Both the position numbers and the translations under genes were made by a program. The notes beneath the pieces were generated by a model. That model did no database searches. It was not told the origin of the DNA and saw only the letters and a program-made list of their open reading frames with translations. From the NCBI GenBank assembly GCA_964304625.1, contig OZ199838.1:8729904-8793903 (forward strand): 64,000 bases of DNA, written 5' to 3'. The stretch comes from Kudoa neothunni (Eukaryota > Animalia > Cnidaria). Each line of letters begins with the position of its first letter. The stretch's first letter is position 1. Below, in pieces: positions 1 to 64,000 of the stretch.

Positions 1-3000
1 TCTTGATAAATCGGCTGGACAGAAATATTCTTATAAAGTGTTGACCAACTTTGATATCCAACGTTCCAACTAACTTCGAAGGAATTCTACACCATTCTGG
101 GCTACTCGGAAACCATCTAAGTGTAGAATCGAATAATTTTAAGCTTTATTACATTTGATGATATTTAATTGCTAACTTTATTCCCTAATAAATAAATGAA
201 TTGTGTTGTTTGAACTTATCGATTTAAATTGAGTTTCCGCTTATTGCGGGTAGCAATGCCAAAACTAGACTTAGTTTTTTGCAAAATCAAACATAAAAAT
301 TAATGATTTTTTTTCATAATCTAATTGAGATAATATTTTCTGTTTTATTTATATTGATTTCGGGCCAAATTTTATAACAAGTTTTATATATAAATCGTAT
401 CATGTACCTTTAAGCAATTTATCCTCATTTAACATACAAAATTATAGGTCAAAAGTTAGCGTTGATATTGTGTACTAAAAGCAAATATCATGACATCAAA
501 TGCACTGTTTTCGTTAGATTCTTAAATGATAAATGATTCAGGAATAACAAGGAATAGGCGATATAAATTAATGTTTAATTGAAATTGAGGATTACTACAA
601 ATGCGTATCAATTTTAGTCTTGTGATGTTTATTCAGATCCCCATTTAAACTGCCATACTATAAATAGCGGTGATTTGTTGTCTCAACTCATTCTCTTACA
701 TTTTTCAATATAAATAAAGCTAGAAAAACGTTATATACACTTCAATAGTATTAAAAGTAAAAATAATTGCAGTAATATTACAGTTAGTTCCAGAGATTTT
801 ATTATAGCCTTAGAAACAATGGCATATGGTTTATTTTAAAAACATTATCGTTTTTAGTGTTTATAAATCATTATCCCCAATGACCAATTTTAAATTTAGA
901 TACAATCATTTAAATTTTTTTCACCTATATTAAAGTTTTATATAATAGTATACGACTTTATAAAAATACATCTGTTATTTATTAGCTGAATTTTGAATAA
1001 AACAAGAAAAAGAAATCTCGTTTATCGGACTACTAGAAAACGATATCAACTTAAAACAAACAACTTAAACCAGATTCAATAAGTATAAATCTTATAGCTA
1101 TTAAATAAACGGTTAAATAATGAATTGCTCTTCACCATATTCTTCGATTCTATATTGTTCTGACATTTGTATTAATGGAGATGAGAAATTATTGCAAATT
1201 TAATTCTATCAACATTCAATTTCTTAGGGACAATATTTTTGGTTTCATTCGCTCTAAAAATTCCACCAATAAAAATATTCTAAATAATCTGCTAGTTATT
1301 TTTTTAATTATAATCAAGATATTATCTAACATAATTAATTTGCGGCATAATTTATTAATTCTACTTTAAACTAAAAAAAGAAATTCTAGTATAATTTTTT
1401 TGACTTTACAGGAGTTTGTGTCTCGTGGAAAAATTAATATTCTTCATAAAAACGTCCAAAATTTATATTTTGCTACATTCTCTTTATAAGAAACTCTAAG
1501 AATTAATTCATGAAATTTGAAACGAATACCTAAAGCCTTTTTAATTCCAACCCGGCTTTTTATAATTAATGTAGTTTTCAATAAAATTAAATGAAAATTA
1601 TATTTGTTCGCACCTGTAAACTCTTACAGTGAAAGGCATCACATCTTTGATAGTTATCTTTGAATCAACGGTCACATTGATGGAATAATCATTTTCACTT
1701 TTATAATGATTGAAGTATTTGTCAAGAGTAGGAAAATCTATCGTGAATATATTTTGATATTTTATCATTTCTTTTTCAGTCAGTTGTAAATTTCCCAGAA
1801 TAACTGCAATAACAACGTTCATCATAATTGTTACAGACAGCATGTGGCATCCTGTGAGAAGGAGAATGATAAAATAACTGAGTACACTGTTTGCTTCATT
1901 GGCCAAACCATATATTTCATCAAATGCAGTATCCTAAATGGATATTATATATTAATATCAATGTAATTATAACCTGAAGGAAAATGTTGAATATTAGTTT
2001 GAACCCAGAGAGGAAATTACTAACGAGAGGTTCGTTCTCAACCGAATTTATGCCAGAAAATATATGAAGTACAACAACTGATAAAATTATCAAAGATATC
2101 AACGAATAAACCATAGCGTAACCAAAAATCCTGAGGTTGCCAAACAACTTTCGAAAGTACAGGTAGATAGCTTGATTCATTGTAATAAGTCGTATGGATC
2201 GTAATGAAAAAATTATATTAAGATACGATATTTGAAAGTAGCTTAGCACCGCCGATATTACACCAAAAATAAGGTTTAGAGCTAAGATTAAAGCGGATCC
2301 TGTTCGTAGAAATTTCGAAAACCCAAGAGCCATTATCTTTAGAATCACCTCTATGCTGTAGATTGAACATAAAACCAGTTGAAATAGCCAAAAATAATCC
2401 CGATACTATAAAAAATATGGAAATTAAAACTATTTATCTAATAACTTACAAATATAACATAAAATATCTCCATTATTATCAGCATATACACAAAAAATGT
2501 GAAATAACTGTGATACGCTATTTTTCTAACCATTGTTCGCATACTTGAATTTTCTTTTTCATATTTAAGCATGCCATCTACAGTTTTAAAGTCGGTGCCA
2601 CCTCCCAGTTTTACGTTTACATTTTCTAAAAAATAGATTAAATATAAATATTTTCTCGAAGAGCATGATATTTTGGATGTGATTGTTGATTGGTAGTGTC
2701 ATTAGATAATTTAAAAATATTTACTTTTAATTATAAAAAATCATTAATTTTTTTACAATAATTAACTCGTCCATTAGATAGACGTAATTTTGTAGCTGAT
2801 TCCAAACATCAATTATAGCTGTTTGAGGAATAAATATACTTAATTCGAATTTTACATTATCATCTGTGGCACTGTTTAATATTACGCTTTCCATGGCATC
2901 AGACGTAACAGATATGAAGATGTTTTTAATGACCCACGATACAAAGTAAAACATGAAGAGAAAAAAGAAAAACCCTCCTACGTAGTTATAACCAGTTAAC

Positions 3001-4269
3001 ACTGTTTTAAATCGATCAATGAATCCATTTTGAGTAGAGGCTTCATAAACAAATATGAACCCTATATAATAATATAAATATTTGATTTATATATCAAATT
3101 AAAATTTATAAAAAAAGAAGTTACCATCAAAACCATTAAGAAAGAGTGAATTTAGTCGGCTTAATCCTAAATCCCTGGTGTCTTCACATGTGTAATATGT
3201 ACCACATACGTCCGAAGTATTCAAAGAAGAATTTGTTATTTTGCATGAGACTTGAGGATACAAAAATATAGAATCATTAATTTCATTTGTTTTAGAATTC
3301 TTATCGACTTCAGTATCCACACATGTTGTAGTTAACCCTCCAATAATACGAGTTCCCGCCATTGTGAATGTGATCGATACGCAGAGATTAAAAAATAGGG
3401 AGACCGCAAATTTTAACGCTGTATTCTTAGTTAAAATATCTTCAACGTGAATTCCATCGTGTCTGAAGGTTAACAACAGAACAAGTGCTCTAGGAATACG
3501 TAAAATTGAAAAGCCAATGTACACCGAGGGCTGAATATCATAATGTTCCAATACCTTTATAAATATGAATTAAAATATTTATCATTTTTTCCTACATTGA
3601 TAATTTATTATCTAAAATCTAGAATTATTAAAAAATTTAAAACTATTTCAGACCATGTAAAGCAAAATTAAAGCTAGTTTAGTCATTTATATCTACCTGT
3701 AATATCAGGGATACCATCGTGATAATATTTACAGTCAGAGTATGAATATTCCAAATATCTTTGGTGTAAGCATTTCGTCCCCTTCTAAGAGAGGTAAGTT
3801 TTATACGAGCAAGAGCATCCAATGTGTAAAAAAGTGTCGTCAAAACATCCAAAATATATACAAAGTACAAAATTATGGGATTGCCGTCTATTTGTGGCGG
3901 AACGTTCATACATAATGACGCAAAGTTCAAAATACATATTATATTGAAACTAAACTTGTACAGTTTAGACGTAAATACTTTGTAAAATTGTTTTTCTTTT
4001 AATTTTCTTTTCTTTACCTCTGCACTAAGAATATTATCTCGGTGGGCCATCAATAATATTTCATCGCGGTTTTGGGTCCTTTCGGCCATAATATTCTGTT
4101 TGTTTTTAGATGTTGATATTTTATTTTGTGTAGATTCTTGAATTACATTTTGATTAGTAACGCTCAATAAAAACTCATTTTTTCCCTTCAAATGGAGCTG
4201 TTTCATCAGATATACTCTCCGAACCTTCTCCAATTTCAGGTACCAACAATCTCGGGACTTCTCTCCCAT
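1..4269 (-). CDS. NALCN: NALCN-family 4x6TM cation leak channel, multi-exon, 3' part (domain III/IV pores) beyond left edge
   Basis: Exons match NALCN motifs: LCMNVP, DI S4 ILRIPRAL, DI pore VYEASTQNGF, DI S6 SWVIKNIFISV, DII EVILKIMALGF, DII S6 HMLSVTIMMNVVIAVILGNLQL. Joined by short GT-AG introns (1934..1973, 3062..3124). An exon at about 1..115 (QHFIRIFLSSRFIK) may be DIII S4. Start codon uncertain (4269 or ~4089). Confidence 0.9.
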
Positions 4270-4873
4270 CCTTCATTTTATCTATGCCAACTACAACAGT
4301 TTTTGTGTGATTCTTGTTTGGAAACATAATTATTGACTTATTCAGGAATCCATGGGTTGAAATTAGGATTTTTCTGTTTCTTAGTAATCATATAACATAT
4401 TCAAAAATTTTGTATCTATAACTTTAAAGTATCTCTATAAGTTCTTATCGAGAGAACTTTTCCTAAAACTTTAGCGATTTGAAAATTTTCGTCAGAGATA
4501 TATTGTATCCCAATTGTTACAACAACTCCGAATTAAATTTAGGAAATATTTTTGTATCAAGACAAATTAAGAAATGGATTTTTGCTTAAGTCTTTTGTGT
4601 CTAACGTTCATTTAAATTAACATTGGGAAAATGGCATCTCTGTGGCGCTCTATTTTAAATATTTTATCCAAAATAGTTTCAAAATGTTTTAATTTTTTTG
4701 TCTATTTAAAATAAAATTGAAAAAAATTTTAAGAAATCATGACAATCAAATACTGAATCTAAATTTTAAATTGCGTCATTTTAAACAAATTTATTTTAAT
4801 GCATAATTAGAGTATATTCCATAAAAGATTTCTTCTAAAATATATTTTGTCGTAGTTGAAAAATATTTATATA

Positions 4874-5918
4874 CAGTCGAACCATGTTCATCCAAAAATG
4901 TTGTGACCTGGCATTTTCCTTTCGGATACTGAAGTTTCGGTTAAATGAAGTTAGATTAATGCGCATGTGCGGTGGGAAAAAATTGTAGGTTGGTTACATA
5001 CTTTATTTTTCATTATCCAATGTTTATTTTATATTTTCAAAGAACGTTCTACTATATATAAGTTATATTAGCGAATAAATTTGAAACCATTAGTTTAAGT
5101 TACAGTCGTTCTTGAATCTAGATCCAACGCTGTCGGCGCACGCATATTACCGTTGTATGCGACTTAACACAACAGCGCCACATTAGAATGATACATTCTA
5201 GATTCAAAAAAATGGATTATTGTTATTATTAATTTTTTTGTAATTTCTTCTATATATAGATATTGTGGGCTGTACTATTAATTATGGTAAGAATAATTAA
5301 AGTAACGAGGAGGAGTACTTTCTCAGATTTCTCCATAACGATATTTAGAATTCCAACATCAATTAAAATACGTCATACTCCAACAATTTAATATTTATTA
5401 ATGATTGTTTAGACTCAATAAGACTTAAAAGTGGAGGTGTTATGGGAAAAAACTGATGTGTGAACATTGTTGAATTGAGTTAACTCCGTGGATAAATTGG
5501 TCTTATGAAGTCACTGATAGTTGGTGATTAAACAATCCAATAAATTCCATTTTTATATTTTATTACTCATGAAAAGATATAAGGGAGTTTGTCTTTACCC
5601 AACATTTATTCGTTCATGATGAACATAAAATACTATATTATCTACGTTTCGCTATTTCTATTAATCAAGCATAAACTTAAATTGAATAAATGACGAACAT
5701 ATGTATCAAAAAAATGAATGGAAGTACCATTTTAACCGGGCATTAATCCAGACTTCAAGATATTTTTATCCGAAAATTCCAGCAAAAAGATGTTTCGGGT
5801 TGCGGTTGCTGAAATTTCGGTTAAACGAAATTTTTTTATTTAGAATCTACATCATGTTCAAATAAATTTTAAAAAATCGGTCGGATAGCGCGATTTTCGG
5901 ATAAACGGGGTTCGACTG
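4874..5918. mobile_element. Non-autonomous pogo/Tigger-like (Tc1-mariner superfamily) DNA transposon
   Basis: Imperfect TIRs CAGTCGAACCATGTTCATCC / GGATAAACGGGGTTCGACTG, flanked by TA on both sides; no intact ORF. Confidence 0.8.
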
Positions 5919-5920
5919 TA

Positions 5921-8153
5921 TCTATATATATAAGTTCTTGTCTGTCAGTGTGTGTATGTTTGCAGCAGTACGCATGTGCCAAGGAGGAACTTTTTTTGAA
6001 TACAACTTTTAGTTTTCATTTGAATAGGTAATACCATTAATAAAAATCGTTTATTTACTTATAAGTATAAATATAATCAATACCGCAGTCAGAAGTAGGG
6101 AATATTCTGGTAGTTTACGTCAATTACCAGATTAAAAGGTACCTGAATAATACTGATGTTTGTTTACTTCAGAGTGATACTCAATTATAACGAACTTTTA
6201 CTCATTAGACACAAAGAGAATCTGTTAATTATGGTATAAAATGTCTTAAAAATGTTGTTTATGCCGTTTGGAGTAATTTTAAGACAAATAAAACTATTAA
6301 CGTCACATTTACAAGAACTATTGCGTTTCCCTTAAAATTTTGAAGCATAACCAGATTATTTATGATGTATTTTCACTTTTCAAGCGTTATAGATATAGTT
6401 AAGCGAAAAAGATTACGATCATCTTAAATAAAACAAATAATTTGAGATTACAAGTTGTTGCTATACGTTGGAATAATTTTGGTCTCTATATTCATTCTAA
6501 AAACAATGTAAGACGTGTGTACAGTTTTCAAATAATTAAATTTTTGTGATAACTTCTTAAATGGAAAATATGCTCCATTGGACTGCTGAGATGTGAAAGT
6601 CTCTTTTTATCAAATATATCGATTGAGATTGAAATTATATTCGTCTTTTCGATAAGTTTCTATATTTGATGAGATAATTTTTGAAATAATGTTTAAGTTC
6701 TTAATAACCTAATTATTCCTTACCCCTAGACCTTAAGGTTGATATTCAAATCAATATATAATATTCTTTTCGCTAAAAATAATTCATTAGGATATAAAAG
6801 TTGCATGAAAGTATGCGACACCTCGTTCTATACGTAGTTTAAGAACTTATATTCACGATTACTTTTACACACAATACAGTTCCCTCTCAATATGAGCCAT
6901 GTAAGTTAATGAGAAATTATTGGTCTAGTCGGTCAGACCTCTTCCATTAACGCTGTAGGCACCGCAGGACGTAACATGAAACCCCGCCCCATATCCTTTC
7001 TGCGGTAATGCGGGACTTTAACTCACTAACATCCTCGTCTCGGGGCGACCATTACCCCACACCCTATCCCTTTAAGGGGCGTTGGTTCTGTGAGGCCTGC
7101 AAATTACTTTCCCCTTTCGGTTGGTTCCGGAGATTCCAACTCCTATTCACGCTCACCACACTTCACGCGAATTTAGCTGCTGGTACACCCCACCTCACAG
7201 CGAGCGTACATTGTAACCTCAGCTCCCAATAATGGGAAAGAGACCCACCGATACGGAAGCAATTGTCAGACCACCGGCGGATTCGAACCCATTACCGCAC
7301 GGTTCTGAGCCCGAGTGTCACATCGATGTGTTATCTGTCCTCGGCAGCGGTAAAATCAAACGGTACGTTTATTTTTAAAAAGGACATTCCTTCGAGAAAA
7401 CCAATTTATATTTAAGCATTACTGTAATTTTTCAAACCAAAAACATCTTTACATTTTAGATTTAATCATATTCTGATAATTAAATTTGTATATTTTTGAA
7501 CCAGTAAGTATTTTTATTAAAAAGAAAGGTTTAATTTATTTAAAAATCGGTAAATTATGTTAAAATAGTGAATACGTAAGTTACCACTCACAGATTATTA
7601 AAATCTGATTAACATCCTCTATAAAATCGCAAACAATGAGTAACAATTAATATTTTTATTGATGACGCACCTTAGGGTCGGTTTTATTTTTTTCATCGTT
7701 TGTAGACTAATAATTAATTATATAACTAGAAGGATTAATTTTGATCGTAAGATTTTGAAAAAAAACTGAAAGTCCTATTTAAGTTACTTAATGATCTTGT
7801 TTAATAAATAAATGAACTTTAATCGTTAATCACATTTCATTTCTCATAAAATTAAGATAATTATATTTTTGGTCAATAATTTGTAAAATAAACTTAAAAA
7901 TACTCATTAATTTCTCTCAATACCTCTATTTATATTTGAATGGAAAATGTGCGCATAATTTTGTTTAACTAAATCATCACATTGCAAAAATATTGACATG
8001 CTTTAAAATGTAACAATTAAAAAAAATTAAATTTACAGGGTTTAACAAACTAATTAGACAAAATCTTCTGTAGAATTTGTCCATTCAAAAATAAAATTAA
8101 AAGTTAACATTTTCCATCACATAATACCAGGCAAAGCTAGGCATTAGCGCTAG
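5921..8153 (+). mobile_element. Non-autonomous Helitron, copy 1 (short 3' end)
   Basis: Begins A|TCTATATATATAAG; ends with imperfect hairpin CCAGGCAAAGCTAGG then CTAG|T. Body colinear with copies at 31452, 46221 and 57311. Confidence 0.85.
6925..7345 (-). mobile_element. tRNA-derived SINE, copy 1 (tail missing), inside Helitron copy 1
   Basis: GC-rich island; minus strand starts GCCGAGGACAG with degenerate A box and exact B box GGTTCGAATCC; homologous to 43766..44580; absent from the other Helitron copies. Confidence 0.85.
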
Positions 8154-8968
8154 TATATGTATATATATATATTTGAAAAGTTGGGAAATCAATTTAAAAA
8201 AGTTATACAGGGATTATTGTTTTGTATTATCTCATGGATCGATATTATCATCATTTATGTTGATATAATATATCTGCTTCAAGATAAATAATATATATAC
8301 TAAAACTCTATGTGTGGCACCTCCATTTAAAAGCTTCAGTTTTAAATATCTATAGGTATGGGATGGTTTTGAAAACGAGAGAATGACATCAAAATTTGTG
8401 CTTCTGCACAAAAAATTGATCGATGTAGGCATATTGATTATGTTAAGACATTGTTTATAAATCAGATGATAAATAAATTTCTCAATATATTTTAAAGACA
8501 ATGTGAAATTATTGCCTAGTTCTATTGTAGACGAATAATATTTTGATTTTATCTTCATATTTATAGAAAAGATAAACAAACTCCACATTTTATAATACAC
8601 ATCGTATTTCTTTCAATGCAAATATTATTTTGTCTATTTAAAAAAATCTTTTTTAATTCTAATATATGAACTAGATAATGAATTAAAAGTTTTGTCTGTT
8701 ACAAATATATGACCCAATTCCTCTTATAAAACCAAAAAACATGAGACTTGTCATATTCGGGAGAAGATTGTAGGTATGTAAGGTGTAGCAATTAACTCAT
8801 CAAATTCGCGGACTCCAGACTTGAGTTCCAATGGCCAGACACCCTTTTCATCTCTCCGCCACCACGAGGATTGCGGACTTCCGGTTAAAAGCTACTGAAA
8901 CACTAATAAAATTGGCTTATACGACAACCTACCTCCTAAATTTGAAAAATAGACTCTTTATTATATAT

Positions 8969-11412
8969 CAGGGTGGCCAGACTTGCCCAGAATGAGAGCC
9001 AACTTTAATGTTGCACAAATTTTAAAGGGCCGCAAGGCATTAAAATTTTGTATGTATCTCTTCCTTGTTTAAAATTAATACTTTTGGGAAACTTTAGGTA
9101 AATATTACGACAAAATGTTGTAGAATTATAAATAAATAATTTTTTATTGTTTTCTAATTCAATTAATCGTTAAAAAACTTACATATAATTTTTACAAGTA
9201 TAATTCATTATGGGTTTTCACAAAAAATATATTTGTAGTTAATGATCCAAGAAATGTTTTCTCTGTGAAAAAAACCGCAAAATAATAAAATATTTTTCAT
9301 ATTTAATCATGTGTGGTAGTCTAACAACAAATAAAATTAAATAGTTGCGAATAAAGTAATAACACAATAAATCAATGTATCCAAAAAATTTTGTTATAAA
9401 TTGTTTCTAATGAAACAAGTTTTTTATGTTTCCATACTGTCAGTGATCTGACGGAAATCTGGTTCATATGCTTTCAAAGCTGTGCGAAATAATTCCATTA
9501 GGTATTTGTTTGCGAGGGATCCGCGATGCTTCAATTTTACAAGTTTCATCGTAGAATAAAGACTCACAACAATAAGTTGTTCCAAAGATAGAAATAAGTT
9601 TGTGGCAAATTTCTGTTAATTTCGGATATTTATGTCCTGATACGTTTTTCCAAAATTTTTTTGGTGGGTTGGAGTCATAAACCATCTTTAAATCCAGATT
9701 TTCATGAAAATCCATTATTTCCATTTCCACGATTGAAAAATCGGTGACCAGTAGTTCAAGATTTTTACGACTTTCATTAACTACATCAATCATAAATGGG
9801 TTGATGAGTATCATAATGCATGGTTTTAGTGTCCGTAAATCGTCAAAACGGTCGTTGAAGCCATTCATAAGTTGCGCTAATTTGCCTCTATATTCTTTCA
9901 ATTTCTCCTTTTGGATTACATCATCAATGAATAAATTTTGTTGTCTATTGAGATTTGGAAAATAAATGAAGTTTTTTGACATTATGTCTCTTTAGAAAAC
10001 TCGTACTTTATTCTCGAAGTTGAAAATTGTTCGAGCAAGATCAGAAACCAATTTATTCTTCCCTGGTAATGCCAAATTTAGGTTTCGAAGATGGTTCATT
10101 ACGCCAGTAAAAGCATCAAATCGTAAAGACATTGATTATTTTCAAGTTGAAGGTATAATTTGTTCTTTTCCTTAAGGAATGAACTAACTGGTTCTAAAAG
10201 ATTCCCAAATCTATTCCAGACATTGTTAGTTAATAGCCGTCTCACAATACAATAGAGTGAAACATCGTTAGGTGTATCACCAAGATCAAGTTCTTCAACA
10301 AAATTTCTGAACCGTCGATGAGTCTTCCCATTTGATCGTATATGATTGACAATTTCGAGGACAGACTTTATTACATCTTCATATTTGAAGTAGTTTGCCA
10401 CCAGATGTTCGCGATGAATAATAAAATGTATGGAGATAAATTTTCCGACGATTGGATCATTTTTCGTGAGTGCAATTAAGCCTACATTCTTACCTAATAT
10501 CGCAGGGGCTCTGTCTGTCGAAATGCTAACAAAATTACACAACTGAACGCCAGCATTTGGTAAGGCTGTATCAAGTGCATTTTTAACGTCAGCACCGCGA
10601 GTAGTTTCTTTCAGTGCCACCAAATCAAATAATTCTTCCTTAATAGTTAAATCAGATAAAACATAACGAATGAATATTGCCAATTGGGGATTGTGTTGAA
10701 TGTCCGTTGATGTTGATTCGTCGAGAGCTAAGCTAAAAGCAACCGAATTCTTCAGATCACATTGTAGTTTGTCGCAAACATCAGCACTTATTTGAGATAT
10801 TCGCCTTCCTATCATGTGACGAGAAATTGGTGTTTGTTCTATCAAACGTTAAAGTCTTCCGTTATTAGGATCTAAAACCGCGGCAACTTCAGCAATATTT
10901 TTCCTGACAAATTCCCCATCAGAATATCGTCGTATCAATCGAGAAATATTCTATGAAATAATAAAACTAGCTTCAGTTGTTACAGCAAATTCAGTGGGAA
11001 ATGTCAAATATGGCCGACGGTTATTTGATGACGATATTAAAGAGAAAAACGTATTGGTTCTAATTTGAGACTTAAAGGGATAATTACGAGAAAATTGTCC
11101 GTGGTTTCTCTCATAATGTCTTTTCAGGTTAAAGCTTCGTTGTGACGTAAAAACACATTGTAAATAAGACAGATTCTTCTTCCCATTCTGGATTGAATAT
11201 TCATTTGTCGTCACCATACTTTCTTTTTTTATATTTGAAGAATCCATAACTTTTTTCTTTCAATAATAAAATTTGAATTATTGCTTAGGTCCTAATTCTA
11301 ACAAATAATTTGTGCAGCTACGAGACAGCACGTGCTGGGTTATTTAGAAGGCATCGAGTTATGAGTCGGATCATTTCTAGACCAATCAAGGAGCCAATCT
11401 TTGGCCGTTCTT
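8969..11412 (-). mobile_element. Degenerate hAT transposon (Buster/SPIN, GTF2IRD2-like transposase pseudogene 9464..11247)
   Basis: Fragments NLKRHYERNH, FSLALDEST, QLAIFIRYV, HFIIHREHL, FGTTYCCESLF split by stops/frameshifts; left TIR CAGGGTGGCCA; right end degenerate, no TSD seen. Confidence 0.85.
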
Positions 11413-12005
11413 AATTGCACTCGTCTACCTTCCTTTTTAAAGCTTTAACGCGTGTTTTATACTTACGATATCTATCACTTCGGTAATGGACAAACACTAG
11501 TTCTAATTGTATTTCCTAGCGAAACTAATAATAATTCTATCTTGCTTCGAATATTAAACTATATAAATGTTCGTAACTATGTTCTCCAATCAAAAATATT
11601 ATCTAGGTTACAATTAATGAGTTCATTTCTTCAGTTGATTAAAATAATTCAAACTTTGAATGTTTCTGAATTAACGCGTTTATTAAATTTAAAAAAATTA
11701 GCTCAACAAAATTTTCTTCAAGAGCCACATCACAACATCCGAAGTGTCTCGGTTTGGCCACACCTGTTATGTACAATATGACTAAGTCTGATGGATGTCA
11801 TATAAGGGCAAACTGCACTAAAAACAGCCACAAAAAAAAACAAAAAAAGAATAAAAATAATAACAATAGATAAGGTTAAAAAATATTTCGAAGTAAAAGA
11901 TAAAAACACTACAATATTGGCTTTCAATACTCGTCACCGTAGTAAAAGCAGTTTTACAAACTCAACCAAATGATTAACATTGATGCAAAGGTTTTAGGAC
12001 TATTT

Positions 12006-15000
12006 CTAATCATTGGGTTTAGCAGATTCACCAGATTGAATTTCTTTGGCCGCGTCTGAGTTGGTTTGTTCACTATATGAACTCTCATTTATAATCTCAG
12101 CAATTTCGGGCAAATCCTTTTTTTGTTGAATTTCAGTCTCGTCAGCTTCGGATGTTTCCTTTTCCTGTTGAACTTCAGTTTCAGGTTCTTTCTTTCCTCG
12201 ATCCTCGTCAGATTCAAGGTTTATGAGAGAACTTGTTGTGGCTGTCTTTTTAGATTCATCATTTATGAGCTCGCCATCAGTTTCTTCAATTATCGAATTC
12301 ACCTTTTTATCTGTCTCAATAGTATTCAATCCATAAATACTACCCTAGAGAGTAAAAATGAAACATGGCCAACAACAAGCTGCCACCTACACTGGTACTA
12401 CCCTTTTCAATAAAAGCGGACGAAGGTCGTCGTCTAGCTGCACCTCTAGATCGCGTCTAAAACAAATTGAAAACGATTGAGGAACAGAGAGTATACTCGA
12501 GTGAGACTAGAGAGCATTATTGGGCCTTCTTCGGCGTCTAACGAAGAGGTGGAATGTTGATCAGTTGAAGTAGGTTGTTTAGGTTTGGATAAGCCTATAG
12601 GTCCACCTCTCATACCTTTAAAAAATCAGACAAATCGATTATCATAATCGTAGCTACCACCGAATGGATTAAACTAAAAAATACATAGAAAATCGACACA
12701 AAAATTCAAATTACGCCAGGTCCTAGCTTAGATTTTAAGGCTGCGACACTTGAGGCTAATAGGAATTAAAGATAATGTCTGTAAATATATAATGATACTT
12801 GCACGTTTAACATCAACCTTTGGTTTTGCTGGTTCATCATCTTGGTCGCTGGATTTTCGAGAGGATTGGTCCTTAGATGTTGTTTCAATTGGTTGATCAG
12901 AGATTTTAGTGTCATTCGTGAGTTTTTCCTGTCAAGTAAAATTACCATAAGATAGGGAATAAAAGAATTAAAACGTATATAGTACAGCATTGTGTTTGAA
13001 ATAATGTAAGATAGCAAATAGTAGAATGACAATTAAAATTAGACACTGCAATAATAAAGGCATTAATAAAATCTTGGCTTATATAGATAGTATAAGCTGA
13101 TTATCATTTATACACGAATCCCCCCTAAATTTGAACGAATCTTTACCATCGATGAGCATCGAATTTGGATATGCAAAACCAAATTAATGTATATTTAAAA
13201 CTGATTAGCTAAGAAGATACTATTTGCAATCGAAGCGATAACATTATTAGATTTTGAAAAAATTAAAACTTTGTACAAAAATGTTGATATTAAATCATTA
13301 AAAAATCATTACTTTCACGAAAATAGGAGGTTTTTTGGCAGACGAGAAAGATTTTGAGCTAAGGTTGGGGTGCATGCCCATCCTAGGCATTGGGAACATA
13401 TCTAGATTGGATTAGAAGGTGAGATAACTCTGAAATATTCTCAAAATACTGGGCCCAGCTCCACCAGGACCCTACAACGTATATATATAGCAACCAAGTG
13501 TAAAGAATGACCAAATCACTTTCGAAAATAATTTCTTTCTAAGATCTGCTACACTAGTCGATCCTATTCACACGAATTGATTAACCTAATCTACTAGTTT
13601 AATCATTCAACATACCACTATCGTTTGTTTCATCATCCTACAACAATCGACTAAGAAAAATTATGTGATATACCGTTTTACTTGGGTAGTTGTGGTTTCT
13701 TTATTTGACTCTTGATCCATGCTTTCGTTACTGCAGTGCAAACAATACTTATAGGCGTTGATTGGGTAATAATCTTACCGGTTTTTATCGTGATTTTCGT
13801 CTTGAATTTTATGATTTTCATTATCACATAAGGCTCTAATCTCTAGATTACGACAAAAATGCATAAAATTTCTCAAAAAAAATACGCATTCATTTAATAA
13901 ATCGAATATTATGATTTTCATATAAATATTTAAAAGCAACTCAACTCACGATAGCAACTAGAATACAACAAGATCTTATCTATGCCTATTCCCATAAGAT
14001 AGTAATAACTGGCACCGCCAATAATATACAGGAACTATCAGTTTAGAACGGATTTTATTATTTTCTGGTGCTATAAAAACAAAAATAATATCCAGGGTTA
14101 AATGCTAAGGTGGAAGCTTTCTAATTAACCTAGAAATAAGGAGTTTAAGATTAAATCATTATCAATTTCACGCAAGCGCACATCGAACTTAAGATTTAAT
14201 TTGGCAGTGAAAATAATCTCTGTCTTTCGGATAATTACAGTTATCACCTAAATTAACCCTTTATACTCACAATTAATTCGAATCAGCATAATTAAACTGT
14301 CAAATAGTTTAATTGTGTTGTCACCATTACCGACATTGACTATGTACAACATAAAGTATAACCTTTGTAATGTAATCCTCCATAATGGATTACAAAAAGT
14401 TTAAGCTAATTCCATGTAGCTTTAGGAATGGTGAAAATATTAAACGTAGTTTAAAAAATTTATTCAGCTCTGTCTTTAGAGTACTAAGAGGACTTGACAC
14501 ATTAGGGCGTTTTGTTTTATGATTAATTTAAACCAAACATATCCCCTAATAAGCATAAATTACCTTCAGGTTGATCATTATCCGGTTTGGAGATGCCTGA
14601 AGATTGGGTTGTTTCTTGTGGTATCACTGAATTCAATTCAGTCGATTGTTGCTCGTTTAATTCGACAGGTGTTGATACTGACGATTTCAATATTTCATCT
14701 ACTCCCAAAGGCGATGCATGTTGCTGTTCCACTACGGGTTGAATTATCTCAAAGGTTTTTTCGTTCGTATCATCAAGTGAAGGATTCGTAGGGGGTGGAA
14801 TTTCGGGGTTTTTCACCTCATTGGAATCCTTAATATCTACTAAAGTTTGTGATTTTTGGGCTACTTCAACTGAGTAATGTAAACCAGTTAGAATTTATTT
14901 ATAATGATCTATTGTGATAATACTTGAAGAAGAAGGATGTTCGTTGTTGGTGGCATTATTTAGGCTATTCGTAACAATCAAATCATTAGTTTTCTGTAAG

Positions 15001-15971
15001 TCACTATTATGTATGTATCGATTTAACAACACAGTCTTGAGTTAGTATATAATAACTTTTGAGTCGAATCCAATGTTGTTTGTACATTTTCCAATGGAAT
15101 CTGTTCATCTACGTTGGATTTTAGGTATTACACCAAAACAACTATCTAATAGTTACTTTGTTCAGAAGAATTCAGTTCTGTAGTTTGCATGCTTTCACCT
15201 AGATAAGTTTGTTGGCCCGATGGTGCCTTTGATGGGATTTGTAGATTAATCTATTGAGTTTAGTTGGAGTAAAATAATTCATGTGGCTGTATAGAAATAA
15301 TGAAATAATAAGCTATCGTGTATAAGAAGATTACACTAAAAACAATCGGTTTACATCTAAAAACTCACAAATACGAGATCATCTCTAGTTTAGTCCTGTT
15401 CTAACATGGTCACCTCATAATTTCCTCAAACAACTATCAACTATCCTCTATCACAGGAAATCTAATTAACATCTCTTAACAACCTTACAACTTTTTAATG
15501 TATAATCTATTGAATGTTGTATGGTGAACAGTGCTTATTGTTAGCATTTGTATCAATTATTTTTGTTCTATCAATTAACGCAGGCCCTCCTATACATTGA
15601 TTTGGAGAAAAATACATGAATTACATTTTTATTGAATTTCTCGGCAGATTCCCCGCTCACATCGAACAGGATATTATCTCTGTGGTAATGACCATTTGAA
15701 GTAAATGAATTAGAAAATTTTCCACGATCCATTCGATTCTCCGCCAAAATACTATCGTCATCAGGCTAAATAATAACAACAATACTTTAAATGGTGAAAT
15801 AGTTTCTATAGATAAAACCTTCAAATCAGATGTTTCATCATAAAATGCCATATTCGACTCATCACCAGGCGAAAAAAAACTATAAATCCACCTCACAATA
15901 ACGTTGAATTTGCACATTAGATTATTGATCAAGTTGGAGTTATCAGGAAAATTACTGGATTCGTTAGTCAT
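12006..15971 (-). CDS. Multi-exon low-complexity protein with CPI-like motif (CapZIP/RCSD1- or FAM21-like region)
   Basis: Spliced 3' exons read ...KPSSVAALKSKLGPG|FNPFGG|MRGGP...MLSSLTR|TRSRGAARRRPSSAF...then an acidic E/T-rich tail to the stop at 12006. Linkage of upstream exons (13.3, 14.5-14.9, 15.6-16.0 kb) to this gene is uncertain. Confidence 0.6.
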
Positions 15972-17055
15972 AGTTGATCATGTGACTGGATAATGATCAT
16001 ATCCACCCAATAGCCTATTGTGGGTTAGATCTCTAACTCGTCATTTTGATCATCATATAATAATTATTATACATTCTATACTTTTCGATTAGAGTATTTG
16101 AATGTAAATTATTAAATTCACGCCTAATCTATTAGTATAAATGCTTATTATTGGATTTAAAAGTCGGAGGATTAGTTAAATACACTAGTATGTGTACATG
16201 TCAAAATCAATGACTTGTAACTTGACTAATACATGCAATAATTAAGTTGATGTGTGATGGACGTCGGGAGTTGTCAACTCAATCGCTTAAGCTTGTAATA
16301 CAACATTTGATGTGTTGAACAAAATATAGATGGTATTGGATTCATATTATGACCATAAGTTCTCTCGGTAATACAATAAATATAAAAGGTTTATCAGTTT
16401 TGGATTTTTCCAGGCATAATAGGATAAGATTTGCTAATTTTTTCATATTATTTATACTCGTTTTTCTACCAAAATTTCAATAAATAATGCAGGAGTTTAC
16501 AGAAATTATTACTTGTTAACAAGTGGGGAACTAATTTTGACAACAAAACCTTCTTAACGTGATATACGAATTATTTCTTTCACCACGAATACAGGTGAGA
16601 ATCACTTACACCCATAAACCTGAGCATTAAACTTATTAAACTTAGCAATTCAGAATCCGTGTATTAACGAAAATTAATGCCATATATATCATCAACTAAT
16701 ATAACCAATCATAGACGCTCCTTATTATTAAGTTAACTATCTCTATATTCTAAGCATTCATATTTTAATGCGTTTGTGTTTTTGTCGAAATCAAGCAAGT
16801 ATTATCTTTTTAAAGTTGCGCTTGTGTAATAATTTTTTTCGTCTACACAACTTTTACATATTCACTAGAAATACTATTTTTACTTTCAAATATGATAAGT
16901 TTAATTATTGTTTGACTCATCGCAGCACCGTTTGGAGTACAGAATAATAAACTTTAGTCCAAACTAAATGGTGCGAATTAAAGATGTACGCATTAAATTA
17001 CAATAAGAAAATAAATTGAATGTATAACAGAAAAATATAAACAAATGGTCTACTT

Positions 17056-17706
17056 CTAAACATCTTTGAATGATAAGGTAGCGTAACGAGGTCTTTGGTT
17101 GGCGTCCGGAAATTCAAAAAATTTGACCGATGTGTATCCCCCGTACATGTGAGTGTATCGTGGGGCGATTTCATTTTTCAAGCGATCAATCGCTGCTTTA
17201 TCCTATTCAAACTCAATTTAGTCCGACAACCACCATTCAAAAGCTACATGTAGAAGAATATTTTCAATTTCAAAATCGCATCGTTGTCTAAATTCTCCTG
17301 GAGAAAGCTCAAAAGGAAACCTCAGAACTCGCCTCTTTTTGCTGCGCTTCAAAACACAAGTTGTAAGCTTGTAATCCACCTCGAGGTCGTGTAATAGAAA
17401 TCCATTCTGAATCCGCTCCAAATCTGGAGGTGGTTCTGTACGATTACACAGGTCAACCAACTTTAAAAATATTTAAAGGTTGAGTTATTATTCGTGCATT
17501 ACTAGATTCCCATATATAGCTCCTTTTCGTGCACTACCTCTTCCTGTTATCACTTTCCCATGCTTGACCAGTAGCACACACAAATGTTTTATGAAATTCG
17601 AAAACCGTTGCACATCAGGGTCGTATCTAATACTCTTTTGAAACGGTTTGCATGATACTATTTCATCAATAGCCATACACCTTTTGGTGATAGTGGGAAG
17701 AAGCAT
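17056..17706 (-). CDS. MRPL17: Mitochondrial ribosomal protein bL17m, 3 exons (17503..17706, 17248..17460, 17056..17202), ~187 aa
   Basis: Introns of 42 and 45 nt give an open frame with bL17 motifs IKHLCVLLVKHGKVIT...LVDL and DKAAIDRLKNEIAPRYTHMYGGYT...RYATLSF (cf. LAPRY...GGYTR); N-terminus MLLPTITKRC resembles a targeting peptide. Confidence 0.8.
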
Positions 17707-18478
17707 GAATTTACTTGTAAAGCGCTTGGGTTAATGCTTGCGCATAAGGTTTTAAATTCTAAACATGTTTACGTTGATCTGTGCTTTTCTAATATCAAAT
17801 TGAGTGTCCGCTTTCACACATTAACAATATTCGATTTTATTTTTGTATGCGTTCGTTTTTAGTCAATTCCAAAATAATTAAAGAGGTGACTCTAAGCCTG
17901 GGGTTGACAACTTGCGGCGCCCATCTTATGTGCATAATATAAACTACAATATCTAAGGTTCTAAAGCGAAGAAACTATATAATTCCTAGTCGCCGAACTC
18001 ACGATTACGTTCAAATTTTTAATTATCATAAGAAACAAACCATTTTTAATGGGAATATATGAGTAATGAATTAATTCTCTTTATTTGCAACTTAAAAATT
18101 AAATATAGAAAGAAAAGCTTCAGAAAAAATAAATATCTCATAAATACTAAGAATTCCTCGTAGAGCATTGTCATATACGGTTACAATTATTATCGAAGCA
18201 CCACAACTCTAATGTTCTCAATTATTTCAACACTTATAAATTACAAAGTTATATTTTATCATTATTTAAAATTTTGCATTAATATAAAGGTTAATATTAA
18301 GCTGAAACTCCTTAGAAATAAACTTTTCGAGTAGTTTACAGAATACATCTTATTTATATGCGCAACTTTTTTTAAACCTTTAAATTGGATGCAAGGAAGT
18401 GTTGATAGCTCTATCAATTTAAAAGTTTTTTATAGAATACTTTTTTACATAAAAAGACAGTTATACATATATCTTGTA

Positions 18479-18600
18479 TCTCCTATATATATAAGGCTGA
18501 TTTGTCCGTGTGTGTCTGCAAGTACGCAGGTGCAACAAAAATTTTTCTTTATAGAAAGACATATAAAATTTATTAAAAATCGAAATGTTTCAAAAAGTCT
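18479..18600 (+). mobile_element. Helitron-like 5' terminus (3' end not found)
   Basis: A|TCTCCTATATATATAAGG...GTGTGTGTCTGCAAGTACGCAGGTGC resembles the 5' ends at 5921 and 31452. Confidence 0.5.
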
Positions 18601-21476
18601 TCAAGTTATTTTTACAACGCCAAATATTACGAAAAGTGTTTAAAATACAAGGATTTTGTCGATTTAAAGTATGTTAATCGGATTACACGAGTTCAATTAT
18701 TGGATTAGCATCTGCTTATGTCATCGTGATGGTCGGTTGAAGTCAACTTCCCCCTTATATGCCCTATCAAATGTTGATTGAGCGATGCCATCTATCTTTA
18801 CATATAAGATTGACGTGTTTATTTTAGTTTGCGCAAATAAACCTCTTTATAGGGAGTTTTAATGTAATTGACTTGATAAACACATTTTCAGGCTTTATCA
18901 ATGGGTTTACATATGACAACAAGTGAATATTTGCATTATTGTTAGAGAATTGGTAATGCATGTTATAATCAGATAGATTGAAGCACTATAATGCAAATAC
19001 TGTGTGCGTAGATTTCATTGAAATCGTCCATTATGTTGAACTTTCAGTGATTCATTTCAGTGCAGATGGTTGTACTTTTACTTCATCCGATTAATTAAAT
19101 TATTTGTGTTGATATAGGTGGGATTTGTGGTTGTTTGTTGGAAAAAGCGCATTAAAATTTATGCAGAACCAAAAGATATTAATTGTAGCAATGAAAATTA
19201 ATTTTCTTGTGTTCCTTTCTTTCTCGGTTACTTTTTCTATTTTTTATCCCTCAAAAAATTAATGGTGCACACATTTTCCGAGTCGGGACAGAATTCGACT
19301 TTAAAAATCCCCCAGGCTAAGAAAAAACGTATTAGATTTTACTTCAAGAGAGTTTAAATAATTGGGGAACGAAGGTAAACATGACATCGACCTTAAATTA
19401 CTAAGAGTTGATTCCGGGACAAGAAATGGTTAATCAAATACTGATATGATTCACTCCTGCACAGAAATGATCATGATTTAAATTTCGAAATCCAAATCGA
19501 CAATGTACGGTGCTTAAAAAAATTTAGTTTGACTGCTTCTATAAGTCAGTTTGAAACATAATATTTTTTTAATGTTATTAAGAAACGTCTCTATGCGAAA
19601 TCTTCTCCAAGAAATGCTGGACAGTTCGTGCTCGTTTGCAATAAACATTAGTGTAGAGACCATCTGTCGTGACCGGTTATTTAGTTATTTATTTATCTAC
19701 TGCGTACGCAGTAGGCGGAATTAAAAAATTGTTCAATTGGTGTTTCTCTCAGCTGCAAATTATAGTTAAAAACAAACTAATAACTACATGGCAACGAAAT
19801 CAAGTTCGAAAATGGATAATGAACCTCAGGAAAATGATAAGGTTGAAAAATTGGTGTTTTGGTGACGTCAATATGCAATAAGAGCGAAGAAACTTGCTCA
19901 ATTAACCCTCGAAGGACGGTGCTCGGAAAAATTCCTCAGGGGGCGATGGGGGTCCAGCCAGGACCCAGCAATTTTAGACTTTTTTTTAAAGCTAATGCCA
20001 TAAAATTTTACTATTATTGTAAATTTATTTTAAAGTTTCCTAAGAGTTATGTTAAAATTTAAAAAAATTTCTAGATTCTGAAAAAAACGCAACAAGTCCA
20101 CCGATTAAACAACGCCTAGGTTCAAGCCAGAATGCGATCTAAAATAGGCTGATGACAAGGAAGATATATCATCAGGTTTAAAAGCAGCTGATAATAAAGA
20201 AACAGATTTTAAATGTATTCCCGGGAAATATCCACATCTCATTTTCATTACTCATCTCTTCGAATTCCAGTTGTAAAATAACTTACATTGTGAATCAAAC
20301 ATTAGTTCTACGAAGAAGTCAATTATTTAATATTCATACTTTCTGCTTCAAACAAAGTTAGTAGTACCTTCAGTAAGCCCATGCCAAATTTTAGTTTGAA
20401 AACTTTGTACATTATTGTGATAATTTAAAAAAATAAAACCATCCATATTTAATCGACTTCTATTATTGGGTGTGGAATTGTCGAAAATCATATTATAGAT
20501 AGATGTTATCCTTGTATATTTATGTTCCTCTAAAACATGCAAATCCTAAAATGTTACATAAACGCACAAAACTTCGGAAAAAGTATCGTAATATTAAACA
20601 TATGTAAGATATGATTCCCACGACAAAAATCAATCCATGTCATCATTATTGCATAACCGGCAGAGGACAACAATCTTTTTAAATTTATGAGGAATACAGA
20701 TGGGCTTGTTGCATTTGTCACACCGAAATTTCGTTTTTCTATCTATCTTTCTTGGACAAAAAAAGAAACGATTTTTTGTAACGATACACTGTATATTGGA
20801 ATCATCATGTGGACAAGTAACAACCTTTTTATTAAAAATTGGGAAACTTAATTTTTGAATATTGTGGAGAGAAGTTAAATTGTTTTGACGAATTAAGACA
20901 TTTGACTTAATCAATTCAATGGCCAACTCTCGAAGGAAGTACTGACGTCGGCTGCAATTTGTTCTTCTCCAATCCGTGAATTTTGTTGTGTATATGATGT
21001 ACGCATTCAATGCAGCTATATCAACCAACCCAAGGAACAAACGGGGGGCATCTTCTAGTTGCCCTAGCACACGAATACAATCAGGTCATACGGTCACTGT
21101 TGTCCACCCCCCCCCCTTTTGTTTGGTTACAGTGCATAATTATCTGGGACCTTTTTCTGCCACCTGATTCAATTTCAGAGTCATGGTGTTCCGTAGATAA
21201 GAGTATCACGTTGCGATTTTTTGGGGGACGTAGGAAACAAGAGTTAGATCGCCAGAGTAACAAAAACCGAAGATAGTTCTTGGCGATCTTCTACATCCTG
21301 AATTTTGGGTGGAATATAGGTATTATTCCGTGTCATTGTACCCGTTACGGTGATGTTGTTGTCCAAGAGAAAAGACGCAAGTGGGACAGAAATAAAAAAG
21401 TTGTCTGACGTGAGTCCTCTACAAGTTCCATCATATGATTCCATTAAATCTTTTACGACTTGTTCATCTTGTTTAA

Positions 21477-23891
21477 CCCGTATAGACTATATGTTGCGAT
21501 AACGCAACAAAACTTTGTTGTTATTTTTCTCATACGTTAGTGGGTACGATGACACAAAATTGATTTAATTATTTAGAAGAATACATAAATTTTTATTTTA
21601 TAGAAAAAAATAACTTCTGCAATTTAAAATGTGACTATAATTAAATGTGCGAAAGGTCATCATTGAAGTGTTTTCATATTCTTCCGTTTATTTCATAGCG
21701 TTAAACTCAATGATGCCAATAATTTAAAAATAATTAGATCATGATATGATAATTGTCCTTAAAATGAAAGAAGCGATCTAAAAAGTTTCCTTCAAAGTTT
21801 AATATAAGGATCAATTTTTGTTGCGCGAACGCAACATATAATCTACGGCGACAATTTTGTCATAAAATTGAGAACAAGCGCTATAATCTATACCTTGACG
21901 TAATAAATGAAATCGAAGAAAATGCGGATGAAAATCTGATCGATATAGTTATTATTCCTCCAGAAAGGGTTGATGTTGTAACTGATAACGAAAGTACAAA
22001 TGACGAAGACACGAATACTTTCAGCGATAATCAACTCAACAAAGAAATATCATGTCAAGTGGAAGTAATTAATAAAGATTTTGACGATATTGAAGACGAA
22101 TTATTCTGTTGGGAGCTTAATGATTACTCAAACAGATCTGTATCCAATAGGGATCCAGATATTTCTCTGGAAGGTATAAACGAAAGGGTTTTTATACATA
22201 ATCTTAAGTATTTTATTAGATGGTTGTGACTTTTACTTGGATAAATTTGAACCCACGATTGTTGCAATGGATGAACGCGAGATTTTTGAATTGTTCTTTG
22301 ACTCCAATGTCTTAAATTTGATTATTAAAGAAAGTGTCACATATGCCGGTCAAAATAACGAGATTGATTTTGACATTGAAAAAAATGAATTGATGAATTT
22401 TATTGGAATTTTGATATTGAGTGGTTATAACCGTCTTCCAAGACAACGAATGTATTGGGAAGAAGGTATGGATTGCGGTGTTGAAGCAGTAAAGAAATGT
22501 ATGTCCTACAAAAGATTCACACAAATAAAAAAATATATTCACTTATGCGACAATAGTTTACTTTCTGATGATGCATATAAAAATGATCGCTTTTTTAAGG
22601 TTAGAAATTATATGAACATCTTGAACAAAAACTTTCAACGATTCGGTTACTTTTCGAGATGTCTTTCCATCGACGAACAAATGATACCTTATTTTGGACA
22701 TCATTCCGCAAAAATGTATATAAAAGGTAAACCAATCAAATTTGGTTTTAAATGTTGGTGTCTATGTTCGTACGATGGCTATGTCTTCTCCACAGACATT
22801 TATTGTGGAAAAGGAACAAACATAGATAAGAAATTAGGGTTAGGTGGTAGTGTCGTAAAAAACTTTGTGAAATTGGTCGAATATCCTAGACTCCACGAGT
22901 TTTATTTCGACAATTTCTTCACTTCAGTGGGACTTTTAAACTATTTGTCTTCTTTAAACGTAAAAGCCACCGGAACGGTTCGACAAAATAGGACCCTGAA
23001 GTGTCCATTTACATGCGATACAGTTTTCAAAAAAGAAAATCGTGGTTTTTTTGAATCATACAATGCCAACAAAGTGATGCTGGTTAAATGGAATGATACC
23101 AGGCCAGTTATTATAGGGACAAATTTTGATCAAATTGAACCAATAAAGAATGCCAGAAGGTATTCTAAGGGTAATAAAAGAGATGTGTATATTCCAATGC
23201 CAAACGTTGTTGCCAGCCATAACCGTTATATGGGTGGCGTTGATTCCCTCGATTCAGCTATTGCCACCTACAGAATTTCAATAGCTGGAAAAAAGTGGTA
23301 TTGGAATATATTTTGCAATTATATCGATATGGCAGTTTCCAATTCACAAAAAATATTTAAATTGCTCCATCCTGATACTGGGGATTCCCTTATGTTTCGA
23401 AGAACGCTTGTGTCAAAACTTTTAACTGTCAAATTCGATACAACAAGAAAACGCATATCCTCAGTATCTTTCCAATTTACACGCAATTTATGTAGCGATA
23501 AAACTATTGAGCGACGTATGGATGAAAAAAGAGCAAGATGCAAAATTTGCAAGTCCAATACTGTGTTTGTTTGTCGTGGTTGCTGTTTGCCATGTCACCC
23601 TAATTGTTTTAACAAACTTCATTAACTGGTACCTTACACTCAATTATTTTATTGTTTTCATGCTTGTTTTTTTCAAAACAAAGTTATGTATACGATTATA
23701 AATAAATTTAATCCATTAATCCCTATGGTCGCTGTAGATTATATGTTGCGTTAACGCAACATGTTAAAGAGTATGTTAAAACAAAGATATTTTTTTTATT
23801 TTAAAATATATAATTCACAAATGTATTTTGAGAGTATATACAAAATTATAGCTCTGTAACTTAAGGACAAAGGGTACCGAGTCTATATGGG
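21477..23891 (+). mobile_element. piggyBac B, near-intact, nested in piggyBac A
   Basis: TTAA on both sides; TIRs CCCGTATAGACT / AGTCTATATGGG; subterminal palindromes TGTTGCG..CGCAACA at ~21492, ~21819 and ~23744. Confidence 0.95.
21867..23625 (+). CDS. piggyBac (PGBD2/3-like) transposase, two exons (intron 22174..22219)
   Basis: Catalytic motifs SIDEQM, FDNFF, GGVD and Cys-rich tail intact. Upstream open exon (DIVIIPPE...VTDNES) joins in phase 1 through a 46-nt GT-AG intron. The expected ATG reads ATT at 21867. Confidence 0.85.
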
Positions 23892-25211
23892 TTAACCTCT
23901 CTTGCTCCACCAACTTTTCCCCAAGATGGTTGAATATTTAGGTGATACGAAGTTTTCATATCTATGGCTACCCATACCTTCATACCATATCGTAGTGGCT
24001 TATCTTTCATATATATACGAAAGGGGCAGTTACCTTTAAATCCAACCATTCTTTTGTCGACAGTAATGTACTTATCTGGAGAATATTTTTAGCGAAAGGA
24101 TACGTTCACAATGTCGAAGATATTTCGAATGGCCTCTGGTTTGTCCCCAGATGTGCTGATTCTTTCAAGGCAAGTTGTATTATCATCAGACCGTAAAATG
24201 CGGAAAATCAAGTTGAACCTATCTCTTGAGAGAGTCACTGAAAACAAACATCACTTAAATGATGGGTTGGTATCCCAAATTTGTTTGAGAGATATCTTTG
24301 TCCCATTGCATCTGCCGGAAGCAAGTAAAATGCCTAAAAATGCTTTTAATTCGTCCATTATGATCAACTTATCATCTAAATATTTGTTAGTACAAAAGCA
24401 ATATTTATTCGTGTAATACAAAACATTTTCAAGCAATATGTCTGAGAAGAACAGTGAGAATGAGCTCATTATTGAATCGACATATTGAGCATCGTCTATG
24501 AGACCAGGTTTAGCATTGACCATATTGTAAGACCTTGTTTTTGCCCCTATTCTATTTGTAAAATCCCATCTCAAAATTAGATTTTGAGATGGATATTTTA
24601 GTAGAAGCTTCAAAATCGTCAAAAGAATCCGAGGATTCACTAATATCTTCCCAGCAGAAGCATCCGATATGGGTCCTTCAAACACCAAATCACTGTCTAC
24701 TTCATCGCCTAGTTTATTATCACTTATTAAGTCTTCTGAATTTTCGGAGTAAATTATCTGATAAATTAAATTAAACTAAAATGATGAATAAGTTTTAATA
24801 TTTTTCAGTAAACAACACGAGTAACAAAAATTCAGAAATCATCAATCCGCGGTTAATCTCTTGCTAATATCCAAAAGAGAATCGGGGTTTATCGGGACTT
24901 AACACAACATATCTTAATTATTTCCATTTATTGGTAATTTCTTAAACTTTATTAACACTTTTCCTATAAAATAAAAAAATAAGCTTTATTTTAACTTTTT
25001 GTTGAGAAAATTTTTATTCTATGCAAAAGAACCAAAAATATCTGGGAAATTTTACTTTCCATCTAATATTTGATTTTATAGAAAGGAGCTTTAATTTTTG
25101 AATGAAGAATACACAAAGTGCGAATTTAATATAAGATCAGCTTATACGAAAAAAACGAAAAATGCTTATAATGGGGTCCCGACAGACCCCGCATCGTCCC
25201 GGGAGGGTTAA

Positions 25212-27661
25212 CCCTTTCGATCCCAAATTTTTTTTTTCTTTCGAAAATAATTTATCATATAGAAGTGGTGTTAAAAACGATAAATTTAAAATTTTAATTT
25301 AAAAAGAGTTTTCCATGTTCCAATTCGTCACACTTTTGGTCTTGTTCACTACAGTGAACAACGGGCTCCAACGGTAACAAAAACACAAAATTTTTAAATG
25401 AGAAAAAAATAAATTTTATTAATAACTAATTAGTTTATTTTACATGGAAATCATAAAACCAGTTCCTTCCTTTAACAATGCAACAAGTTGCATACATTTT
25501 ACACATGCGAACTGTGAGTTCCTTTTACATAGACGGCACCTATTTTTTTACTTATTCATCGTAGGGTAATGACCAACATTGTCAAATCTAATAGAATCTG
25601 ATAGTACATTATTTTTTTGACGTTGTTGGCAATAAATGACATCATAATCTTCACACACATCCAGACTTGGTCGACCTCGCTTTGATATTACTACCCGTTT
25701 TTTATAACAGATGAGTGATTCGCATATGGATTCTGTAAATGATAACAAGTCTTTCATTTCCTTTCCGGGCGTCTTTCGTATGACATAGTTTCTGTGATAT
25801 AGCAGCCATGAATTAATAATGGCTGTATTTAGACCCCAAATGAAAATTTTCACGTCAAACGTTAAAGATTTATGCTCTAATATATACAATGCCATCGGCA
25901 TATCTGATAGATCGACATCCCCCATGTTTTTGTTATATTCAGAAACAACATTAGGACACTCAACATTAACTATTCGTTTGGGACGTTTATCAAATCTCCT
26001 TACCCTGAGACTGGGTTCCAAAGAAGAATACGTTGGGGGAAATATAACTACTGAGCCATCACACCATTGAGATAACACAATACCTTGATGAAGATCTTGC
26101 GCTCTTCATACACTCCACGACCATTTTTCTCGAATATCTTTGCGGGAGTTAAAGAGAAATTTTTTATTCTATTTCTTCGAATTGTACCAACTGAGTAAAT
26201 ATTTCGGGTTTTTAAAAATACTTGTAGTGAGGTAGGAGTAAAGTAGTTGTCAAAATAGAGGAAATATGTATTTGAAGTTGGAAGAGTTTCGGATAGTTTA
26301 ACAACGAAGTCTCCTGAGTTTAGACCATATTTTTGCGCAACCGTAGGTCTTTTTCCATCATAAATGTGAAAGTCATACACGATGCCACCAACATCGCATC
26401 TAGCAAAAATTTTAAGGCCCCACTTTGAAGGTTTCTTCGGGAGGTATTGCCTTGCCTTCCATTTTCCTTGAAAAGGAATTATTTGCTCGTCGTCAATTGA
26501 ATTGCGTACTTCTGTGGTTATTTTTAAGCATGCCATCCTGAGGTGCTCAAGAAAAGGTCTAATTTTCGTGAAACGATCGAAAGTGGGCGAGTTTTGATTT
26601 GTTATAAGAACTTCGTTATTACTAAAATGTAAAAATTTGAGGATTTGCTGGAAACGAATTCTGGAGAAAGTATTTGAAACAGGGGGATAATTCAGGAATT
26701 TACTCCAATAGCAGCGGTAACGAGGCACCCTAACGATGCCCATCAAAATAAGAACGCCGAGAAACTTTTGAATTTCTTCAATATGTGTACGGAAAGTCGA
26801 TCCAAATTGAGTGGAATAGATATTTGATTGCGATACTATTAGTTCCATTAGTTCATTGCCAAAGAAGAAATTAAAGTAGTCTACTGGTTCACGAAAACCG
26901 TCAAGTTCTTCAAAATTTTCATCTGTGGTTACATTTTCAGGTCGTTTAATCCAGGGCCCTTCATTAATCCATTTGACAACTGTTTCTTCTTCCACAGCAG
27001 CCGATTCATCTGACGAGCTAGTAGAGAATTCCTCAACATTTTCGGTTTTTATTGGATCAAATTCATCATCGGAATACACATCAATATCTGAAATAACAGA
27101 ATCTGGAAGAACTATAACTTCCACTTGTATTTTTCGACTGTTTGACCTTGTTGCTCTGAAACCGTGATCCATTATAATCCGAAATTTTAGTTCCGTTGGA
27201 GCCCGTTGTTCATCGTAGTGAACACATGCTTTTAAAGCTGTTGTAGCGGGCACGCGAATAAAGACAATGTGAGAAAACAACAATCTGGTCGCCAGAGAAC
27301 CCGGACTTTGCCGAGGGGGGCCACACTGTGTACATTTGTTTACCAATTGTATCAATGTGAATATTTGATAAAATAAGCTAACCATAATTATCTACAATAT
27401 ATATTTATTTGTTTTATTTATAAAATGAAACATACTTTTATCGACAGAATAAGATTGCAATTTTTTAATCCGTATTTAGTAAAAAGTATTGTTCAATAAC
27501 AAATTTTTCATTCTTAAATATGATATAAATTAAAAATATTAACAATCTTAATACTAAAATCTTCAGTTTAGTTTACTTTTGGTTTTCTATATAAGTATAT
27601 TCAATACGTGGTAGCCAAAATAATGGTTTGTTCACTACAGTGAACAATGGGACCGAAAGGG
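25212..27661 (-). mobile_element. piggyBac C with frameshifted transposase (25548..27385)
   Basis: Shares TTAA 25208..25211 with piggyBac A; TIRs CCCTTTCGATCCCA / TGGGACCGAAAGGG; palindrome TTGTTCACTACAGTGAACAA near both ends; motifs SIDDEQ, FDNYF, MGDVD. Confidence 0.93.
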
Positions 27662-27946
27662 TTAATGGAAAGTGCGAAAGCTGATGAGGTGGATTTGGTG
27701 GTTACTATTGAAAACTTTAAAGACTCTATGAATAAAATTCCTAATGAGAACCCCAACGAAGCGATGATTATCCTAGAAAATTATGGAAACTTAATGGAGG
27801 CCGCGAAAAAGTTATAAACAAAAGTCCAAATAAACAAAAGTGCGATTAGAGGAGACTATCGTGAAGCAGGTAACTACGTAAACATGGATGATGATGATGA
27901 TGATGATGATACACCAACTTATTGACACAAACAAGGTAATATTCAT

Positions 27947-30900
27947 TTGCCCAAAATAGAATTACCAAAGTTTGATGGCAATTTAATTGATTGGCCGCCA
28001 TTTTGGGATTCTTTCTCATATGCCGTTGATGAAAATGTTAATCTTCCAAATGTTTTAAAATTAACCTACTTGAACGGATTATTATATGGAGACACTGAAA
28101 AAGCCATTGAGGGCCTAAAAATAACGTCTGCCAATTATGAAGAAGCTATAGCAATATTAAAAAATAAATACAGCGATTGCTATCTAATTAAAGAGCTTCA
28201 TTATCAGCGCTTACATGAATTGAAACAAACAACCGGCCTACGTGGATTAACTAATGTTTTTGAATCAATTAACCTCCACGTGAGAGCTTTAAACGCACTT
28301 GGCGAAGAAACGGAAAATCAGCGGTTGGCTAGCTTAATAATAACGAAACTCCCTGATGGTGTGAAAACTAAAATCAGAGAAAAACTTCCGAACCAAGAAT
28401 TAAGCGTCCAAACGATAATGAATGAACTTGATTTATTCTTAAAGGTAAGGCAGGATTTGGCGATTGATGAAAACAAAGTGCAGTGTTCGAAAAGAGAATT
28501 AGTTGCTAATAAACAAACAACTAATAGCGGGCAGGAAAAGTGCATTTATTGCAATGGAAATCATTTTTGCAATGAAAGTACGAATTGCAAAACAATTGAA
28601 GAAAGGAGCTCTAAATTGGGGAAACGATGTTATTTTTGCAACGAAAAACATAAACATCATTCATCCATATGTCCCACGAAATATCCTGTAAACAACATGC
28701 CTGCGGAGTCAACATCCCTATTATCTGATGATCATGTTACAAAACTACCAATCATTAAAACTGAATTAAAAAATCCTAAGACTGGTAGAAGAGAGTGGGT
28801 AAACGCTCTGTTTGATAGTGGAAGTCACAGCACGTTTGTTACGAATGATATTACAAAAAGGCTAGGACTTAAGCTCAAGCATGTTGAAGACTTAAAGATG
28901 GGTACCTTTGGAAATCATAGGAAACAGATTGTCAAATCTTCCAAAATTGAATTTTTCATAATAACCCAAGAAGGAGAAAAATTAATCATAGCTAACGCTA
29001 TCCCTCAAATAACAACTTCTATTACTGAGGTAAATCTCCCGGATGACATCAAAACTAAGATACAACAGATTGGTGATATAAACTGGATACCAGGATCTAA
29101 ACTGGAAATACACTTACTTATTGGATTGGATTACTTCTGGGACCTAGTCGTGAAACCCAAATATAAGCTGGATGAGGGTTTGTACCTAGTTGAATCCACA
29201 GCGGGGAATATTATTTGTGGAAGATTTAAGCCAAATGATCCCTTTTGCAAAACAGAACATTCACTCCTATCGACATCTAATGATGAATATAATTATCAGG
29301 TGAAGTTTCACAAGGATACTCCAGAGAGAAATTTAGAATTTATTATGGTCGTTAGAAAGTATGGGCTTCGCGAAGAAAGTCGTATTACGGAAGATGATAT
29401 TGCTTTAAATATTTACAATAAAAACATAGAGAAAATTGGAAAACGATATAAATTGACTCGGCTTTGGAAGATTGACTCCAGTTTATTACTTAATAATTAT
29501 GGCTTGGCTTTTGGCCGATTGAAATCATTGATCAAGAGAATTAAAAGTAATCCATCAAATATTCTTCAAACATATCAAAGTACCATCGAATCACAATTAG
29601 AAAATAAAATAATTGAGTGTGTCAAAGATGGTGACACATACAATAATGTCTATTATTTACCACATCATTACATTCAATCTCACATGGATAATTCAAAGTT
29701 CAGAATAGTATTTTATGCCTCCGCAAAAATAAATAAAAATATATACTGCCTAAATGATTGTTTGTATCGTGGTCCCTTGATGATGCAAGACTTGTGTGGC
29801 TTATTAAGATTTCGCCTTAAGAAAGTAGCTTTAACCGCAGACATCGAGAAAGCATATCATCAGTTAATGCTTGATGAGAATGACCATGATGTAACCAGAT
29901 TTCTTTGGCTAAAGGATTGGAACAGGGAAGTTTGTTCGGAAAATATTGCAATATACAGGTTTTGTCGTGTTCCATTTGGAATTGTATCTGCTCCATTTTT
30001 ACTTGGTGCAACCATCAATTATCACCTATCCCAAAGTTCTGACGAGGCGCTGAGGAAACTTCCAAGTTGCATATACGTTGATAATTTGATATGCTGCTTT
30101 AATGACGAAAGAGAAGCCATAGATCTGTACGTGAAATCGAAAAGGGTCTTTGATGAAGCATCGATGAATATGAGATGCTGGAATCCATGTTTATTAAAAA
30201 AGACGTTGACCCATCACCGTCAGTAAACGTATTGGGATTGATCTGGAATGTGGAAAAGGACCTAATTCAGTTAAAAGGTCATTTGAAACAATCTTCAACA
30301 TTCATAACAAATAAAAGACAGATTGCAGAAACTCTCGGGAGGTTATATGATCCATTAGGTTACGTATCTCCTGTGACTTTAAAGGCAAAATTATATTTGC
30401 AAGGTCTTTGGAAATTCGATTTTAAATGGCATGAGTCATTGCCTAGTAAATATTGTGAAGATTGGTTTTCGATAACAAAGGAACTAGAGAAAGCATCCAA
30501 TATCAAGATCCCAAGGGCACTTATGCGACATGATCCGAATAGATGTAACAACAAATGCCTGTTGTGCTTTTGTGATGCATCAAAGTCAGCATATGCCTGC
30601 GCGATTTATCTTCTAACTGATCATGATGGAATCAAAACATGCAATCTTATATTTTCTAAAACAAGACTAGCACCTTTGAAAGAGCTGTCTATTCCTCGAC
30701 TTGAATTAATGGGAGTTACTCTAGGAATCAGAATGATGAAGTTTGTGACAAATCAATTGGATTATGAGATCGATCGTTTCTACGTTGTGGCAGACGCTAA
30801 ATGTATTCTGTATTGGCTTAATTCCAAAAAGCAATTGCCCCGATTTGTACAAAATCGGATAAAAGAAATAAAATCTAATCATAATTATAATTTCAGACAT

Positions 30901-31188
30901 GTATCTTCTTTAAATAATCCAGCGGACTTGACAACTCGAGGATGTCCTGTGGATGAAATAATTACAAATCGATTGTGGTGGCATGGTCCTCAATTCCTAA
31001 TGTCAGCCAAAGAAGATTGGCTCTTGAATACATTGTCTAAGCAGGAAATGACTGAAGAACCTGAAGTTATCAGAAATTCTGAAGATAACATCATAGCAGC
31101 AATAGTCCAGCTACCGGATCACACATATATCCGAAGATCTATAAAATTTCTGTCAAAGTTGGAGATCTCCGCAGAGGAAGTGTCGTGA
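27947..31188 (+). pseudogene. BEL/Pao gag-pol (gag, protease, RT, RNase H; frameshift near 30180; no integrase)
   Basis: LPKIELPKFDG gag, ALFDSGS protease, ADIEKAY and YVDN RT, YDPLG and FCDASKSAY RNase H, NPADLTTRG; the ORF runs straight into the 3' LTR. Confidence 0.93.
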
Positions 31189-31451
31189 CCGATTATTTAG
31201 TTATTTATTTATCTACTGTGTACGCAGTAGGCGGAATTTAAAAATTGTTCAATTGATGTTTCTCTCAGCAGCAAATTATATTTAGAAACAAACTAATAAC
31301 TACACCATCTAATAAATGTTTGTGGATGATGTTTACATTTAATGCGGCTTATTTGCGGCTCAAAATATAGACTAAGAAGTTAAGTTGATTAATATTTTAA
31401 TTCTAAAAAATTAAATTAGAACAACATAATCAGTCGAAATCGGACTTAAAA

Positions 31452-33500
31452 TCTATATCTATATTATATATAATAAAGTTCTTATGTCAGTGTGTGTGTG
31501 TCAGTTCGCAGCAGTACGCATGTGCCACGGAGAAACTTTCTTGAAATATAACTGTAAGTTTGTATTTGAATAGATAAAACCATTAATAAAGATCGATCAT
31601 TTACCTAGAAGTATAAATATAGTCAATAACGCAGTCCGAAGTAAGGCATTTTCTGGTTGTCTTCACAAATAGCAGATTAAAAAATACCTGCATAATATTG
31701 ATATTTATTTACTTCTGGTTGATAAACAATTAAAATGAAATTTTACTCATTATATAGAAAAAGAGTTTCTTAATTGTGGTATAGAATGTTTTAAACATTT
31801 TACATATGCCTGTTCGGAGTACTTTTAAGACAAATAAAACTATTAACGTCACATTTACAAGAGTTGCCGCATTTCCCTTAAAATTTGAAGTGTAAACAAG
31901 TTATTTGATATGTGTTTTCTCTTTTCGAGCGTTATGGATATAATTAAGAAAAAGAGATTATGATCATTTTAAATAAAACACATAATTTGAGATAACAAGT
32001 TGTTGTCACGTTGGAATAATTTGAGTCTCTATACGTATACTAAAAACGATATGAAGTGTGTGTAGAGCTTTTAAATATTAAAATTTTTCTAATAACTTCT
32101 TATATTAAAGTTTTGCTCCATTTAAATTCCTGAGATGTGAACATTTCTTTTTATCGAATATATCGATTGAGGTTGAAACTATATTCGTCTTTTCGATAAG
32201 TTTTTACTCATTTTTTGATTTTCCTAAACTTTCTTGAAAAATAACTGGAATCACTAATTCGATAAGTTTCTATATTTTATGAAACAATTTTTTAAATAAT
32301 GTTTAAGTTCTTAGTTACCTAATTATTCCCTATCCCCAAACCTTAAGATTAATATTCAAATCAATATACTGTTTTATTTAGGCTCGCATTAATTCATTAT
32401 GATATAAAGATGCATAAAATATGCGACACCGCATTCTATATGTAATTTAAGAATTTATATTCACGATTACTTTTGCACAAAATACGGTCCCTTCTCAATA
32501 CGTGTCATGTAAATTAATAAGAAATTATGGGTCTATTCAATCTAACCGATATTTTCACAAAGTTTTCGTTAATCTACGAATAGTTCAATACGAAGGAATT
32601 TGTTTAGAGCAATCAAAAAGTACGTTATTTTTTAAAAGGGTGCATTCCTTCAAGAAAACCAGTTGATGTTTAAGCATTACTGTAATTTTTCAAACCAAAA
32701 ACACCTTTACATTTTTGATTTAATCGTATTTTGTTAATTAAATGTGTATATTTTTGAATCAATAAGTATTCTTGATAAAAAGCAAGGTTGGATTTATTTA
32801 TAAATCGGGAAATTTTGTTACAATAATGAATACGTAAGTTACCGCTCAAAGCTTTTTAAAACATCGTTGGCATCATTATAAAATTGCGAAAAAAGGAGTA
32901 ACAATTAATATTTTTGTTTCTGACGCACCTTGGGTTGATTTTATTTTTTTATCGTTTGTAGACTAATAATAAATTTTATAACTAGAAGGATTAATTTTTA
33001 TCGCATAATTTTGAAAAGAATTGAAAGTCCTATTTAAGTTACTCAATGGTTTTGTTTCATAAATAACTGAACTTTAATCGCTAGTTACATTTCTCTTAAA
33101 ATTAAGGTCATCATAGGTTTGGTCAATAATTTGTAAAATAAACTTAAAAAATACTCAATTATTTCTCTCCATACCTCTATTAATATTTGAATGGAAAGTG
33201 TGCGCATATTTTCGTTTATCTAAGTCATCACATTGCAAAAATGATGATAAGCTTTAAAATGCATAAATTAAAGTAGAAAAATAAAATTTACAGGGTTTAA
33301 AGTGCTAATTAGATTAACTCTTCTGTAAAATTTCTCCATTCAAAAATAAAATTAAAGTTAAAATTTTCCATCACACTGTACCAGGCAAAACTGGGCATTA
33401 GCTCTATTTACATAAAAATCAAAAAGGCTTTAATCTGCGCCAGGTGTTAGCCTACTTGGCTGGGCAAGGAAGCCTTCGCATAGCGGGGTTTTTGCGCTAG
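31452..33500 (+). mobile_element. Non-autonomous Helitron, copy 2 (extended 3' end)
   Basis: 5' A|TCTATATC...; old terminus reads CTAT at 33404; ends ~93 bp later with hairpin CTTCGC-ATA-GCGGGG and CTAG|T. Confidence 0.85.
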
Positions 33501-34061
33501 TTCTCAATATTTTGTATGGTGTATCGATTTAATATGATAACAGCTCAACATAATCATCGTCAACAAATTAATTGAAATAACCAGTAGGGTGAAGAAAATG
33601 AGCTAATTTTTCAGTTCCATTATTGGTGTCGCATAATCCCTCTATTAAATTTAGACCTATACCAAGTTACTTTCGGTATCATTGCATTACAACCCTTTAA
33701 TCCAATGCTATACTTTTATTGGATATCAGTGCCAATTTCATTTTCGGAACCACTGAACGATGAGCATCCTTTGGCATCCGAAAATTCATTCATTATTGAC
33801 GATATAACGTTGTATCGACTATAGAATGTGTATCTAGTTGAGATCTAATGACATTAAGACGCACAGTAATATTTGAAACTCATATTCCAGTTTAATTATA
33901 GCCATTACCAACATCATAATCCATTGTGATTGGTTCTAAATCGAACCGTGTGTTCCCATTTTTCTGCCTAGTGACACACGTTGAAATAATATTATTTCAG
34001 ATTTAAATAAGTTTTTTCAAATAAAAATATGTGAATTTAATTAGTATCGATATATTATAAC

Positions 34062-34539
34062 TAGGGATCGTAGTTTTCGATTAAAATTCATTTTAGTCGT
34101 GGAATTTTTAAAAAAGTTTCGACGTTTATTTTCCGGAAAAATTCGAAATCTCCCAAAAAAATCGAAATGGGTAGTAACCGGAGAGAAATTGATAGGTTTC
34201 TTGTTGAATAGATCGACACAGAGAAAGTGGAAAAGGAATTCGCTTGCAAATATTGCAACATGGAATTATCCCTACAAGAAAATAAAATAAAAGAAACATT
34301 GTTAAAAAGCACTTCAAGACCCTTCTCTACTTCCTATTTTTGTAGAGACAAAAAATAGAAAAATTACGAAAAATTTGATTTCTGTTATTGTTCTCGACGT
34401 TCTTCCGCTATCGCTATTTGATAAGAAAAGTTTTTTGTGGGGAGCTCTTTTCAAATTTTTTTAAATTTGGAATGTTTAAACATTCACAGATGCGTAATAC
34501 TGAATCAACCAAAATAAACGTCGAAAACTACAACCCCTA
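34062..34539. mobile_element. hAT-family MITE (478 bp)
   Basis: 19-bp TIRs TAGGGATCGTAGTTTTCGA / TCGAAAACTACAACCCCTA and a perfect 8-bp TSD ATTATAAC (34054..34061, 34540..34547). Confidence 0.92.
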
Positions 34540-34794
34540 ATTATAACTTAATAAATTTTCCTTCAATCTAAATAAAGCGAATCTGTATACATACATATGA
34601 ATACATTACTTTCATGACTAACGTGGTAGAGGAAATCAAACATTTTTAGTACAATATAATAAACGAAAATTTCTTAAAAATATAAAATATTAGTTTTGTT
34701 TACTTCTTGTTATAATAAAATTATTTATTTATATCAACTCCGAGAAAATAATTAAATGGTCATTTTAGGAAAGAATAACTAAGTGTCCATTATA

Positions 34795-36732
34795 CCTCAT
34801 CATGGGCATGCAGAGGTTACGAAAGAATCTTCAAATTATAGAATATCAAAATATAATTTTTATTTTAACTTTCTGAGCGCTTCAAAATTGACTATACACT
34901 TAATGATTTTGGGGTCTATTATACCTCACTTTATTATTTAATATTATGAATTTAAATAATTTTTAAAACTTCGTCACATAAAAATAAAAAATTCTATTGA
35001 TAAAATCGTACAACATGGGCAAAAAAACATACCAGACGAAGTTTTCCGATACTGTACGAAGAATGTTAAGGGCTATATTCTTGTTTAGTAAGTTTTTACG
35101 AAGTATTATTTAAGAATAACTTTTGAAAATATTGAAAATAATATGTTATGAATTATCTCATATATAGTTAATTAAATTAAAACTTTACGGCACAGAAAAA
35201 TAGTTATCAACAAAATGGACTAAAAATGTCTCCAACGTTCAACATAAACGTATATATCAATGTATAAGTTAACCTTTGTTTTCTGTGATCTTCCCTATTA
35301 TTATCTATAATTTTTAAGGAACGATAGTATCGTTATTTATATCAGATCTACAATAAAATCGATGCTCTGACTCTAATTAACAATTTATTACGTATGTCAA
35401 AACAGAAATCTCATTCCGCAAAAATATGAAAATTATAACGTAATCCGGACATTTATTTGTGTCCAATGAACTGTTAAAACAGGAACGTTCGGAATGTTCT
35501 TCGCAGCAATGTTTCTTACGTACAACACATATGCATTGTCTTAGGATCACTGTTCCTTGGGCTTACAGCACATTGTTTCGGGATTTTTTGGAACAATATT
35601 GGTGTTATTTGGATTTTCTGCTCTTAATTTAATTGAGAATTTAGCGCCAAGGAACTGCTGAAGGAACAGAATGTACTAGCTAAATTCTCTAAAAATTGGG
35701 CTCTTTTGATTTTTCCATGATTAAATATGATTTTGTACCAGCAAAACGCGTTTAAGAGATTTATGTCGATATTATATAAAATAACTCCTAGCCTGCATAT
35801 GTCATATTTTTGTAAGTTAGTGAAAGTGAAAATACGATCTATCGTATCAATAACTCATTTAATCTTGTTATAATAATTGATGCAACCTGGCTTCTTTTTT
35901 TCATTGTTCAATATATTTGTATAAGCTATTGAATTGGCTAAAAATAATAAGTCCTTATTATTTTAGGGACTAAAGAGGCTAGAATTTTCTTTTCATTAAA
36001 CAGAAAAAGTGTGCTAAACGACTCCATTGTTTTATTTTTTTTCATTATACCGGAACATTCCTCTCATTAGCTCTAAGTATTCTAACCACGGTAAGAACCA
36101 TTTTCAATAACTGAAAGCTCTTTGCAACAATGATTATAATAATGAACGTTAAGCTTATTGGCGTTACACGGAACATTTCTGTAAACATTACCATCCAAAA
36201 ATATGTCCGAAATGCGTTATATGAGAGATTCTCTGAGTTGTAACATTCGTAAGGCTAGAGACCTTACGTAAACAGCTTCCTTTTAGTATTTTGGAGGTTT
36301 TTAAAACTTCTGCAGCCCAGATAAGGTTATTGTCATCATATTCAGATAAATCAGTAGCAGAATCAATAAAGTCAGACGAATCAATGATTTCATTGAAGTC
36401 GGAATTATGATCAGTGGCATATATTTCGTTAAAGGGCTCCATAAAGACAAATTTCCGTAATAAGCGAGGTTCGTGTATAATCGTATAAACTCACTGGTAA
36501 GTATATCTCATTTTTCTCTTTATTTTGTCTACAGATTTTGCTAATATTCTCAATTCCATTTTATTATAATCTTATACACAAAATGACGATTCAACACTTC
36601 TTTGGTAGGGATACAGTGTAAGAGATATTATAAGAATAGACCGGGTTTTTGAAATTTTAGATAATTGAAAGGGGCAAAAACTAATCTTTAATATGGCTTG
36701 GGGTCTAATAGACCCCAAAAGCACTCGGGGGA
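34795..36732 (-). mobile_element. Highly decayed piggyBac
   Basis: GGGGTCT..AGACCCC-type subterminal palindromes (~34910, ~36700), TTAA at 36733, acidic N-terminus (36188..36442) and Cys-rich tail remnant near 35500-35580. Confidence 0.6.
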
Positions 36733-36899
36733 TTAAAAGCATAAAAACATCAAGAATAATAATGTTAAACGTTACGTTATATAAATTAATAATAAGTTGA
36801 ATAATAGATATTTATTGTGAAACCAATTTCATCTCATCTATAGAGATCTCCAAAAGGATTGTGAGAGCGATTACCAACTGAATTATTGAATTTTCCAAA

Positions 36900-38964
36900 T
36901 TAAAGGTTGTAAGTAGTTTCTCTTGTGAAGAAAAATCGTTTCACAGCGACTGATAGTAACAGCAATGCTGTTAGAAAAAACGAGAAGAGTGATAATACAG
37001 CAGCTGTTATAGCAAGGGGTTGTTTTCCTTTAGAAGATAAAATGTTTATTGCACTTCCACGTTGGGACGAGATTGGTGCGGGTATTATCGATTTACCAGC
37101 TTTAGTAGAATAGATGCTTTTGGTTGTTGAAGGAAATTTTGAAGAATCAATTTGTTGTTCCCTGCGATAAATCAAGTTTAAACATACAAGTTACTATAAT
37201 CACATAATTATGAGTTCTTCATCAGAAAATATGGAACCAAATAAATTGTCGGTAAATAAAAATATCAATCTGTTTTTATCGTGTAATACTGGACTAAAAA
37301 TAGTGATGAGTACATAGGACAATGAATATTCATACGTTAATTTAACATGTATAATAATATCATCGTGGCCGAACAGTGAATCATTCAGTAGTGTATAAAT
37401 AATTTCCGAATTAAAACACTTCTCAGAAAGCGCGTGAAGCTTCTAAATGCTAATTTATTACTTATTTATTTGACAAAGTATACTTCGTTTAGAATATTTG
37501 GAGCATTCACACAGTTCTTCAACATATAATCTATTAAAAATTGTTTTAAGTCTCTGTTATTTTTTCCAACTAAATTGAAAAAATCATTGTAAAACTAAAA
37601 AAGGTTTAATTGATTCAAGCAAAAGTATGACATACAACAATTTCTTTAAGTTCTGGATTTAAGATTTTCTTGGTGACACTTGACAAATTGCAGTGTTTGT
37701 TCTCTCCACAAATCTTACTCTCGTGGATTACAGATTTAATTAACAAAAGACACTCATCCATGTTATATTTCCCCACAAATGTAGTTTTAAACTTGATTGC
37801 AGGTTTTTCCACACAATCAGGATTCATGCGCTGGTTGTCCAATATGTTTTTAAATCCATTGAAAAGGCATGGGTGAGAAATTTCTGGGTCATATTTATCG
37901 ACAATTGTACTCCGTATTTTCTATTAACTTATCAAAAAAAATTATATGTAATAATTACTTTAATAATTTTGTTGTATGTTTCAAAAATTATCTTATGGGA
38001 AGTCAAGCAATAGAAATCACTCACAACTGCAGTGTACTCTTGTAGGCCGATACGAAATTTCTTTGCCATCCAGTCATCATAAAGGAATGGATTCTTGGTG
38101 GAAATTCCAATGAAAAATTTCTCCAACGAAAATTCAATAACTGATTTCTCGGCTAAATTCTGTAAATTCATTAATAATTTCACATATGACACATATTACT
38201 CCGGTTCTAAAATCGTAGTTGTATTTTAGAAATTCGATCAATCCGCTACTTATTTCATTAATCTTAACCCAACTGTTTAAAATTATGTTAAAGTTGCCTA
38301 GCTGAGGTATATTTTCTGTATCTTGTTTTATCATTTTATCGTATTCATTTTCAGTGTATCTTATGATAAAATATATGGCATAGATAACTAAACAAATTTA
38401 TATATACGCATATTTGTATCCTAGCATGTACACATAGTGTACTGTGATCTTGTGCATTTCAACAACATCCCATCTGCACACAGAAGCGGCCATGTTTACA
38501 TACCACTTTAAATTCCAGTCAGCTATCAAATTATAATTAGTTTAGCGTAGATGTACATAAAAATTTGATATTGATAATCTATTTATTTTTTTATTAAAAA
38601 GGACAATTAGAATTCTTAGACTAACCTATGTAATTTTCAGTTACGTACTATAAATAATAAAAATTTAAATAGAATTGCCCCATAACCTGTTTTAATGATT
38701 TATTACTCGGGTCTGTATAACTGTAGACATGGATCTTTGTTATCCACTCTTTGTCAGGTTGGGGGAAATTTATTCTACGGTAACAAATCAAAAAATTGAA
38801 TAACTGATTCTTCACCAGCACTGTTCCATACTATTGAATAAGTAATAGTTTGTTAGACAAAAACTTATAATGGTAATTACTTCATGACCTTTATCATCCT
38901 TTGAATTTAAAGAACAATAGTAGAACAAATTTAGAAGAACAAGGTAATTTAAGGTTTTCATCAT
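36900..38964 (-). CDS. CD39/GDA1 (E-NTPDase, apyrase)-like membrane protein with degenerate catalytic motifs, multi-exon
   Basis: Hydrophobic N-terminus MMKTLNYLVLLNLFYYCS; in-order landmarks YGTVL..TKIHVYSY, LSISNFY, NSWVKIN, SDFYCL, HPCLFNGF, GKYNMDEC, KICGENKHC, LSEKCFNSEIIYTLL; C-terminal hydrophobic helix. Short GT-AG introns. Confidence 0.75.
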
Positions 38965-39680
38965 TCCCAGATCGCCAAGATTACAGGAGATATGCGTAAA
39001 TTAATGATAAGCTTCAATCTAAACAAACAAACAGCAATATTTTTATTTTTACAAACCTTAATCTTTATAATTTAAATTTATTGTTGGAAAAAGTACAATT
39101 CTCCGCGTCAATTTCGGTCAATTTTAGTCAAATGCGATCATACGTAACTAAAAAAGTTGTCGTATAGTTGCTTTATTACTTTAATTAAGACTGAATATTT
39201 GAGGTTTTGAAAGAGAAACACTCATATATGTTTCATATAATAATTATTAATCCAAGTGATTTATATCCCCCAAATTAATTATGTATGTTAGAACAAAAAT
39301 TAGATTTGATAATTACGTTAGGATCAGCTAGAAATAATGGGCCAAATATTAGAGCATGGTGATATAAATTGTAGGTAGTGAGTGTAGGGTTTGTTCAACA
39401 TATGTTGGGGGTGTTTCATAATAAACGAATTTAAACATTTAACTTATTTAAATCTTTAAATATCACGTATGCTGAATAAATAAACGGATATTTATCTTTA
39501 GTCAATTTTTTAAGCTGATTTATATTTTCACAAATACATTTTTTCCTCATGGGAATGATTATGATCCTGGTATGGAAATAATCCAAATTAGTACCTACGC
39601 TCTAAATATAAATTCTTGTCCTTATACAACCAAGTTCTTTAACAAAATTTTAATATTTCTCCAAAAATTTTTATGGGCGT

Positions 39681-42600
39681 TGTAGTATATAATAAAGATT
39701 AACTATATCCAGAGTACAGTGCGTATATAGATGCTTGTGTTTTCATTGTGAATAGTGTCTCTCTGCGCTCAATACTATACTGGCGACGAGGACAATAGTA
39801 AACATGAACAACACACCGGTATTCAACGAGAAGGAGGAAGATTGGGACAGCTATTTCGAAAGAGTGTCCCTATATGCCCAGGCGAATGGATATGAGAAAG
39901 CCGTGAAAAGGAAATTGTTGTTGGCTGAAATGGACGCCAAAGTCTATGGTATCCTGAAAACATTAGCTGCATCCAAACAAGTCTCTCAGTTGGAATTAGA
40001 TGATATAAATGCGCTCTTGAGGAAAAACTTTGGCGCAAAGTCATTGGTACTCGCGGAACGCTTCGCATCTTGGAAAGCGGAGCAAGCTGAGAAGGAGGCA
40101 GTCAAAGATTACGCGATGCGTCTCAAAAAGCTCAGCACTAGCTACGATTTTGGGACATTTATAGAGGAAGCATTACGAGACAAGTTCGTCATTGGATTAA
40201 AAAGTAGCCTAGCTGCTGCCCAACGAACGCTCCTAACCGAACAAAAAGTGACCCTAGAACGGGCAGCAGACCTGGCGTGTGCGATGGAAATGGAGAAAGC
40301 CGAACAAGAGAAGATGCGACATGAAAATATCAATTCGCTGAGAAATAACAAATAGACCCCCTAAAAAGTACTATAGAAGTGGTCATAGATGTCCCTGTTG
40401 CAACGGGAGACATGGGACGATCCCCTGCAGATTCGCGAAAGCAACATGCTTTAATTGTGGCGAGACGGGGCACATCTCTAGGCCCTGCAAAAAGGTCTGA
40501 AAAGATGGAAATATCAAATCAGTCTCAGATGATAACAATATTCGTGATAATGTTTTTGATATTAATTATGTGGCTCCTATATTTTTGCGTTTACTCATTA
40601 ATTCGCACGCTATTAATATAGAAGTGGATACTGGATCACCGGTTACACTAATCAATTAAAGAAATTTTAAGCAAATAGGAGGAAGATTATCTAGCGTAAC
40701 ATCGGTTTTCAGAGGATATGATGGTTCTATAATTCGGATTAAAGGAATGTGTCTAGTCGATGTGTTATACAAAAGTAAGCAATACAAATTACCACTATAC
40801 GTCTCGGATGATGAAGGTATCAACATCACAGGAAAAGACTGGCTAAAGAGTATTGCAACAAATGGTCGTTGGAAATCAAAAAGGTCCCTTGTCCACCTAT
40901 ACGAGACATCTGTGATTGGTATAGCGAGCTGTTTTCGGATGAAATTGGAAAACTTAAAGGTATGAAAGTGTCGATTACCTTGAAAAATGATATTTTGCCT
41001 GTATTTCACAAACCCATCCAGACTAATTTCGTTGTACGAACGAGATATGGTATCAACTAAACTTGATCGTTTAGTTGAATGTCAAATACTAAAACAAGTG
41101 AAGTTTAGCAAATGGGCGCCCCTTATTGTTGCCGTGGGAAAAAAAGAACAGTGGGATTCGTATTTGTGCCGATTTTTCGATGTGATTGATATGGCAAACG
41201 CCTACCTACAATTAGAAGTTGATAATGATTCTAGAGAATTGTTGACGATAACTACACATAAAGGCCTATATTAATATCAAAGACTACCGTTTGGATTAGC
41301 ATCCGCCCTGCGAAATGGCAACGTACAATGGATGATATTAAAGGCGTTCCGAGTGTTCAATGTTATTTGGATGATATAATTATAAGTGGGAAAACTAACG
41401 AAGAGCACATGGAAATACTTGAACATGTCATGAGGTTACTGAATAACCACGATGTCAAAGTAAATGCAGTTTCCTTTTTGACTCCGTGGAATACTGCGGA
41501 TATATTATCTCAAGTGACGGTATTAAGAAAAGTTTAAAAAATATGGAGACAATCGAAAATATGGAGCGACCAGTGGATAAGAAAGGCGTTTGTACTTTCT
41601 GTGGAATGATAAATTATTACAGAAATTTTATTCCTTACTTGGCAGAGTTCATCCAACCTTTGTACGATTTACTAACTAAAAATAAAGAATTTTTCTGGGA
41701 TGAAACACATGAAAAGACTTTTAGGAAAACATAAGAAGAGCTGTTAAACGACAAAGTACTAATTCCGTTCGACCTCTCGTTGCAAATAACGTTAGCAACG
41801 GACGCATCAACAAATGGTATCGATGCAGTGTTATCTCATGTGATGGAGAATGGTAATGAAAGACCGATTATTTTTGTTTCAAGATCTCTTTCAAAAAGTG
41901 AGCAGAATTACTCCAACTTTGAGAGAAAAGGTCTGGCCATTGTGTGGGTAGTTAAAAAATTGAATCATTATTTGGAAGACAGACGCTTCTCATTAATAAC
42001 AGATCACAAACCATTATTAGGTATCTTCAACTCGAATACGAGAATCCCTAAGATTGCCGTTTCAAGAATACAGAGAGGTGCTGTGATACTTTCGGGATAC
42101 CAATTCCAAATGAAATATAAGGCGGGTAATGTCAACTTACCTGCCGACTGTCTTTCACACCTTCATACGCAAAATGGAAATGGAATGATAGCGTCTAATG
42201 ATAATTTGATTTACGATGCAATCTTTATCAAATCTGTTTCTAGTCAAATAGATAGTGCATTTCCACCTCAGAAGATCAAACACGAAACTGAAAATGATAA
42301 TATCCTCAAGAGTGTGCTGGAGAATTATGAAAAGGGATGGAGACAAAAAGTAGACGCGCGATTAATTCCTTTCAAAGAAAGGAAGGACGAGATATCCTGC
42401 ATAGAGGGCGTATTCTGCGTGGGCGAAAGACTTAATATTCTCGAAAAGTTAAGACCGAAGATTCTGCAACGGTTACATAATGGTCATTTGGGTATCACGA
42501 GAACGAAGGCTCTGGCAATGAGTTATGTATGATGGCCCCGAATTGACCTAGACATAGAGAGACTCATATTTGACTGTAAAAGTCGTCAAGAAGGGAAGCG

Positions 42601-43659
42601 TCATATGCCCCCAAAGAGCCCAGCACATCAGTGGGAAAAGTGCTCTGGGCCAACGGAGTGAATACACATTGATTTTGAAGGACCTATTAATCAACAATAT
42701 TTCTTGATCATGGTGGATTCATTCTCTAAATGGCCCGAAGTAATTATGATGGAAACAACCAATAGCGTCGAATTGGTAAGAGTTTTAAGAACATTGTTTG
42801 CGAGACTTGGAATTCCGGAAATGTTGGTGTCAGATAACGGTCCACAGTTTACATCTAAAGAGATAGCTCAATTTGTGAGTGAAAATGATATATCTCACAG
42901 ATTTATATTCCCATACCATCCTGCGACGAATGGACTAGCCGAAAGGTTCGTGCAAACATTCAAAGGATGTCTAGACAAGACTAACGAGGATCCTCAAAAA
43001 TGTATAGACAGATTCTTACTCCACTATAGAAATACACCACACAGTACAACTCAAAAGGAACCTGCGGTGCTGATGATTGGTCGAAAAATAAGGTCTTATT
43101 TTGATACGTTGAAGCCAATAAGGAGGAAGTGATTAACAGGACGAAGAGAAGGCCCCAGAATTCTGAATATGAATGATACGATTTCGATCCGAAATTTTGG
43201 TAAGGGTGCAAAATGGCTTAGAGGTAAAGTAGTTGGAATTGTGACACCACTAACCCACATGGTGGAGTTTATGGATGTTACCTTAAACGGCATATTGATC
43301 ATCTTGTCAAATTATCAACAGGTCAGTACTTTAAATTAAGCAGAGTTTCAATAGATGATGATGTCGTGGAAATAGAAGATCTTGGCCTGGTTCCCGACTA
43401 GAGAATGCCACCGTAGAAGAGAATAATGAACACAATGACTTGGAGGTCATTCCAAATCCAAACGTTGTTGAAGAACCTAATGTTAGAAAATCAAGCATTG
43501 TGACAAAGAAGCCCGGGTGGCTAGATATGTTCACCTCTTAAATCCCCGGGAAGCAAGGAGTGTAATATATAATAAGGATTAACTATATCCAGGGTACGGT
43601 GCGCATATATACGCTTGTGTTTTTATTTTGAATAGTGTTTCTCTGCGCTCATTACTACA
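39681..43659 (+). mobile_element. Ty3/Gypsy (Mag-like) LTR retrotransposon, full-length but decayed
   Basis: 99-bp LTRs 39681..39779 and 43561..43659 (12 differences by eye); TSD GGCGT/GGTGT; PBS TGGCGACGAGG; PPT GGGGAAGCAAGGAG; gag, protease (VDTGS), RT (YLDD), RNase H (TDAS), integrase (SDNGPQF, NGLAERFV). Confidence 0.95.
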
Positions 43660-43765
43660 GGTGTAATACAAAATTCAGTCCTCATTCTGGTTAAAATACA
43701 CTCAATAGGGCTCCAATTAGGAATAATCGTACACAATCGGAAAATTACAACAATGAGAGTTTTCC

Positions 43766-44580
43766 TTTTTTTTTGTTTACAAGTTAAAACCCCTGGCGCA
43801 ACTTATTAGGTTGTGGAATTCTGGTTGGTCAGACCTCTTCTATTAACGCTTTAGGCACCGCAGGACGTAACATGAAACCCCGCCCCTTATCTATATGCGG
43901 TACCGTGGGACTTTAACCCACTAAACATCCTCGTCTCAGGGCGACCACCACCCAAAACCCTATCCTTTAAAAAACGTTGGCTCTGTGAGGGCTGCAAATT
44001 ACTTTCCTTTCACTAGGTTCCGGAGATTCAAACCCCTAATCACGCCCACCCCACTCCACAACGAGCGTATACTTTAACCACAGCTCCCAAATATGGGATG
44101 GAGACCCACCGACATGGAAGCAGTAATCTGACCACCGGCGGATTCGAACCCATTACTGTTGGGTCTCCGACTTCTCCAGTTTAGTGCGGGAAACATTCGG
44201 GCGGCCGCGGGGTCAGCACTTACAAACTGTTCCCCTCAGAATCCAAACCGTGTTTGACCCCGGGTTCTCCACCACGACAGCTCTAGTCTTAGACCTACGA
44301 GTTGCTTACGGAGCTTTTGGGTCTAAGCCGAACGTAGGAGACCGGGCGAGGAGAATCCCGTTTCGTTCGGAAGCGGAGGCGCGCCCGACCATTTTGGAGA
44401 CCCGGAAAAGCTCGGAATCACCAGCCCCTCACCCTATATAAACCACCTCGTGATTAGAGTAGATTGTCTTGTTTATTTCTTACTCGAGTTTCCCCTTTTT
44501 TTTGCATTTTTGGCGCGACATTTCAATTACCTCGTGGTCCTGAGCCCGAGTGACACACCGATGTGCTATCTGTCCTCGGC
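43766..44580 (-). mobile_element. tRNA-derived SINE, copy 2, full length with A-tail and TSD
   Basis: A box TAGCACATCGG, B box GGTTCGAATCC, T-run at 43766 (A-tail on minus strand), 13-bp TSD ATGAGAGTTTTCC at 43753..43765 and 44584..44596. Confidence 0.9.
44157..44525. mobile_element. Solo LTR (369 bp) inserted in the SINE head
   Basis: TG...CA ends, 5-bp TSD ATTAC (44152..44156, 44526..44530); absent from SINE copy 1; TATATAAA at ~44435. Confidence 0.85.
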
Positions 44581-44639
44581 TATATGAGAGTTTTCCGTGA
44601 CTTGGTGACGGTTGATTCAATAACGATAATTTATTTCAG

Positions 44640-45351
44640 CTAATTTAGAAACAATGTGGAATTTAAAATTAATGTTTTACATAAACTCGGCTTATTACCG
44701 ACGAGCAAAATAATGTTAATGTGGTGTAACTATGGCGCTAATTTCGCATAAACAACTTGGCGACAACTATATCTTCAGTTGTCCGACTTGTAAAAGAAAA
44801 TAGTCCATTAGAAATGGAACTAATTTTAAAAGTTAGAGACTATCTATCTTTATGGAAAATTTTCTTGTTTTTCGTCCTTAATATACAATTCAAGAATGTA
44901 GCCTACGAAAAGATACAAAAACTCATACAATTGACTTCCCGCACAACTATTCTTAATCTCATAGAATTTATTGGGAGTTTTATAACTCTGAAAAGTATTG
45001 ATAGGTTCGAAAAAATTGGTGGGGAAGGAGTGATAGTCCAAATCAATGTGTCGTAACTAAGAGAAAGTACAATGTAAGCCTTCCCCTAAAGAGTCAACAG
45101 TACTGGATTGGTGGTGTAATTGATGAGAATGGAAAATGCTTTTTTTTCTTAAACAAAAGAGGAACTGAAAAATACTTGAAGATACAATCTTGAGGCACGT
45201 GAAGAGAGGTCCACAATTCGGGTCGATAGTCGGAGAGGTTGTTCTGATTTAAAAAATTTATCGTTTCTTCATGTAACAGTAACTCACAATCAAAACTTCA
45301 TTTTTGAATCTGGCATTCAAAAAAACAGGACTGAACGTATCTGGGGTATCT
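44640..45351 (+). pseudogene. Merlin (IS1016/ISXO2-like) DDE transposase remnant
   Basis: KIGGEGVIVQI, RKYNV, YWIGGVI, HVTVTHNQNF, ERIWG in broken frames. Confidence 0.75.
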
Positions 45352-45355
45352 TTAA

Positions 45356-45950
45356 CCCCTCCCCGAACCAACAGATTTGAAAAACCGTGTATGCCCAAGC
45401 GGGGTCTCGCGAGACCCCAATATAAATAGAACTTAAACTTAATTAAATTACATCAAACTCGTACACTTAAAAGTAAACATAATAATGAACTGATTGATGT
45501 TATAATTATTATGTAATTTCTTGGCTGTCAATAAATATTTAAATTTTTGCGATTCGGCAGGTAACGAAGGTTACACTTGAATGAGCATATTATATATTTT
45601 GATGTATGCACATATTGTTAATGCACGAACAATTTAATTGTCCAAAGAAACTAAAGGCATTATGGAACCAATAATTAGAAAATAAGTGAGGCAAAATATT
45701 ACACAACACTCGCACGTTTAACCTGTAACACTCGACTGCCACATGGCGGTGAAGGACTTATCTTAAGATTAAGAAGTTCAACATATCTGTTAAATTAAAC
45801 GAATTTCATTATAGTTAAAGTGCACATTTAGTTCAAAATTAAATATTCTGGCACATGTGTCGACGGTATTGTATTCGGGATTTTGTACCAAAATTAGATG
45901 TTACCATAATTAACTGAGTACTTCCTATCGATATTCTTTTATTTTATTAT
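45356..45950. mobile_element. piggyBac end fragment truncating the Merlin remnant
   Basis: TTAA|CCCCT start and palindrome GGGGTCTCGCGAGACCCC at ~45401; far end not found. Confidence 0.5.
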
Positions 45951-46220
45951 GAACATTCGTGAAAGAATCGACGAAAAAAAAGATTCATAGAAGGGTGTTC
46001 TTTAGGTACCACATCCTGTCCTATTACCAATTTTTAAGGTCCATTGATAAATTAAGTTAGATCTAATCGAATACATTTTAATGAAACAAAGGTATATATT
46101 AATTTTTTCTAATTTTAATGTGATAGGGAGTTTTATTCAATGTTATAAACCGTTCAAATTAAAAAAATCAATACTTTTGAAAAGATGGGCGCAATAAAGA
46201 AAAGGTTGGGAAACATTTCC

Positions 46221-47221
46221 TTAAGTTTAATATTCAAATCGATATATAATTTTTTCCCGGTAAAAATAATTCATCATGATATAAACGCTACATAAAAATA
46301 TGCGACACCGCATTCTATACGTAGTTTAAGAATTTATATTAACGATTACTTTTGCACAAAATACAGTCCCTTCTCAATACGTGTCATGTAAGTTAATAAG
46401 AAATCATTGGTCTATTCGATCTAACTGATATTTTCACAAAGTTTTCGTTAATCTACGAATAGTTCAATACGAAGGAATTTGTTTAGAGCAATCAAAAAGT
46501 ACGTTATTTTTTAAAAGGGTGCATTCCTTCAAGAAAACCAGTTGATGTTTAAGCATTACTGTAATTTTTCAAACCAAAAACACCTTTCCATTTTTGATTT
46601 AATCGTATTTTGTTAATTAAATGCGTATATTTTTGAACCAGTAAATATTCTTGATAAAAAGCAAGGTTGGATTTATTTATACATCGTGAAATTTTATTAC
46701 AATAGTGAACACGTAAGTTACCGCTCACAGCTTTTAAAAAATCATTGGCATCATTATAAAATTGCGAAAAAAGGAGTAACAATTAATATTTTTGTTTCTG
46801 ACGCACCTTAGGTTGATTTTATTTTTTTATCGTTTGTAGACTAATAATAAATTTTATAACTAGAAGGATTAATTTTTATCGCATAATTTTGAAAAGAATT
46901 GAAAGTCCTATTTAAGTTACTCAATGGTTTTGTTTCATAAATAACTGAACTTTAATCGCTAGTTACATTTCTCTTAAAATTAAGGTCATCATAGGTTTGG
47001 TCAATAATTTGTAAAATAAACTTAAAAAATACTCAATTATTTCTCTCCATACCTCTATTAATATTTGAATGGAAAGTGTGCGCATATTTTCGTTTATCTA
47101 AGTCATCACATTGCAAAAATGATGATAAGCTTTAAAATGCATAAATTAAAATAGAAAAATAAAGCTAGAAGTTAAAATTTTCCATCACATAATACCAGGC
47201 AAAGCTGGGCATTAGCGCTAG
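46221..47221 (+). mobile_element. Non-autonomous Helitron, copy 3 (5'-truncated, short 3' end)
   Basis: Very similar to 32340..33400; ends CCAGGCAAAGCTGGGCATTAGCGCTAG|T. Confidence 0.85.
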
Positions 47222-48282
47222 TCAAAAATATGCGTTAAATATTACACAACGAAATATGTACAAATTTTATCAATAATAAGAGTATTAGATTTTAAGATAA
47301 TACAATAACATTACTAGATGCGGATTCATATGTGGGCAAATCTATAGGATCCGGAAATCAGAATATCAGTGTCGATGGTTGATCACATTATCAATGAATA
47401 GAAGGATATTTTAGATTAGTTTTAATCATTGCATTAAAAAAATGAGAAAATTTTTCAATATTTCTGGCGTAATCAAAACTTTTTTGTTCGAAATGTGACT
47501 TAATGTGATGCATCAAAATTTTCGAATCGTGATGACTTTATAGACCTACTAATTAATAGTGGCTTCAATTTCAGCTCGCGGATAAATTTGCAGAAAAGAT
47601 AATTGAAACTCAGCCTGCTATATATTTTACTCAGATTCATGAAAATTTGAATATGTTTTGTTGGGACCAAGGTGCTAAAAACTCATTTCATTGACACTGT
47701 GAGTGTTAAATAAAGAAGAATATTGAAGAGCGATTTTAGTTTAGCGATGACGATTTGACATATTCAAATGCGGCTTATCTAAATTCGCCACGCAATTTGA
47801 TTGATTTTACTCGATAACATTCTCTGGTTCCATCAAGAAATCCTTATGAAATAGAAATGCCTCTATTACAAAACCTTCCTCTAGGTTTTAGAATAACACT
47901 GTGTTTTTTAGAGTGCATAATCAAAAGATAATATTCTCAAACAAAGTTTAATGTTTATCAGATATGTATACAAATAAATTTTTGAATATATCAGAACTTT
48001 ATGTTTTAATCGTATAATATATTTTTAAGCTGGAAATCTATGAAAAAATAACTTATATACATTTTATTAAATTAAATGCATTACTATTATTTATATTACA
48101 CTGTATAAATTTCACCGTCATAAGTTTACTTTTATTCGGAATAATGATCAAATAGTTGTTACGATTTCCGGATAATCAAACATTATTATCGACATGTCAT
48201 TTCAATAAAATCCAAATAAAATTTAACATATCTTCCAGAGAGCTAGATTTTCAGATAATCGAGGTTTGACTGTATATTATTG

Positions 48283-49221
48283 CAGTGGTTCTTAACTTTT
48301 CTTGCTTGCGGACCCCTAGTGTGTTTAATGGGTTTGGCGCAAATCCCATTATGTTTTTGTATATAACCTGAACATACATACAAATATTTTAACTTAAATT
48401 ACTTACCCATTATTCCCAATTTAATTAAAATATATATCATGTAAATTAATTATGTAATAATTATGTAGTAAAATATATATTAATAATTAAGCAACGAATT
48501 ATTTTGGGTATTAATAGAATTAATAATGAAAATTTTCCCAGTAATTTTTTTAAAAATTATTAAAATAATAACAAAGTATAGAAAATGACTTATAATATAT
48601 TATAATAAAATTTATTGAATCAATACATACATATATATACATTTAAAAGTAAGACCCATACAAAAATTTAAAGTGAAAGATGCTCTTGAAATAACTGAAA
48701 TATTTTTGCAACAAGAAATCACTATTTACATTAATGGTTGTGTTTATTAGAATAATGCGTTAGCAAAGGAGGAATTATTATAGAATAGAATTCGAGTTTA
48801 ATGCAAACAACATATTCCTTATGTAAATAATTAACATTAAAAGTATATATATAACGAGATTTGTGTAGTCGTTTTTATCAAAAATTTCACTGAAGTTTGA
48901 CAAAGTATTTGAACGAGCGACATGTAATTGATTTAGCGGAATTGTTTTGATGATAACCAGCGTGATAAACCTAGACTCGCAAAAATGGGTTGTTGTAAAG
49001 GATTATTCACTTTAATTGCATAATCTGCAACTCCATCAAATATTTTTCGGAAATTTTCTTATAAATAAAAGTATTTATACGAAACATTAGCGCAAAAGAA
49101 TATTCAATATTTTTAATAATTCGCTATTATTAAAAGGCACCCAATTATAATGAATGTATGTTGAAAAAATTGGATTCGAATTTTATTGAAACCACCCACG
49201 GACTCAGGTTAAGAACGGCTG
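48283..49221 (-). mobile_element. hAT (Charlie/Buster-type) deletion derivative
   Basis: TIRs CAGTGGTTCTTAAC / GTTAAGAACGGCTG; remnant TTHFCESRFITLVIIKT (cf. TTYLCESGFS); TSD not conserved. Confidence 0.7.
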
Positions 49222-49454
49222 CTATAACGAATAACGGGAACATCGAAGGTCGTAATTTAAGTTGGACAATTTATTACGACTTGTTCATATTTAAGATCAA
49301 TCTTTCCTCTCAATGACATTTAATAGTTATGCTGATATTTGCAGAAGACAAAAATATTTTAGGATTCGTAAGCGACGCGAGAAAGACTTAAATGCATAGC
49401 GGAACGTACTAGGTGCGCCTGCGTGCAACCTCTAAGTCTCAAAATTTGGTTAAT

Positions 49455-50444
49455 ATGGTAGTTATTGTAATATGTGGATATCCTAGTACAGGAAAATCAA
49501 CTGTAGCCAAACAGATTTATGATCACTATAGCGTTAATAACAAAGTTTTCCTAATATGTGAGCATGCCAATAGTAAGGATAATAAAAATGAGGTTTACGT
49601 GGACCGTAAGAAAGAGCTTGGATTACGATCTGTAATCAAATCTAAAGTAAGTAACGCAATATCATCGTATGATATTGTGATAGTTGATGCGATGAATCAT
49701 ATAAAAAGTCTTCGTTATGAAATTTTTTGTTTGTGCAAGGAACAATCAACCAATCAAGTAAAATAATTTTTGATAAAACATTTATTAATTTGTGTGCGTA
49801 TTAATGAAATAAATTAGGTATTAGTAATGCCAGCATGTACAAAAGATAAAAGTATTTTATACAACAATGAACGACCTAAGGCTGAAAAGTATGAAAATGA
49901 TGTTCTAAACACAATTTGGGAATGTTTTGAGGCGCCTAATCCGACCAACAGATGGGATAGCCCATTTGTGATTGTGGAAGATGTAAATAATGTAAATTTT
50001 GATGAGATTGACCAGGCAATGGTTAATAAAAATCGGAAACTCAAACCAAACGATTCAACTAAACCATTAGCCCAAATAGGAGATGATTACCTTGGTCAGG
50101 TGAATGAAATAACTCAAGTAATTTTGATTACAAATCAAATTTTTTGAGTTTATTATTTTGGGATCATGCGTGTTCTAAATGCGGTTCATTCAAACAATAG
50201 ACTTAGCTTGTTGACATTTTCTAACAGTTTTCTGTAGAGAATTACCAACGACATCAATAAAAACATAATACAAAGGAGTATGCACCTAATGAATGATAAA
50301 CTCAAAATCAACTCAAATATATCGCATGCGGAGTTGCAACGAATTCGGCGCACGTTTTTAACCTATATCAAAACTAATCCAGTCCAAGATATAACGACGG
50401 TGGAAAACATGTTCTATGGTTATATCAATAGAAATATAAAATAG
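49455..50444 (+). CDS. KTI12: KTI12 (Elongator-associated ATPase), 3 exons
   Basis: P-loop GYPSTGKST, IVDAMNHIKSLRYEIFC, FEAPNPTNRWDSPF, AELQRIRRTFLTY; introns 49758..49818 and 50118..~50237. Confidence 0.92.
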
Positions 50445-50446
50445 AA

Positions 50447-51021
50447 TTATTTTGTATCGTCATTGGGGTCATTTGTATTTCGAATAATTTGTTGTTTCAA
50501 TTTTTTCTCCAGTTTTTCGAACTCAGTGACTCTTATATCGGTTGGATCCTCTTCAGCCTATACAATGATATACATGTAAAAATAAATTGAAAAATTAAAC
50601 ATATTTTAGTTGAAGTCAAACGACGCATGTGCCAAAAAAGCGCAGTATGTTTAGGAAGTGACTATTGACGCGGTAAATAATATTCAGATGTCATTAGTTT
50701 TGACTATATTCGGTTATTTCCGACCTTAAGAGCTAGGGAATAGGCTAGAACTGATTTAAATTTAGCAAAATATAAACTAATAAATCTCTGGACAGCTTTT
50801 TAGTAAGAGCTGATGGGATTAAAAATAGTCCAATACACAAGCGTACATTCCGTTTAGGATTAGAATTTATCCAGCAAATAGCCCCTGCTATAATTAAACC
50901 AATATATAACCTTAAAATAAATAGGAATTTGGCTTCCAAGTTAAGGGATAAAATTGGATTTTTTATACAAGGCTGAGGAGGTAAATTTGAAAAAAAAGAT
51001 TGAGAACCTTGTTCTTATACA
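50447..51021 (-). CDS. Possible small multi-exon gene of unknown function convergent with KTI12
   Basis: Acceptor-led open exon AEEDPTDIRVTEFEKLEKKLKQQIIRNTNDPNDDTK-stop (50447..50557) and a hydrophobic stretch LYIGLIIAGAICW upstream; no unique splice path could be built. Confidence 0.4.
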
Positions 51022-53818
51022 TTAAAATAAGACAAGAGATAATCATAAATTTTAATTATTCTCTATAATTTTTAATATTTTATATGTAGATTGATGTAAT
51101 TGAATATTTTATTTAGAGCATTTCAAATATTAAGAGGGAAAAATATTTAATACATTTCATCTATCATAAATCTCATTAACTTTTTCACTTGCATTAGTAG
51201 CCTCGAAGCTTTAAGTTATTTTAAGCTAGTTGTGAATTTTTGAAAACTACGCACCACATTTCAATATCTTTAAAAAAAAGTTCTGGGAAATTTTATATCG
51301 TTTTAATCTTTCTACAACGAAACATAGTAAGCGCCAAGTAAAGTCGAATAATAACGTGTCTCAAATACAAAAATCTACATGAATAATTGTTGTTACTAAC
51401 ACGGATCAAGGTTAATGCTAAATACAATAAGTAATCAATTTTCCGTATTAACCGATTTTGAGTACTTTAACTTTTTCTTCTCTAATATATAACTATCTGA
51501 GTTAAAACTATTTCTGTAAATTAAGAAAATTTATTTTATGTAATTAAAATTAAAAGTTCAAAGGAAAAAATTTATAAAGAAGTTTTTTATAAAAATTAGA
51601 GTTGTATTAATTAATTAATTACACCCATGATAACATTGTAAACAATTTAGACATAAATAAAAGTTTACTATTTTCCCATTTTTAACAATTTGCGAATAAA
51701 ATCGGCAAATCTTCTAGATCCTTTGGCGATTTTGATAAATTTTTGGCATGTTTTTAAGATCATTTTTTGTATTACCTGGGCTTAAAGAATTATTAAAATT
51801 TCTAATTGTATCTTGCGTTTGGTAAACTTTTATTTCAGATATTTTAATTTGAAATAAAGCATTGTTACAAGTATAAAATTATCTACTCGAAGATTTCTCG
51901 TAATGAAATCAGCAACGATTAAATCCCATTTTTGTGAATTTGCAATAACTCCGTATATTTGAAACATTGTTTTGCGATTATTCGGTCTTTCGAAGAACAA
52001 GAATAAAAATCGGACAAAATAGGACATATGGAAAACAATCGGAAACGGTTGGCAACGCTGGCTGCTTGAATCGTGCGCACCCCAGTAAATTTACATTATT
52101 AATTTTTGATATTTCAATTTGCATTATCCATATCACTTAGAATCAGCACAAATATAATTATATTTATAAATTAAAAATTGCTAATGAATGATTTAACAAT
52201 AATTTTTATCTACTGAATTCATTACCATAAAAAAAGATTTGTTGTATTGGATTTCTTTTATAAAGTTTAACATTTTTGAGGAAAAAACATTTGTTAGGAA
52301 AATGAAATTGAATTTTTTTATAGACATGTTAGTTTAGGAGTAATTTTCTCCCGTTGCAATAGCCACTGCCAAATTTTAATGTGGGCTCTTGCAATTTAGT
52401 CTCTCTTATTTATCATTATCTTTGCGTTTGTACTCAAGAGTATATTAATAAGAACAAATTTTTTATAACAATGATGTAAAGGTTAAGTGCGATTAATCTA
52501 GTTGATCCTTGACTTAATTTGTAGGAACAAACTACTTAGACAACGTGATGATAACACTAATGATTTCTGTCAACAAAAATTAAAAAAAATATATGCAATT
52601 CCCACATCCAATTTTATTACAATCAAAATTATTTTTTTATTTTCATCGTAAGCTTTGGACGATTTTAAATAAAAACATGCAGAAAACTTTCTTAATGGAT
52701 TATTAATCTTAAAAAAGTGTTGCGTAACAAAAAATTATTTTCTGCACTCAAGAGAGGTAGCAGTAAGAGTTAGAAACCAGTACAAATTTAATATATAATG
52801 ATATGCATAAATTGCATAAAATTAAATAAGATACTTAATAAAATATAACAAAAAACTTTTATCGTATTTATTAGCTGAATTTTAGTTCGAAAAAGTTATT
52901 AATATTCACTGGTATAGCTTTGATTCTCTTATATCAGGAATAGCCATTTCTAGATCTATGACCGTAGATAACATTTGATAATTTCATTTTCTGAAAATTT
53001 GTACATTTTAAGTAAATTAGAGCATCATTCATAGAAATCAAAATTTGTTTAATTTTTTGCGGTTTTTGTAGTTCTCATTTTATTATGAGCATTCATAATG
53101 GATTCTATATTACCCACAATTTATTTAAAGAGGATAGAGATTTGAAGTTAAAATAATTGAGGATTTTAATTTTTCTGTTCTTCCCATTCGATATTCTTTC
53201 ATAATATGGCATTTTTTCCACTTAGTCTTTCAAAGAACTCAACTGCTTGGTTCTCTTCAGGTGCTCACGACCCATCATTGGGCAACTTTATTCTTAAGCT
53301 TACTGCCCACGAGTCGTAAATTTGAGCTAATTCTTATTTACAGCGAATTAAAACACAAACTAATGTTTTAATTATTTAGTATAATTGTTATGATTTTACT
53401 CGATTTACTTTAATTAGTAACAGAATTGTGTGAGTCATTAAATAATGGCAAGTACCCACGAGCCGTCACCTACTGTAGTTGGAAACCCCTAAATTAAACA
53501 GTTAAACTAAAAAAAACTGATTATAGTTTATTTAAATAAATAATCCAAATTGTGAAAATTAATAATATAAGCAAAATTATGTTGTGTTTTGATGACTATG
53601 ATTATCGGCAGGAAAAATGAAATATTGGCCTTGATTTTAATGATTCTACAACAATTATTATTAACTGTAAAAGAACCGGATTAAAAAATAGTAAAACTAA
53701 TGAAAAAGTGTCTATACGCGTATTAGAAGTTTCATTAATCCTTCTTTTCAGAAACATTTAGAAATGCAAAGCTCAATTAAAATTCTTAAATTAAACTCTA
53801 TTTAATGCGAATTATTGT

Positions 53819-53826
<8 letters not shown>

Positions 53827-53855
<29 letters not shown>
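53827..53855. repeat. (AT)n microsatellite
   Basis: About 14 AT units. Confidence 0.9.
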
Positions 53856-53857
<2 letters not shown>

Positions 53858-53939
53858 TTTAAATAAAATCAACTCGTGGTGAAACTATTAACAAATATTT
53901 AGAAAAACAGCTTGATAGTAATACTGCAGATAATCCCGT

Positions 53940-54931
53940 TTAAATGGGCTGCAATCGATTAAGGATAAATTTTCTTAAAGCAATAAAATTAATAATTAAT
54001 TCGCATAAAATATTTAAAAAATTTTACTTGAATAACATCATAAATCTCTGGGATGTAAAATTTAAGCATATTTGTTACTCCATGTTTCAAAAGTTGACGT
54101 ACTACCTGGGACAGCTGGCGCATGAACCCTACCAATAAACAAACAAACCACAATCAAAACTACAATTCGTTTTTTAATTACTTGCATTTGAAGTTTCAAG
54201 ATACCAGTATCTTCGTCAAAACTATCAAAAACAATATCGCCGCCATCCTCCAAAACAATCGGTCTATAAACAATTAACAACGATGAACTATTAGATTTTT
54301 TAAAACCTTATTTTTGAATCAAGAATTTCTTTGATAGCTTGCACAACCTCGGAATCATTTGGTTTTGAATCACTTTCATCACAAGGTTCATTTCTTTTTA
54401 TAATTACAGGTAAATTGGTAAGATAAAAATCATTGATTGTTGCAAATATTTGCGGCTTCAATATTTCCCAATCATCAATCTCAGCAGAATTTTTGTTTAC
54501 TGTAATAAAATCTGGGCCAAGCATTACAGCTTTTATTCCATCAATTTCAAGTAACAGTCTTGAGTCGATTTGAAAATAATCATTTATTGCCAAAAAAGTT
54601 ACTGCGCCAATGGCGACTCATTAGCTTCTCCTTTACCAGAAAAATAATAAGTGGTTCCATCGTCAAACAATCTTTTTCCTGGAATAAATTTCAAGCTATC
54701 TGGATTTGGGGTTTCTACCACTTGTATAAAATCCCTTCTAAAAGGTGGCCCTTTGTTGTTGGATTTAGATTAGTCACTCGTTTTAAATTTACTTAGATAG
54801 TTGTAGCTTCTGTTCTTATATTCTCTGCTATGACAACAATTAATTGTGACATATTTCGAATGTGAAACAACAAGACTGTTGTAATAATTATTTGATATTT
54901 TGACCAATACCCACTTGGATCTCGATAACAT
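53940..54931 (-). CDS. NFU1: Mitochondrial Fe-S cluster carrier NFU1 (two apparent +1 frameshifts just after CxxC)
   Basis: MLSRSK.. targeting peptide, FIQVVETPNPDSLKFIPG, SPLA, GPDFITVNK, EILDSKIRPIVLEDGGDI, GSCASCP, LKHGVTNMLKFYIPE. Last exon uncertain. Confidence 0.9.
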
Positions 54932-55183
54932 CGTTGGTAGACGTCACTATTCGGAGTTCGAAATAAATCAATATTTTTGTTTTCGAATGATTTCAATTAA
55001 AATAATTAATTAATATTACCGAATAATAAAATATAGTTAATGTTAGTATGGATGAGAAAATTATTTTAGAATTATAATTTGAAATCAATATACGAATTTG
55101 GCGCGTGTTACATCGCAATAAATAACCAAACTTTTGAAGAAATAAATTAAATCCAAAATAATTAATAATCGTTAAAATGATAA

Positions 55184-56331
55184 TTAGCGATGCAGCAGCA
55201 ATTCAATGTCACAGCCAGCGTCCTCATCTGTCTCAATACCAATATCATCCTAAAAAATTGTTTACAATTAAATTGTTGATAGTAAAAGCACATAAAGGTC
55301 TTTCTTTGATTTCGGATAGTTTTCAAGAATGGTTCCAAGCATTTCATTAGCCTATATATATACACATAGAGAGATGAAATTACACTCAAAGTGGGTCGAT
55401 TGAATGTTTTACCATTTTTTTCCTCTTCTTAAAAGCTTTAAGACTTTCGTTAAATTTAGTAAGAATCTAGTTTATTATATTTAAGAATTTAACAATAAAT
55501 ATTTGATACGGTATTTTTTTCTTCCTTGGTAACCATTACTTTGTCACCTAGATGTATGCATAACGAAATTCGATTACACCCCGACAAAACACCTACCATC
55601 GGTTATATCAGCCAACAATTTGGAACTTTTTTCAATCTAAAGCTAAAAATTTAGTTAGTTTTAACTGAATCCATACTTCTTGTTCAATTTTTATTATTTC
55701 CTTTTCCAACTCATCAACAGTTTTCATATTGTTTAGTATATTTAGGGCTAAAACATGAATTAATTAGATCGCATTGCTCAGTGAAAACAGTCCACTTTTG
55801 GTATTGTTTCTGCTTTTATCAGTCAATTCATTATATCGTTCATTCAATGATTCAATTTGATGATCCATGGCGTTTAATTCGTTGTCGTCAAGTTGTGCGG
55901 AATGATCCTTTGATAATTATAATATTTTATTATAATAATATTTCAGTAGACAGCTGTTACTTGTAAGGAACAATAAACTTTTTGTTTTCCATAGATTTTT
56001 TCGGTTATCTGGTTGCTCTGAGCAAGACTCTCCAATGCTTTAACCACAGTCTTAATCTCATTTAACGCCTATTCCAAAATATGGTATTACAGTTTTTCCA
56101 AACTCGCTTTGAAAATTGTTGAATATATCAGCTTAAATATAATGTCGTCAATGTAGACAATAGAACAGAAAGCATTTCAAATTACTGGCACTGAATGGTC
56201 TGTTCTGTTTCACCAGATAGTTCAAAATCAATTCATTTGCTATTATATATCATATCAATTAATTTAAAACACTAACAATAATAATAAACTATTGTTAAAT
56301 TTATACTTTCTTTTGCGCTCCTTTTTGACAT
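55184..56331 (-). CDS. PSMC3IP: Meiotic homologous-pairing protein HOP2 (TBPIP), ~10 short exons
   Basis: Spliced: MSKRSAKE..ILNYLVKQNRPFSATDIFNN..KTTVVKALESLAQ..EKIYGKQKVY..KKRKKMANEMLGTILENYPKSKKDLYDDIGIETDED; missed by the ORF track. Confidence 0.92.
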
Positions 56332-56899
56332 TCTTGGCACGTGACCGTATTGCGTAATTCAAGTACCCACGCCTTCACCTCACTTGAAACCGCGTTGTAA
56401 TCTTGTGTGGTTGAAAAGAATTTAATTAACTAAAATTAATAAGATATTCATTTATGTGACAAACTTAGAATGCGATGTTATTCAAATAAATTTAACCCCC
56501 TCAAATATTTTAAGGTGTTTTTACTCTGGAATAATGTTCCATTAGGAAGGGAGTTGGTTTCGGATGTCATTGTAGAGAATTTTAAAAATAAATCTTTTTA
56601 GATTGTGTAATTCTCACTTATCTTAATTTAAATCATGTAAAGACGTAATATATTGTCTTATTTTTTTATATTTCTGTTAATAATAAATTTCTATGCAAAA
56701 AATCCAATATGAAAACTAAATTAAATTTAATGGTTTATTTTAAACTATTTTATGAAATAAGGAAATAAAGTATTAGTTTGAATTGAGCTTATCCAATGTA
56801 AACAATGTTTGCTTGTCTATTTTCTAGTAGAATCGTAACTTTGTTATCTTCGAAAGCAGGGCAGGATAATCATGCTTAACTAGATGGCAAGCCAGAAAA

Positions 56900-57310
56900 C
56901 GTGGTCTGTTCAACAAGTATCGAGATTTTTAAATATACAAAAAATATCTACAATTATAATTACTTGATTTATGTCCCTTCAAAATATTCCCCTCGCCAAT
57001 CAACACATTTTTTCCAACGATTTTTCCAATTTTGGAAACATTGAGAAAAGTTTCTTTGGGGGGGGGGGAATAATTCCTTCGCCGCAATTTGTTTAATTTC
57101 CGTAATAGAATAAAATCTTTTCCCTTTTACGCGAAACTTTATCCTTGGGAACAAAAAAAGTTATAGGATGCTAAATCTGGATAATATTGTGGATGTTGGA
57201 GTTGTTCGATATTAAATTTTGATAAAAATCGTTGAATTTTACTGGATGAATGAGCAGGCGCGTTATAATGATGTAGAATCCAACTACCGTTGCTCCACTT
57301 TTAGATAATA
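56900..57310 (-). mobile_element. mariner 3' fragment truncated by Helitron copy 4
   Basis: WILHHYNAPAH, HPQYYPDLASYNFFLFP, RWKKCVDWRGEYFEG; TIR-like CGTGGTCTGTTCAACAAGTATCGAG at 56900. Confidence 0.85.
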
Positions 57311-59560
57311 CTAGAGCCAAAGCCCCACTTCGCGAAGGCTTCCTTGCCTAACCAAGTGGTCTAACACCTGGCGCAGAGTAAAGCTTTTTAGATTTTAAGT
57401 AAGTAGCACTAATGCCTAGTTTTGCCTGTAGAGAGTGTGATGGAAAATTTTAACTTTTAATTTTATTTTTCTATTTTAATTTATGCATTTTAAAGCTTGG
57501 CATTATTTTTGCAATGTGATGATTTAGATAAACGAAATTATGCGCACACTTTCCATTCAAATATTAATAGAGGTATGGAGAGAAATAATTGAGTATTTTT
57601 TAAGTTTATTTTACAAATTATTGACCAAACCTATGATGACCTTAATTTTAAGAGAAATGTAACCAGCGATTAAAGTTCAGTTATTTATGAAACAAAACCA
57701 TTGAGTAACATAAATAGGACTTTCAGTTATTTTCAAAATCTTACGATAAAAATTAATCCTTCTAATTACACAATGTATTATTAGTCTACAAACGATAAAA
57801 AAATAAAAGTAACCTAAGGTGCATCAGAAACTAAAATGTTAATTGTTGCTCCTTTTTTCGAAAATTTATAATGATGCCAACGATGTTTTAAAAAGCTGTG
57901 AGCGGTAACTTAAGGATTCATTATTGTAACAAAATTTCCCCATTTATAAATAAATCCAACCTTGCTTTTTATCAAGAATACTTATTGATTCAAAAATGTA
58001 AAGGTGTTTTTGGTTTGAAAAATTACAGTAATGCTTAAACATCAAACTGGTTTTCTTGAAGGAATGCACCCTTTTAAAAAATAACGTACTGTTTGATTGC
58101 CCTAAAAAAATTCCTTCGTATTGAAATATTCTTAAATTAACGAAAACTTTGTGAAAATACCGGTTAGATTGAATAGACCCATAATTTCTTGTTTACTTAC
58201 ATGGCACGTATTGAGAAGGGACTGTATTTTGTGCAAAAGTAATCGTGAATATAAATTCTTAAATTACATATAGAATGCGGTGTCGCATATTTTTATGCAT
58301 CTTTATATCATAATGAATTAATGCGATCCTAAATAAAACAGTATATTGATGTGAATATCAATCTTAAGGTTTGGAGATAGGGAATAATTAGGTAACTAAG
58401 AACTTAAATATTATTTAAAAAATTGTCTCATCAAATATAGAAACTTATCGAATTAGTGATTCCAGCTATTTTTCAAGAAAGTTTAGGAAAACCAAAAAAT
58501 GAGTAAAAACTTATCGAAAAGATGAATATAGTTTCAATCTCAATCGACATATTTGACAAAAAGAAATATTCACATCTCAGGAATTCCAATGGAGCATAAT
58601 TTTCATTTGTTATCACAAAAATTTAATTATCTGAAAACTCTACTCATATCCTACATAGTTTTTAGAATGCATATAGAGACCCAAATTATTCAAAATTACA
58701 ACAACTTATAATCTCAAATAAATGTTTTATTCAAAATGTCGCTCCCAAGGCGACCCAACCACATGAAGCATCATCATTACCACTAACAAACTATTATTAT
58801 TATTATTAAAAACAATTAAATTTATAGTGATTTGTTTTTGTTTTAAATTCTTCCTTTTTAAGGAGCGATTTTTTCATTATCGGATCTATCCAAAAAGCAG
58901 TATTGCTCTAATTTTTTTTGCCATTCACAACGTGTGATCATTTTAATACATATAGCCTATAACCATAAACTAAATATAGAATAGTAACGAAAACAATTTA
59001 ATCTTCGCGGGATTTCAGGAATTCTAGTAAAGTATATTTTTTATTTAAAATTTACCACAAATATTTTAATATTTTAAAACTCTACACAAGTTTCATATCG
59101 TTTTTAGGATACATATAGAGACTCAAATTATGTGTTTTATTTAAAATGATCATAATCTATTTTGCTTAACTATATCTATAACGCTCGAAAAGAGAAAACA
59201 CATATCAAATAACTTGTTTATACTTCAAATTTTAAGGGAAATGCAACAACTCTTGTAAATGTGACGTCAATAGTTTTATTTGTCTTAAAGTAACTCCTAA
59301 CAGGCATATGTAAAATTTTTAGAACATTCTACAACATAATTAAGAGACTCTTTTTCTATATAATGAGTAAAAAGTTCATTCTAATTGAGTATCACTCTGA
59401 AGAAAACAACTATTAAATACTATACAGGTACTTTTTTATTTGCTATTTGAGTAAACAACAAGAAAATACCTTACTTCTAATTGCAGTATTGCTTATATTT
59501 ATACTTCTAAGTAAATGAAAGACTTACTAATGGTATCATCTATTCAAATGTATACTAAAA
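57311..59560 (-). mobile_element. Non-autonomous Helitron, copy 4 (extended 3' end, 5' tip missing)
   Basis: Reverse complement of copy 2; old end reads CTAC (57403..57406); new end CTTCGCGAAGTGGGG..CTAG|T; extra ~350 bp with a partial duplication near 58740..59090. Confidence 0.85.
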
Positions 59561-59911
59561 GCCGTGAGCAGGCGAAGGTCATTTTAAGTTCAAAGTCAAT
59601 TATAATTATCTTATCGACCTTTCTATAACAGTCATGATCGAAATAAACAGCAATGACCCGATCATCCTCACTTTCTTCGTTATTGGACTTTATTTTCATT
59701 TAGAAATCATAAGTTCTTACAAATCATGAGGCGTATTAATCGCTTTACCCAACCCGTCGATGAACTAACTAATCTAAAAGTTTGTTAACAATGTTTTACT
59801 TAATCATAACGTTCTAACATAATTTTATGTTTATTTAAAAAAAATATAAAACTTTTTAACGTTAACTAAACGTGAAAAGTAAATATATATTCAAGCGTAT
59901 TAATTTATTAA

Positions 59912-62400
59912 CCCTCTAACGGGCTTGGGGTCTTTTAGACCCCAAAACGATTTTAATTTGTCCATAGAATATTTTATAATTATCTGGGATACTTGAAATT
60001 TCGTCTATTCTCCTAAATTATTTTAATAAATAGATTTATAAAAATCTTTATGTGGAATATTGATTATTTCTTATCGAACAAAATTTTTATCTTCCAACGG
60101 GCTTTGGGGTAAAAAAGACCCCAGATTTTTTTTGATTTGACGTATGTAGAAAATTATTATAAGATGATTTGGAAATTTAAAAAAAAATCTGCCCAATAAA
60201 TACTGTCAAATTTAGCAATTATTAATCAATATAATCCGCCGTAATCCGATTAAGTATGTAATCGCAACATATCGTAACCATCGTTTATATGAATACCGCA
60301 AGGTCAATGTTTATTAGCTAAATACAAACAAAATTAACATATTACCTCCGTGTACTAGCAATAAATAATCCCCTACAAAATAAGCTATAGATAATTTAAG
60401 CCTTAGGACCGTATATGAGAGTTAACGCGAAATATACACCAATTTTATCGTTTGTTGCGCACATTGAGATAATCATGGCACCATCCGAGGATTTTAGCGA
60501 TGAATATCAACCTTTAAGTAGCGACATTGATGAAACCGTTCTTGAATATTCCGAAGAATCCGATGATACATCAGATTGCGAACATCCTGCGGATTCTACG
60601 ACAAGCAAAAGCGGAATACTTTGGACATTGAATAAGCCACCTCCATCAAAAATGCTGAAGGAGGATATCATGAATCCTCGACCTGGGCCAACAGCTTATT
60701 GCATACAAAGAGTCAAAAACGTGTTGGACTGTTTTTTTATATTCTTCACTGATGAAATTTGCCAGGAAATAATAAAACAAACAAACGTTCACGGGAAATT
60801 ACACTTTTCTGATTTATGGAATGATTTAGACGACGTTGAATTAAGAGGATTTTTCGGAACACTAATTTTGATGGCTGTCTACAAAGACAGAGAGCAACCT
60901 CTTTTAGAAATGTTTAGTATAAAGGAAGGGAGAGAGATGTATCGCGAAATCTTTTCATTTAATCGTTTTCGCCAAATTCTACGATGTATTCATTTTGATA
61001 ATCCAAGCACCAGATCTGAAAGAAGAGAATTGGATAAATTTTGTCCAATTCGCAACATATGGAACATGTGGATCCAGACTCTACCTATATGTTTTTTCCC
61101 CGGTGAAAAATGTTACCGTTGACGAGCAGTTAGTCTCGTTTAGAGGAAGATGCTCATTTTAGACAATATATGCCGATGAAGCCGGCGAAATATGGCCTAA
61201 AGTTTTTCCTAGCTGTCGATCCAGTCCGCAAATATGTTGTAAACATTTCTCCCTATCTAGGAAAGAACGGAACTCAAGCTAGCTAAAACTGTGGTGTTGG
61301 TGAGAATATTGTGCTTTCCCTTACAGCTCCCTTGTATAACTCAGGAAGAACTATAGTTGCAGATAATTTTTTCTCTTCCCTTAGACTAGCCGAGAAGCTG
61401 TTAGACAAACGTCTGACATATCTTGGAACAATTCGACACAATAAGAGAGATTTACCACCGTGTGTTCTTCCGTCTAGAAATCGTTCCTTATTCAGCACTA
61501 TGTTTATATTTTTTGATAAATATATGATCACTTCATATGTCAACAAAAAAAGAAGAGCAGTGATTCTCCTATCCTCAGGAACAACCAACACCAACATAAC
61601 CAACGATACACATAAACAAAAGCCTGAAACAATAGTGGATTATAATTGTTCCAAAGGAGGAGTAGATACCGTGGATCGGATGTTGGCTTCCGTTTCGGTC
61701 CGCAGATTTAATCGACGCTGGCCCATGGTGGTCTTTTATAATATGTTGGATTTGACTTTGATAAATTCATTTTGTCTATATAAACACATATTTAACGATT
61801 CCACAAAATTGAGACGTGATTTTCTGAAAGAAATGGCTGGAGAGTTGTATAAACCTCTTTTGGAGAGAAATTCCCAAATGAAAAAAGGTTCAAAAAGATC
61901 TCATCCAACTTCTATGGAAACATACAACTTTGCAGATTCAAATACTTCTAAACGAAGATGTGAACATTGTCCTCGTGAAAAACGATAAGAAAACCTCATC
62001 CAAATGCTCAAATGTGGAAGTTTCTACTGTCGCGCCCATTCGTCAAATAAATGTCTAAATTGCTAGCTAATATAAACCAAATTTATTAGGGACCCTTGAA
62101 AATATTTTATCTTTTATTTTTTACTAAAATGTTATTTTTCATTATTTCAAATAAGACTAAACATATTATACGTTATAAAAACGATTTATCGCGATATCTG
62201 CTTAATCTTGCCGAAGAGGATTACTGAAGATTAATTATGAAGTAATTGATTATTTTCTCAGCGTTACTTAGGCAGAATTTTCCCATATTTCCCTCATAAG
62301 TTTATAATAATTTTCTGCATACATTAAATTAAAAAAAATCTGGGGTCTTTTTTACCCCAAAGCCCGTTGGAGGGTGGTCGTTTTTTCATCCGTTGGAGGG
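59912..62400 (+). mobile_element. piggyBac D, full length, transposase broken by frameshifts/stops (~60476..62065)
   Basis: TTAA flanks; TIRs CCCTCTAACGG / CCGTTGGAGGG; motifs VDEQL, YMPMKPAKYG, ADNFF, GGVD. Confidence 0.93.
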
Positions 62401-62742
62401 TTAATTTCCCGTTTAAGCAACAAATCTTTGTTTGCACCGAAACCCCGCCTACGCACAAACAAATGTTGTAACTCGTCTTAAGTACGTTCAAAAGTAGAAA
62501 AGAGTAAACTTTCAGAGTTTTAGTTGTATATAAATACAGAAAATTAGAGTTATCTACGACTATCATTGAACATTATAGAGAATCATGTGCAGTGGTAATC
62601 TCATTGTTTGTCATCAGCGCTAATCTGTTTGAAAAAAGTTTACACTACAAATTAACCGCTTTATTAGAAAGTAGACAATCCCGTCGTATTTTTGTAGTTA
62701 ATTTTGTATTTTTTTAAAGTATACTACGAAAATCAAATAGTC

Positions 62743-63061
62743 TAAAAAGTCTCTGTATAAGGAGAAGATTTGTGCGTACACACACGGACTTTACTACTTT
62801 ATATAGTAGGATAGATATTAATAAAACCAAAAATAGAAAAATTTATATTCTGAAAATTATATTATTCGATCAATAGTTTCCGATCGTTAATTAGGTAAAT
62901 AGATTAACCACTAATTTAAGGTATATTAAAATTATTTTATTCTTTGAATTCTAAATACATTTTTATAAGTATCGCCAGCTGGAAAAAAGTTTATAAAAGT
63001 CTCGGTATAAGAATATAATTTGCACACACACGGACACTACTACTTTATATATTAGGATAGA
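62743..63061 (-). repeat. Two ~70-bp direct repeats resembling tandem Helitron 5' termini
   Basis: Minus strand A|TCTATCCTACTATATAAAGTAGT..GTCCGTGTGTGT at 62815 and A|TCTATCCTAATATATAAAGTAGT.. at 63061. Confidence 0.6.
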
Positions 63062-63471
63062 TTTTAAAAATTATAAACATCTTAAATAAGTTTTTAAGCG
63101 TATGTTAATATTATTTTTATAAAGTGAAGAACAAAAATTGTTTTATTGCGTTTAAATATATTAAGTAAATTTTTACTTATACAATTCTGTTAGTTCATGT
63201 GTTAGTCTCCGAAAATTTATTAACTTGTGCGACTTATTCAATTTAAATTCTATATAAATACTATAAGGAAAGTTTTTAAAATAAATCGAATGAAATTGAT
63301 ATGAATATCCGAATATTACGATTAGTTGACAACGTTTCGTAATCATATTTAAGCAAATTATGAAATGAACAAACAAATTCTAGTTCTAATTGTTTTATAA
63401 CATTATTGTTTGCATAAATTTTATTATTAGGTTTTCAGTACTCATATGATAATCCAAGTATGGGTTTACGG

Positions 63472-63500
63472 CAGAGGTCAGCAACGACCGGCTCGCGAGG
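63472..63500. mobile_element. Isolated hAT-like terminal sequence
   Basis: CAGAGGTCAGCAAC..GGCTCGCGAG; partner TIR not in window. Confidence 0.4.
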
Positions 63501-64000
63501 GGTGTCAATGATGAAGTTAAATTTTTGGGACGGTACTTGTATAATTTCCCCAATTTTTAATGTCGATCTCTTCAGAATATAAATAAGCTTAATTGCAATG
63601 TGAACTAAGTTAATTAAGTACTATCCTCTTTTTCTAAATATAAAAGTAATTAAAAAAATAAACATCAAAATTTTTCCCCAAACGAATTCCTTACTTACGT
63701 TTACTGATTGTATGACGTTAGTTTTATTGTAATTAATGGAAACGTTTAATCATTGTTCTTCACGATTTCGAACCATAATTTAAATATATAAATGTTTAAA
63801 TTCAGCATCAATAACATCAGGGAAACTTTGAAATAAAAAATTGTATAAAACCAGTAATTTCTTCATAAAAAATGTCGAACTTTCACGTTCGTTGCATTTC
63901 TTTTTCTCGTTAAAATAAAAATGTATCATTTTAAACTTCAAAATATAAATTTACTAATCCAATTTTCCATTGTACTGTGAAAAATCCATTACATCCAAAG

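What the first reader, a model, noticed from the sequence alone, without database searches (positions are those of the whole stretch)
1900..3060. NALCN-family channel with a non-canonical selectivity filter (DI Asn, DII Asp; both pore Trp lost)
Seen: DI pore reads VYEASTQ-N-GF (N codon 3027..3029), and DII, after removing intron 1934..1973, reads IFLQ-D-TAF (D codon 1931..1933). Both align without gaps to recalled human ASQ-E-GW and LTQ-E-GW through to S6. Known: NALCN filters are EEKE, EKEE, EEEE or EDEE, so DII Asp has precedent, but I know of no neutral DI residue or loss of both GW tryptophans. Inference: altered ion selectivity, or a non-conducting/regulatory paralogue.
Basis: partly seen in the sequence, partly recalled or inferred. 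Interest (0 to 1): 0.8.

Follow-up and report, generated by a model that had tools for sequence, protein, structure and literature searches.

The report
Myxozoan NALCN with NDDD pore filter
A neuron-less parasitic cnidarian (a myxozoan) keeps an intact sodium-leak-channel (NALCN) gene whose four ion-selecting residues read Asn-Asp-Asp-Asp instead of the Glu/Lys ring of all described animal NALCNs; the change is conserved in a second species and resembles the filter of Cch1, the fungal calcium channel related to NALCN.

Summary
On the minus strand lies a 16-exon gene with no internal stop (about 1669 aa). It starts in the window and runs 3.4 kb past its left edge. Its exons match human NALCN far better than Nav or Cav channels, and a tree puts it inside the animal NALCN clade, next to Thelohanellus and Myxobolus NALCN.

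- **Filter:** N286 (codon 3029..3027), D552 (1933..1931), D1088 and D1367.
- **Pore Trp:** replaced by Phe in DI and Ala in DII, kept in DIII and DIV.
- **Splice:** the 40-nt intron 1973..1934 is real. An orthologue from another species has no intron there and reads the same peptide.
- **Conservation:** that orthologue is also N-D-D-D at 49% protein identity with saturated synonymous sites, so the gene is under selection.
- **Other myxozoans:** Myxobolus and Thelohanellus read D-G-D-D.
- **Paralogues:** the genome has no canonical NALCN, only a second, more diverged one (about S-G-E-Q).
- **Precedent:** Fungal Cch1 is N-E-E-E with the DI motif N-[GT]-F.

The most likely function is a lysine-free, Ca2+-permeable cation channel. 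This is inferred, not shown, and expression could not be checked. The scan had already noted x-D-D-D in the adjoining window.

The parts
3697..4089 (-). Exon 1 (ATG at 4089; an upstream in-frame ATG at 4269 is also possible): N-terminus and DI S1-S3
   Evidence: Pfam Ion_trans E 4e-7. The donor at 3697|3696 (GTAGAT) is the best-scoring junction.
3125..3554 (-). Exon 2: DI S4 (three K/R), S5 and the extracellular turret with four Cys
   Evidence: Junctions 3697|3554 and 3125|3061. tblastn to NALCN proteins P0004 and P0005. S4 alignment.
2840..3061 (-). Exon 3: DI pore loop and S6. The 3' end (2840) is uncertain, because it lies in the I-II linker.
   Evidence: PDB phmmer matches only NALCN below E 0.6 (E 2e-4), gapless over residues 272-324.
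3027..3029 (-). DI filter codon AAT = Asn286, opposite human E280. Phe288 (3021..3023) stands in place of W282.
   Evidence: The same AAT Asn is found in orthologue L009.
2450..2625 (-). Exon 4: I-II linker and DII S1
   Evidence: GTAAGT donor at 2449 and TTTTATAG acceptor before 2405. The 5' junction is uncertain.
1974..2405 (-). Exon 5: DII S2-S5 and pore helix 1, ending ...I-F-L-Q
   Evidence: Pfam Ion_trans E 2.5e-6. PDB NALCN residues 416-548, E 1e-5.
1934..1973 (-). 40-nt GT..AG intron inside the DII pore loop
   Evidence: Best junction. The intron is absent from the orthologue, which reads straight through with the same peptide.
1614..1933 (-). Exon 6: DII filter, S6 and the start of the II-III linker
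   Evidence: tblastn to T. kitauei NALCN, 37% identity. Junction 1614|116 gives ...V-R-V-Y-R-W-F-P..., which matches the post-S6 motif of NALCN.
1931..1933 (-). DII filter codon GAT = Asp552, opposite human E554. Ala554 (1925..1927) stands in place of W556.
117..1613 (-). Intron 6, 1497 nt (36 nt in the orthologue). It is unique in the genome and holds no duplicated pore exon.
1..116 (-). Start of exon 7 (II-III linker). The gene continues left of the window to G000:C1:8726479. The DIII filter Asp1088 is at C1:8728409-8728411 and the DIV filter Asp1367 at C1:8727524-8727526.
   Evidence: The DIV open frame L002:7248-8348(-) matches human NALCN at E 3.7e-36.

Best explanation
This is the myxozoan orthologue of the NALCN pore subunit: one polypeptide of four 6-TM repeats, about 1669 aa, collinear with human NALCN. 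Its selectivity ring has changed from the cnidarian E-E-E-E to N-D-D-D. Shown: family membership, the residues, the exon structure, the conservation and the absence of a canonical copy. Inferred: it still forms an ion-conducting pore. With three carboxylates, one amide and no lysine, it most likely passes cations including Ca2+. In that respect it would resemble fungal Cch1 (N-E-E-E) or the Asp-containing rings of Cav3, rather than the Na+-preferring, lysine-containing NALCN of bilaterians. Its S4 segments are charge-poor, like or beyond those of other NALCNs, so gating would be weakly voltage-dependent at most. In an animal without neurons it would act as a background or Ca2+-entry conductance in non-neural cells.
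For: Family: the DIV open frame matches PDB NALCN at E 3.7e-36 against Nav1.5 at 3.6e-15 and Cav at 1e-3. The DI and DII exons match only NALCN. The III-IV linker motif N-E-N-x-G-T-A-L-L-T...Q-R-R-W is present. In the tree, the myxozoan sequences form a clade (SH-aLRT 99) inside the animal NALCN clade (100).

Intact and selected: 16 exons, 15 GT..AG introns and no internal stop. The orthologue L009 has the same exon plan. Protein identity is 49%, the synonymous difference is saturated (pS 0.69), dN is 0.45, and the repeats are more conserved than the linkers (dN 0.31-0.43 against 0.60-0.73).

Filter: N-D-D-D in both species. T. kitauei and M. squamalis read D-G-D-D. So all four species carry three Asp and one neutral residue. 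The Asp equivalent to human D558 is kept, and so are the Cys frameworks of the DI, DIII and DIV outer loops.

Precedent for such a ring in a working Ca2+ channel: fungal Cch1 is N-E-E-E with DI N-[GT]-F (PMC3410928). The link between lysine-free acidic rings and Ca2+ permeation comes from PMC3557258, PMC4436565 and bioRxiv 10.1101/2025.04.04.647097.

A possible partner: a short UNC80_C match above Pfam's cut-off elsewhere on the contig.
Against: There are no electrophysiology data and no structural model of the whole pore. Two of the four pore tryptophans, which normally brace the filter, are gone. DIV S4 has lost its arginine. UNC-79, UNC80_N, the central UNC80 domain and Mid1/FAM155 profiles found nothing in the genome, and human NALCN needs these partners to give currents. 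Ion preference cannot be read from four residues alone: Cav3 work in PMC4436565 shows that outer loops also set selectivity. The tree used the quick method and has long myxozoan branches.
Confidence: 0.6

Rival explanations
1. It is a non-conducting or regulatory pseudo-channel. The protein is kept for scaffolding or sensing, or as a partner of paralogue B, but no longer passes ions.
For: The Trp is lost in DI and DII. S4 charges are reduced. Most channelosome partners were not found. Earlier scan notes, which I did not check, describe several other four-domain channels with degraded filters in this genome.
Against: Three acidic filter residues are conserved in four species across deep divergence. 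The pore helices, the S6 segments and the III-IV linker are the best-conserved parts. A dead pore would not be expected to keep the ring.
Confidence: 0.2
2. It is still an ordinary Na+-leak channel like bilaterian NALCN, and the filter change is functionally neutral.
For: NALCN filters are variable between phyla (bioRxiv 10.1101/2025.04.04.647097). Selectivity also depends on the outer loops (PMC4436565).
Against: There is no lysine in the ring. In every 4x6TM lineage reviewed in those papers, Na+ preference goes with a Lys in DII or DIII (PMC3557258). The cnidarian ancestor was already E-E-E-E (P0012, in a cluster with a Rhopilema NALCN-like protein).
Confidence: 0.12
3. It is a pseudogene or decaying gene.
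For: The organism has lost its neurons. The protein is highly diverged (about 30% identity to other NALCNs). There is an unusually long 1.5-kb intron.
Against: There are no stops or frameshifts over 5 kb of coding sequence in 16 exons, and every intron is GT..AG. The orthologue has an identical exon plan and open frame despite saturated synonymous sites.
Confidence: 0.03
4. It is a splice or annotation artefact: the true mRNA uses another exon or splice site that restores E-G-W in DI or DII.
For: Other invertebrate NALCNs have mutually exclusive pore exons (PMC3557258). No RNA data were available here.
Against: No second copy of either pore exon lies in the gene region. The DI motif sits inside a single exon. 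The intron-less orthologue reads the same DII peptide.
Confidence: 0.03

Closest known systems
Human/rat NALCN (PDB 7CU3, 7CM3, 6XIW, 7SX3)
   Same: Four-repeat architecture and nearly the same length and filter positions (286/552/1088/1367 against 280/554/1115/1389). Also shared: the III-IV linker motif, charge-poor S4 segments, the outer-loop cysteines and the D558 equivalent.
   Different: The filter is N-D-D-D instead of E-E-K-E. Trp is replaced by Phe in DI and by Ala in DII. DIV S4 has no Arg. Identity is only about 30%.
Cnidarian NALCN (P0012; its 90% cluster includes a Rhopilema esculentum 'sodium leak channel NALCN-like' protein), filter E-E-E-E
   Same: Same animal NALCN clade. No lysine in the ring.
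   Different: All four Glu are replaced, and two pore Trp are lost. The myxozoan branch is very long.
Thelohanellus kitauei KII61376.1 ('Sodium leak channel non-selective protein') and Myxobolus squamalis KAF1745272.1
   Same: Sister lineage of the same gene. DIII and DIV are Asp, and the DII Trp is replaced by Ala.
   Different: They read D-G-D-D: DI is Asp with G-W kept, and DII is Gly. The neutral position therefore sits in DII, not DI. Both deposited gene models lack DI, which lies upstream on the same contigs.
Fungal Cch1 (for example Cch1p of Trichomonascus vanleenenianus, P0065)
   Same: One neutral residue plus three acidic ones. Asn in DI is followed by [GT]-F in place of G-W. S4 segments are charge-poor (PMC3410928).
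   Different: Cch1 has Glu, not Asp, in DII-DIV and keeps the DII Trp. It lies in a separate clade, so the likeness is convergent.
Cav3 T-type channels (E-E-D-D)
   Same: Asp in the filter of a four-domain channel. According to PMC4436565, the shorter side chain goes with weaker Ca2+ selectivity.
   Different: A different subfamily, voltage-gated, with all four Trp kept.

Membership tests
NALCN (animal sodium-leak channel, 4x6TM) | Single polypeptide with four homologous 6-TM repeats | tested here: met
   Ion_trans matches in DI and DII. PDB alignments cover the DI pore, DII, and DIII S6 through DIV. The 1669-aa model is collinear with human NALCN.
NALCN (animal sodium-leak channel, 4x6TM) | Closer in sequence to NALCN than to Nav, Cav or Cch1 | tested here: met
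   E 3.7e-36 for NALCN against 3.6e-15 for Nav and 1e-3 for Cav. The best hits among the 1.84 billion cluster-representative proteins searched are myxozoan and other animal NALCNs.
NALCN (animal sodium-leak channel, 4x6TM) | Placement inside the animal NALCN clade | tested here: met
   SH-aLRT 100 for the 15-row NALCN clade and 99 for the myxozoan group within it. The tree is a quick search with long branches.
NALCN (animal sodium-leak channel, 4x6TM) | Conserved III-IV linker motif (N-E-N-K-G-T-A-L-L-T-V-D-Q-R-R-W) | tested here: met
   The gene reads N-E-N-V-G-T-A-L-L-T-L-P-Q-R-R-W.
NALCN (animal sodium-leak channel, 4x6TM) | Charge-poor S4 segments | tested here: met
   Three to four K/R per aligned S4 window. 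The Arg that other NALCNs keep in DIV S4 is missing.
NALCN (animal sodium-leak channel, 4x6TM) | Selectivity ring E-x-x-E (EEEE, EDEE, EKEE or EEKE; PMC3557258) | tested here: not met
   N-D-D-D. This is a feature of the pore chemistry, not of descent. It lowers 'works like NALCN', not 'descends from NALCN'.
NALCN (animal sodium-leak channel, 4x6TM) | Partners UNC79, UNC80 and FAM155/NLF-1 present in the genome | tested here: inconclusive
   The UNC80_C profile gives one 64-aa frame at 24.9 bits (cut-off 22.1), and human UNC80 is its top PDB match at E 0.1. UNC-79, UNC80_N, UNC80 and Mid1 gave no match. There was no positive control, and proteins in this genome are very diverged.
NALCN (animal sodium-leak channel, 4x6TM) | Carries a Na+-permeable leak current | not testable with these tools
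   Needs electrophysiology.
Fungal Cch1 | N-E-E-E ring with DI N-[GT]-F | tested here: not met
   DI matches (Q-N-G-F), but DII-DIV are Asp and the DII Trp is lost.
Fungal Cch1 | Placement in the Cch1 clade | tested here: not met
   The Cch1 rows (P0041, P0043, P0046, P0048, P0059, P0065) form their own clade, apart from the NALCN clade that holds this gene.

The most novel reading that the evidence does not exclude
Myxozoans, which have no neurons, have turned NALCN into a Cch1-like Ca2+-entry channel. Its ring always carries three Asp and one neutral residue (N-D-D-D in this lineage, D-G-D-D in Myxobolidae), reached independently of fungi. A second conserved paralogue with an almost uncharged ring (about S-G-E-Q) acts beside it. 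This would be a natural experiment showing what NALCN does outside nervous systems, for example in Ca2+ signalling for polar-capsule discharge or sporoplasm motility.
Probability: 0.3. Interest if true: 0.75.

Novelty: new variant of a known kind. Interest (0 to 1): 0.55.

Why it matters
The ion selectivity of NALCN, and its role outside neurons, are open questions. The 2025 channelosome preprint states that the selectivity of invertebrate NALCNs is uncharacterised. This gene is a selected, lysine-free, all-Asp/Asn ring in an animal that has lost its neurons. It breaks the published E-x-x-E rule for NALCN and converges on the DI motif of fungal Cch1. It also points to concrete mutations to test in human NALCN: E280N/W282F, E554D/W556A, K1115D and E1389D. 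Finally, it shows that the deposited myxozoan NALCN gene models are truncated. In the held library I found no paper that links NALCN and Myxozoa.

Tried and rejected
- **Short exons:** Pfam and PDB searches of the short exons 4 and 6 alone gave nothing. The DI frame of paralogue B has no PDB match.
- **Partners:** profiles for UNC-79, UNC80_N, central UNC80 and Mid1 found nothing. The long open frames next to the UNC80_C hit match neither UNC80 in Pfam nor anything in PDB.
- **Alignment runs:** I used a faster mode and a quick tree.
- **Rejected readings:** alternative pore exons; intron 6 as a repeat or transposon; any Rfam RNA in the window.
- I searched exon by exon, by reference. The joined model was used only inside my own scripts for local alignment, dN/dS and the tree. 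For this reason no whole-pore structure prediction was made.
- **Uncertain junctions:** the linker junctions 2840|2625, -109|-230, -343|-385 and -3105|-3150 are best guesses.
Full report
**What is in the sequence**

The window is AT-rich (26-40% GC). It maps to G000:C1:8729904-8793903 in a 40.3-Mb assembly of four contigs. Reading the minus strand of 1..4500 shows a chain of open frames separated by short GT..AG introns.

The DI pore reads V-Y-E-A-S-T-Q-N-G-F, with the Asn codon AAT at 3029..3027. One exon ends ...I-F-L-Q at 1974. Positions 1973..1934 are a 40-nt intron.

**Family**

Pfam finds Ion_trans in exon 1 (E 4e-7) and exon 5 (E 2.5e-6). Against all PDB chains:
- The DI pore exon matches only NALCN below E 0.6 (E 2e-4). 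The alignment is gapless over residues 272-324, with Asn on E280 and Phe on W282.
- The DII exon matches NALCN 416-548 (E 1e-5), ending five residues before E554. The first residue of the next exon (Asp) therefore falls on E554, Ala on W556, and the next Asp on D558.

The gene continues left of the window. A 367-aa open frame (L002:7248-8348, minus) covers DIII S6, the III-IV linker and DIV. It matches human NALCN at E 3.7e-36, against Nav1.5 at 3.6e-15 and Cav1.1 at 1e-3. That alignment puts Asp on E1389. The same output shows human DIII as L-S-L-K-G-W, against L-T-I-D-A-W here, so K1115 corresponds to Asp.

**Gene model**

I scored every in-frame GT..AG pair against homologues. This gave 16 exons and 15 introns: most are 40-64 nt, with outliers of 120, 142, 214 and 1497 nt. 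The model has 5010 coding bases, 1669 residues and no internal stop.

The filter residues are N286, D552, D1088 (C1:8728409-8728411) and D1367 (C1:8727524-8727526). These sit almost at the human positions 280, 554, 1115 and 1389. Trp is replaced by Phe in DI and by Ala in DII, and is kept in DIII and DIV. Four linker junctions are uncertain; the pore junctions are not.

It was used only inside scripts.

**Relatives and selection**

I searched the DIV frame against 1.84 billion cluster-representative proteins. It found one 52%-identical fragment (P0001), then Myxobolus squamalis KAF1745272.1 and Thelohanellus kitauei KII61376.1 (annotated as sodium leak channel), then animal NALCNs.

P0001 lies on a 9.5-kb contig from run SRR31175926 (L009, 18% GC). 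That contig carries the whole orthologue with the same exon plan, with two differences: the DII pore intron is absent and intron 6 is 36 nt. The intron-less DII frame reads S-I-F-V-Q-D-T-A-Y-D-E-I-Y, which confirms the splice proposed for the window.

The orthologue's ring is also N-D-D-D (codons AAT, GAT, GAC, GAT). The two proteins are 49% identical. Synonymous differences are saturated (pS 0.69). dN is 0.45 overall, 0.31-0.43 in the four repeats and 0.60-0.73 in the linkers. This rules out a pseudogene or a sequencing error.

On the T. kitauei and M. squamalis contigs, DI lies upstream of the deposited gene models and reads S-I-Q-D-G-W. DII reads F-L-Q-G-G-A-F. With DIII T-L-D-S-W and DIV T-G-D-N-W, these species are D-G-D-D. 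All four myxozoans therefore carry three Asp and one neutral residue, but the neutral residue sits in a different repeat in the two lineages. The DII Trp loss is shared by both. The DI Asn/Phe is specific to the window's lineage.

**Phylogeny and paralogues**

A maximum-likelihood tree was built from 42 rows and 1221 columns (LG+C20 PMSF, quick search).
- It recovers a 15-row animal NALCN clade (SH-aLRT 100).
- Inside it is a myxozoan group (99): window gene plus L009 (100), sister to Myxobolus plus Thelohanellus (100).
- A second gene from the same genome lies outside these (89).

The branches are long, so the inner order is less sure than the clade itself.

That second gene (paralogue B, G000:C1:15583387-15588739, plus strand) also matches NALCN best (E 7e-12 against Nav at 3e-6). 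Its ring reads roughly S-G-E-Q. Its DIV motif N-Q-D-W recurs as N-Q-N-W in a 48%-identical fragment from the same SRR run, so B is conserved too.

Searching the genome with an E-E-E-E NALCN (P0004, source organism not named) found only these two loci. There is no canonical NALCN.

**Precedent**

In the alignment of distant hits, a large group reads N-E-E-E with DI N-[GT]-F. Named members are fungal, including Cch1p of Trichomonascus. Prole and Taylor (PMC3410928) report that fungal Cch1 has three rather than four acidic filter residues.

So a neutral DI residue with loss of the DI Trp is normal in the fungal sister family. It is not known in animal NALCN, for which Senatore et al. give E-x-x-E with EEEE, EDEE, EKEE or EEKE (PMC3557258, PMC4436565). 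Because the myxozoan gene sits inside the animal clade, the likeness to Cch1 is convergent.

I found no paper linking NALCN and Myxozoa. One hit mentions both terms, but in unrelated places. The 2025 channelosome preprint does not mention myxozoans.

**Mechanism**

- **Shown:** an intact NALCN orthologue under purifying selection, with ring N-D-D-D, conserved pore helices, S6 segments and III-IV linker, conserved outer-loop cysteines, and charge-poor S4 segments (DIV S4 has no Arg).
- **Inferred:** the pore conducts. Without a lysine and with three carboxylates, it should admit Ca2+ as well as monovalent cations. According to PMC4436565, the shorter Asp side chains would weaken Ca2+ selectivity compared with E-E-E-E. 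Voltage dependence should be weak.

Partner subunits are unresolved. One 64-aa frame at C1:10880215-10880409 passes the Pfam UNC80_C cut-off (24.9 bits) and has human UNC80 as its top PDB match at E 0.1. UNC-79, UNC80_N, central UNC80 and Mid1 profiles found nothing. These searches had no positive control.

**Organism**

The nearest relatives and the tree support a myxozoan. Earlier scan notes suggest Kudoa neothunni, but I could not test the species. An earlier first-reader note on the adjoining window had already read x-D-D-D for DII-DIV, and my reading agrees.

**Verdict**

This is a new filter variant of a known channel family, conserved and probably functional, with a convergent parallel in fungal Cch1. 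Function is still untested.

Noticed in passing
G000:C1:15583387-15588739 (+), loci L006:8387-10000 and L007:1-3739: A second, much more diverged NALCN-like gene (paralogue B). Its DIV frame matches PDB NALCN at E 7e-12. The ring reads roughly S-G-E-Q; DI and DII are tentative, DIII (M-E-S-W) and DIV (N-Q-D-W) are clear. The modelled parts have no stops. A 48%-identical fragment with N-Q-N-W (P0054, L015) comes from the same run as the orthologue of gene A.
   Followed up: partly
G000:C1:10880215-10880409 (-), L012:236-427: A 64-aa open frame passes the Pfam UNC80_C cut-off (24.9 bits, E 5.7e-6) and has human UNC80 as its top PDB match (E 0.1). It lies in a region of 10 kb or more, rich in open frames on the minus strand. 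It may be a very diverged UNC80. The neighbouring frames match nothing.
   Followed up: partly
L013:8781-9815 (T. kitauei JWZT01005339.1) and L014:1396-3151 (M. squamalis QWKW01000204.1): The deposited NALCN models KII61376.1 and KAF1745272.1 are truncated at the N-terminus. DI (S-I-Q-D-G-W), and for M. squamalis also DII, lie upstream on the same contigs in open frames. The full ring in these species is D-G-D-D.
   Followed up: yes
window 117-1613: Intron 6 of the NALCN gene is 1497 nt. The other introns are 40-214 nt, and the same intron is 36 nt in the orthologue. The sequence is unique in the genome and has no Rfam match and no duplicated exon. The reason for its expansion is unknown.
   Followed up: partly
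window 39804-42532 (GC-richer block about 40-46 kb): Remnants of a Ty3/gypsy-type LTR retroelement: a Gag/PNMA-like frame, plus RT_RNaseH (E 4.5e-28) with an integrase zinc-binding motif. Only two frames of 150 aa or more survive, so it looks degraded. I observed it only and did no reconstruction.
   Followed up: partly
L009 (SRR31175926 contig): The relative that carries the orthologue has an extreme base composition: 18% GC overall and GC3 of 9% in this gene, against 33% in the window's gene. Its introns are 31-46 nt (one poorly supported linker junction implies 131 nt).
   Followed up: no
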